Shown here: one piece after another, positions 1-64,000 of the stretch | How the letters are laid out: each line of letters begins with the position of its first letter | How positions within the stretch are numbered: position 1 is the stretch's first letter | NCBI GenBank assembly: GCA_963835065.1 | Contig: CAWIEK010000053.1 | Span: forward strand, 352,001-416,000 | Length of the DNA: 64,000 nt | From: an uncultured Chthonomonadaceae bacterium | Lineage (GTDB): Bacteria > Armatimonadota > Chthonomonadetes > Chthonomonadales > Chthonomonadaceae | Reading direction: 5' to 3' | Made by a program: the position numbers and the translations under genes | Notes under the pieces: generated by a model | Seen by the model: only the letters and a program-made list of their open reading frames with translations | Databases searched by the model: none | What the model was told of the DNA's origin: nothing

Positions 1-149
1 TCTTGACTTACCTGCTCCTCGCCTGTCTTTTCTTGGCGCGTTTCTTCCAGCAGCGCTTCCAGCATGGAGATGCGCTCCTCCTGACGTACCAGTTGATTCA
101 GCAGCGCCGCCTGTACACGAGGCGATATGTCCGTATCTTGCTCAGACAT
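1..149 (-). CDS. Small coiled-coil-like hypothetical protein, runs off the left window edge (MSEQDTDISPRVQAALLNQLVRQEERISMLEALLEE...)
   Basis: Manual translation: ATG at 149 with a GAGGAG SD just upstream, open to the window edge. Not in the ORF track. Confidence 0.65.
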   Translation of the reverse strand, partial: MSEQDTDISPRVQAALLNQLVRQEERISMLEALLEETRQEKTGEEQVSQ

Positions 150-193
150 TACAAACTCCTCACTGACTATTCGCACATCTATAGACTATGCAC

Positions 194-222
194 ATAGACA
201 TGTAACGGAGCCTGCAAGTTCC
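194..222 (-). promoter_or_regulatory. ECF-sigma-type promoter candidate GGAACTT-N16-GTCTAT
   Basis: Resembles the sigmaE-type consensus; lies ~45 nt upstream of the ATG at 149. Confidence 0.5.
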
Positions 223-257
223 CGTGACATTCGGCAGCGTCAGACGAATAGTGAAGT

Positions 258-3077
258 TCACAGCCCTGTCATCTCTAGAACGAAGCCCTCCCATTTTGGG
301 TTTTGCGCCATGTCTTTGAACCTCTTTTGCCATTGCTTCACCAGAGCGGTTTCGTCCAGGCTTCCTGCGAACGGCAGGCGCAGCAGATTGATTTTACTCT
401 GCTTGCGGGCCTGCTCGAATTCCTCCGGGGCGCGTTTGGGGTTTCCGTTCTCTTCCTCGCCCTCGTAGTCGTAATGGTGGGTCGGCAAGGGGGTATCCGG
501 GCCGGTCCACAGGCCGTACCAGGTGGTTCCATAAGAAGCGTGTCGTTCGCGCACAAACACCATCGGCTTCGTTTCCCCCGACTTTTGCGCCCCCGCTTCC
601 TGACGAACCGTTTGCGCTTGCTCGCTTCCATTCTGCGCCTGCGAATTGCTATCTGAGGTCTGTGGGCCACCGTTCTGCGGTTTTACCGCCTCGTAAAGCC
701 TGTTCAGCGCCTGTATATTCGCCTGCTTGCGGAAAACATTCCATTCCAGGCCCAGGGTGACGCTGAGTTGCCAATCGTCAAAGATGGGCAGATCGGTATT
801 GGCGCGCTGCTCCGGGTCTTCGCCATATTTCAAAGGTTCTATATCTACCGGATCGGCATGGTGGCTGCGCAGAAACGCCAGCCGCGCCGGTTCGGTGTAG
901 CCCATCTGCTCGTTTCCCGCCGGACGCATGTTGTTGCGCGAATCCGGTTCGGCGTAGCCTACGGGGTCGGTTTCGCGCCACACAATTCCCGCCACGCCCG
1001 GACGCCGCGCCAGCGAAGCCGCCAGCAAATTCAAACGCGCAATCACTTCGGGCGCAAATATACTTGCGGTCAGGAGGAGCGAGGGTTCAGCGGGCATATC
1101 GCCGCCATTCGCGGCGGCCTTCAGCATGTTGCGCTTGTGGATACGCTGCGCGTACTGCACTGATGTTTCTCCCGTAATCGTGAGATCAACCTCATTTTGC
1201 GGCATAGTCGAACCCCATTGGAATACATCCATTACGGGGTACAACGCGATGCCCGTTCCCCGCGTGATTTTCAGCGCGTAGGCCAGCAAATCGGGCGCAT
1301 CCGGGGCAGACATGGGAAACGGCGTACCGCCAACCCGCGCCACGCCCTTTGTAAATGCCACAAGCCATAATTCGTTCAGACCCATGCGCTTCATTTTGGC
1401 AACGGTATTCTCTACGTCGGCGGTTGTGCGGCAGTCCGCCAGCAGCGCGCGGCGAGGGATGGCGCTTACCAGAGCGGACAGGGACGGCAGGGGCGCTTCC
1501 GGCGCGTTGGCATCCTTCGGGTTGGGCGGCAGCTTGCGCGATTGGCGCTGATTCCAGCCGGTCATTTCGTGAAAGTTGTCGGCGATGGACTGCCCCAAAT
1601 CGGTATCAATCGGTCCATCCACGCCGGGAGCCAATAGCTGCACGGAAGGAATGAGGTTCATTTCCATGGAACGCTCGAAATCAATCCCCTTGTACGAACC
1701 GTTGGGGCTGGATTGAACGGCAAATTCGGAGTAGCGCTTCAGGGCGTCCTGCTGCGCGGGGGTAAGCCGGTCGAAGTTCATTTCCAGCACTTTGTACGCG
1801 CCCCCGCCCAACTGCCGTATTTCCTTACTTGTCATCTGTGTGGGCGTGGGGGCTAAGGGGTCGCCAAAGCTGCTGAGCGGGCGCTTCCACAACGCCTGCG
1901 TTTGCTGTAGTTTTTCCTCGGCGTCCGCCAGAAACTTCCGGCGCTGCGCGTCGGCATCGGCCTGAAATTCGGCAATTTGTATGCGGCGCGTTCCCACTCC
2001 CGCCAGATCATCCGTTAATACATAGGCCGGGCCGACGCGCCGATAGGTTCCCGTCACGCACACGGCCAGGGCGCGCAATAGATCGCTTACGGGCGCAACG
2101 TGATTCGCGCCTACAACCGTCAGCAGTTTCGATTCATAATGCCGGTCAACAACCAATTCCAGCCGCGTCTTTGCGCTGATTCGGGCCATCAACTCGCCGA
2201 CCGTTTTCACGCCTTGCAGCGAAATGGACGTTTGCAGGATCGGCAGGCCATAATTGAGTTGGCTTTTTTTCAGCGTGTTGGGGGCTTCGGAGTGAACCGT
2301 CACGCCATCTACGGCATCCTGATGGGTAAGATGGTCCTGATTAGCGGCATCGTAAATGGGCGGGCCGTTCGGATCGCGTATGTCCGGTATCCATATATTG
2401 CTTTCGCGCCCTATGGAATGAACCGCCATCTGCTGCTTCATGCCGATGCGCAGCCGCCCGTTTTGCAAAGGATTTTCCAGCGTTCCTCCCGCGCCGCCGC
2501 TGCTGTGGTTGTCATGCGTGACGCGGGGAGAATACGGCAGGGCGCTGCTCGGAATCAGCGCCAGAAATAAGCCGCGCTGCAAGTCGCTGTTCATATCGGC
2601 AAGCCCGATGCCGCGTTCGCTTGTCAGCATCTGCAGCTGCGCCTCGCTCATGTTGGCTGCCAGAAGGGTAAACGCCTCGTGGGGTGGAATGTTCAGGTAG
2701 ATGTTAGGCGTTCCCAAATTGCCGTTGAGCAGGGACATGGTTGCGGGAGCGATAGCTGTCACGCTGCCATAGCGGCGCGTGATGTGACCGAAAAATGGAG
2801 CAATCTGCGCGATACGCGCCCCGGCAGGCGGCCTTACGGATTTGTCAAGGGCGTAATCCTTGTCGGCTCCCACGGCAAGCCCGGTTTCCCCTGCATCGGC
2901 AAGTGGGCGCAGGGCGTTGGTAAGCGTGGCGGGAAGTTCCGCCTGAACGCCCGGACCAGCATCACCCGCTTGCTGCGCTTCCCCGTTTACGCAGACCGCC
3001 AGAAACAACGACAATCCCCAAGCCGCGCACAAACCGGAGCGACGCTTCAAATTTTTCGCGTGACCTCGCAGCATCAT
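258..3077 (-). CDS. Large secreted hypothetical protein with a secretin-N/STN-like segment and a C-terminal GHL10/DUF187-like TIM-barrel-like region
   Basis: 939 aa ORF with a signal peptide. TVGELMARISAKTRLELVVD...DLLRALA looks STN-like; AKMKRMGLNELWL and GVAGIVW resemble GHL10 motifs. The domain calls are by eye. Confidence 0.7.
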   Translation of the reverse strand: MMLRGHAKNLKRRSGLCAAWGLSLFLAVCVNGEAQQAGDAGPGVQAELPATLTNALRPLADAGETGLAVGADKDYALDKSVRPPAGARIAQIAPFFGHITRRYGSVTAIAPATMSLLNGNLGTPNIYLNIPPHEAFTLLAANMSEAQLQMLTSERGIGLADMNSDLQRGLFLALIPSSALPYSPRVTHDNHSSGGAGGTLENPLQNGRLRIGMKQQMAVHSIGRESNIWIPDIRDPNGPPIYDAANQDHLTHQDAVDGVTVHSEAPNTLKKSQLNYGLPILQTSISLQGVKTVGELMARISAKTRLELVVDRHYESKLLTVVGANHVAPVSDLLRALAVCVTGTYRRVGPAYVLTDDLAGVGTRRIQIAEFQADADAQRRKFLADAEEKLQQTQALWKRPLSSFGDPLAPTPTQMTSKEIRQLGGGAYKVLEMNFDRLTPAQQDALKRYSEFAVQSSPNGSYKGIDFERSMEMNLIPSVQLLAPGVDGPIDTDLGQSIADNFHEMTGWNQRQSRKLPPNPKDANAPEAPLPSLSALVSAIPRRALLADCRTTADVENTVAKMKRMGLNELWLVAFTKGVARVGGTPFPMSAPDAPDLLAYALKITRGTGIALYPVMDVFQWGSTMPQNEVDLTITGETSVQYAQRIHKRNMLKAAANGGDMPAEPSLLLTASIFAPEVIARLNLLAASLARRPGVAGIVWRETDPVGYAEPDSRNNMRPAGNEQMGYTEPARLAFLRSHHADPVDIEPLKYGEDPEQRANTDLPIFDDWQLSVTLGLEWNVFRKQANIQALNRLYEAVKPQNGGPQTSDSNSQAQNGSEQAQTVRQEAGAQKSGETKPMVFVRERHASYGTTWYGLWTGPDTPLPTHHYDYEGEEENGNPKRAPEEFEQARKQSKINLLRLPFAGSLDETALVKQWQKRFKDMAQNPKWEGFVLEMTGL

Positions 3078-3167
3078 AAACCTTTCTCCGCTTTTCGAGT
3101 TTCGGCTTTCGCTGTGCTCAATTAACAGCCGCGCAGGGCGGACGCGCCAACAGGCACATTCGGCGAA

Positions 3168-3195
3168 TTAGACGGAAACGGCTGAAACAGGTTAC
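3168..3195 (-). promoter_or_regulatory. ECF-type promoter candidate GTAACC-N16-GTCTAA
   Basis: Motif ~90 nt upstream of the 3077 start. Confidence 0.45.
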
Positions 3196-3319
3196 ATTTG
3201 CTTCCTACGCTCGATGAGAACAGCCCTTCCGTAAAAGGAAAGATTGCAGGGGATTGCTCTTGATGTGGCGAAGTTATACCACGAACTCACTAAAAGGAAA
3301 CTCCGTTAGGAACAGCGAC

Positions 3320-5674
3320 ATGCGATGCAATCTATGGGCACTATATCCTGAAACACTTTGCGCGGCAGGATTTTTTATGCTTGCGCCCCTGCTGGCATGC
3401 ACCGCGCCGCAAATGCCTGCGCCTGCCGCCGCATCCGAAACGGGGCAAACAACGGCTCCACAAACCTTTAGATATACCAACAAACTCATCGGCGCGGCCA
3501 GTCCGTACCTCCTGGAACACGCGCACAATCCCGTCAACTGGCAGCCCTGGGGCGCGGAAGCGTTGGAACAGGCGAAACGAGAAAACAAGCCGATTTTCCT
3601 GTCCATCGGCTACTCCGCCTGCCACTGGTGTCACGTCATGGCGCGGGAAGATTTTGAAAACGAGGAGATCGCCCAACTCCTCAACGCCAATTTTGTGTGC
3701 ATCAAGGTGGATCGGGAACAGCGCCCGGATGTGGACGCGCAGTACATGCTGGCCGTGCAGATGATGACGGGTTCGGGTGGCTGGCCCCTGTCCGTGTTTC
3801 TCACGCCGGAGCGCAAGCCATTTTTCGGAGGCACGTACTTCCCGCCCGCAGAATTCAAAGCGCTGCTCGGCAAAGTGATCGAAGCCAACAAAACCCAACC
3901 CGAACAGATACGCGCCTTGTCCGACAAAATCACGAGCGCGATGAAGGACGCGCCCACTTCCCCAACAAGAAACGCGAACGCCAAATTGTCGCCAAGCCTG
4001 TTGGACAACGCTGTTGCCGCACTAAATCATAGTTATGACCCGACAAACGGCGGCTTTGGAACACGCCTTAAATTTCCCGACGCGCCGAAACTAGCCTTTC
4101 TGATTGCCCGCTGCCGCGCAAACCATGCCCCAAAGTTGCTCAACATGGTCACGAATACGCTGGATCATATTGCAGACGGCGGCGTTTATGATCAGTTGGG
4201 CGGCGGCTTTCACCGTTACAGCACGGATGCCATCTGGCGCGTGCCCCATTTTGAAAAGATGCTGTACGATCAGGCGCAGTTGGTACAAATTTATCTCGAC
4301 GCCTACGAACTGACCCACACGCCGCGCTACAAACAGGTTGTGGAGGAGACATTGGCGTTCGTACAGCGCGAAATGCGCGACCCGGCGGGCGGATTCTGGT
4401 CTGCATTGGACGCCGACAGCGAGGGCGAGGAAGGCAAGTTCTACCTGTGGACGCCCACACAAATCAAAGCCGTTCTTGGCGACGATGCGGACTTGTTCAG
4501 CGCAGCGTATGGCGTCACGGCGAAAGGCGATCTGGAAGGCAAAAGCGTTCTGCACCGAACCTCGGACGGGGCAGAGATCATGCAGCAGTACCACATCAAG
4601 CCGGAAGAATTGTGGCAACGGCTTGACGGATTGCGGCAAAAACTGCTGACGGCGCGGGCACAGCGCGTTCGCCCGCACACGGACGACAAAGCGCTGGCAA
4701 GCTGGAACGGCCTGATGGTGGGCGCGTTTGCCCACGCGGGGCAGGTTTTGAACAATGCCGCGTACCGGCAAACAGCGATGGAAGCCGCCAACTTTCTCTT
4801 GCAGAAAATGACGGTAAACGGCAAACTGCTGCACAGTTACCGGGCGGGCAAAGCGGAAGTGGGCGGGATGCTGGAAGACGATGCGTATGTGGCGAACGGC
4901 CTGCTCGACCTGTATGCCGCAACGCGCGAGAAAAAGTGGCTGGACACCGCGCAAATGTTGGCGGCACAGATGACTTCGCAGTTTGAAGACGCGGCAAACG
5001 GCGGCTTTTACAGCACATCGGATCAAAGCGAACTGTTGACGCGCTTAAAGAGCGGGGATGATAACGCCACGCCTTCAGGCAACGGCATGGCGGCACAGGT
5101 GTTGGCGCGGCTTGCCCTATTAACCGGCAAACCCGAATGGCGAACGCAAGCCCTGCGAACCGTACAAACCTTCGGCAGTCTGGAAACCCGCGTACCGGAC
5201 GCTTTTCCCATGCTGCTGACCGCGTACCAATCCCTCGGCACGTCCGCAAGCGCAGACATGCCGATACTGCCGGGAACCGTCCAATTGCTGGCCCCGCCCC
5301 TTACCACAACACCCGGCGCGAAAGTGACCGTCGCCATCAAAGCGCATATTCCTTCCGGCTGGCACATCAACGCGCATGTCGCTTCAACCGCCGCTCTCAT
5401 ACCCACCAATCTGCGCCTGACCGCAACCCAGGACGCCAAACTGCTTGCCGTAACTTACCCAAACGGACAAACGCTCAAAACGTCGTTCGCCACAGAAGCC
5501 CTGTCCGTTTATCAAGGCGAAATCACTCTGCAAGCCGTCGTGCAAATCACCCCAAAACTCCCGGCTGGCAAGCATACGCTGCATTTTGAATTGACCTATC
5601 AGCCGTGCAATGACCGCGCCTGCCTGCCGTCGGCAAAAGCAACGCTGGATGTTCCCTTGAACATTTCAAAATAG
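3320..5674 (+). CDS. DUF255/YyaL (SSP411) thioredoxin-domain protein with a C-terminal DsbD-N-like domain, probable lipoprotein
   Basis: [52 protein letters not shown]-terminal GWHINA...[10 protein letters not shown]; lipobox LLAC. Start uncertain. Confidence 0.9.
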
Positions 5675-5685
5675 CCTTCCATTGT

Positions 5686-5807
5686 GCCGGGGATTGAAAA
5701 TCCCCGGCAGGAAAGTGCAAGCGTCCTGCGGACACGCCATTCAATAATAGAGTATCGCGTCCGCAGAACGCTTGTTTTGTGTAGACGGGAATTTTCAATC
5801 CCCGGCA
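5686..5807. repeat. Inverted pair of REP-like units (stem-GAA-stem followed by GCGTCCTGCGGAC)
   Basis: GCCGGGGATT-GAA-AATCCCCGGC...GCGTCCTGCGGACACG and a degenerate reverse copy, between convergent genes. Confidence 0.8.
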
Positions 5808-5816
5808 GGAGGTAAA

Positions 5817-6980
5817 TCAGCGAAATACGCCTGTATGCCCTAACGAGTAGCGGCCCGGCTGCGGATACACGCACAACCCATGCGGGCCTTTGCCGACGCG
5901 GATACGGGCGCGTAACTTGCCGTTGCTCGTGTCGAAAGCGTACACTTCGGAGTTGTAGCGCCCGGACAGCCAGAGCGTTTTGCCGTCGGCAGACACGTTG
6001 CCCATGTCCGGGCTGCCGCCATGCGGGATGCGCCATTTGGCAATGGGCTTGCGCGTGGCGAAGGAAAGAACCGTTATGGTTCCCTCGTGCCGATTGGAAA
6101 CATACAAGTTTTTGGAGTCCCGGCTTGGATACAGGCCATGCGCGCCCGCGCCAGTTTGCACAAAACCGATCTTTTTCAACTTGTCGCCGTTTACGAGCCA
6201 CAGGCCATTACTCATCATATCCGCCACATAAAACACGCTACCGTCCGGCGACAGTTTCACATCCTGCGGCATACCTCCAGTTTTCAGTTTCAGCGTTCCC
6301 AGCACCTTCTGCTTTTCCACATCCACTTTTACCACGTCACCCGAAAACTCGCAGCTTGCAATCAGATACTTTCCATCCCGGCTGAAATCTATATGGTCTA
6401 CGCCCTTGCCGGGAACGGTCACGGAATGGACGAATTTCATCGTATGCGCGTCCCGGAAATCCAGACGCCGGAACCGCTCACAGACAACAATGGCGTAGCG
6501 GCCATCCGGCGTGAAATACAGGTTGTAGGGGTCTTCTACCCTGACGGGCTTGCCGTGAATTCCCGTAACCGGGTCAACGGGGGTCAGGCTATTTCCCAGA
6601 TCGTTGGAAATCCACAGCGTTTTCATATCCCAGGAGGGCGTAACGTGCTGCGGCAGTTTCCCGACCGCGAAATGGTCTACAATCTGATATGTTTGGGCGT
6701 CAATCACATCTACGGTATTGCTGCCGCTGTTGGGCACGTAAACGCGATTGAGAACCCCGCGCATAAACGGGCTGAGATTGTTGGCCCTGTCCGCCGCGTA
6801 CACATCCTTCGCGTCCACAAGCGGCGGAACCGCGCCTGCCGTAACGATAAACATATCCGGCGCATTCGTTGTGGGCGTTCTAACCGGTGCGGCTATCGGT
6901 TTTGTACCAGGAGTGATTGTTGAGGAAGAAGTTGAATGTCGGCATCCGGTCAGCCCTGCAAGAGCCGCGAACAGCAGCAT
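5817..6980 (-). CDS. YVTN/YncE-family beta-propeller lipoprotein
   Basis: RVYVPNSGSNTVDVID, repeated SPDG/SRDG blades, GKGPHGL; lipobox LTGC. The ORF-track N-terminal extension is derived from repeats. Confidence 0.85.
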   Translation of the reverse strand: MLLFAALAGLTGCRHSTSSSTITPGTKPIAAPVRTPTTNAPDMFIVTAGAVPPLVDAKDVYAADRANNLSPFMRGVLNRVYVPNSGSNTVDVIDAQTYQIVDHFAVGKLPQHVTPSWDMKTLWISNDLGNSLTPVDPVTGIHGKPVRVEDPYNLYFTPDGRYAIVVCERFRRLDFRDAHTMKFVHSVTVPGKGVDHIDFSRDGKYLIASCEFSGDVVKVDVEKQKVLGTLKLKTGGMPQDVKLSPDGSVFYVADMMSNGLWLVNGDKLKKIGFVQTGAGAHGLYPSRDSKNLYVSNRHEGTITVLSFATRKPIAKWRIPHGGSPDMGNVSADGKTLWLSGRYNSEVYAFDTSNGKLRARIRVGKGPHGLCVYPQPGRYSLGHTGVFR

Positions 6981-7000
6981 AGATAGATAAGCGCGTAGAC

Positions 7001-7055
7001 CAGGTGTTGAAAACGCCTGTCTCGGTGGCGTTCCGCCAGGCGTCCTACGGACGCG
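7001..7055 (+). repeat. REP-like unit, same architecture as 5686
   Basis: CAGGTGTT-GAA-AACGCCTG hairpin followed by GCGTCCTACGGACGCG. Confidence 0.6.
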
Positions 7056-7082
7056 CAATGCTTGTACAATGGATTTTCGTCC

Positions 7083-7260
7083 GTAGGGACACAACATGTT
7101 GTGTCCGCGCTCACCTCTACCGGAGGAGGACACGCCGCCGCCGGAGGACACGCCGCCGCCGGAGGACACGCCGCCGCCGGAGGACACGCCCGCCGCCGGA
7201 GGACACGCCGCCGCCGGAGGACACGCCGCCGCCGGAGGACACAACATGTTGTGTCCCTAC
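7083..7260. repeat. GTAG-type REP inverted pair enclosing six tandem GGAGGACACGCCGCCGCC units
   Basis: GTAGGGACACAACATGTTGTGTCC ... GGACACAACATGTTGTGTCCCTAC, with 18-mer units at 7125-7233. Confidence 0.85.
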
Positions 7261-7325
7261 GGCATGGGCCATTAAGATGGTGGTTTTCAACCATTGGCGA
7301 CACGAAAAATAAGAATATAAGCGCG

Positions 7326-8405
7326 TTATCGTCGTTTCTCCAATCCAGAAGTTGCGGCGGTTTGCGGCAAGAATTTTTGAACGCGCCTGCCGTTGACTTC
7401 GGCTACGTACACCGCCCCCTGATCGTCTACGCACAAGAGATGGGCGCGGCGCATCTGTCCCGACGCGCTCCCGGTTTTACCCCACCGCGCCAGGCGCTTG
7501 CCGTTCAGCGAATAGATACTGATGGTATCCGCCAGTCCGTCCGCGACGAACAAGCGTTGATCGGGCGTGATGAACACGCCAAACGGATGCCCCACATTGC
7601 GCCATTGCGTCAGGAACTTGCCGTCCGGGGTGAATACTTGCAGGCGCGCATTGGCGCGGTCCACCACGTATACGCGCCCCTGATTGTCTACGGCAAGCGA
7701 GTGTACCAGCCGAAATTGTCCCGGCCCGCTCCCCCGCTTCCCCCACGCGCCGATGTACCTGCCGCTCGAATCCAGATGCACAACGCGGGAATTGCCGTAG
7801 CCGTCGGCGATATACACATCTCCTTTTGGTCCGAAAGCGACATCGGCGGGCTGATCGAAATGCGTGGCATCGCAGCCGGGCGTATCGCGGACTCCCCATG
7901 CCGCCAGCAGTTTACCTTCGGGCGTATATTTGTACACTTGATGGCGGCCTACGTCTGTGAGCCACAGATTGCCGTTCGGGTCTATGCGGCAGCCGTGCGG
8001 ACTGGTAAACAAGCCCTGCCCCCAGGAGCGCAGATAATGCCCCTGCCGGTCAAACACCAGAATGGGATGCGGCGTTCGCTGGAATACAAACACCTGCCCC
8101 TGCCGATCTGTAGCAACCCCAACCACCATATTCGCGCCATAATCCGGCGGACGCGCGCCCGTATGTGAGGGCCAGTCAGGAACCGGGCGGTATGTTGTTT
8201 GCGCCCCGGCAGGACGGAACAGGCAGGAAAGCAGGCAGAACACCCACAGCAAACTTGTAAAAAATGGAGACGTTTCAAGTTTTCCGGGTACTGAAAGTAC
8301 CCGGCAGGAAAGTACAAGCGTCCTGCGGACGCGGGAATCTTGAAGCAGAGAATTACTTCCGCGAATTTGAAACGCGCTTATAAAAAATCGGCAGGAACTT
8401 GTCAT
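7326..8405 (-). CDS. NHL-repeat protein (peptidyl-alpha-hydroxyglycine alpha-amidating lyase-like), secreted
   Basis: FTSPHGCRIDPNGNLWLTD, QPADVAFGPKGDVYIADGYGNSRV, VYVVDRANARLQVF. Start uncertain. Confidence 0.85.
   Translation of the reverse strand: MTSSCRFFISAFQIRGSNSLLQDSRVRRTLVLSCRVLSVPGKLETSPFFTSLLWVFCLLSCLFRPAGAQTTYRPVPDWPSHTGARPPDYGANMVVGVATDRQGQVFVFQRTPHPILVFDRQGHYLRSWGQGLFTSPHGCRIDPNGNLWLTDVGRHQVYKYTPEGKLLAAWGVRDTPGCDATHFDQPADVAFGPKGDVYIADGYGNSRVVHLDSSGRYIGAWGKRGSGPGQFRLVHSLAVDNQGRVYVVDRANARLQVFTPDGKFLTQWRNVGHPFGVFITPDQRLFVADGLADTISIYSLNGKRLARWGKTGSASGQMRRAHLLCVDDQGAVYVAEVNGRRVQKFLPQTAATSGLEKRR
8284..8333 (+). repeat. REP-like unit, same family as 5686
   Basis: CCGGGTACT-GAA-AGTACCCGGCAGGAAAGTACAAGCGTCCTGCGGACGCG. 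Confidence 0.8.
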
Positions 8406-8437
8406 TATGTGGCGAATCTTACGGCATTGGAATTTGA

Positions 8438-9622
<1,185 letters not shown>

Positions 9623-9634
9623 AACGGGAGTAAC

Positions 9635-9779
9635 TCTTCACCACCAAGACACCAAGAACACCAAGATAATACAGGCCACTAAAAGGCACAAAACCGGAGA
9701 CCTTTTCGTTCTCTCCTGCAATCTCGCAACATCTTTTTGCTCGTTCTGCTTGGTGTTCTTCGTGTCTTGGTGGTGAAGA
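9635..9779. repeat. Miniature inverted-repeat element with 31 bp arms (TCTTCACCACCAAGACAC...)
   Basis: 9635-9665 and 9749-9779 are reverse complements with one mismatch. Confidence 0.85.
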
Positions 9780-9806
9780 ATTATAAACGGAAAGCAGCAG
9801 GGCAGG

Positions 9807-10364
9807 ATGGAACGGTACAACCTTCACAAAGACGTGAGACAATTTGCCATTCACAAGCGCTGGACGACGTATGCCGGAAGGCTGCTGCATGGGTTCTGGG
9901 CGCTGATTCCCCTGCTATTTTGGGTCTTCCTGTGGCAGCGTGACCCGCGCCCAACTCCGATTCTGTTGCCGCTGCTTCTGTTAGGACTTCCCCTGACAGT
10001 AGTTCTCGGCTGTGGCGCGTATCTGCTGTGGAAGCTGAGTACGGGCGGCGATACATTTGTGTTTGATGCCCGCACCCACCTGTTTGAACACAACCGGCAT
10101 GTGGTCAGCCATTGGGACGGGATCGCGCAAATTCAGGTGATAGATGTGCCGCACCAACGCGACAAACGGGGCATTCAGGCCATGCTGAACCTGGATGAGT
10201 ATTACTACACCTACCGGCTTGTCGTGCTGCTCCACAACGGCAAAAAATACGCCCTCGACGAGTGCGGCAACAAACAAACCATTGCGGAACTGGCGCAGGA
10301 AGTTGCCGCCTACACCAACAAAGTTGTCGTCAGCGACGTAGCCAATGCCGGCTGGTTCGCCTGA
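9807..10364 (+). CDS. Hypothetical membrane protein (2 TM plus a soluble domain)
   Basis: 185 aa ORF with two hydrophobic segments. Confidence 0.7.
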   Translation: MERYNLHKDVRQFAIHKRWTTYAGRLLHGFWALIPLLFWVFLWQRDPRPTPILLPLLLLGLPLTVVLGCGAYLLWKLSTGGDTFVFDARTHLFEHNRHVVSHWDGIAQIQVIDVPHQRDKRGIQAMLNLDEYYYTYRLVVLLHNGKKYALDECGNKQTIAELAQEVAAYTNKVVVSDVANAGWFA

Positions 10365-10393
10365 TTCAAACGCCTGCGCCGCGTGGCTGTAAC

Positions 10394-10502
10394 AGAGAAG
10401 AAACGAAGAACAGGAGAGAGGAACCGCGAAACACACGAACCAAACGAAAAGAGGACAAAAAGAGGACAGGAAATAGACAGTATTAAGCGGATTAGCAGGA
10501 TT
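10394..10502 (+). repeat. Purine-rich AACCGCGAAACACACGAA-family repeat with an ATAGACAG..ATTA module
   Basis: Motifs shared with 14872, 15790, 33518 and 60450. Confidence 0.7.
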
Positions 10503-10809
10503 AAAAGGGTATGTAGAGTCATCGTCGAAATCTTGGCAATACAGCGCTTCCAGCCCGATGTCTCGTTGTGTCAGGTTGTAGGAGTGAGGCATCGTGGCCT
10601 CCGCAGCGTCAGGGCGAGCGGGAGGGGTGAAACATAGGACTTGCACCTCCCTTCCTGTGTGTAACGCCTGAAATGTAGACGTTTGTTACCTGTTAGACGG
10701 TAGTATCGGGCAAAGGGTTCGTTTCTTTTGCGTTATTTTGCTTTTTTCTGCCTCTTTTTTCTATCTTTTTCCTGTCTGTTTTTGCGGGAGGGTTGCTATT
10801 GGTACTGTG
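10503..10809 (-). other. Dispersed ~300 bp element, copy 1: ECF-like promoter, uORF MFHPSRSP* (10635-10609), second ORF starting MPHSYNLTQRDIGLEALYCQDFDD (10592), outward extended -10 on +
   Basis: Core near-identical to 51026-51311, and homologous along its whole length. Confidence 0.8.
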
Positions 10810-10818
10810 GGAATGGGA

Positions 10819-11107
10819 ATGAAACACACCTGCCCTGTTTGTGGATACAACCAACTGAGCCGCGCGCCGGAAGATTATACAATCTGCCCCTGCTGCCGTA
10901 CGGAGTTTGGCGCAAGTGACCAGTTCTGGACACACGCGGAGTTACGTCAGGACTGGATTACGCGCGGAGCGCAGTGGAGCAGACGTTATGTTCCCGGAGC
11001 CGCAGGGATGGTCAGCCGCCGAGCAGCTAAAAACCATTGGTTACATCTGCACGTATGCGAATTTAGAAAGCATCGCGCGATCAAACCCAACACCGGCAAC
11101 AGTTTAA
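10819..11107 (+). CDS. Cys-rich CPxCG...CPxC protein (CPCC-like, putative immunity protein); 1-nt frameshift near 10993
   Basis: MKHTCPVCGY...ICPCCRTEFG...; removing one C in GTTCCCGGAG joins it to EPQGWSAAEQL, colinear with the paralog at 11615. Confidence 0.75.
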
Positions 11108-11132
11108 CCCTCTTCGCCCCTTTGCGGTTCTT

Positions 11133-11190
11133 TTTGCCTTTCCTTTTTCGTTTACTTTGCGTCTTTCGCGGTTCCCCTCTCCTTGTCTTC
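11133..11190 (-). repeat. AACCGCGAAA-family repeat; direct repeat of 12044-12084
   Basis: 41 bp with one mismatch to 12044-12084. Confidence 0.85.
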
Positions 11191-11249
11191 CTTATGGTAT
11201 AATTTGGCAGTAGGAACCAACACTCTATGGGTTCAGGAGGGCACAAATT

Positions 11250-11618
11250 GTGCCGGTTGCCATCAATTTTGCAAGTTCGACACTTCTTACCAGACATTAT
11301 GCTCGGCATAAGGGAGACTTTGCTGTAACAAGCGAACAAGAGTATCTGAAAAAGGCCAAGAACTTCCTGAACACTCCTCTTGCCAGCAACACGAACATTG
11401 AAGAAAAACAGCGCAAAAGAGGCGGCGTCTTAGTTGAGGAGTGGGTTCGCTATGACAAAGCAACAAACGAATTTGCTGTCGTGTATATGGACGGCACAAT
11501 TGGGACTTACTTCAAGCCAATGATGTTGAGCGCGGCTCCAGCAGGTATGCCGCGCGACAAGATGCACAAGCGTTCAAGCAATTATCAGTATTTTCTGGAT
11601 GAGTGTGACTTACCATGA
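11250..11618 (+). CDS. Stand-alone polymorphic-toxin-like domain (pyocin/CdiA C-terminal-like, putative RNase)
   Basis: HYARHKGDF...EYLKKA...VRYDKATNEFAVV..DGTIGTYFKP...YF; AGGAGG SD and an upstream TGGTATAAT. Family recognised by eye. Confidence 0.7.
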   Translation: MPVAINFASSTLLTRHYARHKGDFAVTSEQEYLKKAKNFLNTPLASNTNIEEKQRKRGGVLVEEWVRYDKATNEFAVVYMDGTIGTYFKPMMLSAAPAGMPRDKMHKRSSNYQYFLDECDLP

Positions 11619-11947
11619 CAGAGAAAATTATATGTCCGGTGTGTGGATACGATGCGCTGGAGCGGCCTATCCACAATTACGACGTTTGCCCAAGTTGCCT
11701 GTGTGAGTTTGGCGTGAGTGATGCTGACTGGACTTACGCGGAATTGCGCGAGGATTGGATTGCTAATGGCGCGCTATGGGCATGGGGAAGCAAGGATATA
11801 CCGGAGCTTCGTGGCTGGTCGGCAGTCGAGCAATTGAAAAACATAGATTACCACTGCACATTGCAGGACATACGCAGCATAGCTCGTTTTCGAGAAACTT
11901 CTGATGGTATTGAACGGCCTGAGCTAAAGTCGGCGTTCGGCGCATAA
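11615..11947 (+). CDS. Cys-rich CPxCG...CPxC protein, putative cognate immunity protein
   Basis: CPVCGY...VCPSCLCEFGVSD; ATGA overlap with the toxin-like gene. Confidence 0.8.
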   Translation: MTEKIICPVCGYDALERPIHNYDVCPSCLCEFGVSDADWTYAELREDWIANGALWAWGSKDIPELRGWSAVEQLKNIDYHCTLQDIRSIARFRETSDGIERPELKSAFGA

Positions 11948-12043
11948 GCTAATGCCTTTCTAACAAGGATGCTGTTATGTCGCGCCTCGCAGGTGCAACG
12001 AAACGATTGTTCAAAGATGCACAGATGTGCTTAATTTTACTCC

Positions 12044-12112
12044 TTTGCCTTTCCTTTTTCGTTTACTTCGCGTCTTTCGCGGTTTGTATGTCTCCCCCTC
12101 TCCTCTTCTCCT
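12044..12112 (-). repeat. AACCGCGAAA-family repeat; inverted partner of 14872-14928
   Basis: 12056-12112 against 14872-14928: 57 bp, 3 mismatches. Confidence 0.85.
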
Positions 12113-12131
12113 CCCTTCTTCCTCCCCTTCC

Positions 12132-14699
12132 CTACGCCTGTTCCCACTCCGCAACCAAACTACGCGCTCTGGCAATGGCGCGTGTATCCTGCGTGGTTTC
12201 CAGCACCTGAAGCGCCTGCCGCACCCAGCGCAATGCCGCTGCCGAATTACCCTGCCTATTATAGAACAACGCCAGATTGATTAACGTCTCTCCTTCTCCA
12301 ACGCGATTTCCGGCCTCCCGGCGAATGACCAAGCTTTGCTCAAAGCAGGCAATCGCTTCCTCCCAATGGCCTTGACCCTCATAGACAACGCCCAGGTTGC
12401 TAAGCGTAATTGCTTCTTCCAACCTAGCCTTTAACTCTCGAAACAGGAGTAAACTTTGCTCAAAGCAGGCAATCGCTTCTTCCCAACGGCCTTGTTGCTG
12501 ATAGACATTGCCCAAGTTGGTAAGGGTTCCCCCTTCTCCAATGCGGTCGTCGAACTCGCGGCAGGTCGCTAAATCTTGCTCAAAGCAGGCAATCGCTTCC
12601 TCCCAACGGCCTTGTTGCTGATAGACATTTCCCAGGTTATTGAGCGTTTGTCCTTCGCCAATGCGGTTGCCAAATTCACGGAAGATTGGAAGGCTTTGTT
12701 CATAGCAGGCAATCGCTTCCTCCCAACGACCCTGTGTGTTGTAGACAACGCCCAGGTGAGTGAGAGTCCGCCCCTCGGCTGCTTTCTGGCCCGCAGTCCG
12801 TGTGACTCGTAAGGTTCGCAGGTTCAGTTCCTCTTGTTCCGACCACAGGCCGCGCAACAGCAGAAAACCGCCCATATACGCCGAAATGTATTCTATGACC
12901 TGCCATCTTTCTTCCCAACTCGTCTGCACTTCCGCAGTTTCGGCAGCATAGACGGCGTTGCGCCATTCTGCATCCAGAACGGCGTTGTTAGAATGGTCGT
13001 TAATGTTGTTGTGACCCATTGCTAATTGAGCATAGTAAATGCTGTAACGTTGCCGACGCGCATCCGCATTGGGCAGGTCATTCAATCTGGCAGCCGCGTA
13101 GAAGCGCGTGGGCCGCAGGAAGGTGTAGCGTCCGCAGCCATCCGCATCGAAGCCTTGCAGGTTTACAAGGCTGGCCTCGTGCAGTCGGTCCAGCAGGGTT
13201 TCGGCGTCTTCAATCTGACAAACCTCTTCCACCCGCGCAGCCGTGAACGTATCGCCGAAGACTCCCAGGCAGGCCAATCCTTCCTGAAACTGCGGCTCCA
13301 GTAGAGTGTATGACCAGTCCAAGCAACGAGTTAGAGACTCGTGACGGATGCTGGCATCGCTGTGAGCGTGTCCAGGCTGATGTCCACTGTACGGGCCGAG
13401 CGGCGTGTCGCGCAAGCCTTCCGCCATCTTTTGCAGCGAGCGCTTGCCCACATACGCCGCCACCAGTTCCAATCCCAACGCCTGACACTCCGTATACTTC
13501 AGAATGTCTTGGAACCACTTGCGCTCCCCACTTGAAACCTGCCAGCCGTCCACTTTTAACTGCGCCCGCTCCACAAACAGCCGTTCCGCTTCTTCGTCCG
13601 TCATGCCGGCAACCGGAACCTCTTTTTCCACATTGTCCAGTTTTACGGTTTCGCGCCCCGTCACCAATAAGCGCGCGTCGGGACAGGTGAGCAGCAAATC
13701 GCGCAGCAGGTCGCGGACTTCGACACAATCCACCGACTCGTAGTTGTCCAGCACGAACAGCGCGGCCTTGTCCTGCAAGGCGGGCAGCAGTTGTTCCAGC
13801 GTGGCCGGGTTGCCTTCCACCTGCATGGCCCGCCCTATCTCTTCCACAACCGACGCCTCAGATGCGAGACGGTCGACAAGCGCAACGAAATACAGGCCAT
13901 CCTTGAACGCGCTTGCGACTTGCAGGGCGCAGGCGACGGCCAGCCGGGTTTTGCCCATGCCGCCAAAACCGTGCAGCGTGACCAGCCGCACTTTTTCGCG
14001 GTCATTCAAGCGCTCGGCGTAATGGCGCAGGATTTTGGCCTGCAAGTCGCTGCGGTCAATATAGCGATTGAGTTCGATGCCGAACCCTTTAGGTATCCAG
14101 CGCGTTCCCGGCTCGCCCCGCGACGTGCCTTCCCCCTCCCACAGCAGTTCATGGATGTCTTCCGGGGTGAGAAAGTCTTTCAATCGGCGATTCTTCCAGT
14201 GCTGCCATTGGTATGCCTGCCCGTTTCCCGCTTCCTCGCAGGCTTTGTGCGACACCAGTATCTGCCCGCCCACGCCCGGCGCTCCTATACGTGAAGCGAG
14301 ATTCACTTCCAGATTTCGGTACTTGCCGTTCTCGAAAAACACTTCCTGCGAGGCGCGGTAAATGCCCATCCGCACCCGAACCGTCCACATTTTGCCTTCC
14401 GCTTCCTGCGCAGTCGGCTCTGCTTGTGCCGTAATCGGTTCCGCGTGGAGGCTTTGCTGAATGGCGCAGGCGCAGGCAAGAGCATCGCGGGCATGTTGGA
14501 ACGTGACCATAAAGCCGTCGCCGGGATGATCCACTTCATAGCCATTATGCGCCACAAACACTTCCCGCAAGCGTTCGTCATGCGCTTCCATCAAGGCTTT
14601 GTAGGCATGGGGAACCGCGCGGCTGAGTTTTGTAGACCCTTCCACGTCGGTATACAGCAGCGTAATCGTTCCCTGCGGCGGCACAATCGCTTCGGACAT
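12132..14699 (-). CDS. Class III cyclase domain + STAND/NB-ARC ATPase + TPR repeats
   Basis: TLLYTDVEGST, GDGF, RVRMGI; Walker A GFGGMGKT, Walker B LFVLDNYE; 40-aa repeats LGNVYQQQGRWEEAIACFEQ. Confidence 0.9.
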   Translation of the reverse strand: MSEAIVPPQGTITLLYTDVEGSTKLSRAVPHAYKALMEAHDERLREVFVAHNGYEVDHPGDGFMVTFQHARDALACACAIQQSLHAEPITAQAEPTAQEAEGKMWTVRVRMGIYRASQEVFFENGKYRNLEVNLASRIGAPGVGGQILVSHKACEEAGNGQAYQWQHWKNRRLKDFLTPEDIHELLWEGEGTSRGEPGTRWIPKGFGIELNRYIDRSDLQAKILRHYAERLNDREKVRLVTLHGFGGMGKTRLAVACALQVASAFKDGLYFVALVDRLASEASVVEEIGRAMQVEGNPATLEQLLPALQDKAALFVLDNYESVDCVEVRDLLRDLLLTCPDARLLVTGRETVKLDNVEKEVPVAGMTDEEAERLFVERAQLKVDGWQVSSGERKWFQDILKYTECQALGLELVAAYVGKRSLQKMAEGLRDTPLGPYSGHQPGHAHSDASIRHESLTRCLDWSYTLLEPQFQEGLACLGVFGDTFTAARVEEVCQIEDAETLLDRLHEASLVNLQGFDADGCGRYTFLRPTRFYAAARLNDLPNADARRQRYSIYYAQLAMGHNNINDHSNNAVLDAEWRNAVYAAETAEVQTSWEERWQVIEYISAYMGGFLLLRGLWSEQEELNLRTLRVTRTAGQKAAEGRTLTHLGVVYNTQGRWEEAIACYEQSLPIFREFGNRIGEGQTLNNLGNVYQQQGRWEEAIACFEQDLATCREFDDRIGEGGTLTNLGNVYQQQGRWEEAIACFEQSLLLFRELKARLEEAITLSNLGVVYEGQGHWEEAIACFEQSLVIRREAGNRVGEGETLINLALFYNRQGNSAAALRWVRQALQVLETTQDTRAIARARSLVAEWEQA

Positions 14700-14871
14700 C
14701 AAGGCTGCCCTCCCTGCTTCCAAATTGGTACGGAGTGACTGAGCAACGGCGTCTCTCCCCACAAACCAAAAATCTCCAACAAAACAATAAACCGGCCTTG
14801 CAACAATGCCGGAGCGTTCGCCGCGCAAACCTGATTTTCCTCCCTCACCGCCTTACGCAGAAAAGAAGAAG

Positions 14872-14928
14872 AGGAGAAGAGGAGAGGGGGAGACATAGAA
14901 ACCGCGAAAGACGCAAAATAAACGAAAA
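14872..14928 (+). repeat. AACCGCGAAA-family repeat
   Basis: AGGAGAAGAGGAGAGGGGGAGACATAGAAACCGCGAAAGACGC. Confidence 0.85.
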
Positions 14929-15036
14929 CAGACGAACTGAAATTTTGTGCAGAAGGCGGAAACGCTTGCCAATAGAAGAAAGGGGAAGCCCTGTTTCCCC
15001 TTTCCTTTTGTTTTGCATTTTTCAGGAGAACCGTTC

Positions 15037-15747
15037 ATGCGCTCCCGCAGCCTTGTCCGCCATCTAATTCGTACCCTTTTGCTGTCGGCCCTCTTCTTTC
15101 TCGCGCTGGCGTCGGCGCAGGCGCAACAGCTTATTTTTGATAATACCTTCCGCTACACCAGTCAGGAAACGCGCGACGACGGCACGGGCATCGGAACCTG
15201 TATCACGCAGGTTGCCGCCGATACGCAAATCGGCAGTTTCGCCGCCCCGGTCAGCCTCACGCAAGCGGGCGATCTGGAATTTCTAATTTTCGATTCCAAC
15301 AACGGCGCGTTGCTGTACCAGAGCGCGCCCAAAGCCTACGCTTTCGACAACGGCGTGGTTTCCCTGCACCATTCCGACCCGTTCCAATTCACGCTGCAAG
15401 CGGGACACCAGTACGACATAGGCGTTTTGGCGGATGTGCCGCTGGTGTACCAGTGGTGGTTCCACAGTTTTGCCGCTTCGCCCGGCAAGCCCCCCTACAG
15501 TTTCACTGAAAACGGCATCACGTCGGCAGGCAGCCTCAACGCCAACTTCAACACCTACGCCGGCACGTTCGCCCACCCTCACGATGACCTCGCTCCCGGC
15601 CTCGTGGATATGGGACTCGTCCTCTACGGCCCTACCGCCAATCCGTCCGCCGTTCCCGAACCCGGCGCAGTAACGCTGATCGCCGCTCTCCTCCTGTCCA
15701 CCGCCATGCTGCTCCGCTGGAAGAGAATTCACCACCCGCTTCGCTAG
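15037..15747 (+). CDS. PEP-CTERM sorting domain protein
   Basis: Signal peptide; C-terminal VPEPG + TM + RWKR; AGGAG SD. Confidence 0.9.
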   Translation: MRSRSLVRHLIRTLLLSALFFLALASAQAQQLIFDNTFRYTSQETRDDGTGIGTCITQVAADTQIGSFAAPVSLTQAGDLEFLIFDSNNGALLYQSAPKAYAFDNGVVSLHHSDPFQFTLQAGHQYDIGVLADVPLVYQWWFHSFAASPGKPPYSFTENGITSAGSLNANFNTYAGTFAHPHDDLAPGLVDMGLVLYGPTANPSAVPEPGAVTLIAALLLSTAMLLRWKRIHHPLR

Positions 15748-16035
15748 AGGCACAGAGGAAGAGGGGGAGAAGGGGAGAAGAGGAGAAGAGGAGAGTGGGA
15801 ACCGCGAAACACACGAACTAAACGAAAAAAGAACAAAAGGACAAGGAGAAAAGCATCATAGAAACCATGAGGTGACTGTACTTCTTTACCGTCTTTGCTT
15901 CTTTGCGGTTTTTGTTTTTCCTTTTTTCGTTTTGGTTCGTTTCTTTCGCGGTTCCCCTCTCTTCTCTCCTGTTGTCCTTCTCGCATCGGCTTTTCCTCTG
16001 TGTCTCTGTGTCTCTAGCGAAGCGGGTGGTGAATT
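15726..16035. repeat. Nested inverted-repeat element (outer arms CACCACCCGCTTCGCTAGAGRCACAGAG, inner arms GAACCGCGAAA)
   Basis: Outer arms are near-perfect reverse complements; the left arm contains the PEP-CTERM stop codon. Confidence 0.85.
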
Positions 16036-16043
16036 TTTCCTGT

Positions 16044-16061
16044 TTGTGCGATTTTTCACAA
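16044..16061. promoter_or_regulatory. Rex/Crp-type operator candidate TTGTGCG-ATTT-TTCACAA
   Basis: Two mismatches to TTGTGAA-N4-TTCACAA; upstream of ctaA. Confidence 0.5.
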
Positions 16062-16111
16062 CCTTCGTTCGTAGACTAGGCAACAGCGTAAATGCGGGGT
16101 ACAATGAGGGA

Positions 16112-16142
16112 GAAGGATGAAGGATGAAGGATGAAGGATGAA
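16112..16142 (+). repeat. Heptamer tandem repeat (GAAGGAT)x4
   Basis: Read directly. Confidence 0.9.
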
Positions 16143-16174
16143 CAGTCGTCCTCCTTTCGGCTTCCGGCCTTCAC

Positions 16175-17140
16175 TTGAGGGCACAGCGATTGCGCGTTAA
16201 AGCGTTTGCCAAAATCCGGTTTCCGCAGTATGCGTGGGGCGTGTTGGTGTACATGCTGTTTGTTGTCGTCTGGGGCGCGGTGGTGCGCGCGTCCGGGTCG
16301 GGCGACGGGTGCGGCAAGCACTGGCCGTTTTGCGGCGGGCAACTCATTCCCGTATTTCAGCGGCTGGCTACCCTTGTTGAGTTTTCCCATCGCATTTCTA
16401 CCGGGCTGATTTTGCCGCTTATCGGGTTGCTGGTGGTTTGGGCGTGGCGGGCGTTTCCCCGGTTCCATCCGGTTCGATTGGGCGTGATGCTGTGCCTGCT
16501 GTTTACCTTGACGGAAGCCGCGTTTGGCGCGATTCTGGTAAAGTTCGGCCTTGTCGCCGGGAACCAATCCATTGCCCGCGTCGTGATGATGTCACTGCAC
16601 CTTGTCAACACGTTCGTTCTGCTGATGTGTCTTGCGCTCACGGCCTGGTGGAGCGGCGGCATGCCCCGGTTCACCTTCCGCAATTCGGGAACGCTTGGAC
16701 TGGCGCTCGGCGCGGGATTGGCCGCAACCCTGTTTCTCGCCGTGACGGGCGCGATTACCGCCCTGATTGACACGCTGTATCCGGCCAGCAGTTTGTACGC
16801 AGCCTTGCAGCAGGATTTGAACCCCGGCGTTCACGTGCTTATTCGCCTGCGCCTGCTGCATCCGTTTATCGCTGTTGCGGTGGGCATTTATTCGGTTCTT
16901 GTCGCGCGCTATGCAGTCCGCGTTCGCCCGACGTATGACACGCGGCGTTTTGCCCGCATGGTTGTGGTTTTGTTCGGCATCAATATCGTGGCGGGCTGTC
17001 TCAATGTCGTGACGCTGACGCCTATCGGGATGCAATTGCTGCACCTGCTGCTTGCCGATTTACTATGGATCGCGCTGGTTCTGCTGACCGCTTCCACACT
17101 GGCGCAAAGGTACTATCCGAGTGAAGATTTCGACCGCTGA
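16175..17140 (+). CDS. ctaA: Heme A synthase (COX15/CtaA family)
   Basis: WGAVVRASGSGDGCGKHWPFC, EFSHR, conserved His residues in TM helices; adjacent to ctaB. Confidence 0.85.
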   Translation: MRAQRLRVKAFAKIRFPQYAWGVLVYMLFVVVWGAVVRASGSGDGCGKHWPFCGGQLIPVFQRLATLVEFSHRISTGLILPLIGLLVVWAWRAFPRFHPVRLGVMLCLLFTLTEAAFGAILVKFGLVAGNQSIARVVMMSLHLVNTFVLLMCLALTAWWSGGMPRFTFRNSGTLGLALGAGLAATLFLAVTGAITALIDTLYPASSLYAALQQDLNPGVHVLIRLRLLHPFIAVAVGIYSVLVARYAVRVRPTYDTRRFARMVVVLFGINIVAGCLNVVTLTPIGMQLLHLLLADLLWIALVLLTASTLAQRYYPSEDFDR

Positions 17141-18143
17141 CACGATTGCCAAAGACACGCTTGCCACTGCCGCCGCGTCTCCTATACGCGAGGCGGTTGT
17201 CGCCGGTGAAACCACGCCCTGCATGACGCCGGAAGTGACGGTTCCGCACCTGCTTGCGCCGCCGTCCATACGCGGAACCATGAACGCTTACATCGCGCTG
17301 ACCAAGCCGCGTATCATCAGCCTGTTGCTGTTTACAACCCTTGCGGCCATGTACATCGCCAATGACGCGCGACATCCCGTGAGTTTTGTATTGTTTTGGG
17401 CGGTCGCTATCGGCGGCTACATGATGGCAGGCGCGGCCAATACGATTAATATGGTGATTGACCGCGACATTGACGGACGCATGGCGCGTACCGCCAAACG
17501 CCCGACCGTGACGCAGTTTATTTCCACGCGCAACGCTCTGCTGTTCGCCCTGATCCTTTCGGTTGTGTCGTTTGCCCTGCTGTGGGGCGCGGGCTGCCTG
17601 CAATCCGCTTTGTTCGCGCTGGCAGGATTAGCCTTTTATGTTGTCGTATACACTCTTATCTTGAAGCGCCGAACGTGGCAGAACATCGTATGGGGCGGCG
17701 CGGCAGGCTCGTTTCCGCCACTCGTCGGCTGGACGGCGGTAACGCACACGATGCACCCGCTTGCATGGACGCTGTTCGCCATTATCTTTGTCTGGACTCC
17801 CGTACACTTTTGGGCGCTGGCGATTTTGCTGAAGGAAGATTACACCAAAGCGGGTATTCCCATGCTGCCGTCCGTGCGCGGTGAGCGCGTAACCGTCAAG
17901 CAAATCAGCTATTACACGGCGCTTACCGTTGCGGTCACGCTGCTGCCGTTTGCGCAGCATCAGGTGAGTTATTTATATCTGGCGGGCGCAGGGCTGCTCA
18001 ATGCCGGACTGGTTGCTTACACCGCCAAACTGTACCAAAAGCCGGAACGCCCGCAGGCCTCGCACCTGTTTCACTATTCGATGATCTATCTGGCCGCGCT
18101 GTTTCTGGTCATGGCGCTTGACCATAATTTGCTAAAACCTTAA
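17121..18143 (+). CDS. ctaB: Protoheme IX farnesyltransferase (heme O synthase)
   Basis: LTKPRI, DRDIDGRMARTAKRP, LKRRTWQNIVWGGAAG, WTPVHFWALA, DYTKAGIPMLP. Confidence 0.95.
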   Translation: MKISTADTIAKDTLATAAASPIREAVVAGETTPCMTPEVTVPHLLAPPSIRGTMNAYIALTKPRIISLLLFTTLAAMYIANDARHPVSFVLFWAVAIGGYMMAGAANTINMVIDRDIDGRMARTAKRPTVTQFISTRNALLFALILSVVSFALLWGAGCLQSALFALAGLAFYVVVYTLILKRRTWQNIVWGGAAGSFPPLVGWTAVTHTMHPLAWTLFAIIFVWTPVHFWALAILLKEDYTKAGIPMLPSVRGERVTVKQISYYTALTVAVTLLPFAQHQVSYLYLAGAGLLNAGLVAYTAKLYQKPERPQASHLFHYSMIYLAALFLVMALDHNLLKP

Positions 18144-18353
18144 CAATTGACGATTTTCAATTGCCGATTGCCGATTGGCTGCGCACCTAGACAAACGAGA
18201 GGTTCACCGGGTATAATGCGGGCAGTTTACACTTCAAGCCTGCATGTTCCGCTTCTCGTTCGCGCCTTTCCAGCCTTTGCTGCCTACATAAAATTTCCCA
18301 ACTCGCGTCATAGTCACGCGAACATCACGCAGCAGGGATTTGAAGCGCAGGCA

Positions 18354-18371
18354 TCGTGAAAAATTGCACAA
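18354..18371. promoter_or_regulatory. Rex/Crp-type operator candidate TCGTGAA-AAAT-TGCACAA
   Basis: Two mismatches to the consensus, in the long intergenic region before actA. Confidence 0.45.
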
Positions 18372-18566
18372 ATTTCCGTTGAAAGCAGTAAAACGCGGCA
18401 GGAAACTGCGCGACGCTCGTTAAAATACCAATGCGAATGTAGGCGCAGCGAAAACAAGGCCAACGAGAATGGGGAACCATCCCGCAACGAAAGCGTAATT
18501 GCTGCCAAACCTGCTCCAAATTTTGATTGAGAAAAGTTGTTCCCGCTTTCCATGTACCTGCCTGAG

Positions 18567-18597
18567 TAGTTGATAGTTCATAGTTGATAGTTGATAG
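18567..18597 (+). repeat. Heptamer tandem repeat (TAGTTGA)x4
   Basis: Read directly; same unit as 62695. Confidence 0.85.
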
Positions 18598-18773
18598 ACA
18601 CGTAGGAACTACAAACTTTCAGTGCCCGCCGCTTGTTTGAATGTGTATTTGGTTTGTGTTCGATTGTTATGGCTCTTGTTGAGCGTGTTTGTCCAGAACT
18701 GAAATGCCTATGCCGGTGAATTGCGCGCCCGTTGCGACGCTGCCACTATCCCGGATATGCCTGGAGCGTGTTG

Positions 18774-19544
18774 ATGGCTCAAATTTTCCACCCCGCAACC
18801 AATGTGCTTGCAAAGGCCAGCCTGCTGTTTTTCGGCATCATCGGGCCGACGGCGACGCTGCTCATTGCCAGCGGCGTTTCCCGTATGTCGTTCAATACCA
18901 AAGTGGGCGTTCCTCTGCCGCAGCCGGTCCCGTTCAGCCACGAACACCATGCCGTCGAGTTAGGAATTGACTGCCGCTATTGTCACGGCGGCGTCGAAAA
19001 GTCCTCCTACTCGCCCCTGCCGGCTACGGAAGTGTGCATGTCGTGCCATTCGCAAATTTGGACGGACAGCCCCCTGCTCGATCCCATCCGCAAAAGCTAC
19101 GCCGAAGGCAAGCCGATGCTGTGGAACAACGTGAACGCCGTACCCGATTTCGCTTATTTCCCGCACAACATCCACATCAACCGGGGCATTTCGTGCAACT
19201 ACTGTCACGGCCCCATTCAGAAGATGATGATGGTCTACAAGGGCAAGTCGTTCTTCATGGTGTGGTGCCTGAACTGCCACCGCCAGCCGGAGAAATTCAT
19301 TCAGCCCCGCGAAAACGTGTGGAAACTGTATCAGGACATTCAGCGCTTCGGCTACGCGGTTGATTCCAGCGGCAAGGACGAGAACGATCCCAAGCGCGAA
19401 GGGCTGACGCCGCGCCAGTACGCGCTCGCCGAAGGGCAGTCGTACATGAACAACGCCGACGAAACCCTCGTCAGCCAGCATTTGATTACTCAGTATCGCG
19501 TGAAGAAGCAGCAGCTTGCCGACTGTTGGATATGCCATCGGTAA
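18774..19544 (+). CDS. actA: Alternative complex III pentaheme cytochrome c subunit
   Basis: MAQIFHP start, QPVPFSHEHH, five CxxCH motifs (CRYCH, CMSCH, CNYCH, CLNCH, CWICH). Confidence 0.95.
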   Translation: MAQIFHPATNVLAKASLLFFGIIGPTATLLIASGVSRMSFNTKVGVPLPQPVPFSHEHHAVELGIDCRYCHGGVEKSSYSPLPATEVCMSCHSQIWTDSPLLDPIRKSYAEGKPMLWNNVNAVPDFAYFPHNIHINRGISCNYCHGPIQKMMMVYKGKSFFMVWCLNCHRQPEKFIQPRENVWKLYQDIQRFGYAVDSSGKDENDPKREGLTPRQYALAEGQSYMNNADETLVSQHLITQYRVKKQQLADCWICHR

Positions 19545-19550
19545 GGAGGA

Positions 19551-19675
19551 AGTAGTCAGTAGTCAGTAGTCAGTAGTCAGTAGAAAAACCCTCTGCTAAC
19601 AAACCTTTACTGGCGCACAAACCTTTGAGTAGACAGGCATTTCTACTGACTACTGACTACTGACTACTGACTACT
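19551..19675. repeat. Heptamer-arm inverted element (AGTAGTC)n - spacer - (GACTACT)n
   Basis: Perfect 36 bp inverted repeat, 19551-19586 and 19640-19675. Confidence 0.95.
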
Positions 19676-19685
19676 CTACACCATT

Positions 19686-22600
19686 ATGAACAACCACAAC
19701 CAACCCCTCAATATGGACGCCATCCGCGCCAGGCTTTCGGGCGCGCGGGGCAAGCAGTACTGGCGCACTTTGGGCGAACTGCTGGGCAACAAAGATACGC
19801 AGGAGTTTCTGGCCGACGAGATTCCGCAGACCACGCGCATGGCGGGGCTGAACATGGATCGCCGCCAATTCCTGACGCTGGCCGGCGCATCCCTGGCTTT
19901 GGCTGGACTGAGCGGCTGCCGCTATAAGGAGCAGAAGAAGCTCGTTCCTTATGTGCGCAAGCCTGAAGAGATGATCGAAGGCATCCCGATGGTGTACGCG
20001 ACGGCCATTCCGAGCATCGGCGGGTACGGCTTGGGTTCGCTTGTCACGCAGCGCGAAGGCCGTCCGATTAAGATGGAAGGCAACCCCGACCATCCCGCCA
20101 GTTTGGGACGCTTGGACGCGCTGGGACAGGCTTCCATTCTGCCGCTGTACGACCCCGACCGCTCGCAGGTTGTCACCAGTCAGGGCGAAGTGAGTTCGTG
20201 GCGCGAGTTTTTTGAGCGGGCGCGGGGCGCGTTCGCCTTGCAGCGTGGTTCGGGCGGCGCGGGTATCCGCATCCTGACTGAAACCGTTACCTCCCCTACC
20301 CTTGCCGCGCAAATGCAGGGATTGCTCGCGCAGTTCCCCAACGCCCGGTGGGTGCAGTATGAGCCGGCGGGACGCGACAATGTGCGGGAAGGCGCAAGGC
20401 TTGCGTTCGGCGCTCCCGTCAATTCGGTTTACAATCTTGACAAAGCGAAGCGCATCCTGTCGCTTGACGCCGACTTTTTGATGTCCATGCCGGGAAGCGT
20501 CCGTTACGCCCGCGATTTCATTAACGGACGCCGGGTGCGCGGCGCAACCAACGCTGCGGACTTGAGCCGCTTGTACGTCGTGGAATGTTCGCCGAGCATC
20601 ACGGGCGCAATGGCCGACCACAAATTGCCGCTTCGCCCAAGCCAAATTGAGCCGTTTGCCCGCGCGGTTGCCGCCGGGTTGGGCGTTGCGGGCGCAAATG
20701 CCGGTACGTTGGACGCCAACGCGCAGAAACTTGCCAATGCGGTTGTGAAAGACCTGCAAGCCGCGCCGCGTGGTTCCAGCGTTGTCATTCCGGGTGATTT
20801 TCAGTCGCCTGCCGTTCACGTTCTTGCCCATGCCATTAACGAAGCGTTGGGAAGCGTTGGTACAGCCGTCACGCACACCGATCCGATTGAAGCCGCGCCG
20901 ACCAATCAGTTCAACGATTTGGTTCAGTTGACGAATGACATGCGCGAAGGCAAAGTGGACGTGCTGCTGATTTTGGGCGGCAACCCGCTGTACAACGCGC
21001 CCAAAGATTTAGACCTGCGCGATCAAATTCGCAAGCCCGCTTTCCGCGCCCATCTGGGACTGTACGAGGACGAGACTTCCGAGTTGTGCCAGTGGCATTT
21101 GCCGGAAACGCACTTTTTGGAAACGTGGAGCGACATTCGCGCTTACGACGGCACGGCTTCTATTATTCAGCCGCTCATCGAACCTTTGTACAGCAATAAA
21201 TCGGCGCATGAAGTGCTTTCCGGCCTGACTGAAGAGCCGCGCGACAGTTATACGATTGTGCAGGAGCATTGGGCGCGTCAGAATACGACGGGAACCTATG
21301 ATTTCAACAAGCTGCTGCACGACGGCGTGATTGCCAATACCGCTGCCGCGCCCCGAACGACAGCGTTCAACGCGGGCGTGATTGCGTCCCTGCCCGCCCC
21401 GGCTCCGACTGCGCTGCCCGCGAACGGCTTTGAAATCACCATTCGCCCCGACCCGCATATATGGGACGGACGCCACAGCAACAACGGCTGGCTGCAGGAA
21501 CTGCCCAAGCCGTTCGTGAAAGTGACGTGGGACAACGCCGCGTACATCAACCTGAACACGGCGGCCAAACTCCACATTCAATTGGATACCGATTACGCGC
21601 ACCCGTCCGACATTATTGAAGTATCGTTCAAAGATGGCAGCGGTACGCCCAGAACGGAAAAAGTACCGGTCATTATTCAGCCAGGCGTACCTGACGACAC
21701 CATCAACCTGTTTTTGGGTTATGGGCGGACGCGGGCGGGCAGTTTGGGCAACGACATCGGCTACAACGCTTACAACCTGTTTACCACGACTGCGCCCTGG
21801 CATTTCCCCGCGACAGTGGAACGATTGTCGGACACGTACCCGCTTGCCGTGACCACGCACCATCAGACTATGTATGGCCGCGACATCGTGCGCGTCGGCA
21901 GCATTTCGGAATTCAAGCGGCGTCCAAGCCTCGCTCCCGAAGAGGGGGGAGAACACGCGGGCGAAAACGGCAGCGACAAGCATGAAACGCCTAACCGCGA
22001 AGAGAACCTTGCGATTAAAAACGAAAACGGCGGAAAAGCGTTGGAGCAGCCCAATATATACCCCGCCGCAGAGTGGAAATGGCCGCAGCCGGGGGACACG
22101 CAGTATGGCGCGTATGCCTGGGGCATGGTGGTAGATCAGGGCGCGTGTATCGGCTGCAACGCCTGCATGGTCGCGTGTCAGGCGGAAAACAACATCCCGA
22201 TTGTCGGCAAGCAGCAGGTGCTTATCGGGCGGCACATGAACTGGATTCGCATTGACACGTATTACGAAGCGAACCCGGAACACCACGAGGATTACGTGAC
22301 TAATCCCGGCACGTACTTCCAGCCCATGATGTGCCAGCATTGCGAGCAAGCGCCGTGCGAACCCGTGTGCCCGGTTGCCGCCACGATTCACAGCCACGAG
22401 GGCCTGAATCAGATGATTTACAACCGGTGCATCGGAACCAAATACTGTTCCAACAACTGCCCGTACAAGGTGCGCCGCTTCAACTTCCTGAACTACGCCA
22501 ACTTCTTCGAGGTTCCCGTGATTAAGATGCGGTACAACCCGGAAGTGACCGTGCGCGGGCGCGGCGTGATGGAAAAATGCTCGTACTGCGTCCAGCGCAT

Positions 22601-22844
22601 CAACATTGCGCGGCAAACCGCCAAGATGCAGGAGCGCGACCTGGCCGACCACGAAATTGTCACGGCCTGCCAGCAAACCTGCCCGACCAACGCCATCGTG
22701 TTCGGCAACATCAACGACCCGAACAGCGAAGTCTCGAAACTGAAAGCAGAGCCGCACAACTACGGTGTGCTTGCCGACCTGAACACGCGCCCCCGCACGT
22801 CGTACCTGGGCCGTGTGCATAATCCGAATCCAGAACTGGGGTAG
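19686..22844 (+). CDS. actB: ACIII subunit B (TAT-variant molybdopterin-oxidoreductase-like domain + Fe-S domain)
   Basis: YWRTL, DRRQFL twin-Arg plus [54 protein letters not shown]...CQQTCP. Confidence 0.97.
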
Positions 22845-22965
22845 TAGTCAGTAGTCAGTAGTCAGTAGTCAGTAGGAATCCTCTTCTCATATATCCGATA
22901 CTGACGCACAAAACTTTGAGTAGACCGGCATTTCTACTGACTACTGACTACTGACTACTGACTAC
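22843..22965. repeat. Heptamer-arm inverted element, sister of 19551
   Basis: Same heptamer and a similar spacer (..CGCACAAA.CTTTGAGTAGAC.GGCATTT). Confidence 0.95.
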
Positions 22966-22981
22966 CTCCTGGAGTATTACG

Positions 22982-24478
22982 TTGGCTGACGTTTATCCCA
23001 CCCCGAACCCTGCGCCGGGTGAAAATACCGAACCGACGGGCAATCGCCTGATCGGGGGCCGCAATACCTACGAGACGATCACGGATCGCATCGGGCGCAT
23101 CGTGCTGAATCAGGCCGGACACCCGCTGCCCTGGTATGTCATGGCGGGCATCGGGTTTTTGCTGCTCAACCTGCTGATGTACACTATCGTCTATCTGCTG
23201 TGGATGGGCGTCGGCATCTGGGGCATCAATGAGCCGTCCGCGTGGGGCTTCGACATCATCAACTTCGTGTGGTGGATCGGTATCGGCCATGCGGGAACGC
23301 TGATTTCGGCCATTCTGCTGCTGCTCAGACAGCAATGGCGTACCAGTATCAACCGCTTTGCGGAAGCCATGACGCTGTTCGCGGTTTCGTGTGCCGGCCT
23401 GTTCCCACTCCTGCATACAGGGCGTCCCTGGTGCGCGTACTGGATGTTCCCCTATCCGAGCATCCTGGCGATGTGGCCGCAGTTCCGCAGCCCGCTAATT
23501 TGGGACGTGTTCGCGGTTTCCACGTATGCGACGGTTTCCGCTGTGTTCTGGTTTATCGGCCTGATACCCGACCTTGCCAGTCTGCGCGACCGGGCGACCA
23601 ACGTGTACGCCAAAGTCCTCTTCGGCGCGGGCGCATTGGGCTGGCGCGGTTCGGCTGCGCACTGGCAGCGCTATGAAAGCGCGTACCTGATTTTGGCCGG
23701 GTTGTCTACGCCGCTCGTGCTTTCGGTCCACTCCATCGTGAGTTTCGACTTCTCCGTTGGAATCGTTCCGGGCTGGCACACGACGATTTTCCCGCCGTAC
23801 TTCGTCGCGGGCGCGGTTTTCGCCGGGTTTGCAATGGTTATCACGTTCGCCATTCCCCTGCGCAAGATGTATCATCTGGAAGACTTCATCACGATGAAGC
23901 ATCTTGACTGGATGGCGAAGATCATGCTCACGACGGGCCTGATTGTCGCTTACGGCTACCTGATGGAAGTGTTCTTCGGCTGGTACGGCGGCGACAAGTA
24001 CGAAATGGACATGCTGCGGTTCCGCATTTTCAGCCCCGCGTATGGCTGGTCGTACTGGGTGCTGATCTGCACAAACATTCTGATTCCGCAGTTGATGTGG
24101 TTCAAAAAGTACCGCATGAACCTGAAAATACTGTTCCTTGTGTGCCAGTCGGTCAGTATCGGGATGTGGTTCGAGCGGTTCGTGATTATTCCGGTCAGCC
24201 TGCACCGCGATTATCTGCCGTCCAGCTGGAACTACTATGTGCCGCGCCCGTTCGATTACACGATGTTCCTGGGCACGATTGGGCAGTTCATTTTCCTGAT
24301 GTTCCTGTTCATCCGGTTCCTGCCGATGATCTCGATCTTTGAAATGCGCGAACTGCTGCACCACGAAAGCCACACACACGGCGACGAACACGGCACGGGT
24401 GGGCATCACGGCCATGTTTCCCCGGGCGGCGAGCAAGCCAACGCTGTTACCAGTCCTGCGGGATTGAAGCATGAGTGA
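22982..24478 (+). CDS. actC: ACIII subunit C (NrfD/PsrC family quinol-binding membrane subunit)
   Basis: WGFDIINFVWWIGIGHAGTLISA, INRFAEAMT, SPLIWDVFAV, GWHTTIFPPYFVAGA, GMWFERF. Confidence 0.97.
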   Translation: MADVYPTPNPAPGENTEPTGNRLIGGRNTYETITDRIGRIVLNQAGHPLPWYVMAGIGFLLLNLLMYTIVYLLWMGVGIWGINEPSAWGFDIINFVWWIGIGHAGTLISAILLLLRQQWRTSINRFAEAMTLFAVSCAGLFPLLHTGRPWCAYWMFPYPSILAMWPQFRSPLIWDVFAVSTYATVSAVFWFIGLIPDLASLRDRATNVYAKVLFGAGALGWRGSAAHWQRYESAYLILAGLSTPLVLSVHSIVSFDFSVGIVPGWHTTIFPPYFVAGAVFAGFAMVITFAIPLRKMYHLEDFITMKHLDWMAKIMLTTGLIVAYGYLMEVFFGWYGGDKYEMDMLRFRIFSPAYGWSYWVLICTNILIPQLMWFKKYRMNLKILFLVCQSVSIGMWFERFVIIPVSLHRDYLPSSWNYYVPRPFDYTMFLGTIGQFIFLMFLFIRFLPMISIFEMRELLHHESHTHGDEHGTGGHHGHVSPGGEQANAVTSPAGLKHE

Positions 24479-24600
24479 AGGCATTAGGCATTAGGCATTA
24501 GGCATTAGGAAGAACTTGACTGATGCCAGATGGGTGAAATTGCGCATGTATGGTGAAATCAGGATTTTCCTAATGCCTAATGCCTAATGCCTAATGCCTG
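24479..24600. repeat. Heptamer-arm inverted element (AGGCATT)n - spacer - (AATGCCT)n
   Basis: Read directly; spacer similar in reverse orientation to the 39456 element. Confidence 0.95.
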
Positions 24601-24610
24601 AGGAACGAAC

Positions 24611-25165
24611 GTGTTACACGAGACGACAACACCCCGTTTATACGGCATGGCGGCGGAATTCGAGACGCCCGAAGACCTGGTTGCGGCGGTCCAGGCGGCA
24701 AGGCGGGCGGGCTATCGGCGGATGGATGCGTACACGCCGTTCCCGGTGGGCGGATTGTATGAGGAAGACGCGCTCAACCTCAACGACTGGCGGATTCCCT
24801 GGGCGGTGTTCCTGGCCGGTCTGGCGGGCGCGGCGGGCGGCATGGGGCTGCAATGGTATACCAGCGTTTGCGATTATCCCTGGAACGTGGGTGGCAAGCC
24901 TGCGTTCAGCTGGCCGCAATTTATCCCGGTGACGTTTGAATGTACCATTCTGCTGGCCGCATTAACGGCTGCCGGAGTCATGATCGGCTTCAATGGCCTG
25001 CCGCGCCCGCACCATCCGATTTTCAACGCGCCGCGCTTTGAACTGGCGTCGCAAACGCGCTTTTTCTTCTGCATCGAATCGAGCGATCCGAAATTTGACC
25101 GCGAAGAAACCGAAGAATTCCTGCTTGGCCTGAACCCCTTCCAGGTTTCAGAAGTCGAGAATTGA
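24611..25165 (+). CDS. actD: ACIII subunit D (DUF3341)
   Basis: AEFETPEDL, DAYTPFPV, YPWNVGGKP..SWPQFIPVTFE. Confidence 0.95.
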   Translation: MLHETTTPRLYGMAAEFETPEDLVAAVQAARRAGYRRMDAYTPFPVGGLYEEDALNLNDWRIPWAVFLAGLAGAAGGMGLQWYTSVCDYPWNVGGKPAFSWPQFIPVTFECTILLAALTAAGVMIGFNGLPRPHHPIFNAPRFELASQTRFFFCIESSDPKFDREETEEFLLGLNPFQVSEVEN

Positions 25166-25182
25166 GGTTTAGGAACGTGACC

Positions 25183-26239
25183 ATGCGAGTTTCCTTCCGC
25201 ATACAACGCAATAAGGTTTTGCTGCTTGCCCCAACGACGCTGCTCGTAGGACTGGCGGGCTGCCATACGGATATGTGGGTACAGCCCAAAGTGAAGCCAC
25301 AGTATTCCAGTGACTTTTTCCCGGATCAGCAGGCGCAGCGTCCCTTGCAGCCGCATACCGTGAGTCGGGGGCAATACTGGACGGACTCGGCGCGCTATAC
25401 GGGTTTTGACAACAGCCTGAAAATAGCGACCGTGTTTCCGTTCAAGATCACGGAGCAGGATATAAAGCGCGGGCAGGAGCGGTTCAATATTTATTGTTCG
25501 CCGTGTCACGGCGCGTTGGGCAACGGGCAGGGGATGATCGCGCAGCGCGGCTTTGCTCTGCGCCGACAGCCCGGCAATTATCATGAGAAGCGTCTGATCG
25601 AGGCGCCCTGTCGGCCACTTCTACGACGTGATTACCAACGGCTACGGCACGATGTACTCCTATGCGTCCCGCGTGGAGCCGGATGACAGGTGGCGCATCG
25701 TGGCCTACATTCGCGCCTTGCAGCGCAGCCAGAACGCGGGGCGTGGGGATATGGACGAAAAAGACTCGCGCTTTACGGACGCCGCCAAAAAGCAGATTGA
25801 CAGTTTTGTGCCACCGCCGTCAGGGAACAGGGGACAGGGCACAGGAAACAGTAATAGTCCGGGCGCTGGTGGTACGGGTTCTGCTACCAATCCCGCGCCG
25901 CTTGCGGATACGCCGGTTCCGAACACGCCCGCGAATGGTGCGCGACAGCCCGCTCCCGGAACGCCGCCGCAGGGAACCGTCAATGCTCCGGGCGCTCCCA
26001 ACGGGGGAAACACGCCGGGAACGCCCGCGAACGGGGGCGCGATGGGCGCGCCGACAAATACCATGCCGGGTGGGGCAACGGGATCGGGTACGATACGCCA
26101 TCGACCCGGAACCGTCTCGAACAGCGAGAATCAGGGTGGCTTGAGGCCACCGTCCGCCAATCAATCAACGCCGCCATCGGCAGGCGCGAGTCAGACACCG
26201 CCATCGGCAGGGGGGAACAATGGCACAGGTAATAGATAA
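25183..26239 (+). CDS. actE: ACIII subunit E monoheme cytochrome c lipoprotein with a Pro/Gly-rich tail; 1-nt frameshift near 25607
   Basis: LAGC, DMWVQPK, RGQERFNIYCSPCHG; removing one C restores EAPVGHFYDVITNGYGTM...DRWRIVAYIRALQ. Confidence 0.9.
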
Positions 26240-27464
26240 TACGCGGCAGTTCCCCGCCGAATGGGAGAAGATAGGGAACAACGGCAAGTGGGCGGGCATC
26301 CTCGCCCTGGCCGGACTGGTACTCGGCTGCTTCCTGCTGCATCTTTTCGGCGGCACGGAGATACTGTTTTATCAGGCGTGGATGTACGGCTGGGTTTTCT
26401 GGATGTCCGTTACGCTCGGCTGCTTCATCTTTATGCTGCTGACTAATATCACGCGGGCGACCTGGGGTTTTCCCATTCTGCGCCTGCTGGAAGCCGGGGC
26501 AAAGATGTTCCCCTGGATGTTCGTGATGTTCCTGCCCATTATCGCCAACGTCTGGATGGGAACGCACAGCATCTATCCCTGGGCCGATTACGCGACTGCC
26601 CACGCCGACGAGAAAATGGCGCACCGCTACGGCTTTATGAACCCGACCGTCTGGACATTAGGCACGATTTTGTACTTCGGTATCTGGACGCTGATTACGT
26701 ACCTGCTTACGCGGCTGTCGGCGGATCAGGATCGCACCCGTGACGGCAGGATTATACAAAGGCGCGTAGACCTGTCTTCTATCAGTTTCTGCGTGATGAT
26801 GCTGTCCGGTACGTTCGCTTATGTGCATTGGGTGATGTCGCTGGATCGGCACTGGTACTCGACCATTTACGCCGCGTGGTACCTGGCAGGCTCCGCCCTC
26901 ACCGCCCTGAGTTTCATGGTGATTATTGCGACGACGCTGTTCATGCGCGGACAAGCGACGTATGCAAGTATCGTTACGCCCAAAGCCCTCAAGGACTGGG
27001 GCAACCTGATGCTGACGCTATCCATGGTGTGGGCGTACTTCTCGGTGTCGCAGTTCATCATTACGTGGTCGGGCAACCTGCCGGAAGAAATTACCTACTA
27101 CATTCAGCGCAACAACGGCACGACCGCGTATGTGACGACGTTCCTTGTTTTCGCCATGTTCTTCGGGCCGTTCCTGTGCCTGATTTCGGGACGCACCAAG
27201 CGGACACCCATGCTGCTGCGCTCCGTCGCCATCTGGATTTTCGGCGTCCGTATTCTGGAATCGTTCTGGAACATTGTGCCGTTTTACCAGAAAAACCTGT
27301 ACACGGAACTAGTTTCGCAGTTCAATTTCGCGTACCTGTGGGCCGTGATCGGTATCGGCGGCTTGTGGATGTTCGGGTTCTTCTGGTACGCGCGCCGCGC
27401 CCCGCTCGTGTCCATCGAAGACGCGGCAGAGTTGAAATATCTGGAGGAGGCCGCTCATGCCTAG
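26220..27464 (+). CDS. actF: ACIII subunit F (NrfD-like membrane subunit)
   Basis: WVMSLDRHWYST, WAYFSVSQFIITWSGNLPEE. Confidence 0.93.
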   Translation: MAQVIDNTRQFPAEWEKIGNNGKWAGILALAGLVLGCFLLHLFGGTEILFYQAWMYGWVFWMSVTLGCFIFMLLTNITRATWGFPILRLLEAGAKMFPWMFVMFLPIIANVWMGTHSIYPWADYATAHADEKMAHRYGFMNPTVWTLGTILYFGIWTLITYLLTRLSADQDRTRDGRIIQRRVDLSSISFCVMMLSGTFAYVHWVMSLDRHWYSTIYAAWYLAGSALTALSFMVIIATTLFMRGQATYASIVTPKALKDWGNLMLTLSMVWAYFSVSQFIITWSGNLPEEITYYIQRNNGTTAYVTTFLVFAMFFGPFLCLISGRTKRTPMLLRSVAIWIFGVRILESFWNIVPFYQKNLYTELVSQFNFAYLWAVIGIGGLWMFGFFWYARRAPLVSIEDAAELKYLEEAAHA

Positions 27465-28146
27465 CAGTGAATCAAACGATGCTCACGGGCACGACAACCC
27501 GACGCCCATTCCCGATTCGGGCCGCTTGTACGAAACGCGCGACGCTTCGCTGAACGTGATTGCGCCCTGGCTGGCCTTCCTGTTCGTGTTCGTTGCGGGC
27601 GCGGCAGGCACGGTATGGATCCTGTTTCACTTCGTATTTGTACCCGGCGGTGAAGAGAAATCGCAGTTTCCGCTAACGTACTCGCGCCAACTGCCGCCCG
27701 GCCCGCGCCTGCAGGCCAATGCCGTACAGGACATCAAGGACTACCGCGCCAACGAGGAAGCCGCTGTCAACTCTTATGGGCGCGACCCGCGCAGTGGAGC
27801 CATACATATTCCCGTTGACCGCGCCATGACATTAGTTCTAAACGAACTGCCGATACGTCCGGGCGCGGGGCCAGTGGACATGCGCGCCACCACGCAGCCC
27901 TATACCCCGCCGATTATGGACGGCAAAGACCCTGGTTCTGACGCGCCGCCGATTAGCGGCATGATGGACGCGCACGGCAACGGCGGCACAATGGGCCAGC
28001 CCGGCATGAACCCGCAGCAAAGCACGATGCCAACGCCCAACGCGCCAGGCGTTTCCACGCCGTCGCCAACCAATGGCAACGGCACGAACAGCGGCGGCGG
28101 ATTGCCTTTGCCGCTCTCCGACCCGAATTCAACGGGAACGCCGTAG
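27457..28146 (+). CDS. actG: ACIII subunit G-like single-TM protein
   Basis: YETRDA, one TM, PPGPRLQ, YG...HIPVDRAM; position after actF. Confidence 0.8.
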   Translation: MPSSESNDAHGHDNPTPIPDSGRLYETRDASLNVIAPWLAFLFVFVAGAAGTVWILFHFVFVPGGEEKSQFPLTYSRQLPPGPRLQANAVQDIKDYRANEEAAVNSYGRDPRSGAIHIPVDRAMTLVLNELPIRPGAGPVDMRATTQPYTPPIMDGKDPGSDAPPISGMMDAHGNGGTMGQPGMNPQQSTMPTPNAPGVSTPSPTNGNGTNSGGGLPLPLSDPNSTGTP

Positions 28147-28267
28147 CCGCAGCAGGCGGGATTGGAGCGCGTTCGGCATAGCAGATGCCACGAACGCGCA
28201 GCAAACGCGACTGGTGAATCGTATACATTAGTGACGACTGATGTGATGTTTGATGTGAGTAAGAAAG

Positions 28268-29197
28268 TTGGATGAACGCATGGTACGAACAGCCCGGTTT
28301 TCATGGGGCGCACAAGCGTTGACATTAAGCGTGGCCGCTTGTCTCGCATTGCTGGCGCAGAGTGGCGTGTCGGCGCAGACCCGCAAGCCCAATGTCGGCC
28401 TGTCGAACGGACAATCCGCGCTAACCGCCACGCCCGATGTGCATTTTGACCAGAAGGTGAACGAGACGGTTTCGGTAGACTTGCCGTTCGTGGATGAGAA
28501 TGGCAAAAACGTGATGCTGCGCGATTACATCAACGGCAAGCAGCCCGTTATCCTGATGCTGCCGTTTTTCAAGTGCGCCGGAGCCTGCAACACGGAACAG
28601 GCCGGCCTGATGAGCGCTATCAACGGCATGAAATATTCGCCGGGACGCGACTTTCAGGTGGTCATGGTCAGCATCAATCCCTTTGAAACGCCCGCGATGG
28701 CGCTGGCGAAGAAGAACGAGTACACGGCCACGCTGACCGATAAGGACGCCGCAAAAGGCATTCACTACCTGACGTCTCCCAATCACGCCGACATTCGCAA
28801 GCTGACTGAAGCGGTAGGCTTCCATTACGTCGAAGACCTAAAAACACAGCAGTTCGGCCACGCGACGGGTTTTGTCGTGCTGACGCCGCAGGCGAAAACG
28901 TTCCGCTACTTTTATGGCAGCGATTACAACCCGCGCGACATAAAACTGGCGCTCACGGAAGCCGGCGAAAACAAAATCGGCTCGTATATAGACCAGATTC
29001 TCATCCTGTGCTACCATTATGACCCGACAACCGGCAAATACGGCCTGTACGTTGTACGCATCAGCCAGGTATTAGGCATCGCGACCGTGCTGATCCTCGC
29101 CACCAGCATCGGCCTGATGCTGCGCTCGGAGAAGAGACAGGCGAAGGAAGACGGAATACGGAATACGGTAGACGGCAACGCTTCTCCCCTTACATGA
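28268..29197 (+). CDS. SCO1/SenC family copper chaperone
   Basis: CAGAC (CxxxC), VSINP, QFGH, CYHYDPTTGKY. Confidence 0.92.
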   Translation: MDERMVRTARFSWGAQALTLSVAACLALLAQSGVSAQTRKPNVGLSNGQSALTATPDVHFDQKVNETVSVDLPFVDENGKNVMLRDYINGKQPVILMLPFFKCAGACNTEQAGLMSAINGMKYSPGRDFQVVMVSINPFETPAMALAKKNEYTATLTDKDAAKGIHYLTSPNHADIRKLTEAVGFHYVEDLKTQQFGHATGFVVLTPQAKTFRYFYGSDYNPRDIKLALTEAGENKIGSYIDQILILCYHYDPTTGKYGLYVVRISQVLGIATVLILATSIGLMLRSEKRQAKEDGIRNTVDGNASPLT

Positions 29198-29267
29198 TTT
29201 CGGGATTCAAGAAGGTGACGGCACGAACGGTTTTCTACCGTCTACCGTCTACCGTCTACCATCTACC
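29149..29267. repeat. Degenerate heptamer-arm inverted element (ACGGTAG/CTACCGT); left arm inside the SCO 3' end
   Basis: ACGGAATACGGAATACGGTAGACGG ... (TCTACCG)x3 plus a degenerate unit. Confidence 0.7.
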
Positions 29268-29284
29268 TTTTGGAGTTCTCACTA

Positions 29285-30427
29285 ATGAACTTTCCCATAG
29301 CTCCCGAACAGGCTTCGACGTATGCCATGGACGTGGACAACATCTTTACGGTGCTGTGCCTGCTCACGCTGTTTTTTACAACGCTGGTGCTGTCCCTGGT
29401 CATGTTTCTCTCCATACGCTACCGGCGCGGGTCCCGCTACTCGCGTAAGGGCGCGGTGGACGAACATATCGTTTTGGAATTGTCGTGGTCTATCGGGCCT
29501 TTGTTTATCGCGCTTGGCGTGTTTTTGTGGGCGGCAAGGCCGTTTACGGAAGTGTACCGCCCGCCCGCTGACGCCAAAGAGATATTCGTGATCGGCAAGC
29601 GGTGGATGTGGCACATGCAGCATGCCAACGGCATCCGCGAAAATAACGAGCTGCATATTCCCGTCGGCGAACCGATCAAGCTGACCATGATTTCGCAGGA
29701 TGTTATTCACGGCTTTTTCGTACCCGCCTTCCGGGTGAAGCGCGACGTGCTGCCGGGACGATACAATACCTGTTGGTTTTTACCGACAAGACCGGGCAAG
29801 TACCACCTGTTCTGCTCGGAATACTGCGGAACCAACCACTCCGAAATGACCGGTTGGGTTTACGTGATGGATCCCGCCGATTATCAGGCATGGTCGGATA
29901 CAGGCGGAACGCGGGATACACAGGAACACGAAACCATTACTTCACAGGGCGAAAGCCTGTATAACACGCTTGGATGCGCGAATTGCCACGCCGCGCAAAA
30001 CAATGTTCACGGCCCCACCCTGTACGGCATTTACGGCAAGGTGCGCCAGTTTACCAACGGCGGCACGGGAATTGCGGACGACAACTATTTGCGAACGTCT
30101 ATCATTAATCCGACGGCAGAGGTGGTGCAGGGCTACTCGTCGTGGGGCATGCCCGCGTATCCCGTCGGCCCGCAACAGGGACAGTTGACGGAAGAACAGG
30201 TGCTTTCCCTTGTCGCCTACATCAAGACATTGGGCGTTGCGCCAACGAGCGCGGACAAAACAACCAATAGCGCGGCTCCGGGTCAATCGGGCGGCAACGC
30301 TCCGGTAAAGCCGAATGGAAACACGTCCGCGCAGCCCATGAACGGCGCATCTGCAACCGGCGCTTCAACGAGTTTGCTGCCGCCGGACAATGCCACCGGG
30401 CAGGCCGGCTCCGCATCCCGTCCCTAA
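29285..30427 (+). CDS. coxB: Cytochrome c oxidase subunit II with a fused cytochrome c (caa3 type)
   Basis: DVIHGF, CuA motif CSEYCGTNHSEM, C-terminal CANCH. Confidence 0.97.
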   Translation: MNFPIAPEQASTYAMDVDNIFTVLCLLTLFFTTLVLSLVMFLSIRYRRGSRYSRKGAVDEHIVLELSWSIGPLFIALGVFLWAARPFTEVYRPPADAKEIFVIGKRWMWHMQHANGIRENNELHIPVGEPIKLTMISQDVIHGFFVPAFRVKRDVLPGRYNTCWFLPTRPGKYHLFCSEYCGTNHSEMTGWVYVMDPADYQAWSDTGGTRDTQEHETITSQGESLYNTLGCANCHAAQNNVHGPTLYGIYGKVRQFTNGGTGIADDNYLRTSIINPTAEVVQGYSSWGMPAYPVGPQQGQLTEEQVLSLVAYIKTLGVAPTSADKTTNSAAPGQSGGNAPVKPNGNTSAQPMNGASATGASTSLLPPDNATGQAGSASRP

Positions 30428-30433
30428 TTTTTT

Positions 30434-30486
30434 CGTCCGTAGGACGACTGGCCGAAGGCCACAAAACCGACTTTTTATAAGTCGGC
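30434..30486 (-). repeat. REP-like unit (stem-loop + CGTCCTACGGACG)
   Basis: On -: GCCGACTT-ATAAA-AAGTCGGT...CGTCCTACGGACG. Confidence 0.6.
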
Positions 30487-30532
30487 TACTGTAAGGCGGA
30501 CTTACGCCGCAGTGTACCGGCAGGAAAACATT

Positions 30533-32296
30533 ATGAGCGGAATATCCATTCAGCCAAACGAATTGCCCACAGAGCGCGGAGTGGTGCGCGAAAACTACCT
30601 CAACGAACAGCACACGATCAAATCGTGGCTGCTTACGGTTGACCACAAGCGCATTGCGATTCTGTACCTTATATCCATCACCTTTTTCTTTGTCATCGGC
30701 GGCGCGGCGGCAGGCTTGATTCGCCTTGCCCTGACCACGCCACACGACACCTGGTTCCAGTCGGAAACCTACAACAAACTGTTCACCATACACGGCGTCG
30801 TGATGATTTTCTTCTTCCTGATTCCGTCTATTCCGGCGGTTTTGGGGAACTTTCTGATACCGCTGATGATTGGGGCGCGCGACCTCGCTTTTCCACGTCT
30901 GAACCTGCTGAGTTGGTATGTCTTCATTGTTGCCGGGTTGTTCGGCGTGGCCTCCATTGTAGCGGGCGGCGTGGATACGGGCTGGACCTTCTACACGCCC
31001 TATAGCTCGATGTACAGCAACTCCAATGTCGTGCTGACGATTGCCGCCGCGTTTCTGGCGGGCTTCTCGTCCATCTTTACAGGTATAAACTTCATCGTTA
31101 CAATCCACAAAATGCGCGCGCCGGGCATGACATGGTTCCGCCTGCCGCTGTTTTGCTGGTCCCTGTACGCGACGAGCGTGATCCAGATTTTGGGAACGCC
31201 GGTTGTCGCTATTACCCTGCTGCTCGTGGTTCTGGAGCGTACCGTACACCTGGGCATTTTCGACCCGGCCAATGGCGGCGACCCGATTCTGTTCCAGCAC
31301 ATGTTCTGGTTCTACTCGCATCCCGCCGTGTACATCATGATTTTGCCCGCTTTCGGCGTTATCAGCGAATTGATGGCAGCGTTTACCCGGCGGCGCATCT
31401 TCGGCTACAGCTTCGTGGCGTTTTCCAGCATGGCGATTGCGGTATTGGGCTTTCTGGTGTGGGGCCACCACATGTTCGTGACGGGCCAGTCCATGTATTC
31501 GAGCATGGTGTTTTCCATCATCAGCTTCCTGATTGCCGTGCCGACCGCCATCAAAATCTTCAACTGGACGGCGACCATTTACAAGGGACAGGTTTCATTT
31601 ACGGCCCCCTTCTGCTACGCTTTGGGTTTCATCGGCCTGTTCACGCTGGGAGGCTTGACCGGCTTGTTCCTCGCGGCGCTGGCAACCGACGTTCACCTGA
31701 ACATGACGTACTTTGTCGTGGCGCACTTCCACTATGTCATGGTGGGCGGCGCGATCATGGCCTACATCGGCGGCATCCACTACTGGTGGCCTAAAATGAC
31801 GGGCCGCATGTATCCTGAAAACTGGGCGCGTCTTTCCGCCGCGATTACGTTTGTCGGCTTCAACCTGACGTTCTTCCCGCAGTTCATCGTGGGCTATATG
31901 GGCATGCCGCGCCGGTACCACTACTACGCGCCGGAATTTCAGGTATGGCAGGTGCTGTCCAGCGCAGGCTCTTCGGTGTTGGGATTCGGCTACATCCTGC
32001 CTGTCTTCTATCTGCTCTGGTCGCTGAAATACGGCGCGATTGCCGGTCCGAACCCCTGGGGCGCGAAGGGCTTAGAGTGGGAGATTCCCTCCCCGCCGCC
32101 CTCCTACAACTTCGACGAGACGCCCATTGTCACGCACGAAGCGTATGCCTACGATGAGGACATGGAGGATCAGGCGCGGCAGGATCGCGACATCATGCCC
32201 GGCACAGGCCATGCCCGCGAAGAAGAAGCGTACAACGACGAACACTTGAGCAGCAACCCGGCCCAGAGTTCGGGACGCAGCAGCGAGGAACTGTAA
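30533..32296 (+). CDS. coxA: Cytochrome c oxidase subunit I, A2 type
   Basis: [21 protein letters not shown] (YS motif of A2), [19 protein letters not shown]. Confidence 0.98.
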
Positions 32297-33154
32297 ATGA
32301 GTGTTGAGGTCGAACATCAGCAATACGCGCATCAGCATGTCTCGCACCAGTTCGAGGACATCGAGCAGCAGAACGAAGCCTACATCGTCGGCATGTGGAC
32401 GTTCCTTGTCACCGAAATCATGTTCTTCGGAGCGTTATTTCTCGCGCTGACGATCTACCGTTCCATCCACGTCGCGGACTTCAACGACGCCCACAAGCAC
32501 CTCAACGTGTTTTACGGGGGCTTCAACACGGTTGTCCTGCTGACAAGCAGTTTCTCAATGGTGCTGGCCGTGCGCAGCGCGATGCTGGCAAGCCGCCGGG
32601 GAACGCTGTTCTTCCTGGGACTGACATTAATCGGCGCGTTCATCTTTTTGGGCGTAAAAACCATTGAGTACAAGGAAAAGTGGGACCTGCACTTGATTCC
32701 CGGCCCTACCTTCCATTATGAGTCGGTGGGCGCGGAGAACAATGGCGAGTCATCGGCGGAAGCCCGCCAGCGCACATCTCTAGGCGCAGGTCCCGGCCAG
32801 TACCACGAACGCGGCCCGATTGTCCGTTCGGGTGGCGACTTGTCTAACTCGTCGGTAAGTTCGGAAACCGGCGCGAACACCGGCGCGAATAATGCCGAGA
32901 CCAACAAAAAAGGACTGGCGGAAGACGGCAAGCAGTTGTTCTTTTGCCTGTACTTCATCATGACCGGCCTTCACGCCATTCACATCATCCTGGGTATTCT
33001 GGTGATGGGCGCGTTATGGGTCATGTACGTGTTCCGGCATCCCGCCGTCGAAGACTACATGACGCTGGAAATGACAGGGCTATACTGGCACTTCGTAGAT
33101 ATCGTCTGGATATTCCTGTTCCCCATCCTTTATCTCGTGGGAGGACACCCGTAA
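32297..33154 (+). CDS. coxC: Cytochrome c oxidase subunit III
   Basis: GMWTFLVTEIMFFG, NTVVLLTSS, TGLHAIH, GLYWHFVD. Confidence 0.95.
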   Translation: MSVEVEHQQYAHQHVSHQFEDIEQQNEAYIVGMWTFLVTEIMFFGALFLALTIYRSIHVADFNDAHKHLNVFYGGFNTVVLLTSSFSMVLAVRSAMLASRRGTLFFLGLTLIGAFIFLGVKTIEYKEKWDLHLIPGPTFHYESVGAENNGESSAEARQRTSLGAGPGQYHERGPIVRSGGDLSNSSVSSETGANTGANNAETNKKGLAEDGKQLFFCLYFIMTGLHAIHIILGILVMGALWVMYVFRHPAVEDYMTLEMTGLYWHFVDIVWIFLFPILYLVGGHP

Positions 33155-33155
33155 C

Positions 33156-33512
33156 ATGGCAGCACATACCGAACATAACGAACATCATAACGAAGATTCG
33201 CACGATCTGTCGCACCACATCCGACCGATTAAAGAATACGCGATTGTTTACGGCGTCTTGATGGTACTCATGGCCGCAACTATTGCGGTGTCCTACGTGA
33301 AATTCCCCATAGAAGCCATAAACGTCATCGTCGCGCTTGTGATCGCCATCATTAAAGCCGTGCTTGTCGTCCTATTCTTCATGGGCGTGAAACACGGGAC
33401 GCGCCTGACCTGGGTATGGGCCAGTCTGGGCTTCATCTGGTTCCTGCTGATGTTCGGCACGTTGGGCGATTACGTCACGCGCAACTGGATTCAACTGCCC
33501 TCCGGCTGGTAG
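33156..33512 (+). CDS. coxD: Cytochrome c oxidase subunit IV family protein
   Basis: Three TM helices, IAIIKAVLVVLFFM. Confidence 0.9.
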   Translation: MAAHTEHNEHHNEDSHDLSHHIRPIKEYAIVYGVLMVLMAATIAVSYVKFPIEAINVIVALVIAIIKAVLVVLFFMGVKHGTRLTWVWASLGFIWFLLMFGTLGDYVTRNWIQLPSGW

Positions 33513-33517
33513 TTCCG

Positions 33518-33772
33518 GGAAGAAAAGGAGAAAAGGAGAAAAGGAGACAGAAACCGCGAAACACGCGAACCAAGACGAAAGAGGAAAATCCAAAAGAACA
33601 AACCACAGATTAAAACGGATGAAACGGATAAGAACATCGAAAGCCAGCCCGGTCTTGTTGTTCATCCTGTTTAATCCTGAAAATCCTTTTAATCCTGTCT
33701 ATTTTCCTTTTGTTCTTTTTTCGTTTATTTCGCGTGTTTCGCGGTTCCCTTCTCCTTTTCTCCTTTTCTTCC
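33518..33772. repeat. Nested inverted-repeat element of the AACCGCGAAA family
   Basis: GGAAGAAAAGGAGAAAAGGAGAA...AACCGCGAAACACGCGAA and ...TTCGCGTGTTTCGCGGTT...TTCTCCTTTTCTCCTTTTCTTCC, between convergent genes. Confidence 0.85.
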
Positions 33773-33774
33773 TC

Positions 33775-34506
33775 TCACCAGTACAGCCAGTTGTGGGTGG
33801 TGAGGACGTAGAGGCCGAGTACGAAGTTGGTGGTGGCGTGGGCGATGAGGCAGGCGAAGAGGCTGCGGGTTTGGCGCAGGAGCAGGCCATACGCGACGGC
33901 GCAGATCAGGGCGGCAAGCCATTCCGGGTGCGCGAGGGCGAAGGCGGCGGCAACGGCGGCAAACGCGCCCCACGAAAAGGCGTACGGCGGAATGGATTGG
34001 AATTTTTCGGTTGTGATGTAGCGGATCAAGAAGGAGCGCCAGAACAGTTCCTCCATGATGGGAACCATGACAGCCAATCCGAACAGGCGAAACGCGAGGA
34101 ATAAAGCGCGTTGTGGTTCGCTTAACGCCAAAGGATCGAAGGCGACGCGCTTGCCCATTGCCAGATGCGGCGTATATGGGTCAATGAGGATCCATTCGGC
34201 AAACACGAACACGCCGACGAGAACAGCGGGCAATAGGACGCGCCATTCAAACAGGTAATCCCGCAGGGTTTTGCGAAACACGACCAGACTCAGGCTAACG
34301 ACCAATACTTTTAGAATGTAAATCCACACGTAGTTGTTTTTGTTGCCGCCCTCCAGCATGGATAGTCCGGTGAATAACAGCATCGGAACCACGTAGCCAA
34401 CCCATGACGCCCCTGGCAAGAAGGCTGACACCGGTTCCGGCAAAACCTCTCCCATTTCGGCGTCAAGCGGCGCTCCTGCGGAATTCGTTTGTTTTACTTC
34501 ACTCAT
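33775..34506 (-). CDS. CAAX prenyl protease-related (CPBP family) protein of the type associated with PEP-CTERM/exosortase systems
   Basis: VPIMEELFWRSFL, FALAH, AHATTN, C-terminal WLYW. Confidence 0.88.
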   Translation of the reverse strand: MSEVKQTNSAGAPLDAEMGEVLPEPVSAFLPGASWVGYVVPMLLFTGLSMLEGGNKNNYVWIYILKVLVVSLSLVVFRKTLRDYLFEWRVLLPAVLVGVFVFAEWILIDPYTPHLAMGKRVAFDPLALSEPQRALFLAFRLFGLAVMVPIMEELFWRSFLIRYITTEKFQSIPPYAFSWGAFAAVAAAFALAHPEWLAALICAVAYGLLLRQTRSLFACLIAHATTNFVLGLYVLTTHNWLYW

Positions 34507-34735
34507 GCGTTGGCTCCGTAGGTTCAACCAGTTTGCGATATACAAACTGATCTTTGATTTTACGGTCAAAGAACGCGCCTTTGGACTCGGCGTTCATCAG
34601 TTCCAGATAGATACCGGCGGGAACGCCCAAATAAAGATAAATGCCGCCATCCCTGAAACTTATCTCCAAGTCCCCTTTTTTCGTGTCGTACCCGACCGTA
34701 AAAATCACCGACGACTCCACAATCAATCGCTCCAT
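34499..34735 (-). CDS. KTSC domain protein
   Basis: VESSVI..VGYD...LEISFRDGGIYLY.GVP..Y..LMNAESKG.FF. Confidence 0.9.
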   Translation of the reverse strand: MERLIVESSVIFTVGYDTKKGDLEISFRDGGIYLYLGVPAGIYLELMNAESKGAFFDRKIKDQFVYRKLVEPTEPTHE

Positions 34736-34770
34736 CCCTGCTCCCTCTGCTTGATGTTAGTTCCGGGTTC

Positions 34771-34807
34771 CTGAACACCCGAACACCTGAACACCTGAAC
34801 ACCTGAA
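34771..34807 (+). repeat. Octamer tandem repeat (CTGAACAC)x4
   Basis: Read directly. Confidence 0.85.
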
Positions 34808-34840
34808 TTGCCGACACGACAGTATACCCAATTAGATGCG

Positions 34841-34869
34841 GGAACAGAGATTTGCCGCGTCCCGTCTAT
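34841..34869 (+). promoter_or_regulatory. ECF-type promoter candidate GGAAC-N18-GTCTAT upstream of dps
   Basis: Same motif as 194, 3168 and the duplicated element. Confidence 0.45.
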
Positions 34870-35014
34870 TTACCGGACGCCCCCACGTCATCAAAGATTG
34901 CAGCCGCAGACAACTGCGGCTGCAATACTGTCAAGTACATGATGCAGATTTTTGCCTACCCATTGAACTTTGCGCATCACAAGTAAACACCATTGAAGTA
35001 CGAAGGAGATCGAA

Positions 35015-35644
35015 ATGCCGACCGCTTATCAGCGCGTGAAAGACGTGCTGCCCAATCCGATTGGATACAAACAGGAAGATGCCGAAAAGATCGTCAAAGC
35101 GTTCAACGAGCATCTGAGTATGACTTATGTGCTGTATTTTCAGGTGAAGAAGCATCACTGGCTGGTGCGCGGCCCGCAGTGGCACGACATTCATTTGCTG
35201 CTGGACGAAGTGGCTGCGGAACTGCTGGAGCAGGCCGATTTCTTTGCCGAGCGAATCACCTATTTCGGCGGCATCCCCATTTCCACCATGCGTGAATTTG
35301 AAAGCGTTTCGCCCATCAAGCCGGAAGGCGATGACCTATTCGACTTGAAGGAAATGCTTGCCAATGATATTGTCGGCACAGTGACGAGTTTGCACAAGCT
35401 GCGCGAAACGCACGAACTGACCGATGAAATCAAAGACGTGTTCGACGCCAGCCAGATTGAGAACTACATCGGCCAGCGCGAAAAGTTCTGCCACGAACTG
35501 CACTTCTACATCGAGCCGGATCAATTGGCCGCCGACACCAAAGACCCGCACAAGGACGTGCTATTGCAGGAACCCCAACTTGCGCAAAAGATCGCGTCTA
35601 ACGGCAGCAACGAAGTGAGAGAGCCTGCCGGAGCCGGTAAGTAA
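35015..35644 (+). CDS. dps: Dps family ferritin-like DNA protection protein
   Basis: KKHHWLVRGPQWHDIHLLLDE, DFFAERI..GG.P; AAGGAG SD. Confidence 0.92.
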   Translation: MPTAYQRVKDVLPNPIGYKQEDAEKIVKAFNEHLSMTYVLYFQVKKHHWLVRGPQWHDIHLLLDEVAAELLEQADFFAERITYFGGIPISTMREFESVSPIKPEGDDLFDLKEMLANDIVGTVTSLHKLRETHELTDEIKDVFDASQIENYIGQREKFCHELHFYIEPDQLAADTKDPHKDVLLQEPQLAQKIASNGSNEVREPAGAGK

Positions 35645-35728
35645 CGAAGATCATATTTCTAACTTCTCAGGTACTGCCAATCACCTAACCTGGCAGTTCT
35701 TGCGTTATGAGACTATCGGTATATAATT

Positions 35729-35759
35729 CAACGCCGCACAACAAAATTGTGCGGCGTTG
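35729..35759. terminator. Stem-loop, probable terminator after dps
   Basis: CAACGCCGCACAA / TTGTGCGGCGTTG, a 13 bp stem. Confidence 0.65.
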
Positions 35760-35949
35760 CTTATATGTGCAAATCCGTAGATTTCTGCAACAGTGTTTCT
35801 GCTAATGAAGTTTCTATCAAAAATACTTCTTGTCAAGAAGTATGAATCGTGCTATCATCCTGAATGTATGTTCTGTAGACATATTCGCTACCCATGCTGG
35901 TTTGGTTCGTTCCTGATGATATGGCTTTCAGCCATGAAAGGATGGTTGC

Positions 35950-36411
35950 ATGAAACATTCTTCTATCTTCCAATGGCTCTCCGTAATAACGTTGAGCCTC
36001 TTGCCTGTTATAACGCAGGCGGACACAGTGACAGCAACAGTCACTGTGTCTTCTCCCGCCCAAAATGCCTCCTATACTATTCCTAATGGCGCTCCGGGGG
36101 CGAATGTCACTATTTCCACGACAGGTCACAAAGTGACAATTCAAGCGGCTTATGCCTCTTACTTGAACGTGTCATGGCGATTGTGGATTACCCTCGATTC
36201 ACCCTTAAACGGTACGTGGCAATCAGACAATGCCACTGCCACGAGTGCGACAACGAATGCGGCTGGATATTGGGAACATCTAGCTGTGATGTCCTCCACG
36301 CAAGGCGTTCCTGCGGGCAGTCACACGGCTATTGGGTACAGTGAGATTGACGTTCCTGCCATTGGCAATCAAGATACGACTTCATCTCACAATTTCACTG
36401 TAACAAGGTAG
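35950..36411 (+). CDS. Small secreted Thr/Ser-rich Ig-like beta protein
   Basis: Signal peptide, VSSPAQNASY, GSHTA..., ends FTVTR. Confidence 0.7.
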   Translation: MKHSSIFQWLSVITLSLLPVITQADTVTATVTVSSPAQNASYTIPNGAPGANVTISTTGHKVTIQAAYASYLNVSWRLWITLDSPLNGTWQSDNATATSATTNAAGYWEHLAVMSSTQGVPAGSHTAIGYSEIDVPAIGNQDTTSSHNFTVTR

Positions 36412-36479
36412 TCATTCTTCAATCACTCCTGCTGCCAGTCAACTGAGTAGCAGGAGTGATAGCACTGTGGGGAAATATC

Positions 36480-37449
36480 ATGTCTTGCCGAATTTGTTAC
36501 ACAGTCTGGATGCTAATGTTGTTTCTTACACCGATAGCAAGGAGCGCACCGATCACGCAGGAAATGCGGCAGGCAGATAAGCGTTTGGAAACCCTCATTA
36601 CTCTTGCTGCCCCACGTATTTACTTGGGCGAACTCTTGGAACAGGTTTCCGCACAGAGTCACGTAAGCATAACTACATCACTCCGTGAGCCGATGTCGGG
36701 CGCGCGGCTTACAATTTCATTTCGCCGTATGCCCCTTGCAGATGTGCTGAACGGCCTGTACTCTCTTCTCAGTTTTCGGGATGCGGAATGGCGTTGGGAG
36801 CGTACCGGGAAACCGGACACGAGCGACAACTATACCTACCATTTTATAATTACAGAAGCCGCGCGTTCCCTGCCTGACCGCCTGCGCCAGAAAGCGCAGG
36901 CGGCCTTTGAGCATGAGGCCATGTCCTTGCTCGGCGCGGTGAAGATGACGCAGCAGGAACGTGATGCTCTAGGGCGCAAGGAACCGGAAACAGGACAACT
37001 ACTAACCGAGCCGCGCACAATGGAGGGATTAAATGCCATTTCCGAATCCGTGCCGGCGGAACACCTGCCGCAGCTATTAAGTGGCAAAGAGCAAGTTCGC
37101 GTTCCTTTTGACAAACTATCGGCAAGGGCGCAGGAGTACGTTCGCTCCGAGTTTGCAGCATCCCAATCCACAAGCCCATTTCCTACATTTGTTATATTTC
37201 ATATGGATCGCCCGGATAGATTTCAGGCTGCCGGCTTGTTTATGGAAATTGAACACATCGGCGGCAATGCTCAAAGGTGTGAACGGCATGCCGCCTGTTG
37301 AGGGTGACATCAGCCAAGTACGCTTACGCCTGCTGACGAAAACAAAACCGGAGTACCCAAACAAACGGTTCGTAGAATTTCACATGACACGCGAAGACGG
37401 GCAGTTTATGGGCGGCTACGGGTTTGCTTACGAGCCTCGGAAAGGCTGA
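36480..37449 (+). CDS. Secreted hypothetical protein with an STN/secretin-N-like domain; reading frame breaks near 37262
   Basis: DKRLETLITL...LGELLEQVS...PLADVL; a protein-like continuation lies in another frame to 37449. Confidence 0.6.
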
Positions 37450-37579
37450 GATAGCCGCGCAGGTTTCGCGTTCTGACGCCACCGACAAACAGCCTTTGCC
37501 AACAGACAAGTAATTTCTTTGGGTAAGCAGGTCAGTATGGTATACTCTATTTCACAAAGCGGAGAGGAGGAACCTGACG

Positions 37580-37858
37580 ATGGCAGTCAAAAAACACGAC
37601 ACGATGACATTGGAAGAGTTTGACAGGCGACTTGAGCAGAACAATGCGCGGCTACAGCAAGAATTGGTCGAAGCGCAGGACCGGGTTGCTAAATTGGAAG
37701 CGCTGATTGCGCGTAAACAAGCGTTCTCCCAACGCCTGACTCAAATATTGACCGAAATTGAGCGCGAAGAAAATGAGATTGCCACAATGGAAAAAGGAGT
37801 GCGCCCTCCACGCAAGACCAGTCGCCAACGCGCTGCTGCCACACAATCCCCGCTATGA
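37580..37858 (+). CDS. Small coiled-coil protein
   Basis: GAGGAGG SD, upstream TGGTATACT, heptad-rich, ATGA overlap with the HNH gene. Confidence 0.75.
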   Translation: MAVKKHDTMTLEEFDRRLEQNNARLQQELVEAQDRVAKLEALIARKQAFSQRLTQILTEIEREENEIATMEKGVRPPRKTSRQRAAATQSPL

Positions 37859-38331
37859 TTTCTGCTCATCTGCGTCGAACCGTCCGCGCTCTTTATGCGT
37901 TCGCCTGCGGGTATTGTGGGATAACGGAAACTGAAGCCGGTTCGCAATTGACTATAGACCATTATCAGCCTAAAGATGCAGGCGGCTCAGATGACATCGC
38001 CAATCTGGTGTATGCCTGCCATGCGTGTAACCTGCTCAAGTCTGCCGCATGGAACCCTCTCAATGCCCCTGTATTGCACCCGCTTCGCTCCGATATGAAC
38101 GACCACATCCGCCTGCTTCCTGACAGCATATTGCAAGGGTTGACGCCGGAAGGGACACGCCATATAGAAACGCTTCATCTCAATCGCGTTCCATTGGTGG
38201 CACATCGCAAGATTCGCCGGGTCATGGAAGCAATCTTCGAGCGAGAAGAGCGCCTTCGCGCGCAAGATACACTGGAAGATCAAGAAATCCACAAAAAACA
38301 AAGAATGATCCGCAGAAGCAGACGGCGATAG
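37855..38331 (+). CDS. HNH endonuclease
   Basis: CGYCG...TIDHYQP...NLVYACHACN. Confidence 0.9.
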   Translation: MISAHLRRTVRALYAFACGYCGITETEAGSQLTIDHYQPKDAGGSDDIANLVYACHACNLLKSAAWNPLNAPVLHPLRSDMNDHIRLLPDSILQGLTPEGTRHIETLHLNRVPLVAHRKIRRVMEAIFEREERLRAQDTLEDQEIHKKQRMIRRSRRR

Positions 38332-38478
38332 CCGTAAAATAGAGGGGCAAGCGGCGCGAATGGCGCTTTTCGGCAACATTCGCGCACTTTTTACGTTTGG
38401 AACGTTGGCGAGACAGGTATTTATCCGATAAATGGCGAATTTACGGGTACACCAGCGTTATCAAAGGAGAAGAACTCA

Positions 38479-39123
38479 ATGCCTGAACCACCCATGTACC
38501 ACCCGCAACTGCCCGCTTATCTGGAAAGCCTTGTACCGCCCCGCGATCCGATCATGGAGGAAATGGAAGCGTATGCCCGTGAAGTGGGCTTTCCTATCAT
38601 CGGCATACCCGGCGGCTATTTCTTGTACCAGATTGCCCGGATGCTGAAAGCCACGCAGATTTTCGAACTCGGCTCCGGGTATGGCTACTCGACGGCATGG
38701 TTCGCCAAAGCGGTCAAAGAAAACGGCGGCGGAACCGTGCATCATGTGGTTTGGGACGAGGAGTTGTCTTCTAAAGCGCGGGGCTATCTTGGACGGCTTG
38801 GCTTTGACGACATTGTACAGTACCACGTTGGCGAGGCGACCGAAGCCTTGAAGCAGACTGGTGGAACCTACGACATTCTGTTCAACGACATTGACAAGCA
38901 CATGTACCCCGCTTCCATGCCCATCATCAAGCAAACGCTGCGCTCCGGCGGCGTTCTCGTCATTGACAACATGCTGTGGCACGGCGCGATTTTCGACCCG
39001 AACAACCACACTCCCGACAACGAAGGCGTTCTGGAAGTGACCAAAATGCTGACAACCGACCCGGAGTTCATTTCAACCCTGATTCCCCTGCGCGACGGCA
39101 TGATTGTGGCCTACCGCAAGTAG
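38479..39123 (+). CDS. SAM-dependent O-methyltransferase (YrrM/COMT-like)
   Basis: FELGSGYGYS, DILFNDIDK, GGVLVIDNMLWHG. Confidence 0.92.
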   Translation: MPEPPMYHPQLPAYLESLVPPRDPIMEEMEAYAREVGFPIIGIPGGYFLYQIARMLKATQIFELGSGYGYSTAWFAKAVKENGGGTVHHVVWDEELSSKARGYLGRLGFDDIVQYHVGEATEALKQTGGTYDILFNDIDKHMYPASMPIIKQTLRSGGVLVIDNMLWHGAIFDPNNHTPDNEGVLEVTKMLTTDPEFISTLIPLRDGMIVAYRK

Positions 39124-39455
39124 CGCTTGCATTGACGCCGCCCTGCTTGAAACCGTTGTTCATAAATTTACAGGCGTTCACACATTCGCCTGCGCGAAAA
39201 GACAGCACAACATCCGAAACCTGTGGTATAATGCGTTTACATGGAGAAAACGCGCTTTTTTACTGTCGCGTTGTTGCCGTGCAGGAATTCGCGCCCCGTT
39301 GCCGAATTCTTTCCTTAGAGGAACCCATCGCCGCCTGCTTATACGGCTGCGCTCGCCATTCTTCCTCCCCCCGTGCCGTCAACCTGGCCCCGGCCTGATC
39401 GCGCCTGCCCCCGCTCGCCCGCTCCCGCCGCGCCCATGTGAAGACTGTCGCAGGA

Positions 39456-39573
39456 AGGCATCAGGCATTAGGCATTAGGCATTAGGAAATCCGCTGTCCA
39501 TAAGATTGCTCAATCCTCAGTACATCTCATGCAGTTCTTTCCTAATGCCTAATGCCTAATGCCTGATACCTGA
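39456..39573. repeat. Heptamer-arm inverted element (AGGCATT)n, sister of 24479 in opposite orientation
   Basis: Read directly. Confidence 0.9.
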
Positions 39574-39591
39574 CATGCGCAGGGTGGAACC

Positions 39592-42500
39592 ATGCTCAAG
39601 TCTTACCAACGCCGCGCTTTTCTCGCGCTTGCCGTCGTCGCGCTGGAACCGATTGCCGTTCCGGGCGCCCATGCCGAAGAACCTCGCGCCGCCGAACCGC
39701 TGACCCTGTGGGAAACGCTCAACCACGTCGAGCGCAAGTCGGACAAGAAAACCGATGACCCCGATGAGCCGACTCTGGTTCCGCTTGGAACGGTTCCCGG
39801 CTTCAGCCTGCCTTCGCTGGATCGCGTCGGCAGCAATTCGCCTTCCCTCGGTAAGAAGAAACAGTATCGCGGCATGTTCGGGCCGATGTCCCGCCTGTGG
39901 GATACCGTGCTGACCGCAACCGGCAGCAAGATTGACGTCAAGGGCGACGCCACGCTGTCTTTGCGGCAGGACAATGTTTCAGGCGGCGCTCAAGCGACGC
40001 AAACCTATCAGGATCAGAACTACTACGGGCAGGGTTCCAATGGTATTTACACCAACACCAGCCTGCACGTAGACTCGACCCTGTTCAAGTATTTTCACTA
40101 CAGCAGCACCATCAGCAACAGCCCCTATCGCTCGCCCGGCGAGAACCGCGTCAAACTGGATTATAATACCAAGCAAACGCGCTTTCAGGCGGGCGATATC
40201 AACGCCGGCTTTTCCGGCAACAGCCTCATAGACTTCAACCGCTATCTGAGCGGCGTCCAATTTGAGAATCAGTGGTCCAAGCAGCTAAAAACCTCGATGC
40301 TGTTTTCGCGCACCAAAGCGGAAACCAAGACATTGACGGTTGCGGGCAATGACTCGGCAGGGCCGTATTATCTGTTCTCCGGGCAGATCGTGGACGGCAG
40401 CGCCCATGTGCGCGTGGATAACCGCGACCTGGCTCCCGGCAAGGATTATACGCTGGACTCCAATACGGGGCAGCTGCAGTTCCTCAACGGCAATGTCGTC
40501 CTCCACTCGCAGACCATTGCCATCACCTACGAAACGCTGGGCTACAACCAGTCGCAGGGCACGATTTACGGCTTCCGCACCCAGTTTGCGCCCCGCGCTT
40601 CCACCAACATCGGCCTGACCTACGTGACGCAGCAGACCCGCGCCCTGTCCGCCATTTCGCAGCGTACGCAGCAGTTTTACGGCGTGGAAAACGCCGGCGG
40701 CCAGTATACGATGGACTCGGCCATTGACAGTACCAAGCCTCTCAATGTTACCGTCAACGGGGTTCCTCTTGTGCAAGGGACGCCCGCTTCCGGCGATTAC
40801 TGGCTGGACAGCGTGTTTCCTCAGACGCTACACATCCGCAACCCCATCCCGTCCACGCAGCAAGTAATCGTTAAATACGTGCCGCTTGACACCAGCCCGA
40901 CTCCCGGCAACCGCAGCGTGATGGGCGTGGATGGACACATGGGGTTGGGACGATGGGGCGGCGTGACGCTGGAAACCGCGCTGTCCGGCCTGGACTTGAC
41001 CGGTAAAAGTTACACCGGCAAAGCGGCGCAGCTGCGTTTCGATTTGAACCCACTGCGCAACCTGAGCACGCATATCACGGTGCGCGATGTGGGAGCGACG
41101 TATTCGTCCATCCAATCGCCGGGCTTCAACCGCAACGAGAAATCGCTGGATATTGCGGGCGAGTATTCCCCTTCCTCGCGGCTGCACTTCAATTACGGCT
41201 GGCAAAACGCCAAACGGCCCTCTTATACCTACGCAACGGGGGCTGTCACAGGATCGCAGTACAACATTACCAGCAATGGCGAGGATACGTACCGGCAGTA
41301 TTCGCTGGGCGCTTCTTACGATCTCACGCGCAACACCAAACTGAGCCTGACCCGCAATACGCTGGGAACCGATTACATCGTTGGCGGCTTCAGCAAATCC
41401 ACCAGCGACACGCTGGACTTTAACTGGAACCTGCGCCAGTTCTCCGTCAATGCCGGCCTGAGCCGCAATATCTCGGACACCAACGCGCCGAATGGCTACT
41501 ACGGCCTGACGACGGGAACTACCGGGCTTGCCACAACAGCCACAACCGGCGCGTACAATACGCAATCTTCCACCATAACCCAGCGCGTCGGCCTGAACTG
41601 GGACCCGCTCAAATGGCTGCACTTGAACTCCAGCCTGTCGGACAACCAGATTCACAACACGGGTACGGGCTATACGGGAGCGCTCCAGCATACGAACGCG
41701 ACGGATCGGCAAATCTCCGCCCGCATCACGCCCGGACGCGGCCTGTCCTTCACCTACTCCTATGACCTGTCCGATACGGGCACGGCCAACACTCTCGGTG
41801 GCCTGACCACCATCGCCGGAACCGGAACCACTGTGGCGACGGGTGGAACCACGACAACGACAGGAACAACGGGCGCGACGGGGACTACAACCGGAACAAC
41901 AGGAACCACTACGGGCGTCACGGGAACGGGTATCGCGGGAACCCGAAGCGTGATCTTCCGCCCCTGGGTGTCGCCGATCACCCGCGACAGCACGACGGGC
42001 AATACGACAACCGGCTTCGGCACGACCACAGCGGGCTCAACGGTGCTGACTCCGGTGGGAAGTTTATCAGGCGGCGGCATCAACTACAATCTGGGCGCGG
42101 CGGGCAACTACAGCGGACTACTGGGCAACAGTTCCAACAGCATCGGCGTGACCAGCCTGGGCGGGCGCAGCGGAACCAACCGCATCGGCATGGACTACGC
42201 GATTTCCCGCGCCCTGCATCTCAGCATGGGCTACGACGCTTCCACCAGCATCGGCGATTACCAGTACAACAGCAACCGCAACAACGGGACGCTGGGCCTC
42301 AACTACAACCCTTCCGACCGTTGGGCCTTCAACATGAATGTGAACGCGCAGAAGGTTGCTTATACCGGCTCCCTCGGCGGCACGAACAGCAGTTCCATGC
42401 AGTTCGGCTTTACGGGCCGGCCCTTCGGCAACAAAATCAGCACCACAATCAACTGGCAAAGCGTTCGCACCAAAAGCGACCTGAACCTGTCCAGCCTTAC

Positions 42501-42852
42501 GGGCGCTGTTACGGGCGTTTCGACCGTCGCATCCGGCATTTCGACAATTACGAACCCTCTGGTCGCCGCTTCCAACAACGCGAGTTCCAACCTCAGTTCG
42601 CTCGGCGCGCGCGTGGATGTGCCGGTATCAAGCCGCTACGTGCTGTTCGTGGACTGGCTGCACTCCGACGCAAGTGGCTATCTGGGCAACACGGAAAGCA
42701 ACCTGCGTTTCGGCACGGACATCTATCTCAATCAGGTGCTGAAATTCTCGCTCGGCTGGCAGACCATCAACCGCCTCAACAAAGACAGCGCCTTGTCCAG
42801 CTACAACTACCATTCCAGCAGCCTGCTCGCCGAGTTCGGCCTCCACTTCTAA
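39592..42852 (+). CDS. Large putative outer-membrane beta-barrel protein with a SprA-like motif domain and Thr/Gly-rich inserts
   Basis: Signal peptide; GPYYL..GQIVDGS..VRVDNRDLAPGKDYTLDSNTGQLQF; many amphipathic strands; C-terminal Phe (EFGLHF). Confidence 0.75.
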   Translation: MLKSYQRRAFLALAVVALEPIAVPGAHAEEPRAAEPLTLWETLNHVERKSDKKTDDPDEPTLVPLGTVPGFSLPSLDRVGSNSPSLGKKKQYRGMFGPMSRLWDTVLTATGSKIDVKGDATLSLRQDNVSGGAQATQTYQDQNYYGQGSNGIYTNTSLHVDSTLFKYFHYSSTISNSPYRSPGENRVKLDYNTKQTRFQAGDINAGFSGNSLIDFNRYLSGVQFENQWSKQLKTSMLFSRTKAETKTLTVAGNDSAGPYYLFSGQIVDGSAHVRVDNRDLAPGKDYTLDSNTGQLQFLNGNVVLHSQTIAITYETLGYNQSQGTIYGFRTQFAPRASTNIGLTYVTQQTRALSAISQRTQQFYGVENAGGQYTMDSAIDSTKPLNVTVNGVPLVQGTPASGDYWLDSVFPQTLHIRNPIPSTQQVIVKYVPLDTSPTPGNRSVMGVDGHMGLGRWGGVTLETALSGLDLTGKSYTGKAAQLRFDLNPLRNLSTHITVRDVGATYSSIQSPGFNRNEKSLDIAGEYSPSSRLHFNYGWQNAKRPSYTYATGAVTGSQYNITSNGEDTYRQYSLGASYDLTRNTKLSLTRNTLGTDYIVGGFSKSTSDTLDFNWNLRQFSVNAGLSRNISDTNAPNGYYGLTTGTTGLATTATTGAYNTQSSTITQRVGLNWDPLKWLHLNSSLSDNQIHNTGTGYTGALQHTNATDRQISARITPGRGLSFTYSYDLSDTGTANTLGGLTTIAGTGTTVATGGTTTTTGTTGATGTTTGTTGTTTGVTGTGIAGTRSVIFRPWVSPITRDSTTGNTTTGFGTTTAGSTVLTPVGSLSGGGINYNLGAAGNYSGLLGNSSNSIGVTSLGGRSGTNRIGMDYAISRALHLSMGYDASTSIGDYQYNSNRNNGTLGLNYNPSDRWAFNMNVNAQKVAYTGSLGGTNSSSMQFGFTGRPFGNKISTTINWQSVRTKSDLNLSSLTGAVTGVSTVASGISTITNPLVAASNNASSNLSSLGARVDVPVSSRYVLFVDWLHSDASGYLGNTESNLRFGTDIYLNQVLKFSLGWQTINRLNKDSALSSYNYHSSSLLAEFGLHF

Positions 42853-43029
42853 ACAAAACGGCGCATCTCTTTCGGCGCTTACATCCTATTCCGGCAACAG
42901 ATACAGGCCGCTTGCTTCAAAATTTTGAACAAGCGGCCTATATTGTTTCTTCATTTTTTCTTCATGGTAGCGTTGCCTCAGATATACTATTTGTACAGGT
43001 GGGCAATTTGCAGAAAGGATTCATTCACG

Positions 43030-43479
43030 ATGGACGAACAAGAACGTGGGCCGGAACGCACGCATTATGCGAATACAGATTTGGAACTGACTGCTGATTG
43101 CGAACCGCTGGCATTGAAGGCGGCTTTCGATCAGCATGATTTCTGCGATTTATGGGAACTGACTTCGGAAGATAGTCCCTGGGAAGGCTGCTTCGAGACG
43201 GGCGAATCGTATTACGAGCCGGACGGCAATATCGCGGGCTTTCTGGCTGCTATTGAGTCGTTGGAGGGGGAAGCGCTGAGGGAATGGCAGACATGTACCC
43301 GGCGGGCGTTCGACATCGGCTACCATGTGGGATACGAGCCGTTCGATTTCTCCCAAGCCTTATCCGCCGAAACCATCCGCAGAATAGCAAACGTCGGCGC
43401 GTCCCTCCGCATAACAATCTATGCCCCTGACAAACCGAACAGCCCAATACCCGTTTCCGCTGATGCTCCGCGCGATTAA
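43030..43479 (+). CDS. Acidic hypothetical protein (DUF4279-like C-terminus)
   Basis: AAAGGA SD; FDIGY...LSAETIRRIANVGASLRITIY. Confidence 0.7.
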   Translation: MDEQERGPERTHYANTDLELTADCEPLALKAAFDQHDFCDLWELTSEDSPWEGCFETGESYYEPDGNIAGFLAAIESLEGEALREWQTCTRRAFDIGYHVGYEPFDFSQALSAETIRRIANVGASLRITIYAPDKPNSPIPVSADAPRD

Positions 43480-43601
43480 GTTTGTTGTCAGGCTGCATTA
43501 TCGTTGTGTCTCGCGATCAGGTGGAGGAAGGCAGCAAGTTTCGGTGTATAATGAAGTGGAGAGCAAGTAGGTTGCGCTTTGCTTTTGAAAAGGATGAAGA
43601 T

Positions 43602-43877
43602 ATGAACGTTTCGCAGGCGAGATACAGCAATGAGGAAATCGGACGTATCGGGGAAGACATTTATCACCGCGATATTCGTCCCCAGGTTATGCCGCAGCAC
43701 AAGGGCGAGTTTCTGGTTCTGGATATCGAAACCGGCGATTATGAAATGGGCACTGACGACTTGCAAATCGTGAAGCGCCTCCGCGCCCGTCGTCCTGACG
43801 GCGTTCTTTATGGTTTGCGAATTGGCTATACTTCCGCTTATTCGCTGGCGGGAAGACTGGTGGAAGATCGCCCATGA
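43602..43877 (+). CDS. Small hypothetical protein of the type found upstream of clan AA proteases (DUF5678-like)
   Basis: GEDIY...HKGEFLVLDIETGDYE...LRIG; ATGA overlap with the next gene. Confidence 0.75.
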   Translation: MNVSQARYSNEEIGRIGEDIYHRDIRPQVMPQHKGEFLVLDIETGDYEMGTDDLQIVKRLRARRPDGVLYGLRIGYTSAYSLAGRLVEDRP

Positions 43878-44243
43878 TGACCGGGATTGTCAACGTCTTT
43901 CTGGAAGCCACTCTTTCCCTGCAAATATATGGCCCGGTCAATAGCATCACCAAAAATAACCGTGATAGACACTGGTTACAATGGGGCGCTTACCCTGCCC
44001 CTCGCAGTTATCACGGCACTTGCTCTTATTCCGTTAGTGTCACGCGCAGTAACATTAGGTGACACAAGCCAACGGATTCTGGATTTCTACGAGGCGGAAG
44101 TGGTATGGGATGGTCAACGGCAGAGTATTCAGGTTCTCTGCGTGGAAGGTGATCCTCTAATCGGCACCGCATTGCTCAACGGCTACAAAATGGAAACCGA
44201 TTTTGTTGTCGGCGGGCAAGTACGCATCAGTTCCGTTCCGTAA
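43874..44243 (+). CDS. Clan AA (retropepsin-like) aspartic protease; frameshift near 43955
   Basis: VIDTGYNGALTLP and PLIGTALL; the N-terminus MMTGIVN is in another frame, with an A-run at the junction. Confidence 0.82.
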
Positions 44244-44319
44244 TCCAGCCGATTTTTTGATAAATAGCGTTGTCAGAAACCAACGAAAACCGCTATACTA
44301 TGGGAGGGAATGGAAACCT

Positions 44320-45918
44320 GTGCTTCCGTTCGCTCCCTATTTGTCGTCAAGCCGTTGTTCAAGGAGGTTTCGCGCCATCAACGCACCACGCTTTTTCCGC
44401 TTCGCCCATCGCCGCGCTGTCCGCCCCGGAGTTGGTTCCTTCCATTTCCTGCCGCTTTCGCGCCTGTTGCTGCCTGCCTGCGGCTTGCTGCTGCCCCTGT
44501 CTCTCGCGCAAGGCCAGCATGTCACGCCGCGCCATAAGGCCACGCTAACGGCAGAAAAGGAGAAAAGGAGAAAAGGAGAAAAGGAGAGGGCGGCAGAAAC
44601 CGCGCAAACCACGCGGGATGAAGAAGCGGATGAGGGAACCATTGCGGGACAGGGAACTCAGGACAACGCGCCCGGCCAGATTCCGACACAGGGGCAGGAA
44701 CTCCCACGCCCCGGCGACAGCCCTAACACCCCTGCGATTAAGGCTGTCAGCGCCATACTGATAGATGCGGTATCGGGGCAGGTGCTGTATGAAAAGAACG
44801 CCGACCAGCCGCGCCCGATGGCAAGCACGACCAAAATCATGACCGCGCTGCTGCTGTGTGAGCATGTGCCGGACGAAAATACGCTTATCAAGGCCAGCAA
44901 ACTCGCCAGCATGACGCGGGAAAGCTCGCTGCACCTGAAAATGGGCGAGAAGATTTCCGCGCATGACCTGCTCCGCGCGATTCTTATGCGCTCGGCCAAT
45001 GACGCCTGCGTTGCGGCTGCGGAACACGTCGGCGGCAGCGTGTCCGGTTTTGCCGATCTGATGAACGCGCGCGCGCAACAATTGGGCTGCACCCACACGC
45101 ACTTCGTCAACCCACACGGCCTGCAAAACAAGCTGCATTACACCAGCGCCCGCGACCTTGCCCTGATTGCGCGGCAGGCCATTCAGCAGCCGCGCATCAG
45201 CGAAGTGACACAGTTGCGCAAATGCCGCATCGCGCGCTCAATGGATAAGTTCGACGTGACCATGCGCAACCACAGCCACAAGTTTCTGGAAAAGTATCCG
45301 GGCGCGGATGGCATCAAGACCGGATGGACCGTTCCCGCCGGGCATTGCTTTGTCGGGTCGGCTACGCGCGGCGGCTGGAGGCTGATCGCCGTTGTTCTGA
45401 AAAGCCCGGATTTCGTGCAGGAAACGTCCGCGCTGATGAACTACGGCTTCAGCCACTTCGAGCGGCGCGGCTTGACCACCGCCGGGTACAAAGTTGGCGC
45501 GTGTCCCGTCCAGAACGGCGTCATGCCGAGCGTACCCACCGCGACCAAACAGGCGATGCAGGTAATCGTTCCGAGAACGCCGCTTACCCCTCCCACCGCC
45601 ATTCAAACCCGCATGGTAACGCGCCCGCAAATGGCTCCGGTGCGGGCCGGCGCGGAAGTGGGCATGATTGAGGAACAACTGAACGGCGTGACCGTATGTA
45701 CCACGCCCCTCATCGCAACGGCAAGCGTTCCGGCAGCCGCCGCGCCCGCCCTGCTGATCAAAAGTAAACGTTCCAGCAAATCCCTGCTATTACTGACTTC
45801 CATTTTTGTCGCTGTCGTGGTATCCTTAAAGTATGGAAAAGGATTTACCACGACTACAAAAAACGCTCGCCGCCGCTGGCGTCGCCTCAAGAAGAGCATG
45901 CGAGGCTCTTATCGCTGA
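44320..45918 (+). CDS. D-alanyl-D-alanine carboxypeptidase (peptidase S11)
   Basis: ASTTKIMT (SxxK), SAND (SxN), FVNPHGL, GIKTG; C-terminal TM. Confidence 0.93.
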   Translation: MLPFAPYLSSSRCSRRFRAINAPRFFRFAHRRAVRPGVGSFHFLPLSRLLLPACGLLLPLSLAQGQHVTPRHKATLTAEKEKRRKGEKERAAETAQTTRDEEADEGTIAGQGTQDNAPGQIPTQGQELPRPGDSPNTPAIKAVSAILIDAVSGQVLYEKNADQPRPMASTTKIMTALLLCEHVPDENTLIKASKLASMTRESSLHLKMGEKISAHDLLRAILMRSANDACVAAAEHVGGSVSGFADLMNARAQQLGCTHTHFVNPHGLQNKLHYTSARDLALIARQAIQQPRISEVTQLRKCRIARSMDKFDVTMRNHSHKFLEKYPGADGIKTGWTVPAGHCFVGSATRGGWRLIAVVLKSPDFVQETSALMNYGFSHFERRGLTTAGYKVGACPVQNGVMPSVPTATKQAMQVIVPRTPLTPPTAIQTRMVTRPQMAPVRAGAEVGMIEEQLNGVTVCTTPLIATASVPAAAAPALLIKSKRSSKSLLLLTSIFVAVVVSLKYGKGFTTTTKNARRRWRRLKKSMRGSYR

Positions 45919-47410
45919 AGGCCGCGTCACCGTCAACGGCAAGGTTGTGCGCGAAATGGGCGCCAAACCCAACCCGGATAAAGACGACATCCGCGTGGAC
46001 GGGCAGCCAATCCGCAAGCAGGAAACGCGCAAACCGCTTTATATTATGCTCAACAAGCCCATCGGCTATACCAGCACGGTCAGCGATCCCCACGCGGAGC
46101 GCACCGTGCTGGAACTGCTGCTTCAGATCGAAGAACGCATTTATCCCGTCGGACGCCTGGATGTGGACAGCGAAGGCATGCTCCTGTTGACCAACGACGG
46201 CGAGTTCGCCAACCGTCTGACTCACCCGCGCTACCATGTTCCCAAACTGTACCGCGTTCGGGCGCGCGGCTTTGTGGGACGGGAAGCGGCGACCCGGCTT
46301 GCGGAAGGCGTCGACTTGGAAGACGGCAAGACCGCGCCCGCTGAAGTGCGCTTTATCGAGTACGACACGGCCTCCCAATCTACGATCATTGAAGTCACGC
46401 TGTACGAAGGCCGCAACCGGCAGGTACGCCGCATGTTCGATCAGGTCGGGCATCCCGTGCGGCAACTGACGCGCATCGGTTTCGGAACCCTGCGCCTGCA
46501 AGCCCTGAACCCCGGCACATGGCGCAAACTCCGCCCCGAAGAAGTGGACGCCCTGCTCGCCCTCGCGCTGCCCACCGCCACGCCGCCCAAATCCGCCCGC
46601 CGTCCCAAGTCGTCTGCTCCCTACCGCCCGCGTAATGCCGGGAGAGAAGAAGGGGAGAGGGGGAGAAGAGGAGAGGGGGAGACAGAGGCAGGGAACAGGG
46701 AACAGGGAACAGGGAACAGGAAAGAAGAGCCGGTCAACGCTCCCATTGCTGCGCCTGCCGCGAGATTTACGTCTGCCACCAAACCGGGGTACGATGAACA
46801 GCCTGCTTTTGGCGCGCGGCCTGCTTTCGCAAATAAAAACGCGCCCGTTTCGCGTCCTGTGCCTGCCGACATTCCGGCGTCTTCGGACAGACCGGAGTAC
46901 GGTACTCGCCCCGCTCCAAGCGGTAAACCCAAGTATGGAGCCAAGCCTGCCTATGGCGGCAGGCCGGATGCAGCCAACCAACCTGCGCATAATGGCAGAC
47001 CGGCAACAGGCGGCAAACCTGCCTATGGCGCTAAACATGAAAACACGCCTGCGGCCAATCCTGCGTTTGCGGTTGGAAATCCGCGCTACGCCAATCCATT
47101 GAACAACCCGCTGCTCAAAGCAAGGCCCGCCAAGTTCAAACCGTCGCGCCCTGCGCCCAACGCGGAACAAACGCCTGCCGCAAGCAGCAACCAACAGCCT
47201 AAATTTGCCGGTCCAAAACCAAAGCCCGAGAAGCGGCAATCGGCAATCGGCAATCGGCCATCAGCAACCGAAAATCGAAAATCGAAAATCGAAAATCCCA
47301 AAGGGGCTGTTGATTTCTCCTCCAACAGCGCAGCGGGACGCAAAGCGGGGCTACCCTTTCAGCCCCGGCCCAAGCAGGGACACCGCGCGTTCGGGAGGGC
47401 CAAGCCATGA
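45833..47410 (+). CDS. rluB: RluB/RsuA family pseudouridine synthase with a long low-complexity tail
   Basis: RLQKTLAAAGVASRR (S4), LNKP, PVGRLD, EGRNRQVRRM; TGGTATCCT 6 nt upstream of the ATG suggests a leaderless transcript. Confidence 0.92.
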   Translation: MEKDLPRLQKTLAAAGVASRRACEALIAEGRVTVNGKVVREMGAKPNPDKDDIRVDGQPIRKQETRKPLYIMLNKPIGYTSTVSDPHAERTVLELLLQIEERIYPVGRLDVDSEGMLLLTNDGEFANRLTHPRYHVPKLYRVRARGFVGREAATRLAEGVDLEDGKTAPAEVRFIEYDTASQSTIIEVTLYEGRNRQVRRMFDQVGHPVRQLTRIGFGTLRLQALNPGTWRKLRPEEVDALLALALPTATPPKSARRPKSSAPYRPRNAGREEGERGRRGEGETEAGNREQGTGNRKEEPVNAPIAAPAARFTSATKPGYDEQPAFGARPAFANKNAPVSRPVPADIPASSDRPEYGTRPAPSGKPKYGAKPAYGGRPDAANQPAHNGRPATGGKPAYGAKHENTPAANPAFAVGNPRYANPLNNPLLKARPAKFKPSRPAPNAEQTPAASSNQQPKFAGPKPKPEKRQSAIGNRPSATENRKSKIENPKGAVDFSSNSAAGRKAGLPFQPRPKQGHRAFGRAKP

Positions 47411-48390
47411 AACGCCGTCCCTCCCACGCGCCCAATCTGCTGCTTGTCGCCTGTGTTATTTTGATCGCCTGGACGCTGCTGCGCCCGTCCAAACACGCGC
47501 CGGTTCCCGCGACAATTTCCCCGGCGAACACGGCACAACCCGGAGTGTCTGCCTTTACGGCTGCGAATGTGCCCATTTATCCGCGCATAATCATAGATGG
47601 CCGGGGCAAATCGGTTACGGTCAAAGCTATGCCCATCCATATCGTTTCGCTTGCGCCGAGCGTGACAGAAATTCTATATGCGCTGAAACTGGGAGACAGA
47701 TTGGCGGCGGATACGCCTTCGTGCGACTATCCGCCCGAAGCCACCAAAAAGCCGCATGTTGATCCGCTGAACGGCGACCGGGAAAAGATTGAAGTTTACA
47801 ATCCCGATTTGATTCTGGCCGTTGATAAAATTGACAGCCCGAAACTGATTGCCGCGCTGGAAAGCGACGGGTTTCCGGTTGTCGTGATGAAGGCCGAAAC
47901 ACTGCAGGAAACGTATGACGGCATCAAACTTATCGCGCAGGCGACAGGGCAGGATCATGCGGGGATGCAGATGGCGAAGGACATGCAGGCGCATATCGCA
48001 GACGTAGAAAAAACCGTCAGCGCGGCTCCCGACAAACCGGGCGTTCTGCTGATGTACGGCGATAACCCGATTTACACGACGGGCGCGAACAGCTACATTA
48101 CCGACGTTATCCGTAGCGCGGGCGGAACCAACATTGTCACCGAACCCCTGCCCTCCGAAATCATCGCGCCCGAAAAAGTGGTGGAGCGGCAGCCGGACGT
48201 GATTATCTGTTCCCCGATGCTGATTCCGAAAGTGAAGCAGTTGCCGGGCTGGAACGTGGTTCCCGCGGTGGCGCAGAATCGGTTCTTTCAAACGGGAGGG
48301 GAAAGCGCCCTTGTGCGTCCCGGCCCGCGACTGGCGCAGGCGGTGGAAAACCTCGCCCGCTACCTGCATCCCGCTTTGTTTCCGAAATGA
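47407..48390 (+). CDS. Cobalamin/Fe-siderophore ABC transporter substrate-binding protein (BtuF-like)
   Basis: IVSLAPSVTEILYAL, CDYPPEA, RPGPRL. Confidence 0.9.
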   Translation: MKRRPSHAPNLLLVACVILIAWTLLRPSKHAPVPATISPANTAQPGVSAFTAANVPIYPRIIIDGRGKSVTVKAMPIHIVSLAPSVTEILYALKLGDRLAADTPSCDYPPEATKKPHVDPLNGDREKIEVYNPDLILAVDKIDSPKLIAALESDGFPVVVMKAETLQETYDGIKLIAQATGQDHAGMQMAKDMQAHIADVEKTVSAAPDKPGVLLMYGDNPIYTTGANSYITDVIRSAGGTNIVTEPLPSEIIAPEKVVERQPDVIICSPMLIPKVKQLPGWNVVPAVAQNRFFQTGGESALVRPGPRLAQAVENLARYLHPALFPK

Positions 48391-49508
48391 CGGCAACCGT
48401 GACGACTTCCCCTGCCCCCCACTCGGACGCGACGGTTGCACATCTGCCGCGCATGGACGAACGGCAGCCCAAACGCGCGCTGCTGATTTTACTTGGGATG
48501 CTGTTGCTGATGCTCATTGTTGACATCGGCGCGGCTCCCAAAGAAGTGGCCTTGCGAACGCCCGCGCCGGTTGTTATCGGCGTCATCGCGCAGCACATAC
48601 CGCTTATCGGCAAACATATCCACCTGCCGCCGAGCGTCCGGGATGTTGACCACAGCATCGCGTGGAGCATCCGCCTGCCCCGCGCATTGTGCGGCGTCGG
48701 AGTCGGGATGCTGCTGGCACTGGCGGGAGTGGCGTTCCAATCCCTGCTGATGAACCCGCTTGCCGACCCTTATACAACGGGCGTCGCATCCGGTTCCGCA
48801 TTGGGAACCATTGTGCTGACGCTGGCGGGCGGCGCGGCGTGGCTGGGCGGCTTTGGGCTTGTCGGCGCGTCGTTTGCGTCGGGGCTGCTGGCGGTCAGTA
48901 TCGTGTACATGCTGGCGCGGGTGGGCGGGCGCGTGTCGGCGCAGACGTTTTTGCTGTCGGGAACCATTGTCGGCTCGTTTTTCTTCGCGCTCATTCCACT
49001 CTTGTTGTCACGGGCAAGCAATGGCGGCGCCGATGCCAAAGCCATAATTTTGAACAGTCTGTTCGGCAGTCTGGGTACAGTCGGCTGGCCGCAAGCGTGG
49101 CTGCTGCTCCCGTTTTGCGCATCGGGCGTCTGGCTGCTGTGGCGTGGCGCGGCAGAACTGGATATTATGGCATTTGGCGAGGAAAGCGCGGCGCACCTGG
49201 GCGTGGATACCGAAGCGTTCAAGCGGCGTATCATCGTACTCGGCTCCCTGTTGACGGCGGCGGCAGTGGCGGTGGCGGGCATCATCGCGTTCGTCGGGTT
49301 TCTCGTGCCGCATCTCGCTCGCCGGTTGGTGGGCGCGGGGCATCGTGACCTGGTTCTAGCCTCAGCCCTGCTCGGCGGTATCGTGCTGACACTGACGGAT
49401 TACCTGTCCCGCGTGTGGCTCGACGACCTGCAAATCGGCGTCGTCACCTCGCTGCTCGGCGTCCCGTTCTTCTGCGCCCTGCTGCGCCGCCGAATGGTCA
49501 AAGGCTAA
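48387..49508 (+). CDS. FecCD/BtuC family ABC permease
   Basis: IRLPR, NPLADPY..GVASG, GEESAAHLGV, GIIAFVGFLVPH. Confidence 0.93.
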   Translation: MTATVTTSPAPHSDATVAHLPRMDERQPKRALLILLGMLLLMLIVDIGAAPKEVALRTPAPVVIGVIAQHIPLIGKHIHLPPSVRDVDHSIAWSIRLPRALCGVGVGMLLALAGVAFQSLLMNPLADPYTTGVASGSALGTIVLTLAGGAAWLGGFGLVGASFASGLLAVSIVYMLARVGGRVSAQTFLLSGTIVGSFFFALIPLLLSRASNGGADAKAIILNSLFGSLGTVGWPQAWLLLPFCASGVWLLWRGAAELDIMAFGEESAAHLGVDTEAFKRRIIVLGSLLTAAAVAVAGIIAFVGFLVPHLARRLVGAGHRDLVLASALLGGIVLTLTDYLSRVWLDDLQIGVVTSLLGVPFFCALLRRRMVKG

Positions 49509-49519
49509 ATAATTATCTC

Positions 49520-49680
49520 ACCACAGAGGCACAGAGACACAGAGGATTCACAGAGGAAAAGAGAGAAAAGGAGAAAAGGAGAAGAGGAGAGGGAACTGCG
49601 AAGTATACGAAGGATCATAATTTTCTTTCTCCTTTCTCTTTTCTCTCTGTGACCCCTCTGTGTCTCTGTGCCTCTGTGGT
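49520..49680. repeat. Inverted-repeat element with ACCACAGAGGCACAGAGACACAGAG arms
   Basis: Arms are reverse complements; internal GGAGAAAA units; related to the 15726 arms. Confidence 0.88.
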
Positions 49681-49702
49681 TCAAATTTCATTTAGGAGGC
49701 GC

Positions 49703-50227
49703 GTGACGCAATATCAGCAGGCGGTTTCCAATCAGGTGTCGTTTACGATCTCGGAACAGGAGTACCAGAAATCTATGTGGTTGCACATGAAGCAAAAGAA
49801 CTGGCGCGTGGCAGCCATTCTCTTGACCGCGTTGGTCGGCTTCTTTGCGATTGTAGATGGCGTTGCTACGGCCTTGCCGATGGGCATATTCTTTGCGCTG
49901 TATCTGCTGTTCTTGATGTGGGTGGTACGGCGCAACATCAGCAAAATCTACCGCAGCATGCCGCAACTGCACGGCGAACAGACCATTCAGTTCAATGAGG
50001 AGGGGCTTGTCTGGCACAACGCTTACGCGCTTTCCAAAGTGAAGTGGCAGTTGTTCCAAAAGTTCGACAGCGACGAAGACCTGTACCTGCTGTATCAGGC
50101 GCCACATCTGTTCAACATGATTCCGCGCAGCGCGTTTCACAGCGAAGAGCAGGAAGAAGCGTTTCGGATGCTGCTGGAAATCAATGTCAGGCCCGCCACA
50201 AAGCGCCGTCCGAAACGCGCCCGGTAA
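49703..50227 (+). CDS. YcxB family membrane protein
   Basis: AGGAGG SD + GTG; two TM helices; C-terminal ...IPRSAF..EEQ..F. Confidence 0.8.
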   Translation: MTQYQQAVSNQVSFTISEQEYQKSMWLHMKQKNWRVAAILLTALVGFFAIVDGVATALPMGIFFALYLLFLMWVVRRNISKIYRSMPQLHGEQTIQFNEEGLVWHNAYALSKVKWQLFQKFDSDEDLYLLYQAPHLFNMIPRSAFHSEEQEEAFRMLLEINVRPATKRRPKRAR

Positions 50228-50235
50228 TTCCAATT

Positions 50236-50808
50236 ATGTCCCGACCACCTTCCCGCCCCGGCCAAAAACGGCCTGTTCCGGCCAAACCCAAACGCCCCGC
50301 GCCCTCCCTGCCGCGCGTGGGCGTAACGTCTGTTGATCCGCAAACGGAGCAGGCCGTCAATCGCCTGTTTATGCGCCTGATACGCCGCGTCGCGCTCACT
50401 TGCGGCATCATGCTGGCGACAGGTTGGCTCGTTACATGGGCGGCGAAATCCTCCCACGCCGTCAGCGTTCCCATCATCTACTATGCCATTCTGCTTGGCG
50501 TCGCCATCGTGTATTATCGCGGCGTGGAGCAGGTGTTTGCGGATGTGCGCCAACTTGGGATTGAGAAGCTGAAGCAGCGACGGTACGCGGATGCCGTGTT
50601 CGCGCTGGAAAACTTTCATCGCCTGGGCAACATGAACCGTGACCGTACGGGCGAAGCGCACTACTATCTGATGCAGGCATATCGGAGCATGGGACAGACG
50701 GAGAAAGCAACCGAAGTGCGCGACTGGCTGCAAAAGCATCGCGCCAAATCGGAATGGGCCACGCGCTCTGCGCAGGAAACCCCGGCCGCTTCTATTACAC
50801 AAGGATAA
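50236..50808 (+). CDS. Hypothetical membrane protein with a C-terminal TPR-like region
   Basis: Two TM helices followed by EAHYYLMQAYRSMG. Confidence 0.7.
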   Translation: MSRPPSRPGQKRPVPAKPKRPAPSLPRVGVTSVDPQTEQAVNRLFMRLIRRVALTCGIMLATGWLVTWAAKSSHAVSVPIIYYAILLGVAIVYYRGVEQVFADVRQLGIEKLKQRRYADAVFALENFHRLGNMNRDRTGEAHYYLMQAYRSMGQTEKATEVRDWLQKHRAKSEWATRSAQETPAASITQG

Positions 50809-51025
50809 GTCATTCAGTTAAGGGGCCGTAAATCTATAACTGTCCGAACCAGCGGGAAGCCCAGCTCTTGCCTACGAGAAGTCCTGCAAACCCATCGGAA
50901 CAGCGGCAAGCAGGAAAAGGTTAGCCGCGAATACACGCGAATGAACGCAAATATCGGAAAACACGAAACAGCGAATGGAAGACGATCTTGTGTTCGCTGT
51001 TCGTTTTGCAGAGCGAACGCTTCTA

Positions 51026-51311
51026 AAAAGGAAATATGTAGAGAGATCGTCGAAATCTTGGCAATACAGCGCTTCCAGCCCGATGTCTCGTTGTGTCAGA
51101 TTGTAGGAGTGAGGCATCGTGACCTCGGAAGCGTCAGGGCGAACGGGAGGAGTGGAACATGGGCCTGTACCTCCTTTGCTGAATAGTAGACACTTGTACT
51201 ATTTAGACAGGAGGAATGGGGCAAAAGGTTCGCTGTTTTCGGGTTATTTTGCCCTTTTTTTTCTGTTTTTTTCGGGATTGTTTTGGCGGGAGGGTTGCTG
51301 TTGGCATTATG
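51026..51311 (-). other. Dispersed ~300 bp element, copy 2 (uORF MFHSSRSP* 51160-51134; ORF MPHSYNL... from 51117)
   Basis: Homologous to 10503-10809; preceded by a GCCGCGAATACACGCGAATGAACGC repeat at ~50920-50950. Confidence 0.8.
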
Positions 51312-51324
51312 TGCCGTCGCACTG

Positions 51325-51744
51325 ATGACGAAAATGAAGATGGCGGCAAAAGACAGGCCCAAGGTTAAACTGGAATGTCTGCGTCTCCTGACGACATTAA
51401 GACTCGACCCGGCAAAGTCAAAGCTTATCGGAGGGTTTGTTGACGGCTACCTGCGCTTGACGCCGGCAGAGACTCAACGCTATGCGCGTGAGTTCGCCAA
51501 ACTTACGGAGACAGAGAAGGAAACCACGATGGAAATCGTCACGAGTTGGGAAAAAACAGGGATGGAGCGCATCGTTTTGCATCTGTTGCACAACCGACTT
51601 GGAGATGTGCCGAAAACTTTAGAAAAGCGCATCTCCAATTTGTCGGCAAATCAACTGGAAAGCCTCAGCGAAACCATTTTCGATCTAAAAACGCCTAATG
51701 ATCTCGAACAGTGGCTATCACAACACGAGTTAGCGATGCGCTAA
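51325..51744 (+). CDS. C-terminal half of an Rpn-family/DUF4351 protein (N-terminal nuclease domain absent)
   Basis: ALMTKM..DRPKVKLECLRLL..LRLDPA...GFVDGYLRL, MEIVTSWE, DUF4351-like LSANQLESLSE..DL...DLEQWL. Confidence 0.75.
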   Translation: MTKMKMAAKDRPKVKLECLRLLTTLRLDPAKSKLIGGFVDGYLRLTPAETQRYAREFAKLTETEKETTMEIVTSWEKTGMERIVLHLLHNRLGDVPKTLEKRISNLSANQLESLSETIFDLKTPNDLEQWLSQHELAMR

Positions 51745-51788
51745 ATTTTGCAGGGCGTTCGCCTGTTGACTGGATTGGCAGATTATGT

Positions 51789-52787
51789 TTACGGCGTCAG
51801 CGCCAGTGAGCGTATTTCTCCGAATTCATGCGGCAGTTTGCGCCATGTCGCGCCGCCGTCTGCACTGAGATAGACATAGCCCAACACGCAGGCGGCGGCA
51901 ATTGTGTTTGGCAAGGCGGGATGGGTGGCAAACGTCCAAATGGTGCTGTTGGGCGTGGGGGTAAGTTCGGCCTGCCGCCAGTTGTTCCCGCCGTCGCGCG
52001 AAATGTGGAGGCTGCCCGTATTGCCGGGCGGGCCGCTGCCATTGCCGACAAATAGGGTTTGCGGATCGTCGGCCTTGTGGGTGATGCCCCGGCAATAGCG
52101 GTGCGGGAAATGCGACGCGACGTTTTGCGGTTCCCACGTTTTGCCTGCATCCACGCTGATGTTGAGGTCGTTATTGGTGCTGGCAAGGATTGTCTGCGGG
52201 CGCGTATCGGTACGCGGCAGAATGGTCAGCGAATGAATATCGGGCGAACTCATGCCCTCATCGCGGCGCTCCCATGTTTCGCCGCCGTCCGCGCTGCGCC
52301 ACAGGCCGTCAATCTCCACGCCCGCCCAAACAATGTTCGCGTTGGAAGGGTCGGCGCAAAAACACGTGACGCGGGTGTAGCGGATGTAATTGCACGTCGG
52401 GCTGATAGGCGCGTTCAGCTTCTGCCACGATGCGCCGCCGTCCTGTGAGCGATACAATGCGCCGGGACACGTTCCCACATATAGATGTTCCGGGTTTGCG
52501 GGGTGTACGAGCAGCGACCAGATCAGCGTTCCCGCCTGCCAGCCCTGCCCGGCATCCCAGGGCGTGTCCAATCTTGCCCACTGTTCGCCGCCATTGTCGC
52601 TGCGGTACAATCCCGCGTCCGTGCCCGCATACAGAACATTGGATTGGTCGGGATGAACCGCAAGGGCGCGAACTTCCGCTTCGATAAACATCTCGCCACA
52701 CGCCAGCCGAAACGTATTCCCGCCGTCCACGCTGCGCCAAACCGCCTGTCCCGCCGTTCCCACAAAGATTTTTACATCATCCGCCAT
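51789..52787 (-). CDS. BNR/Asp-box repeat beta-propeller protein
   Basis: Repeated RSxDGGxxW motifs. Confidence 0.9.
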   Translation of the reverse strand: MADDVKIFVGTAGQAVWRSVDGGNTFRLACGEMFIEAEVRALAVHPDQSNVLYAGTDAGLYRSDNGGEQWARLDTPWDAGQGWQAGTLIWSLLVHPANPEHLYVGTCPGALYRSQDGGASWQKLNAPISPTCNYIRYTRVTCFCADPSNANIVWAGVEIDGLWRSADGGETWERRDEGMSSPDIHSLTILPRTDTRPQTILASTNNDLNISVDAGKTWEPQNVASHFPHRYCRGITHKADDPQTLFVGNGSGPPGNTGSLHISRDGGNNWRQAELTPTPNSTIWTFATHPALPNTIAAACVLGYVYLSADGGATWRKLPHEFGEIRSLALTP

Positions 52788-53061
52788 GCTGCGCTCCCTG
52801 CTTTCCATTAGACCTCTTTGATAAATAACTTTTTCATAAATCCTTGTGACCGACACAAAGCCTGGCTTGTCGAGCGAACTTATGAAATAATCGGGTGGTT
52901 CTCGTTGATAGAGCAATCAAAGTACGCTTTTACTCCCGCGTTTCTTCCCAAACAGGCGATTCATTCTGCACCCCTTAAAATCCTGCAACATGCGCCAATC
53001 CTTTCATCCGTTTACCAACCATTTCACCCGTTCCCGCTACAAAGTAAGTGAGGAACATTTC

Positions 53062-53667
53062 ATGATTGTGGATGAAGCCAATTTGATCGCCAAAATTCGC
53101 GCCGGGGACCAGGGCGCGTTTCGCCTGCTTTATGAAGGCTATGCGGACCGCGTAACCGGCTTTGTGCTGCGCCTGACCGGCAGCCGGACGGACACGGAAG
53201 ACATTGTGCAGGAAGTGTTTATTGCCGCGTATGCCGGACGCGCTTCTTTTCGCGGCGATTCCAAACTGCTGTCATGGCTGTTGGGAATTGCGGTACGCCG
53301 CTGGCGAGACCGCAGCCGCAAGCAATCCCTGCCGACAACGCCGTTTACGGCGGATGGGGATATGGACGCGCAAGCTACGCAGGTTGCCGGCGGCAGCCTG
53401 CTGGAAACGGAAGTTGTGAATTCTTTAACGCTGGCGCGGGCGCTGGAACAGCTTGAACCTTCGTTTCGCGCGGCCCTGCTGCTGGTCGCTTCGCAGGGGC
53501 TGACGTATCGCGAAGCGGCAGAAATCATGGCCGAACCTGTGGGAACGATAAAGTGGCGCGTGTTTGAAGCCACGCGAGAGATGGCGCGTTTGCTTCAGGC
53601 CATCGAGGAAGAATACAATGCGATGCAGCAACATTCAGAAAAAGATTGCTCTCCTTGCCGCCGGTGA
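53062..53667 (+). CDS. ECF RNA polymerase sigma factor
   Basis: GDQGAF..LY, EDIVQEVF, F....SWL, GLTYREAAEIM..PVGTIK.R. Confidence 0.93.
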   Translation: MIVDEANLIAKIRAGDQGAFRLLYEGYADRVTGFVLRLTGSRTDTEDIVQEVFIAAYAGRASFRGDSKLLSWLLGIAVRRWRDRSRKQSLPTTPFTADGDMDAQATQVAGGSLLETEVVNSLTLARALEQLEPSFRAALLLVASQGLTYREAAEIMAEPVGTIKWRVFEATREMARLLQAIEEEYNAMQQHSEKDCSPCRR

Positions 53668-55599
53668 ACTTTCGGGCTGGCAGAAGCGCCGGGTTGAGCG
53701 GCATTGCCAAACCTGCGCCGATTGTCGGCAGCAGCAGGAGCAAACGCGGCAGCTATGGGCGCGGCTGCGCGGCAGTAACTCAGAGCCTACGCCGGAGCGC
53801 GTAGGGCTTGCCGTATTCGCCGCTCTGTCGGCAGAAAGCCAACCGGCTCCCACCCCTGCCAATATCTCCGCCCCTGCTTTTGATGCCTGGCAGCCGGCGT
53901 TGATATTGGAACCTGAGCATTATGCCACATCAACATGGCAGCGCGTGTGCGCCAGAATGCCCGCTCTTGAAACCGCCTACCTGACCGCAGTGGACTTTGT
54001 TATGGAGTTTCCCCGGCCCCGCAGACGCCCTGCGCGCATCGCCTGCGCATTGGTGGCAGTGGTTGCTTTAAGCGTCGCCACGCCAAAAGCCTACCGCCAG
54101 TACCGAAACAGCGTTCAGCGTAACCTGAATACCAGCCTGATTGCCGCTGTGCAGGCAAAGAACGTGGCTGCCGTTCGTGCGCATGACTGGACCAAGGAGC
54201 CGACCCCAACAGCCGCGCGGCTCCCCTGAATGATAGAGGACCAGGATTACGCGCGTTAGACGTGGTGGTGCAACTGAGGCAATCTATCTCGCCTGATGAA
54301 GAAAAGATAGCCTGCCTGCTGGTACAACATGGCGCAGACATTTCCGGGAAACATGGGGGTTACTACCTGTCAATGGCTTGCCAAAGTGGCGGCACCGAAA
54401 TTGTTCGTATCCTGCTGGAACATGGCGTAGATCCCAGCCACTCTGAAGGCATTTACCAGACTCCATTTGATGCCGCCATTAGTTACGCAACGGGTTCCGT
54501 GTTTTCATACAATATCTCTGATGCGCAAATGGAGGCGATGGTTCGGCAAAGGACTCCCATCAGCCGGGAACTCGTGCGACTGCTGCGGGAACACGGCGCG
54601 CGTCTGAACCTGTGGCAGGCCGCTCGCGTAGACGACGCGGAAGCGGTACGCGCCAATCTCGACGCGGGAACGCCGATTGACCAACCGAAATATGAGAGAA
54701 ATGTTAGCAGCACATTCAAAGAGCCAACGGCGCTGACCTTGGCGGCACAGGCGGGCAGTATTCATGCCGCGCGCCTGCTGCTCGAACGTGGCGCAAATAT
54801 CAACGCTCGAAGCGATTATCCGGGTACACCCCTGACAGGCGCCATCATGGGCAAACATCTTGAAATTGCCCGTTTGTTGCTCAATCGGGGAGCCAATGTC
54901 AATACCTACGCAGCCAATGTCATTACCTCCTCATCGAACTATTACTCGCCGCTCGTGTATGCTTGCAATTTCCTGCCCAGCCTTGTACCGGAGATGCTAC
55001 AGCGCGGCGCAAACCTGAAAACTGCGAGCGGCCCGGCTTTAAGCGCCGCGATACAACACAAAAACTCTGAGTTGGAGCGGTTACTCCTGGAGCGTATGGC
55101 GCGCGCCCACGTCAAAATTGGATACCAAGTTTTACAAACAGCGGTTCGGGAACAGCCCAACCTTGTGCTTCTCCTGCTTGCGCGCGGAGCCAGCGCGCGG
55201 GAAACCTCTCAGCAAGCCGGTGGCCTGATAAGCAGCGCCGTCCATTACAAGCGCAAGGATCTGATTGTGCCGTTGCTGCGCGCCGGAGCCAGCGTCAATG
55301 TTCAGCATGGGATTGTGGAAAGTACGCCATTATCCGAAGCGCTGGTGCAGGATGCGGACACAGTGGAACTATTGCTGAACAAGGGAGCCGATCCCAACAT
55401 GGCTTTCCATTCCGGCCAAACGCCCCTGATTGCCACAGCGCAGGCAGGCAATGCGTCCCTTGCGCGTCTGCTGCTTGCGCATGGAGCCGCCGTCAACGCC
55501 AAAGGCAGATTGGGGCATACGCCGCTCTACTTTGCGCGCAGACACAACTACCCCGCCGTAATCGCGCTGCTGGAACGCGCGGGAGGAAAGGAAGAGTAG
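53618..55599 (+). CDS. ZAS-type anti-sigma factor (HxxxCxxC) + TM + ankyrin repeats; frameshift near 54183
   Basis: VERHCQTCADC; after VAAVRA the other frame continues LDQGADPN into the ankyrin ORF 54262-55599. Confidence 0.82.
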
Positions 55600-55711
55600 A
55601 CGGCAGGTTCCGGTACAGGCCAGGAGGTTCTTTCAACTATTAAACCTCTTTCATAAGCCCTATAAACGGGGCAAGACTTATCTCATCAAACAGACTTATG
55701 AAAGAGGTCTA

Positions 55712-56274
55712 TTAGAGGCGGGCGGACAGCTCCTTTGGAAAAACAGGCATCCATCGCTCCAGCATCTGTACTGCAGCGGCGTCGCCACCCTGTTCGCCCG
55801 CAAACTGCGCCCCCAGATTGACCGCCGCCTGCCAGAACAGTTCCGAGGCTCCGTAACCGCGCAGGATATTGAGACTGTGCTGTATGCAGGCTTCGGCCTC
55901 GCCTTTCCGGTCATGCAGCATCAGCCAGGTGGCATGAATGACCTGCACCCGCGCCAGCAGGCGCAGCGCGTTCGCGTTTTCGCCGGCAACGGCCCGCGTT
56001 CTTCGGTCAGCGCGGGGGAAGAAAGCGCTTCCTGGCGAGAAAGACGCATGCCCCTGGCAGTCGGCAGCAGCGCCATTGCCCGGGCGCGTTCCTGCGGCGT
56101 GAGTTCCAGGACGGTCAGGACGCTTTCCAACTCCCATTGACACGGCGAGGTCGTTCCCGCCTCCCAGTAGCGCAGCGCGCGGTCAGAGATTTGGGCGCGT
56201 CGGGCCAATTCGGTCTGTGAGAGCCTGCGTTGGTGGCGCAGAGCGCGCAGGAACGCGGCAAAGTCGTGGTTCAA
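55712..56274 (-). pseudogene. XRE-family HTH protein, split or internally deleted
   Basis: LRALRHQRRLSQTELARRAQIS...WEAG; a helical TPR-like remainder lies in another frame from ~55985. Confidence 0.6.
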
Positions 56275-56576
56275 CGTGTCTATCCTTACTTCTGGTGATT
56301 TGCAAAGCCGCGCCGGAAAAATAAGGCGCCCCTCTTGTTTATACTACCTCATACTGACAATCAAAATGACCCCAAGCAGGCAAACCGGCAAAATTGTCAG
56401 ATTTTCAGTAAAACCGGCAAACTTCACGCGACATCCCCCTTTGTGGCACGATTCTTGCATCTTCCTGATATAGCGGCTGTGCTTTCAGTTCGCCCTCTTC
56501 CTCTTCAACAGGGCCGCTTCCTGACGTTGTGTGAAGACGGATTTCTTCGCAGCAGATATAAAAGGACTACACACGT

Positions 56577-57171
56577 ATGCAACGCACGCATCTCTCTCTC
56601 GTTTCTGGCGCTCGCCTGTCTTGCCCTCGCGCCCGCTGCCAATGCGCAGTTGATAGGCACTTCCGTGGCCGGCACACTGCGCGGCATCATTACACCCACC
56701 GCCCTCCCTCCCAATTACTTCGACCCGGCCAATGGGCGCGTTCCCGATGGCTACAGCAATAAAACACAGGGGCCGACGGTGACGGTAGCGGACCCGGCCA
56801 TCGAGTTCGGTTACGCGGATTCCACCAACACCGTTACTGCCGACATCACCAACACTCAGGTTATCCTGAACGATTTTACGTCGGTCGGGAGTTCGGGCTA
56901 CACCGTGACGCTGACCGATGCCGGCTTTGACAGCCTGGTCAAAATGTCGGATACGTTTCAGAATGGCGGCATACGGGCCTCGCGGTCGGGCAATCTGCTG
57001 ACCTTCAGCGTACCGGCCTTCACGGTCAACGGCCTCACGTCTCTGGGCGGCTATTCCGCCGTATTCACAGTCAACTCGTTCGCCCCCGTTCCCGAACCCG
57101 GCAGCATCGCGCTTCTGGTCGGCATAGGCGTGACCGGAGCCGCCTTCCTCAACCGCAAGCGCCGCAAGTAA
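56577..57171 (+). CDS. PEP-CTERM sorting domain protein; start codon out of frame across a (TC)n tract
   Basis: C-terminal VPEPGSIALL...RKRRK; one extra TC unit gives the signal peptide MQRTHLSLSFLALACLALAPAANA. Confidence 0.85.
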
Positions 57172-57195
57172 GCAGGAATTTTTGGCTTGCGCGTC

Positions 57196-57228
57196 AAACT
57201 CCCCGGCATGTATTGCCGGGGAGTTTTT
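57196..57228 (+). terminator. Rho-independent terminator
   Basis: AAACTCCCCGGCA-TGTAT-TGCCGGGGAGTTTTT. Confidence 0.85.
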
Positions 57229-57274
57229 CATTGTGCCCCCATGCGTGTTTTCATGGAAAAGCGAGGGGAGGTAG

Positions 57275-57804
57275 TTGGCAACAAAAACTCTGGACGCGCA
57301 AGAACTTTTGACGCTGATTACAGATGCCTCGGAATATGGGCCGGGGCAGGCGGGCGTTAAGCTGGAGTATGTCAATGGCATTCCCGCATGGGAGGCGATG
57401 CCCATTTACCGTCACCAGAAGAAAACGCTTGCTATGCAGATGTCGCTGCTCGCAAACGCCGGGCAGGATGTACGCGCCTGTATTCCGGTTGCCGATGTGA
57501 CGATTCTTGTTCCCCGACGGTTCCCTCAAGCGCCCCGATATTGCCGTCTACTGTACGAAGCCGACAGATCAGGACAAAGCCGTCACCGTACTGCCCGAAG
57601 CCGTGATCGAAATCATCAGCGTGGGCTACGAGACGAAGGATACTGTATATTAGCCTGCCGTTTTATTTCGCGCACCATATTCCCGACATCGTACTCTTCA
57701 ACCCGGAAACCAATCGCGTGGCGCACTATCACGACGGACAAACGGAGGAACACGATTCGCCCGTCCTCTTGACCTTCCCCTGCGGCTGCCGCGTCGTGGT
57801 ATAA
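57275..57804 (+). CDS. Uma2 family (PD-(D/E)xK) endonuclease-like protein; two apparent frameshifts
   Basis: KLEYVNG..., FPDGSLKRPDIAVY, PEAVIEIIS.GY..KD and a final segment IPDIVLFNPE, spread across frames. Confidence 0.78.
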
Positions 57805-57868
57805 TCTATTCCTGCAACGACAATCAACTTGTCATACCTGGTATATTTGTGTTTTGGAGGAGTGAGCA

Positions 57869-58276
57869 ATGGCTGTTTCAACCCTTATCCCAAAAGTTTC
57901 AGCAGAACCAAAGATTGCGGTTCCACAATCGGACAATGCGCAAGAAGCCGTTAAAGGCGAAAGCGCAGCCCCGCCACCTGTAACCGGCGCAACAGTTAGC
58001 CTTTCACAGACCGAACAGGCGAACCGGGCCTTCCTGAACGCGGTTCAGAATATCCCCGGCGTACTGGCCGCAAAACTCTACGGAGGCAAAACACTCGCCG
58101 AACAATCCATTGTCGTGGTTATTCCCGCCATGCAGAGTTCCACATCAGGACAGGTATTCGAGTTGGAAGGGGAGGTATTCCGTGCCTATCCTGATGCGCG
58201 CCTGGACGTTCGCGTGATTGGATTGCAGGAACGCGGACTTGACGTGTCTCAACTGGAAACCGTTTTGCCCCAATAG
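57869..58276 (+). CDS. Hypothetical protein, possibly a degenerate minimal nucleotidyltransferase-fold antitoxin
   Basis: GGAGGAG SD; IPGVLAAKLYG...SIVVVI...LDVRVI; directly upstream of a HEPN-like gene. Confidence 0.6.
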   Translation: MAVSTLIPKVSAEPKIAVPQSDNAQEAVKGESAAPPPVTGATVSLSQTEQANRAFLNAVQNIPGVLAAKLYGGKTLAEQSIVVVIPAMQSSTSGQVFELEGEVFRAYPDARLDVRVIGLQERGLDVSQLETVLPQ

Positions 58277-58284
58277 GATGCCCT

Positions 58285-58733
58285 ATGCCGCCCGACTACT
58301 TTCCCAAAAAGGCGAAACAGCATGTTGCGGAAGCCTGGCGAAACTACTGCCTGTACGACAAATGGGTAGATAAGGAACCCAGTTGGGCCTTAGTGTTGTT
58401 GTTCTACTCAGCATTGCATCTTGTACAAGCCCACGCAGAGAACCAGTACGCGAAGAAGCCTAACATCAGCCTGCCCTCAAAGCATCTTGAGCGAACACAG
58501 TACATTGCCGGGAATTTGCAAAAGATCATCATTGATTACCGGGAACTGCAAACCGCCAGCGAAGATGTAAGGTATGACATGGTTCGTTACTCTCTCAGCG
58601 GCGTTCTAAACTTCTATACAGGGCCGTTTTCCAGAATAGCGGAGGATTTGCGCAAAAAGGCGTTTCCTGGGAGTTACAGCTAACAGCAGACGAGCGCAAT
58701 GCCATCTTGAAGGAATTAGAGCAAGTCATCTGA
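58285..58733 (+). CDS. HEPN-like protein; probable frameshift in the A-run near 58655
   Basis: WALVLLFYSALHLVQA, SKHLER, YREL..SEDVRY. As written the ORF stops at 58683; an alternative frame runs to 58733. Confidence 0.68.
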
Positions 58734-58768
58734 AGAACGAAAATGGTTCCAGATAAGGAATGGGGTAG

Positions 58769-60418
58769 TTGGTGAATACACTCTACTACGGCGACAATCT
58801 GGAAGTTTTGCGCAAATACGTCCGGGATGAAACCGTTGACCTTTGTTATTGCGATCTGCCCTTCAATTCCAAGCGAAATTATAACCAGATTTATAACAAC
58901 GTCGGGAACGAAGACCGGGCGCAGGCGCAGGCGTTTGTGGATACGTGGGTGTGGGACGCGCAGGCGGACGCGGGCTTTGCGGAAATCCTCGCCAATGACC
59001 ACGCCCGGTTCGCGTCCCAAACCGTAGACCTGCTCAAAGGGCTTGCGCCCGTGCTGAAAAAGGGCAGTCTGTTCGCCTATCTCGTCAGCATGGCCCTGCG
59101 CATTACGGAAATTCACCGCGTCCTCAAACCCACCGGCAGTTTCTACCTCCATTGCGACCCCACCGCCTCGCATTACCTCAAACTTGTTCTGGATGCAATT
59201 TTTGTCTCACAGGGCGGCGACTTCAAAAACGAGATTATTTGGGAACGCACTACCGGCAGAAAGTCACTCGGCCAATTCGGACGTGTGCATGATGTCATTC
59301 TATTCTATACAAAGAGCGGCACATACATTTGGAATCCACCAAGCATTGTACAAACGGCTACAACGGCGCGTGGTCACGATTTAATGAGCGATAGCGGCGG
59401 TGTTTATCGTATGAGCGACCTGACGGGCGCAGGAGCGGGGCCGAGTCGTAAGTTCGGCGAGTTGGAACTCGCGCCGCCCAATGGACGGCATTGGATGTTT
59501 GACCAAAAGGGCCTTGACGAACTATCAGCATCAGGGCGCATCGTTTTTAGTCGTGGCGGAAAGCCGCGATTGAAGACATATATCGAGAATTTACCGGGTA
59601 CTTCTGTACGTGATGTTTGGACGGACATTGAGCCTATCAATTCTGCCGCTGCGGAACGTCTCGGCTATCCTACTCAAAAACCGGAATCGCTGCTCGAAAG
59701 AATCATTGCCGCGTCTTCAAACGAGGGCGATACGGTTCTGGACGCCTATTGCGGGTGCGGAACTACGGTCGCCGTTGCCGAACGCCTGAACCGCAAATGG
59801 ATCGGCATAGACATTACCTACCAGAGCATCGCCCTGATTTTGCGTCGGCTGGAAGCGCAGTACGGCAAGGGTGTTCTGGACACGCTGACGCTCAACGGCG
59901 TTCCCCGCGATGTGGACGCCGCCAATGCGCTTGCCCACAAAAAAGATGACCGCGTTCGCAAAGAGTTCGAGAAGTGGGCCGTTCTCACGTATTCCAACAA
60001 CCGCGCCCTCATCAACGACAAAAAAGGCGGGGATGGCGGCATTGACGGCATGGCCTACTTCCTGACCGGCAAAGACGATAACGCCAAAATCGTATTTCAG
60101 GTAAAAAGCGGGAACGTGGGCCGGGGCGACATCAGCAAGCTCAACAACGACCGGCAGCGCGAAGGGGCCGAACTCGCCGTGTTCCTCACCCTGCTGGACG
60201 CCACAAAAGGGATGCGCGATGAAGCAAGCGCGGCGGGCTTTTACGCCCACCCGCTGATGGGCAAAACGTATCCTCGCGTCCTCATTGTCACCATAGCGGA
60301 CATGCTCCAAGCCGGTTCGCGGCTCGACATTCCCATGAGCCTCGAAGTCCTTAAATCCGCCCGTACCGTAACGGAAACCGCTGCCCACCCCCAACTCTTC
60401 GACGATGACGCGGAATGA
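58769..60418 (+). CDS. Beta-class N4/N6 DNA methyltransferase fused to an Mrr-like restriction endonuclease domain
   Basis: LYYGDNL, D(L)PFNS, YPTQKPE.LL.RII, VLDAYCGCGTT; C-terminal DGGIDG...QVKSG. Confidence 0.92.
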   Translation: MVNTLYYGDNLEVLRKYVRDETVDLCYCDLPFNSKRNYNQIYNNVGNEDRAQAQAFVDTWVWDAQADAGFAEILANDHARFASQTVDLLKGLAPVLKKGSLFAYLVSMALRITEIHRVLKPTGSFYLHCDPTASHYLKLVLDAIFVSQGGDFKNEIIWERTTGRKSLGQFGRVHDVILFYTKSGTYIWNPPSIVQTATTARGHDLMSDSGGVYRMSDLTGAGAGPSRKFGELELAPPNGRHWMFDQKGLDELSASGRIVFSRGGKPRLKTYIENLPGTSVRDVWTDIEPINSAAAERLGYPTQKPESLLERIIAASSNEGDTVLDAYCGCGTTVAVAERLNRKWIGIDITYQSIALILRRLEAQYGKGVLDTLTLNGVPRDVDAANALAHKKDDRVRKEFEKWAVLTYSNNRALINDKKGGDGGIDGMAYFLTGKDDNAKIVFQVKSGNVGRGDISKLNNDRQREGAELAVFLTLLDATKGMRDEASAAGFYAHPLMGKTYPRVLIVTIADMLQAGSRLDIPMSLEVLKSARTVTETAAHPQLFDDDAE

Positions 60419-60449
60419 TTCTCTGAGCGGCCATTCCCTGTGAGCAAGG

Positions 60450-60598
60450 AAAGAGAATAGACAGGGAAAAGGAAATAGACAGGATTAACACAGATTATTT
60501 GGATTAGACAGGATTTCTTCTGGAACGCTCCAGAATAATCCTGTTCAATCCCTCTAATCCTTCCTATTGCCTACTGCCTGCCCCCTACTGCCTGCTTT
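60450..60598. repeat. Degenerate ATAGACAGGATT / AATCCTGT inverted repeats plus CCTACTG units
   Basis: Motifs shared with 10470 and 33600-33700; between convergent genes. Confidence 0.6.
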
Positions 60599-61666
60599 TC
60601 ACGGCTGCTTGATCGTGTCTAAATGGACGAGCAGGTCGCCGCCTTTTTGCACGGAGCCGTTGAGGATGCCCACCGCGAGTTTCAGGCCGTAGCGCCCCAT
60701 CAGGTCGGGATGCTGTTCAATCGTGGCCGTCAGGTCACCGGAAGCGAGCGCGTCTTTCACGCCGGGAATGTTGTCGTAGCCCACGATTTTAACCTGGCCT
60801 TTTTTGCCCGCCTGGGCAACGGCTTTTAAGGCGCCGATAGCCATGTTGTCGTTGGCGCAGAAAATGCCGGCCAAATCGGGATTGGTTTGCAGAATCGTCT
60901 GCGTTTTGGCATACGCTTCTTCGGTTTTCCAGTTGGCCGTTTCCGTCGCCACGATGTTCATGTCCGTATTGGAGGTAATCGCGCCCAAAAAGCCCCGTTT
61001 CCGCGCCTCGGCATTGTCCACGCCGCGTATGCCTTCCAGAATGGCGATTTTGCCCTTGCCGCCCGTTGCCGCCAGCATTTCCTCGCCCGCCAGCTTGCCG
61101 CCTTCCTCGTTGTCGGCTCCCACATAGCCGCCCGGTTCCAGTCCCTGCGCTTTGGCGGTGGCCGGGTCGAGCCGGTTGTCCAGATTGACGATCAGAACGC
61201 CCTTATCCTGCGCGGCTTTCAGGACGGGAATCAGCGCTTTGCTGTCCGCCGGGGTAATCAGGATCGCCTTGACGCCGTTGTTCACTTCCGTTTGCACCAG
61301 GCCGACCTGCTGCTCCACGCTGGTTTCATCCGCCGCCGCCTGCACTTCGCCCTTGACGCCCAGTGTCTGCGCGGTTTCCTCAAACGCGGCGATCATCGGC
61401 TTGAAAAACTCGTTGTTGCGCGTTTTCACAATCAGCGCGATCTTGTAGGGTTCTTTCGCGCTCGTCACGGCGTCCAGTTCTTCCGTCGTAATAGCACGGT
61501 CGGAGGGCGGCGCGGTAAGTACCTTGTTTCCGTTGGAGTCGGAAGCGCCTGCCGCCATCTTGGGCATAGTCGGGGCGGTTGTCGTGGTTTCCGTCTGCTC
61601 CTTGCCGCAGCCCCACAGCGTGACAAGGCCGATCAGCGTCATAAGGGTCGCAAAATAGGGTCGCAT
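60599..61666 (-). CDS. Sugar ABC transporter substrate-binding lipoprotein (RbsB-like)
   Basis: LWGC lipobox, NEFF, YVGADN..GG, IFCANDNMAIGA, VGYD, TIEQHP. Confidence 0.92.
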   Translation of the reverse strand: MRPYFATLMTLIGLVTLWGCGKEQTETTTTAPTMPKMAAGASDSNGNKVLTAPPSDRAITTEELDAVTSAKEPYKIALIVKTRNNEFFKPMIAAFEETAQTLGVKGEVQAAADETSVEQQVGLVQTEVNNGVKAILITPADSKALIPVLKAAQDKGVLIVNLDNRLDPATAKAQGLEPGGYVGADNEEGGKLAGEEMLAATGGKGKIAILEGIRGVDNAEARKRGFLGAITSNTDMNIVATETANWKTEEAYAKTQTILQTNPDLAGIFCANDNMAIGALKAVAQAGKKGQVKIVGYDNIPGVKDALASGDLTATIEQHPDLMGRYGLKLAVGILNGSVQKGGDLLVHLDTIKQP

Positions 61667-62025
61667 CCATTTCTCCTTTATCGTTCCCGCGCAGGGTAGG
61701 CCCGGCGCGCGGCGATTGCCTGTATTTCTCGCGCTACCGCGTTGGATTTCACTCACATTAGATTGCAAATATTGCAATAATGTTACGTTAAATTGGCCGT
61801 TGATGTTCCGGTTTCCTGCCTGCGCCGCCTGGCTTCGCGCGCGGATTTTGGCGCGCAGGGAGGAACCGGGCGTAGATTCCTTGAACATGAGAACGCGCCA
61901 ACAATTCACAAAAGCCTTGCTTTAGGAAACGCCTCATTACCGGCAGCGACATACCTACGTTGCTGACCTCAATCCGGCTTCCCTATTTTGGCGCGCAGGA
62001 CAATGTTGTCAGGAAATTAACGAAA

Positions 62026-62714
62026 ATGAAATTGCTGATTGTGGAGGACGAAGCGCCGACAGCCGCGTATCTGCGGCGCGGATTGAGCGAGGAGGGGTTC
62101 GAGGTCGAAGTGGCTTCCTGCGTGGCTGCCGCCGAAGCCGCCCTCACCGCCTCTGCCTGCCATGCCATTCTGCTGGATGTGATGCTGCCCGGCGGCAGCG
62201 GCTTCGATCTGTGCCGACGCTGGCGCGAAGCGGGCATCACCACGCCGATTCTGTTTTTAACCGCGCGCGATGCTATAACCGACCGCGTACAGGGCTTGAA
62301 TCTGGGGGGCGACGATTACCTTGTGAAGCCGTTTGCGTTCGATGAACTGCTGGCCCGCGTTCGCGCGCTGCTGCGGCGGGGCAGTCTCCCCCCCAGAGTA
62401 AGCGCCTGCGCGTGGCTGATCTGGAACTCGACACGGAACGGCGGCGCGTCACGCGCAATGACCAGGCGCTTCCCCTGACAGCGCGGGAGTACCAACTGCT
62501 GGAATACTTTGTGGTCAATGCCGGCAAGGTCGTCTCGCGCGCCGATTTGTGGGACAACGTTTGGGGCAGCAATGCCGAACCGGACTCGAATGTCGTGGAT
62601 GTATACGTGCGCTACCTGCGCAACAAGCTGGGACGCGCGCCGGTCATTATTGAAACCGTGCGCGGAGCCGGGTATATGCTGAACGCGGGTAAGAAGTTGA
62701 TAGTTGATAGTTGA
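62026..62714 (+). CDS. OmpR/CusR family response regulator; frameshift in the C-run near 62390
   Basis: LIVEDE, LLDVMLP, FLTARD, DDYLVKPF; then LTAREY.LL, NVVDVYVRYLRNKL, ETVRGAGY. Confidence 0.9.
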
Positions 62715-62745
62715 TAGAAGCACAGGAACTATCAACTATCAACTC
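62695..62745. repeat. Short heptamer-arm inverted repeat (TTGATAG/CTATCAA) supplying the regulator stop codon
   Basis: Read directly. Confidence 0.8.
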
Positions 62746-62771
62746 CTAACCCGCATCGCTGGCAACAAACG

Positions 62772-64000
62772 ATGGGAGAAAAGCGAGTGAACCGCAGGAC
62801 CGCAGGACAGGCGGAATGGCTCCGGCTGTTGCGTCCGTCCACATTTCGCGCGCGCATCACGCTGGTAATGACGCTGCTGGCGCTGATCATACTGGCGCTG
62901 GTAGACGCGGCTGTCTATGCCGGGCGCTATCGCATGCTTCAAAACAACCTGGACGCTATTCTCCTGAACATTGCGCGTGAGCAGACCGGTTTCTTCCTTG
63001 AAGAATTGGGCAACGACTCCAACCCCGCAAACGCATCGGCGGCAAAGCCACTGGCGCTGCAGCTGCCCAGCGGCACGGCGTACGAAACGTATGTCCAGAT
63101 TGAGGATCGGACAGGCCGCATCCTGGCCCACACGTCAAACCTGGAGCATTTGCCGAGATTGCGCGTCCGGCAGGGAACGCGGGCGCAGGCGGAAACGGAC
63201 GGCCCGGTTTTTGAGGACATTGGGCCGGGCGCGGAGCCGATGCGTTGCCTGTGCTATCCGTTTGTTGGCGCAGGCGAAAGGCCGTTGCTGGCGCTGATTG
63301 CCGTGTCGGAAGAGCCGATGGTCAGCAGCCTGCGCTCCCTGACAATGCTGTTGAGCGGTTCTCTCGTGTTTGGCGGACTTGCCTTTGCGCTGGCCTCGTC
63401 GCGCCTGTCCCTGCGCCTGACGCGCCCTTTGGAGCAGATCGCGGCCGTTGCCCGCAATGTGGAAGAGACCAATCTGTACGCCCGCCTTCCCGAAGTGTCG
63501 CCGGATAAGGAACTGCGCGACGTGACGGAAGTGCTGAATGAGATGCTGGAACGCCTGGAAATAGCGTTTGCGCAGCAGCAGGCGCTTGTGGCCGAACAGC
63601 AGGCGCTTGTCCTTGCGCAGCAAAGGTTCGTGGCGGATGCGTCGCATGAACTGCGCTCGCCCCTGTCCAACCTGTATGGAACCGTTGAGGTGGCGCTTCG
63701 CCGCCCGCGCGCGCCGGAGGATTATCGGGATACGCTGGCTATCGCCCTTGCCGAAATTCAGCGCTTATCGCGCCTTGTGGAAGACTTGCTCACGCTGTCG
63801 CGGGCGGATGCCGGCCAATTTTCCCTGAACCGCCAGGCGTGTGACCTGGGCGCTATCGCCTGCGATTCGATGCAGGCACATGCCGCGCGCGCCGAACAAA
63901 ACGGCGTGATGCTGCAGCTTTTCAAGGCCGAGCAGACGCCCGTGTACGGGGACCGGGACCGGCTGCGGCAGGTGGTGGACAATCTGCTGGACAATGCCTT
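62772..64000 (+). CDS. HAMP-domain sensor histidine kinase, runs off the right edge
   Basis: Manual translation: two TM helices, TRPLEQI, H-box FVADASHELRSPL, RLRQVVDNLLDNA. Confidence 0.92.
   Translation, partial: MGEKRVNRRTAGQAEWLRLLRPSTFRARITLVMTLLALIILALVDAAVYAGRYRMLQNNLDAILLNIAREQTGFFLEELGNDSNPANASAAKPLALQLPSGTAYETYVQIEDRTGRILAHTSNLEHLPRLRVRQGTRAQAETDGPVFEDIGPGAEPMRCLCYPFVGAGERPLLALIAVSEEPMVSSLRSLTMLLSGSLVFGGLAFALASSRLSLRLTRPLEQIAAVARNVEETNLYARLPEVSPDKELRDVTEVLNEMLERLEIAFAQQQALVAEQQALVLAQQRFVADASHELRSPLSNLYGTVEVALRRPRAPEDYRDTLAIALAEIQRLSRLVEDLLTLSRADAGQFSLNRQACDLGAIACDSMQAHAARAEQNGVMLQLFKAEQTPVYGDRDRLRQVVDNLLDNA

Follow-up and report, generated by a model that had tools for sequence, protein, structure and literature searches.

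The window analysed here is a stretch of 64,000 nucleotides (G000 C53:352001-416000) from the 8.0-Mb, 92% complete assembly of an uncultured Chthonomonadaceae bacterium, designated G000; C-numbers denote contigs of this genome, L-numbers denote GxxExxY or array loci, and G001 and G002 are the congeners with which it was compared. An initial sequence-only reading had singled out the island at positions 9635-16035, located between an esterase gene and ctaA, as an array of accessory genes bounded by related repeats, and all of the features and repeats that it listed were located in the window sequence. The repeats are composed of arms, which were assigned by profile to nine types with labels of our own (A, Z, E, G, B, C, D, F, and J). 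The left end of the island is formed by a gene-less hairpin element (9631-9783, no strand assigned) that starts 9 bp past the esterase stop codon and consists of G-type arms of three 8-9-bp units each. It has about 40-60 similar copies in the genome, and its arm type also frames a GxxExxY gene in G002 (L153). Next is a gene on the plus strand (9807-10364) encoding a lineage-specific membrane protein of 185 aa, for which no Pfam or NCBIfam match over cut-off was obtained and only one weak match was found among 41 genomes of the family.

The following block is enclosed by the two halves of a nested element. The left half (10394-10502, plus strand) contains a purine-rich tract, a B arm (10421-10448), and a D arm (10473-10502), and the right half (11105-11195, minus strand) contains a truncated C arm and a B arm of a rare subtype. 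The centre of what is otherwise a standard B-D...C-B element is occupied by a copy of a separate dispersed family (10503-10825, plus strand) and by a Cys-rich, CPCC-like gene (10819-11107, plus strand), which is a frameshifted orphan paralogue of the gene at 11615 and scores below the Pfam cut-off. The dispersed family has approximately 160 genomic copies, of which only 9 have an arm within 200 bp upstream; its second copy in the window (50922-51311) is preceded by a solo J arm. Next is a toxin-antitoxin-like pair (11196-11947, plus strand) that has an extended -10 box of its own and consists of a gene for a 122-aa protein with a predicted colicin-D/CDI-like RNase fold (11250-11618, plus strand) and a second CPCC-like gene (11615-11947, plus strand), also below cut-off. 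The structural model of the 122-aa protein (pLDDT 93, 7 sequences) matched CDI toxin 8ey4 best (E 5e-4), followed by colicin D tRNase domains. This toxin was found in 7 of the 41 family genomes, and the toxin-CPCC pair occurs without adjoining arms in G002 and at C48 of G000.

The right part of the island is dominated by an adenylate/guanylate cyclase-STAND-TPR gene (12132-14699, minus strand), a member of an expanded family, the stop codon of which is abutted by a solo B arm with purine tract (12044-12130, minus strand). On its other side lies a further solo B arm with purine tract (14859-14930, plus strand), which is an inverted near-copy of 12056-12113. The last gene (15037-15747, plus strand) encodes a protein with a PEP-CTERM tail, a motif that was recognised in the translation and for which no profile match was obtained; a Z arm (15726-15747) supplies its final codons and stop codon. 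The island closes with a complete nested hairpin of the arrangement Z> B> ... <C <B <Z (15726-16035, no strand assigned). Both island hairpins fold far better than shuffled sequences, with z-scores of -8.3 for the element at 9631-9783 and -16.5 for that at 15726-16035; the long hairpin gave only sub-threshold miRNA and snoRNA matches in Rfam. Elsewhere in the window, a nested element B> F> <D <B (33513-33790) and an A-type element (49505-49695), neither with an assigned strand, lie between core genes outside the island.

Mapping in the whole genome showed that the repeats are not specific to the island. The repeat core recognised initially has 116 exact copies in the genome, 7 of which lie within the window, and each non-coding piece of the island matches between tens and 160 other genomic places. 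A profile search of G000 (score threshold 22; no matches in three reversed contigs used as control) detected 909 arms of the nine types at 440 sites, counts that are slightly inflated by near-identical duplicated loci (C47/C55, C32/C63, and C41:111476-115152), possibly reflecting assembly redundancy. Every arm consists of three direct units of 8-9 bp, and a hairpin is formed only between two arms. Most arms of type B, the commonest type in G000, occur as inverted pairs 100-300 bp apart, and the elements are mostly nested hairpins of 100-350 bp with a preferred order in which Z, A, or E is outermost, followed by B and then by C, D, or F. The short arm pairs number 246; of all 256 pairs, no more than 10 exceed 400 bp and have room for genes between the arms. 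Paired elements begin at a median distance of 10 bp past a stop codon (at most 30 bp in 191 of 253), 63 of 205 paired sites are at convergent gene ends as compared to 14% of junctions, and merely 10 of the 440 arm sites are located inside called genes. The flanks of 174 paired elements contained no more direct repeats than a shuffled control, and hence gave no signal of target-site duplication, although old duplications could have decayed. Homogenisation in place of the two arms of an element was considered and is not supported, since identity within elements is approximately that between elements for most types.

The behaviour of the elements over time was deduced from junctions that are orthologous among the three genomes, based on 1.2 Mb from G002, 0.8 Mb from G001, and a rough custom gene caller that misses short AT-rich genes. 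Some junctions that carry arms in G000 are empty in G002, indicating that the elements come and go; an empty site at strain-level identity was not seen. Occupied junctions are nevertheless shared well beyond chance expectation, with 11 of 246 common to G000 and G002 (odds ratio 27) and 5 of 133 common to G000 and G001 (odds ratio 28), and the arm composition at these common junctions is identical in 5 of 11 and 0 of 5 cases, respectively. At one site, for example, G001 has F arms, G002 has Z with D, and G000 has Z, A, B, D, and F. The interiors of B elements have been copied between loci, and the outer shell co-travels in 32 of 57 cases, where 18 are expected; a near-identical interior is present in an E shell and in an A shell.

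Whether such repeats delimit cassettes was judged against integrons, in which an IntI integrase acts on attC sites that lie in direct orientation within cassette arrays. The island resembles an integron in that small accessory genes, a toxin-antitoxin-like pair among them, follow one another with related repeats in between, and differs from it in the mixed orientation of the repeats and in their occurrence mostly outside any array. The initial impression that neither integrase nor attC is visible was borne out: the best TIGR02249 score in the 92% complete assembly was 124 bits against a cut-off of 265, with none of the 8 matches on the contig of the window, and a simple motif test of both strands of 9601-16100 found no RYYYAAC ... 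GTTRRRY pair 30-150 bp apart. Moreover, the repeats are not enriched at the boundaries of variable genes, and equal repeat density between core genes is an outcome that the sequence-only reading had named as speaking against its proposal. Arms were present at 28 of 349 core-core junctions and at 8 of 143 junctions with G000-specific insertions (p=0.45), and repeats of any family were depleted at the latter (36 of 143 versus 168 of 349; p=2e-6). G002 has arms at 19 of 246 core junctions and at 33 of 725 other junctions. Distant arms of the same type show no preferred orientation (12/11/11/11). Given the lack of enrichment at variable junctions, the paucity of long pairs, the absence of orientation bias, and the absence of a detectable integrase or attC site, the arms are not cassette boundaries as a rule, and as they occur at core junctions as often as at variable ones, the island is likely a local pile-up and not an integron-like cassette array.

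Part of what stands of the proposal that these repeats are recombination or insertion sites building variable arrays is local copying of arms. The close similarity of neighbouring repeats was confirmed, with 41 bp and 1 mismatch between 11133-11173 and 12044-12084, and 58 bp (57 bp in the sequence-only reading) and 3 mismatches between 12056-12113 and the inverted copy at 14871-14928. Such closeness was reached by only 0.74% and 0.18%, respectively, of 20,493 distant arm pairs, and exceeds family likeness. Three of the four genomic copies of the rare B-arm subtype lie within the island, and the middle arm (12044-12130) is chimeric, its inner part resembling the left neighbour (11133-11173) and its outer part the right neighbour (14871-14928). 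Local copying is a general tendency, as near neighbours were top-2 matches in 11 of 71 arm pairs where 2.6 were expected, at least 3 of the 11 being plain segmental duplications. The island carries 13 of the approximately 900 arms, and no other cluster in the genome is as dense, 6 of the 440 sites being concentrated in 6.4 kb. It has arms at 6 of its 7 gene junctions, the longest run in the genome; counted by called genes this is a run of 4, which was reached in 22 of 300 shuffles, so that the excess is modest.

The gene order of the island varies among relatives, as had been anticipated. Neither congener links the esterase gene to ctaA, the two genes that flank the island: G002 has them on separate contigs, and in G001 about 2 Mb separate ctaA from the genes located upstream of the esterase. 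In G002, the region upstream of ctaA contains a PEP-CTERM gene that differs from the one in the island, together with a D arm and a further pair of small genes. The genes between the island repeats are lineage-variable. Related contigs (approximately 90-95% identity) extend across the esterase, cyclase, PEP-CTERM, and ctaA genes up to the arms, and none spans an arm; the joints listed run from repeat to repeat and are uninformative on excision or inversion, and the membrane gene and the toxin pair are largely uncovered. Among the public runs listed, four contained 5-10% of the searched words, all as contigs, and none was an RNA run. Taken as a whole, the observation underlying the sequence-only reading is confirmed and its interpretation is supported in part: the island is likely a rearrangement breakpoint at which GxxExxY-linked hairpins, both whole and halved, have piled up locally among genes that were acquired, with some arm-mediated shuffling. 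It would be a side product, yet one that shows how such repeats could assemble accessory genes.

Several other loci in G000 associate arms with small genes. At C50, a segment (145717-145776) shares the arm, the promoter, and the start of the toxin gene with the island (E 1e-8) and is the only clear second match in the genome. It belongs to a region (C50:144713-146102) in which a small toxin-antitoxin-like pair lies between two B elements with a direct repeat of approximately 130 bp (94%), all inside a C...C pair; the gene pair has 87% DNA identity to that upstream of ctaA in G002. At C2:33125-39110 (L345), a second array is formed by the two closest cyclase-STAND-TPR paralogues, both apparently broken, which are arranged in tandem and separated by B, G/E, and G arms of the same sense. 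Precisely at the arm, one contig from a close relative diverges from G000. Small genes are also enclosed by arm pairs at C49, C59, and C65. The C59 locus (31859-34457) represents a third mini-array, where a pair of A arms encloses a small toxin-antitoxin-like pair, beyond which lie one more gene and repeated A arms. The three local arm copies in the island, together with the second toxin-antitoxin pair that shares arm plus promoter, make occasional arm-linked gene capture plausible. A 259-bp direct repeat (98%), in which an A-B left half is present as well as both gene ends, delimits a 3.5-kb insert at C68:82498-86482, and this insert carries a fragment of a Y1 transposase.

The arms could be connected to a specific protein family, in agreement with the suggestion in the sequence-only reading that GxxExxY-type PD-(D/E)xK genes are flanked by similar repeats. 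G000 has three genes of this family (PF13366), framed by E/E, C/C, and Z/G arms, and further GxxExxY genes in five relatives are framed by pairs of G, A, E, B, D, F, and J arms, the B-framed gene being found in G006. In G000 or a relative, arms of types G, E, C, B, D, F, J, and A thus frame a GxxExxY gene on both sides, and Z does so on one side. Among 123 loci supplied, 111 had enough flanking sequence, and 92 had an inverted repeat across the gene as compared to 40 in the direct-repeat control. Of the 80 metagenome loci with the best relatives of the B-type gene (some rows being identical), 51 had B-like arms on both sides. In a quick tree, all 25 genes labelled B/B fell into one supported clade of 70 and none among the other 41, and arm type followed protein clade. 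A separate GxxExxY clade (L157, L161, and L163) lies amid scattered multi-copy arrays instead of one inverted pair.

The co-occurrence of gene and arms extends to the phylum. At least nine A/E-type arms were found in 20 of 151 sampled genomes, from ten families and all among the 58 with a GxxExxY gene, and the 93 genomes without the gene have at most 7 such arms; as the genomes are related, the p-value of this co-occurrence is overstated. The B pattern is present in 2 of the 151 genomes. No B-, D-, F-, or J-type nuclease gene or fragment was detected in the 92% complete G000 assembly. Random B-arm loci were tried as a route to the mobiliser and abandoned, since none of 80 loci fetched from other genomes (out of 121 listed) had a GxxExxY gene within 900 bp; the reverse search, from gene to arms, was successful. 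Two of the three G000 nuclease genes are at the same locus in G002, and the others have been gained, lost, or decayed. One of the genes (C19:8195-8760, L001; L153 in G002) has Z/G arms in G000 and G/G arms in G002. A solo J arm at C21 retains the final codons of a G002 nuclease gene and is the remnant of a decayed GxxExxY element. A GxxExxY gene of G001 (L164, L165) is split by an insertion sequence, and its arms have been kept.

Among 43 GxxExxY sequences, the putative catalytic residues D75, E85, K87, and Q99xxxY103 show no or almost no variation. The protein model resembles Cas4, lambda exonuclease, and Hjc weakly, all with E above 0.001, and sequence searches of the PDB gave no match. The passage in PMC3424549 on the PDDEXK_3 / GxxExxY family (PF13366, TIGR04256) describes its function as unknown and reports multiple transfers; the arm-linked genes found here are members of this family, and that passage is silent on flanking repeats and gene-less copies. 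No paper tying GxxExxY, PF13366, or TIGR04256 to repeats was found in the open literature searched. For this widespread family, G000 offers a testable job and candidate substrates, in the form of nine arm types matched to protein clades and hundreds of gene-less copies.

The closest analogy is provided by REPIN-RAYT systems, for which PMC3116915 and bioRxiv 10.1101/2024.10.14.618302 describe genomes with several repeat types, hundreds of copies located outside genes as inverted pairs or singlets, and a small number of enzyme genes that are flanked by these repeats and in part inherited vertically. In the latter source (REPORTH), the REPIN type at an orthologous site changes between genomes by overwriting, and blue REPINs are abundant without a cognate gene. 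The hairpins described here are likewise high-copy extragenic inverted doublets with a repeat type that is overwritten at orthologous sites, and one type, B, is abundant without its cognate gene. In contrast to REPIN-RAYT, the flanked gene encodes a PD-(D/E)xK protein of approximately 130 aa and not an HUH Y1 transposase, the arm comprises three direct units and is not a small palindrome, and arms of different clades nest into mosaics of up to four layers. The GxxExxY hairpin system works like REPIN-RAYT without being a member of it. Bacterial MITEs and the composites built from them, such as TIMEs (PMC4133298), are non-autonomous, and have in common with the elements found here the terminal inverted repeats and the ability to enclose cargo genes on occasion. 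The latter differ from MITEs in giving no target-site duplication signal and in that no DDE transposase with these ends was found.

The reading that probably accounts best for these observations is that the island repeats are gene-less versions of the hairpins that frame GxxExxY genes, likely spread and overwritten in trans by the nuclease, and that the island is likely a breakpoint pile-up and not a cassette array. Nuclease-started copy-and-replace between arms would be the simplest interpretation of element behaviour. The GxxExxY protein would bind the three-unit arms and nick or cut there, after which repair from another copy, often a nearby one, would paste or replace the DNA between arms and thereby build the nested mosaics. 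By a minor route, a copied tract might include a small gene, or an arm might be duplicated around incoming DNA, either of which would yield an arm-bounded gene and would account for the CPCC gene and the toxin pair in the island. In this view, the nuclease is the putative mobiliser of the arms.

Alternatively, the arms may be RNA hairpins or protein-binding sites at gene ends that are homogenised by host recombination, with GxxExxY recognising its own flanks and moving no gene-less copies, and with the island as a tolerant breakpoint that collected foreign genes and repeats. The strong folding, the positions past stop codons and at convergent ends, the occupation of the same junctions across three species, the fact that several unrelated repeat families occupy 48% of core junctions, and the lack in G000 of a gene cognate to its commonest arm are all compatible with this. 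It nevertheless appears unlikely, as high arm counts are confined to gene-carrying genomes, empty orthologous sites exist, and a swap to an unrelated arm type requires more than homology between the old and the new arm. A different possibility is that the arms are site-specific recombination sites at which small circles of arm and gene integrate, giving polarised, integron-like arrays driven in trans. The near-complete run of arms at the island junctions, the 41-bp direct repeat flanking its toxin pair, the C50 pair with its direct repeats and shared arm, promoter, and toxin start, the C2 paralogues with the departing contig, and the enclosed genes at C49, C59, and C65 would fit. This is quite improbable, however, given the lack of arm enrichment at variable junctions, the rarity of long pairs (two of which enclose core genes or the nuclease gene), the absence of orientation bias with island arms and genes pointing both ways, the homologous toxin pairs without arms, the recurrence of the called-gene run in 22 of 300 shuffles, and the finding that arms are not commoner near PEP-CTERM genes (6 of 55) than near other genes (766 of 6371).

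Movement of the arms as classical MITEs or REPINs by a DDE or HUH (RAYT/IS200) transposase of G000 would agree with their terminal inverted repeats, their high copy number, and four Y1 transposase matches in the genome. It is very improbable, because the paired elements lack a target-site duplication signal, arms are absent from the 1-kb surroundings of all Y1 matches but one, which is itself a fragment located in duplicated sequence, and GxxExxY is the only gene repeatedly framed by matching arms. Returning to spreading by the nuclease, a more far-reaching version is conceivable, though doubtful at present. GxxExxY might represent a second, independently evolved REPIN-type engine, in which a minimal PD-(D/E)xK nuclease would rewrite inter-arm DNA from a donor copy and hold the hairpins at fixed gene ends across species, and would in this way capture and shuffle small genes such as toxin-antitoxin pairs into arrays without integrase or transposase. 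If the protein does spread and overwrite arms, repeat populations of the REPIN kind evolved twice on the basis of unrelated enzymes, and a nuclease of approximately 130 aa that drives sequence-directed replacement would be interesting both for its mechanism and as a tool.

Finally, other repeats are present in the intergenic regions of the window. REP-like hairpins and an 18-bp tandem array are located in the gaps to the left of the island (5677-5810, 7099-7260, and 8274-8340). Inverted pairs of 7-mer tandem arrays, which may be linked to four-helix-bundle genes, lie between core respiratory genes at 19534-19675, 22826-22965, 24473-24601, and 39450-39573, and several families of such arrays have 200-400 genomic matches.
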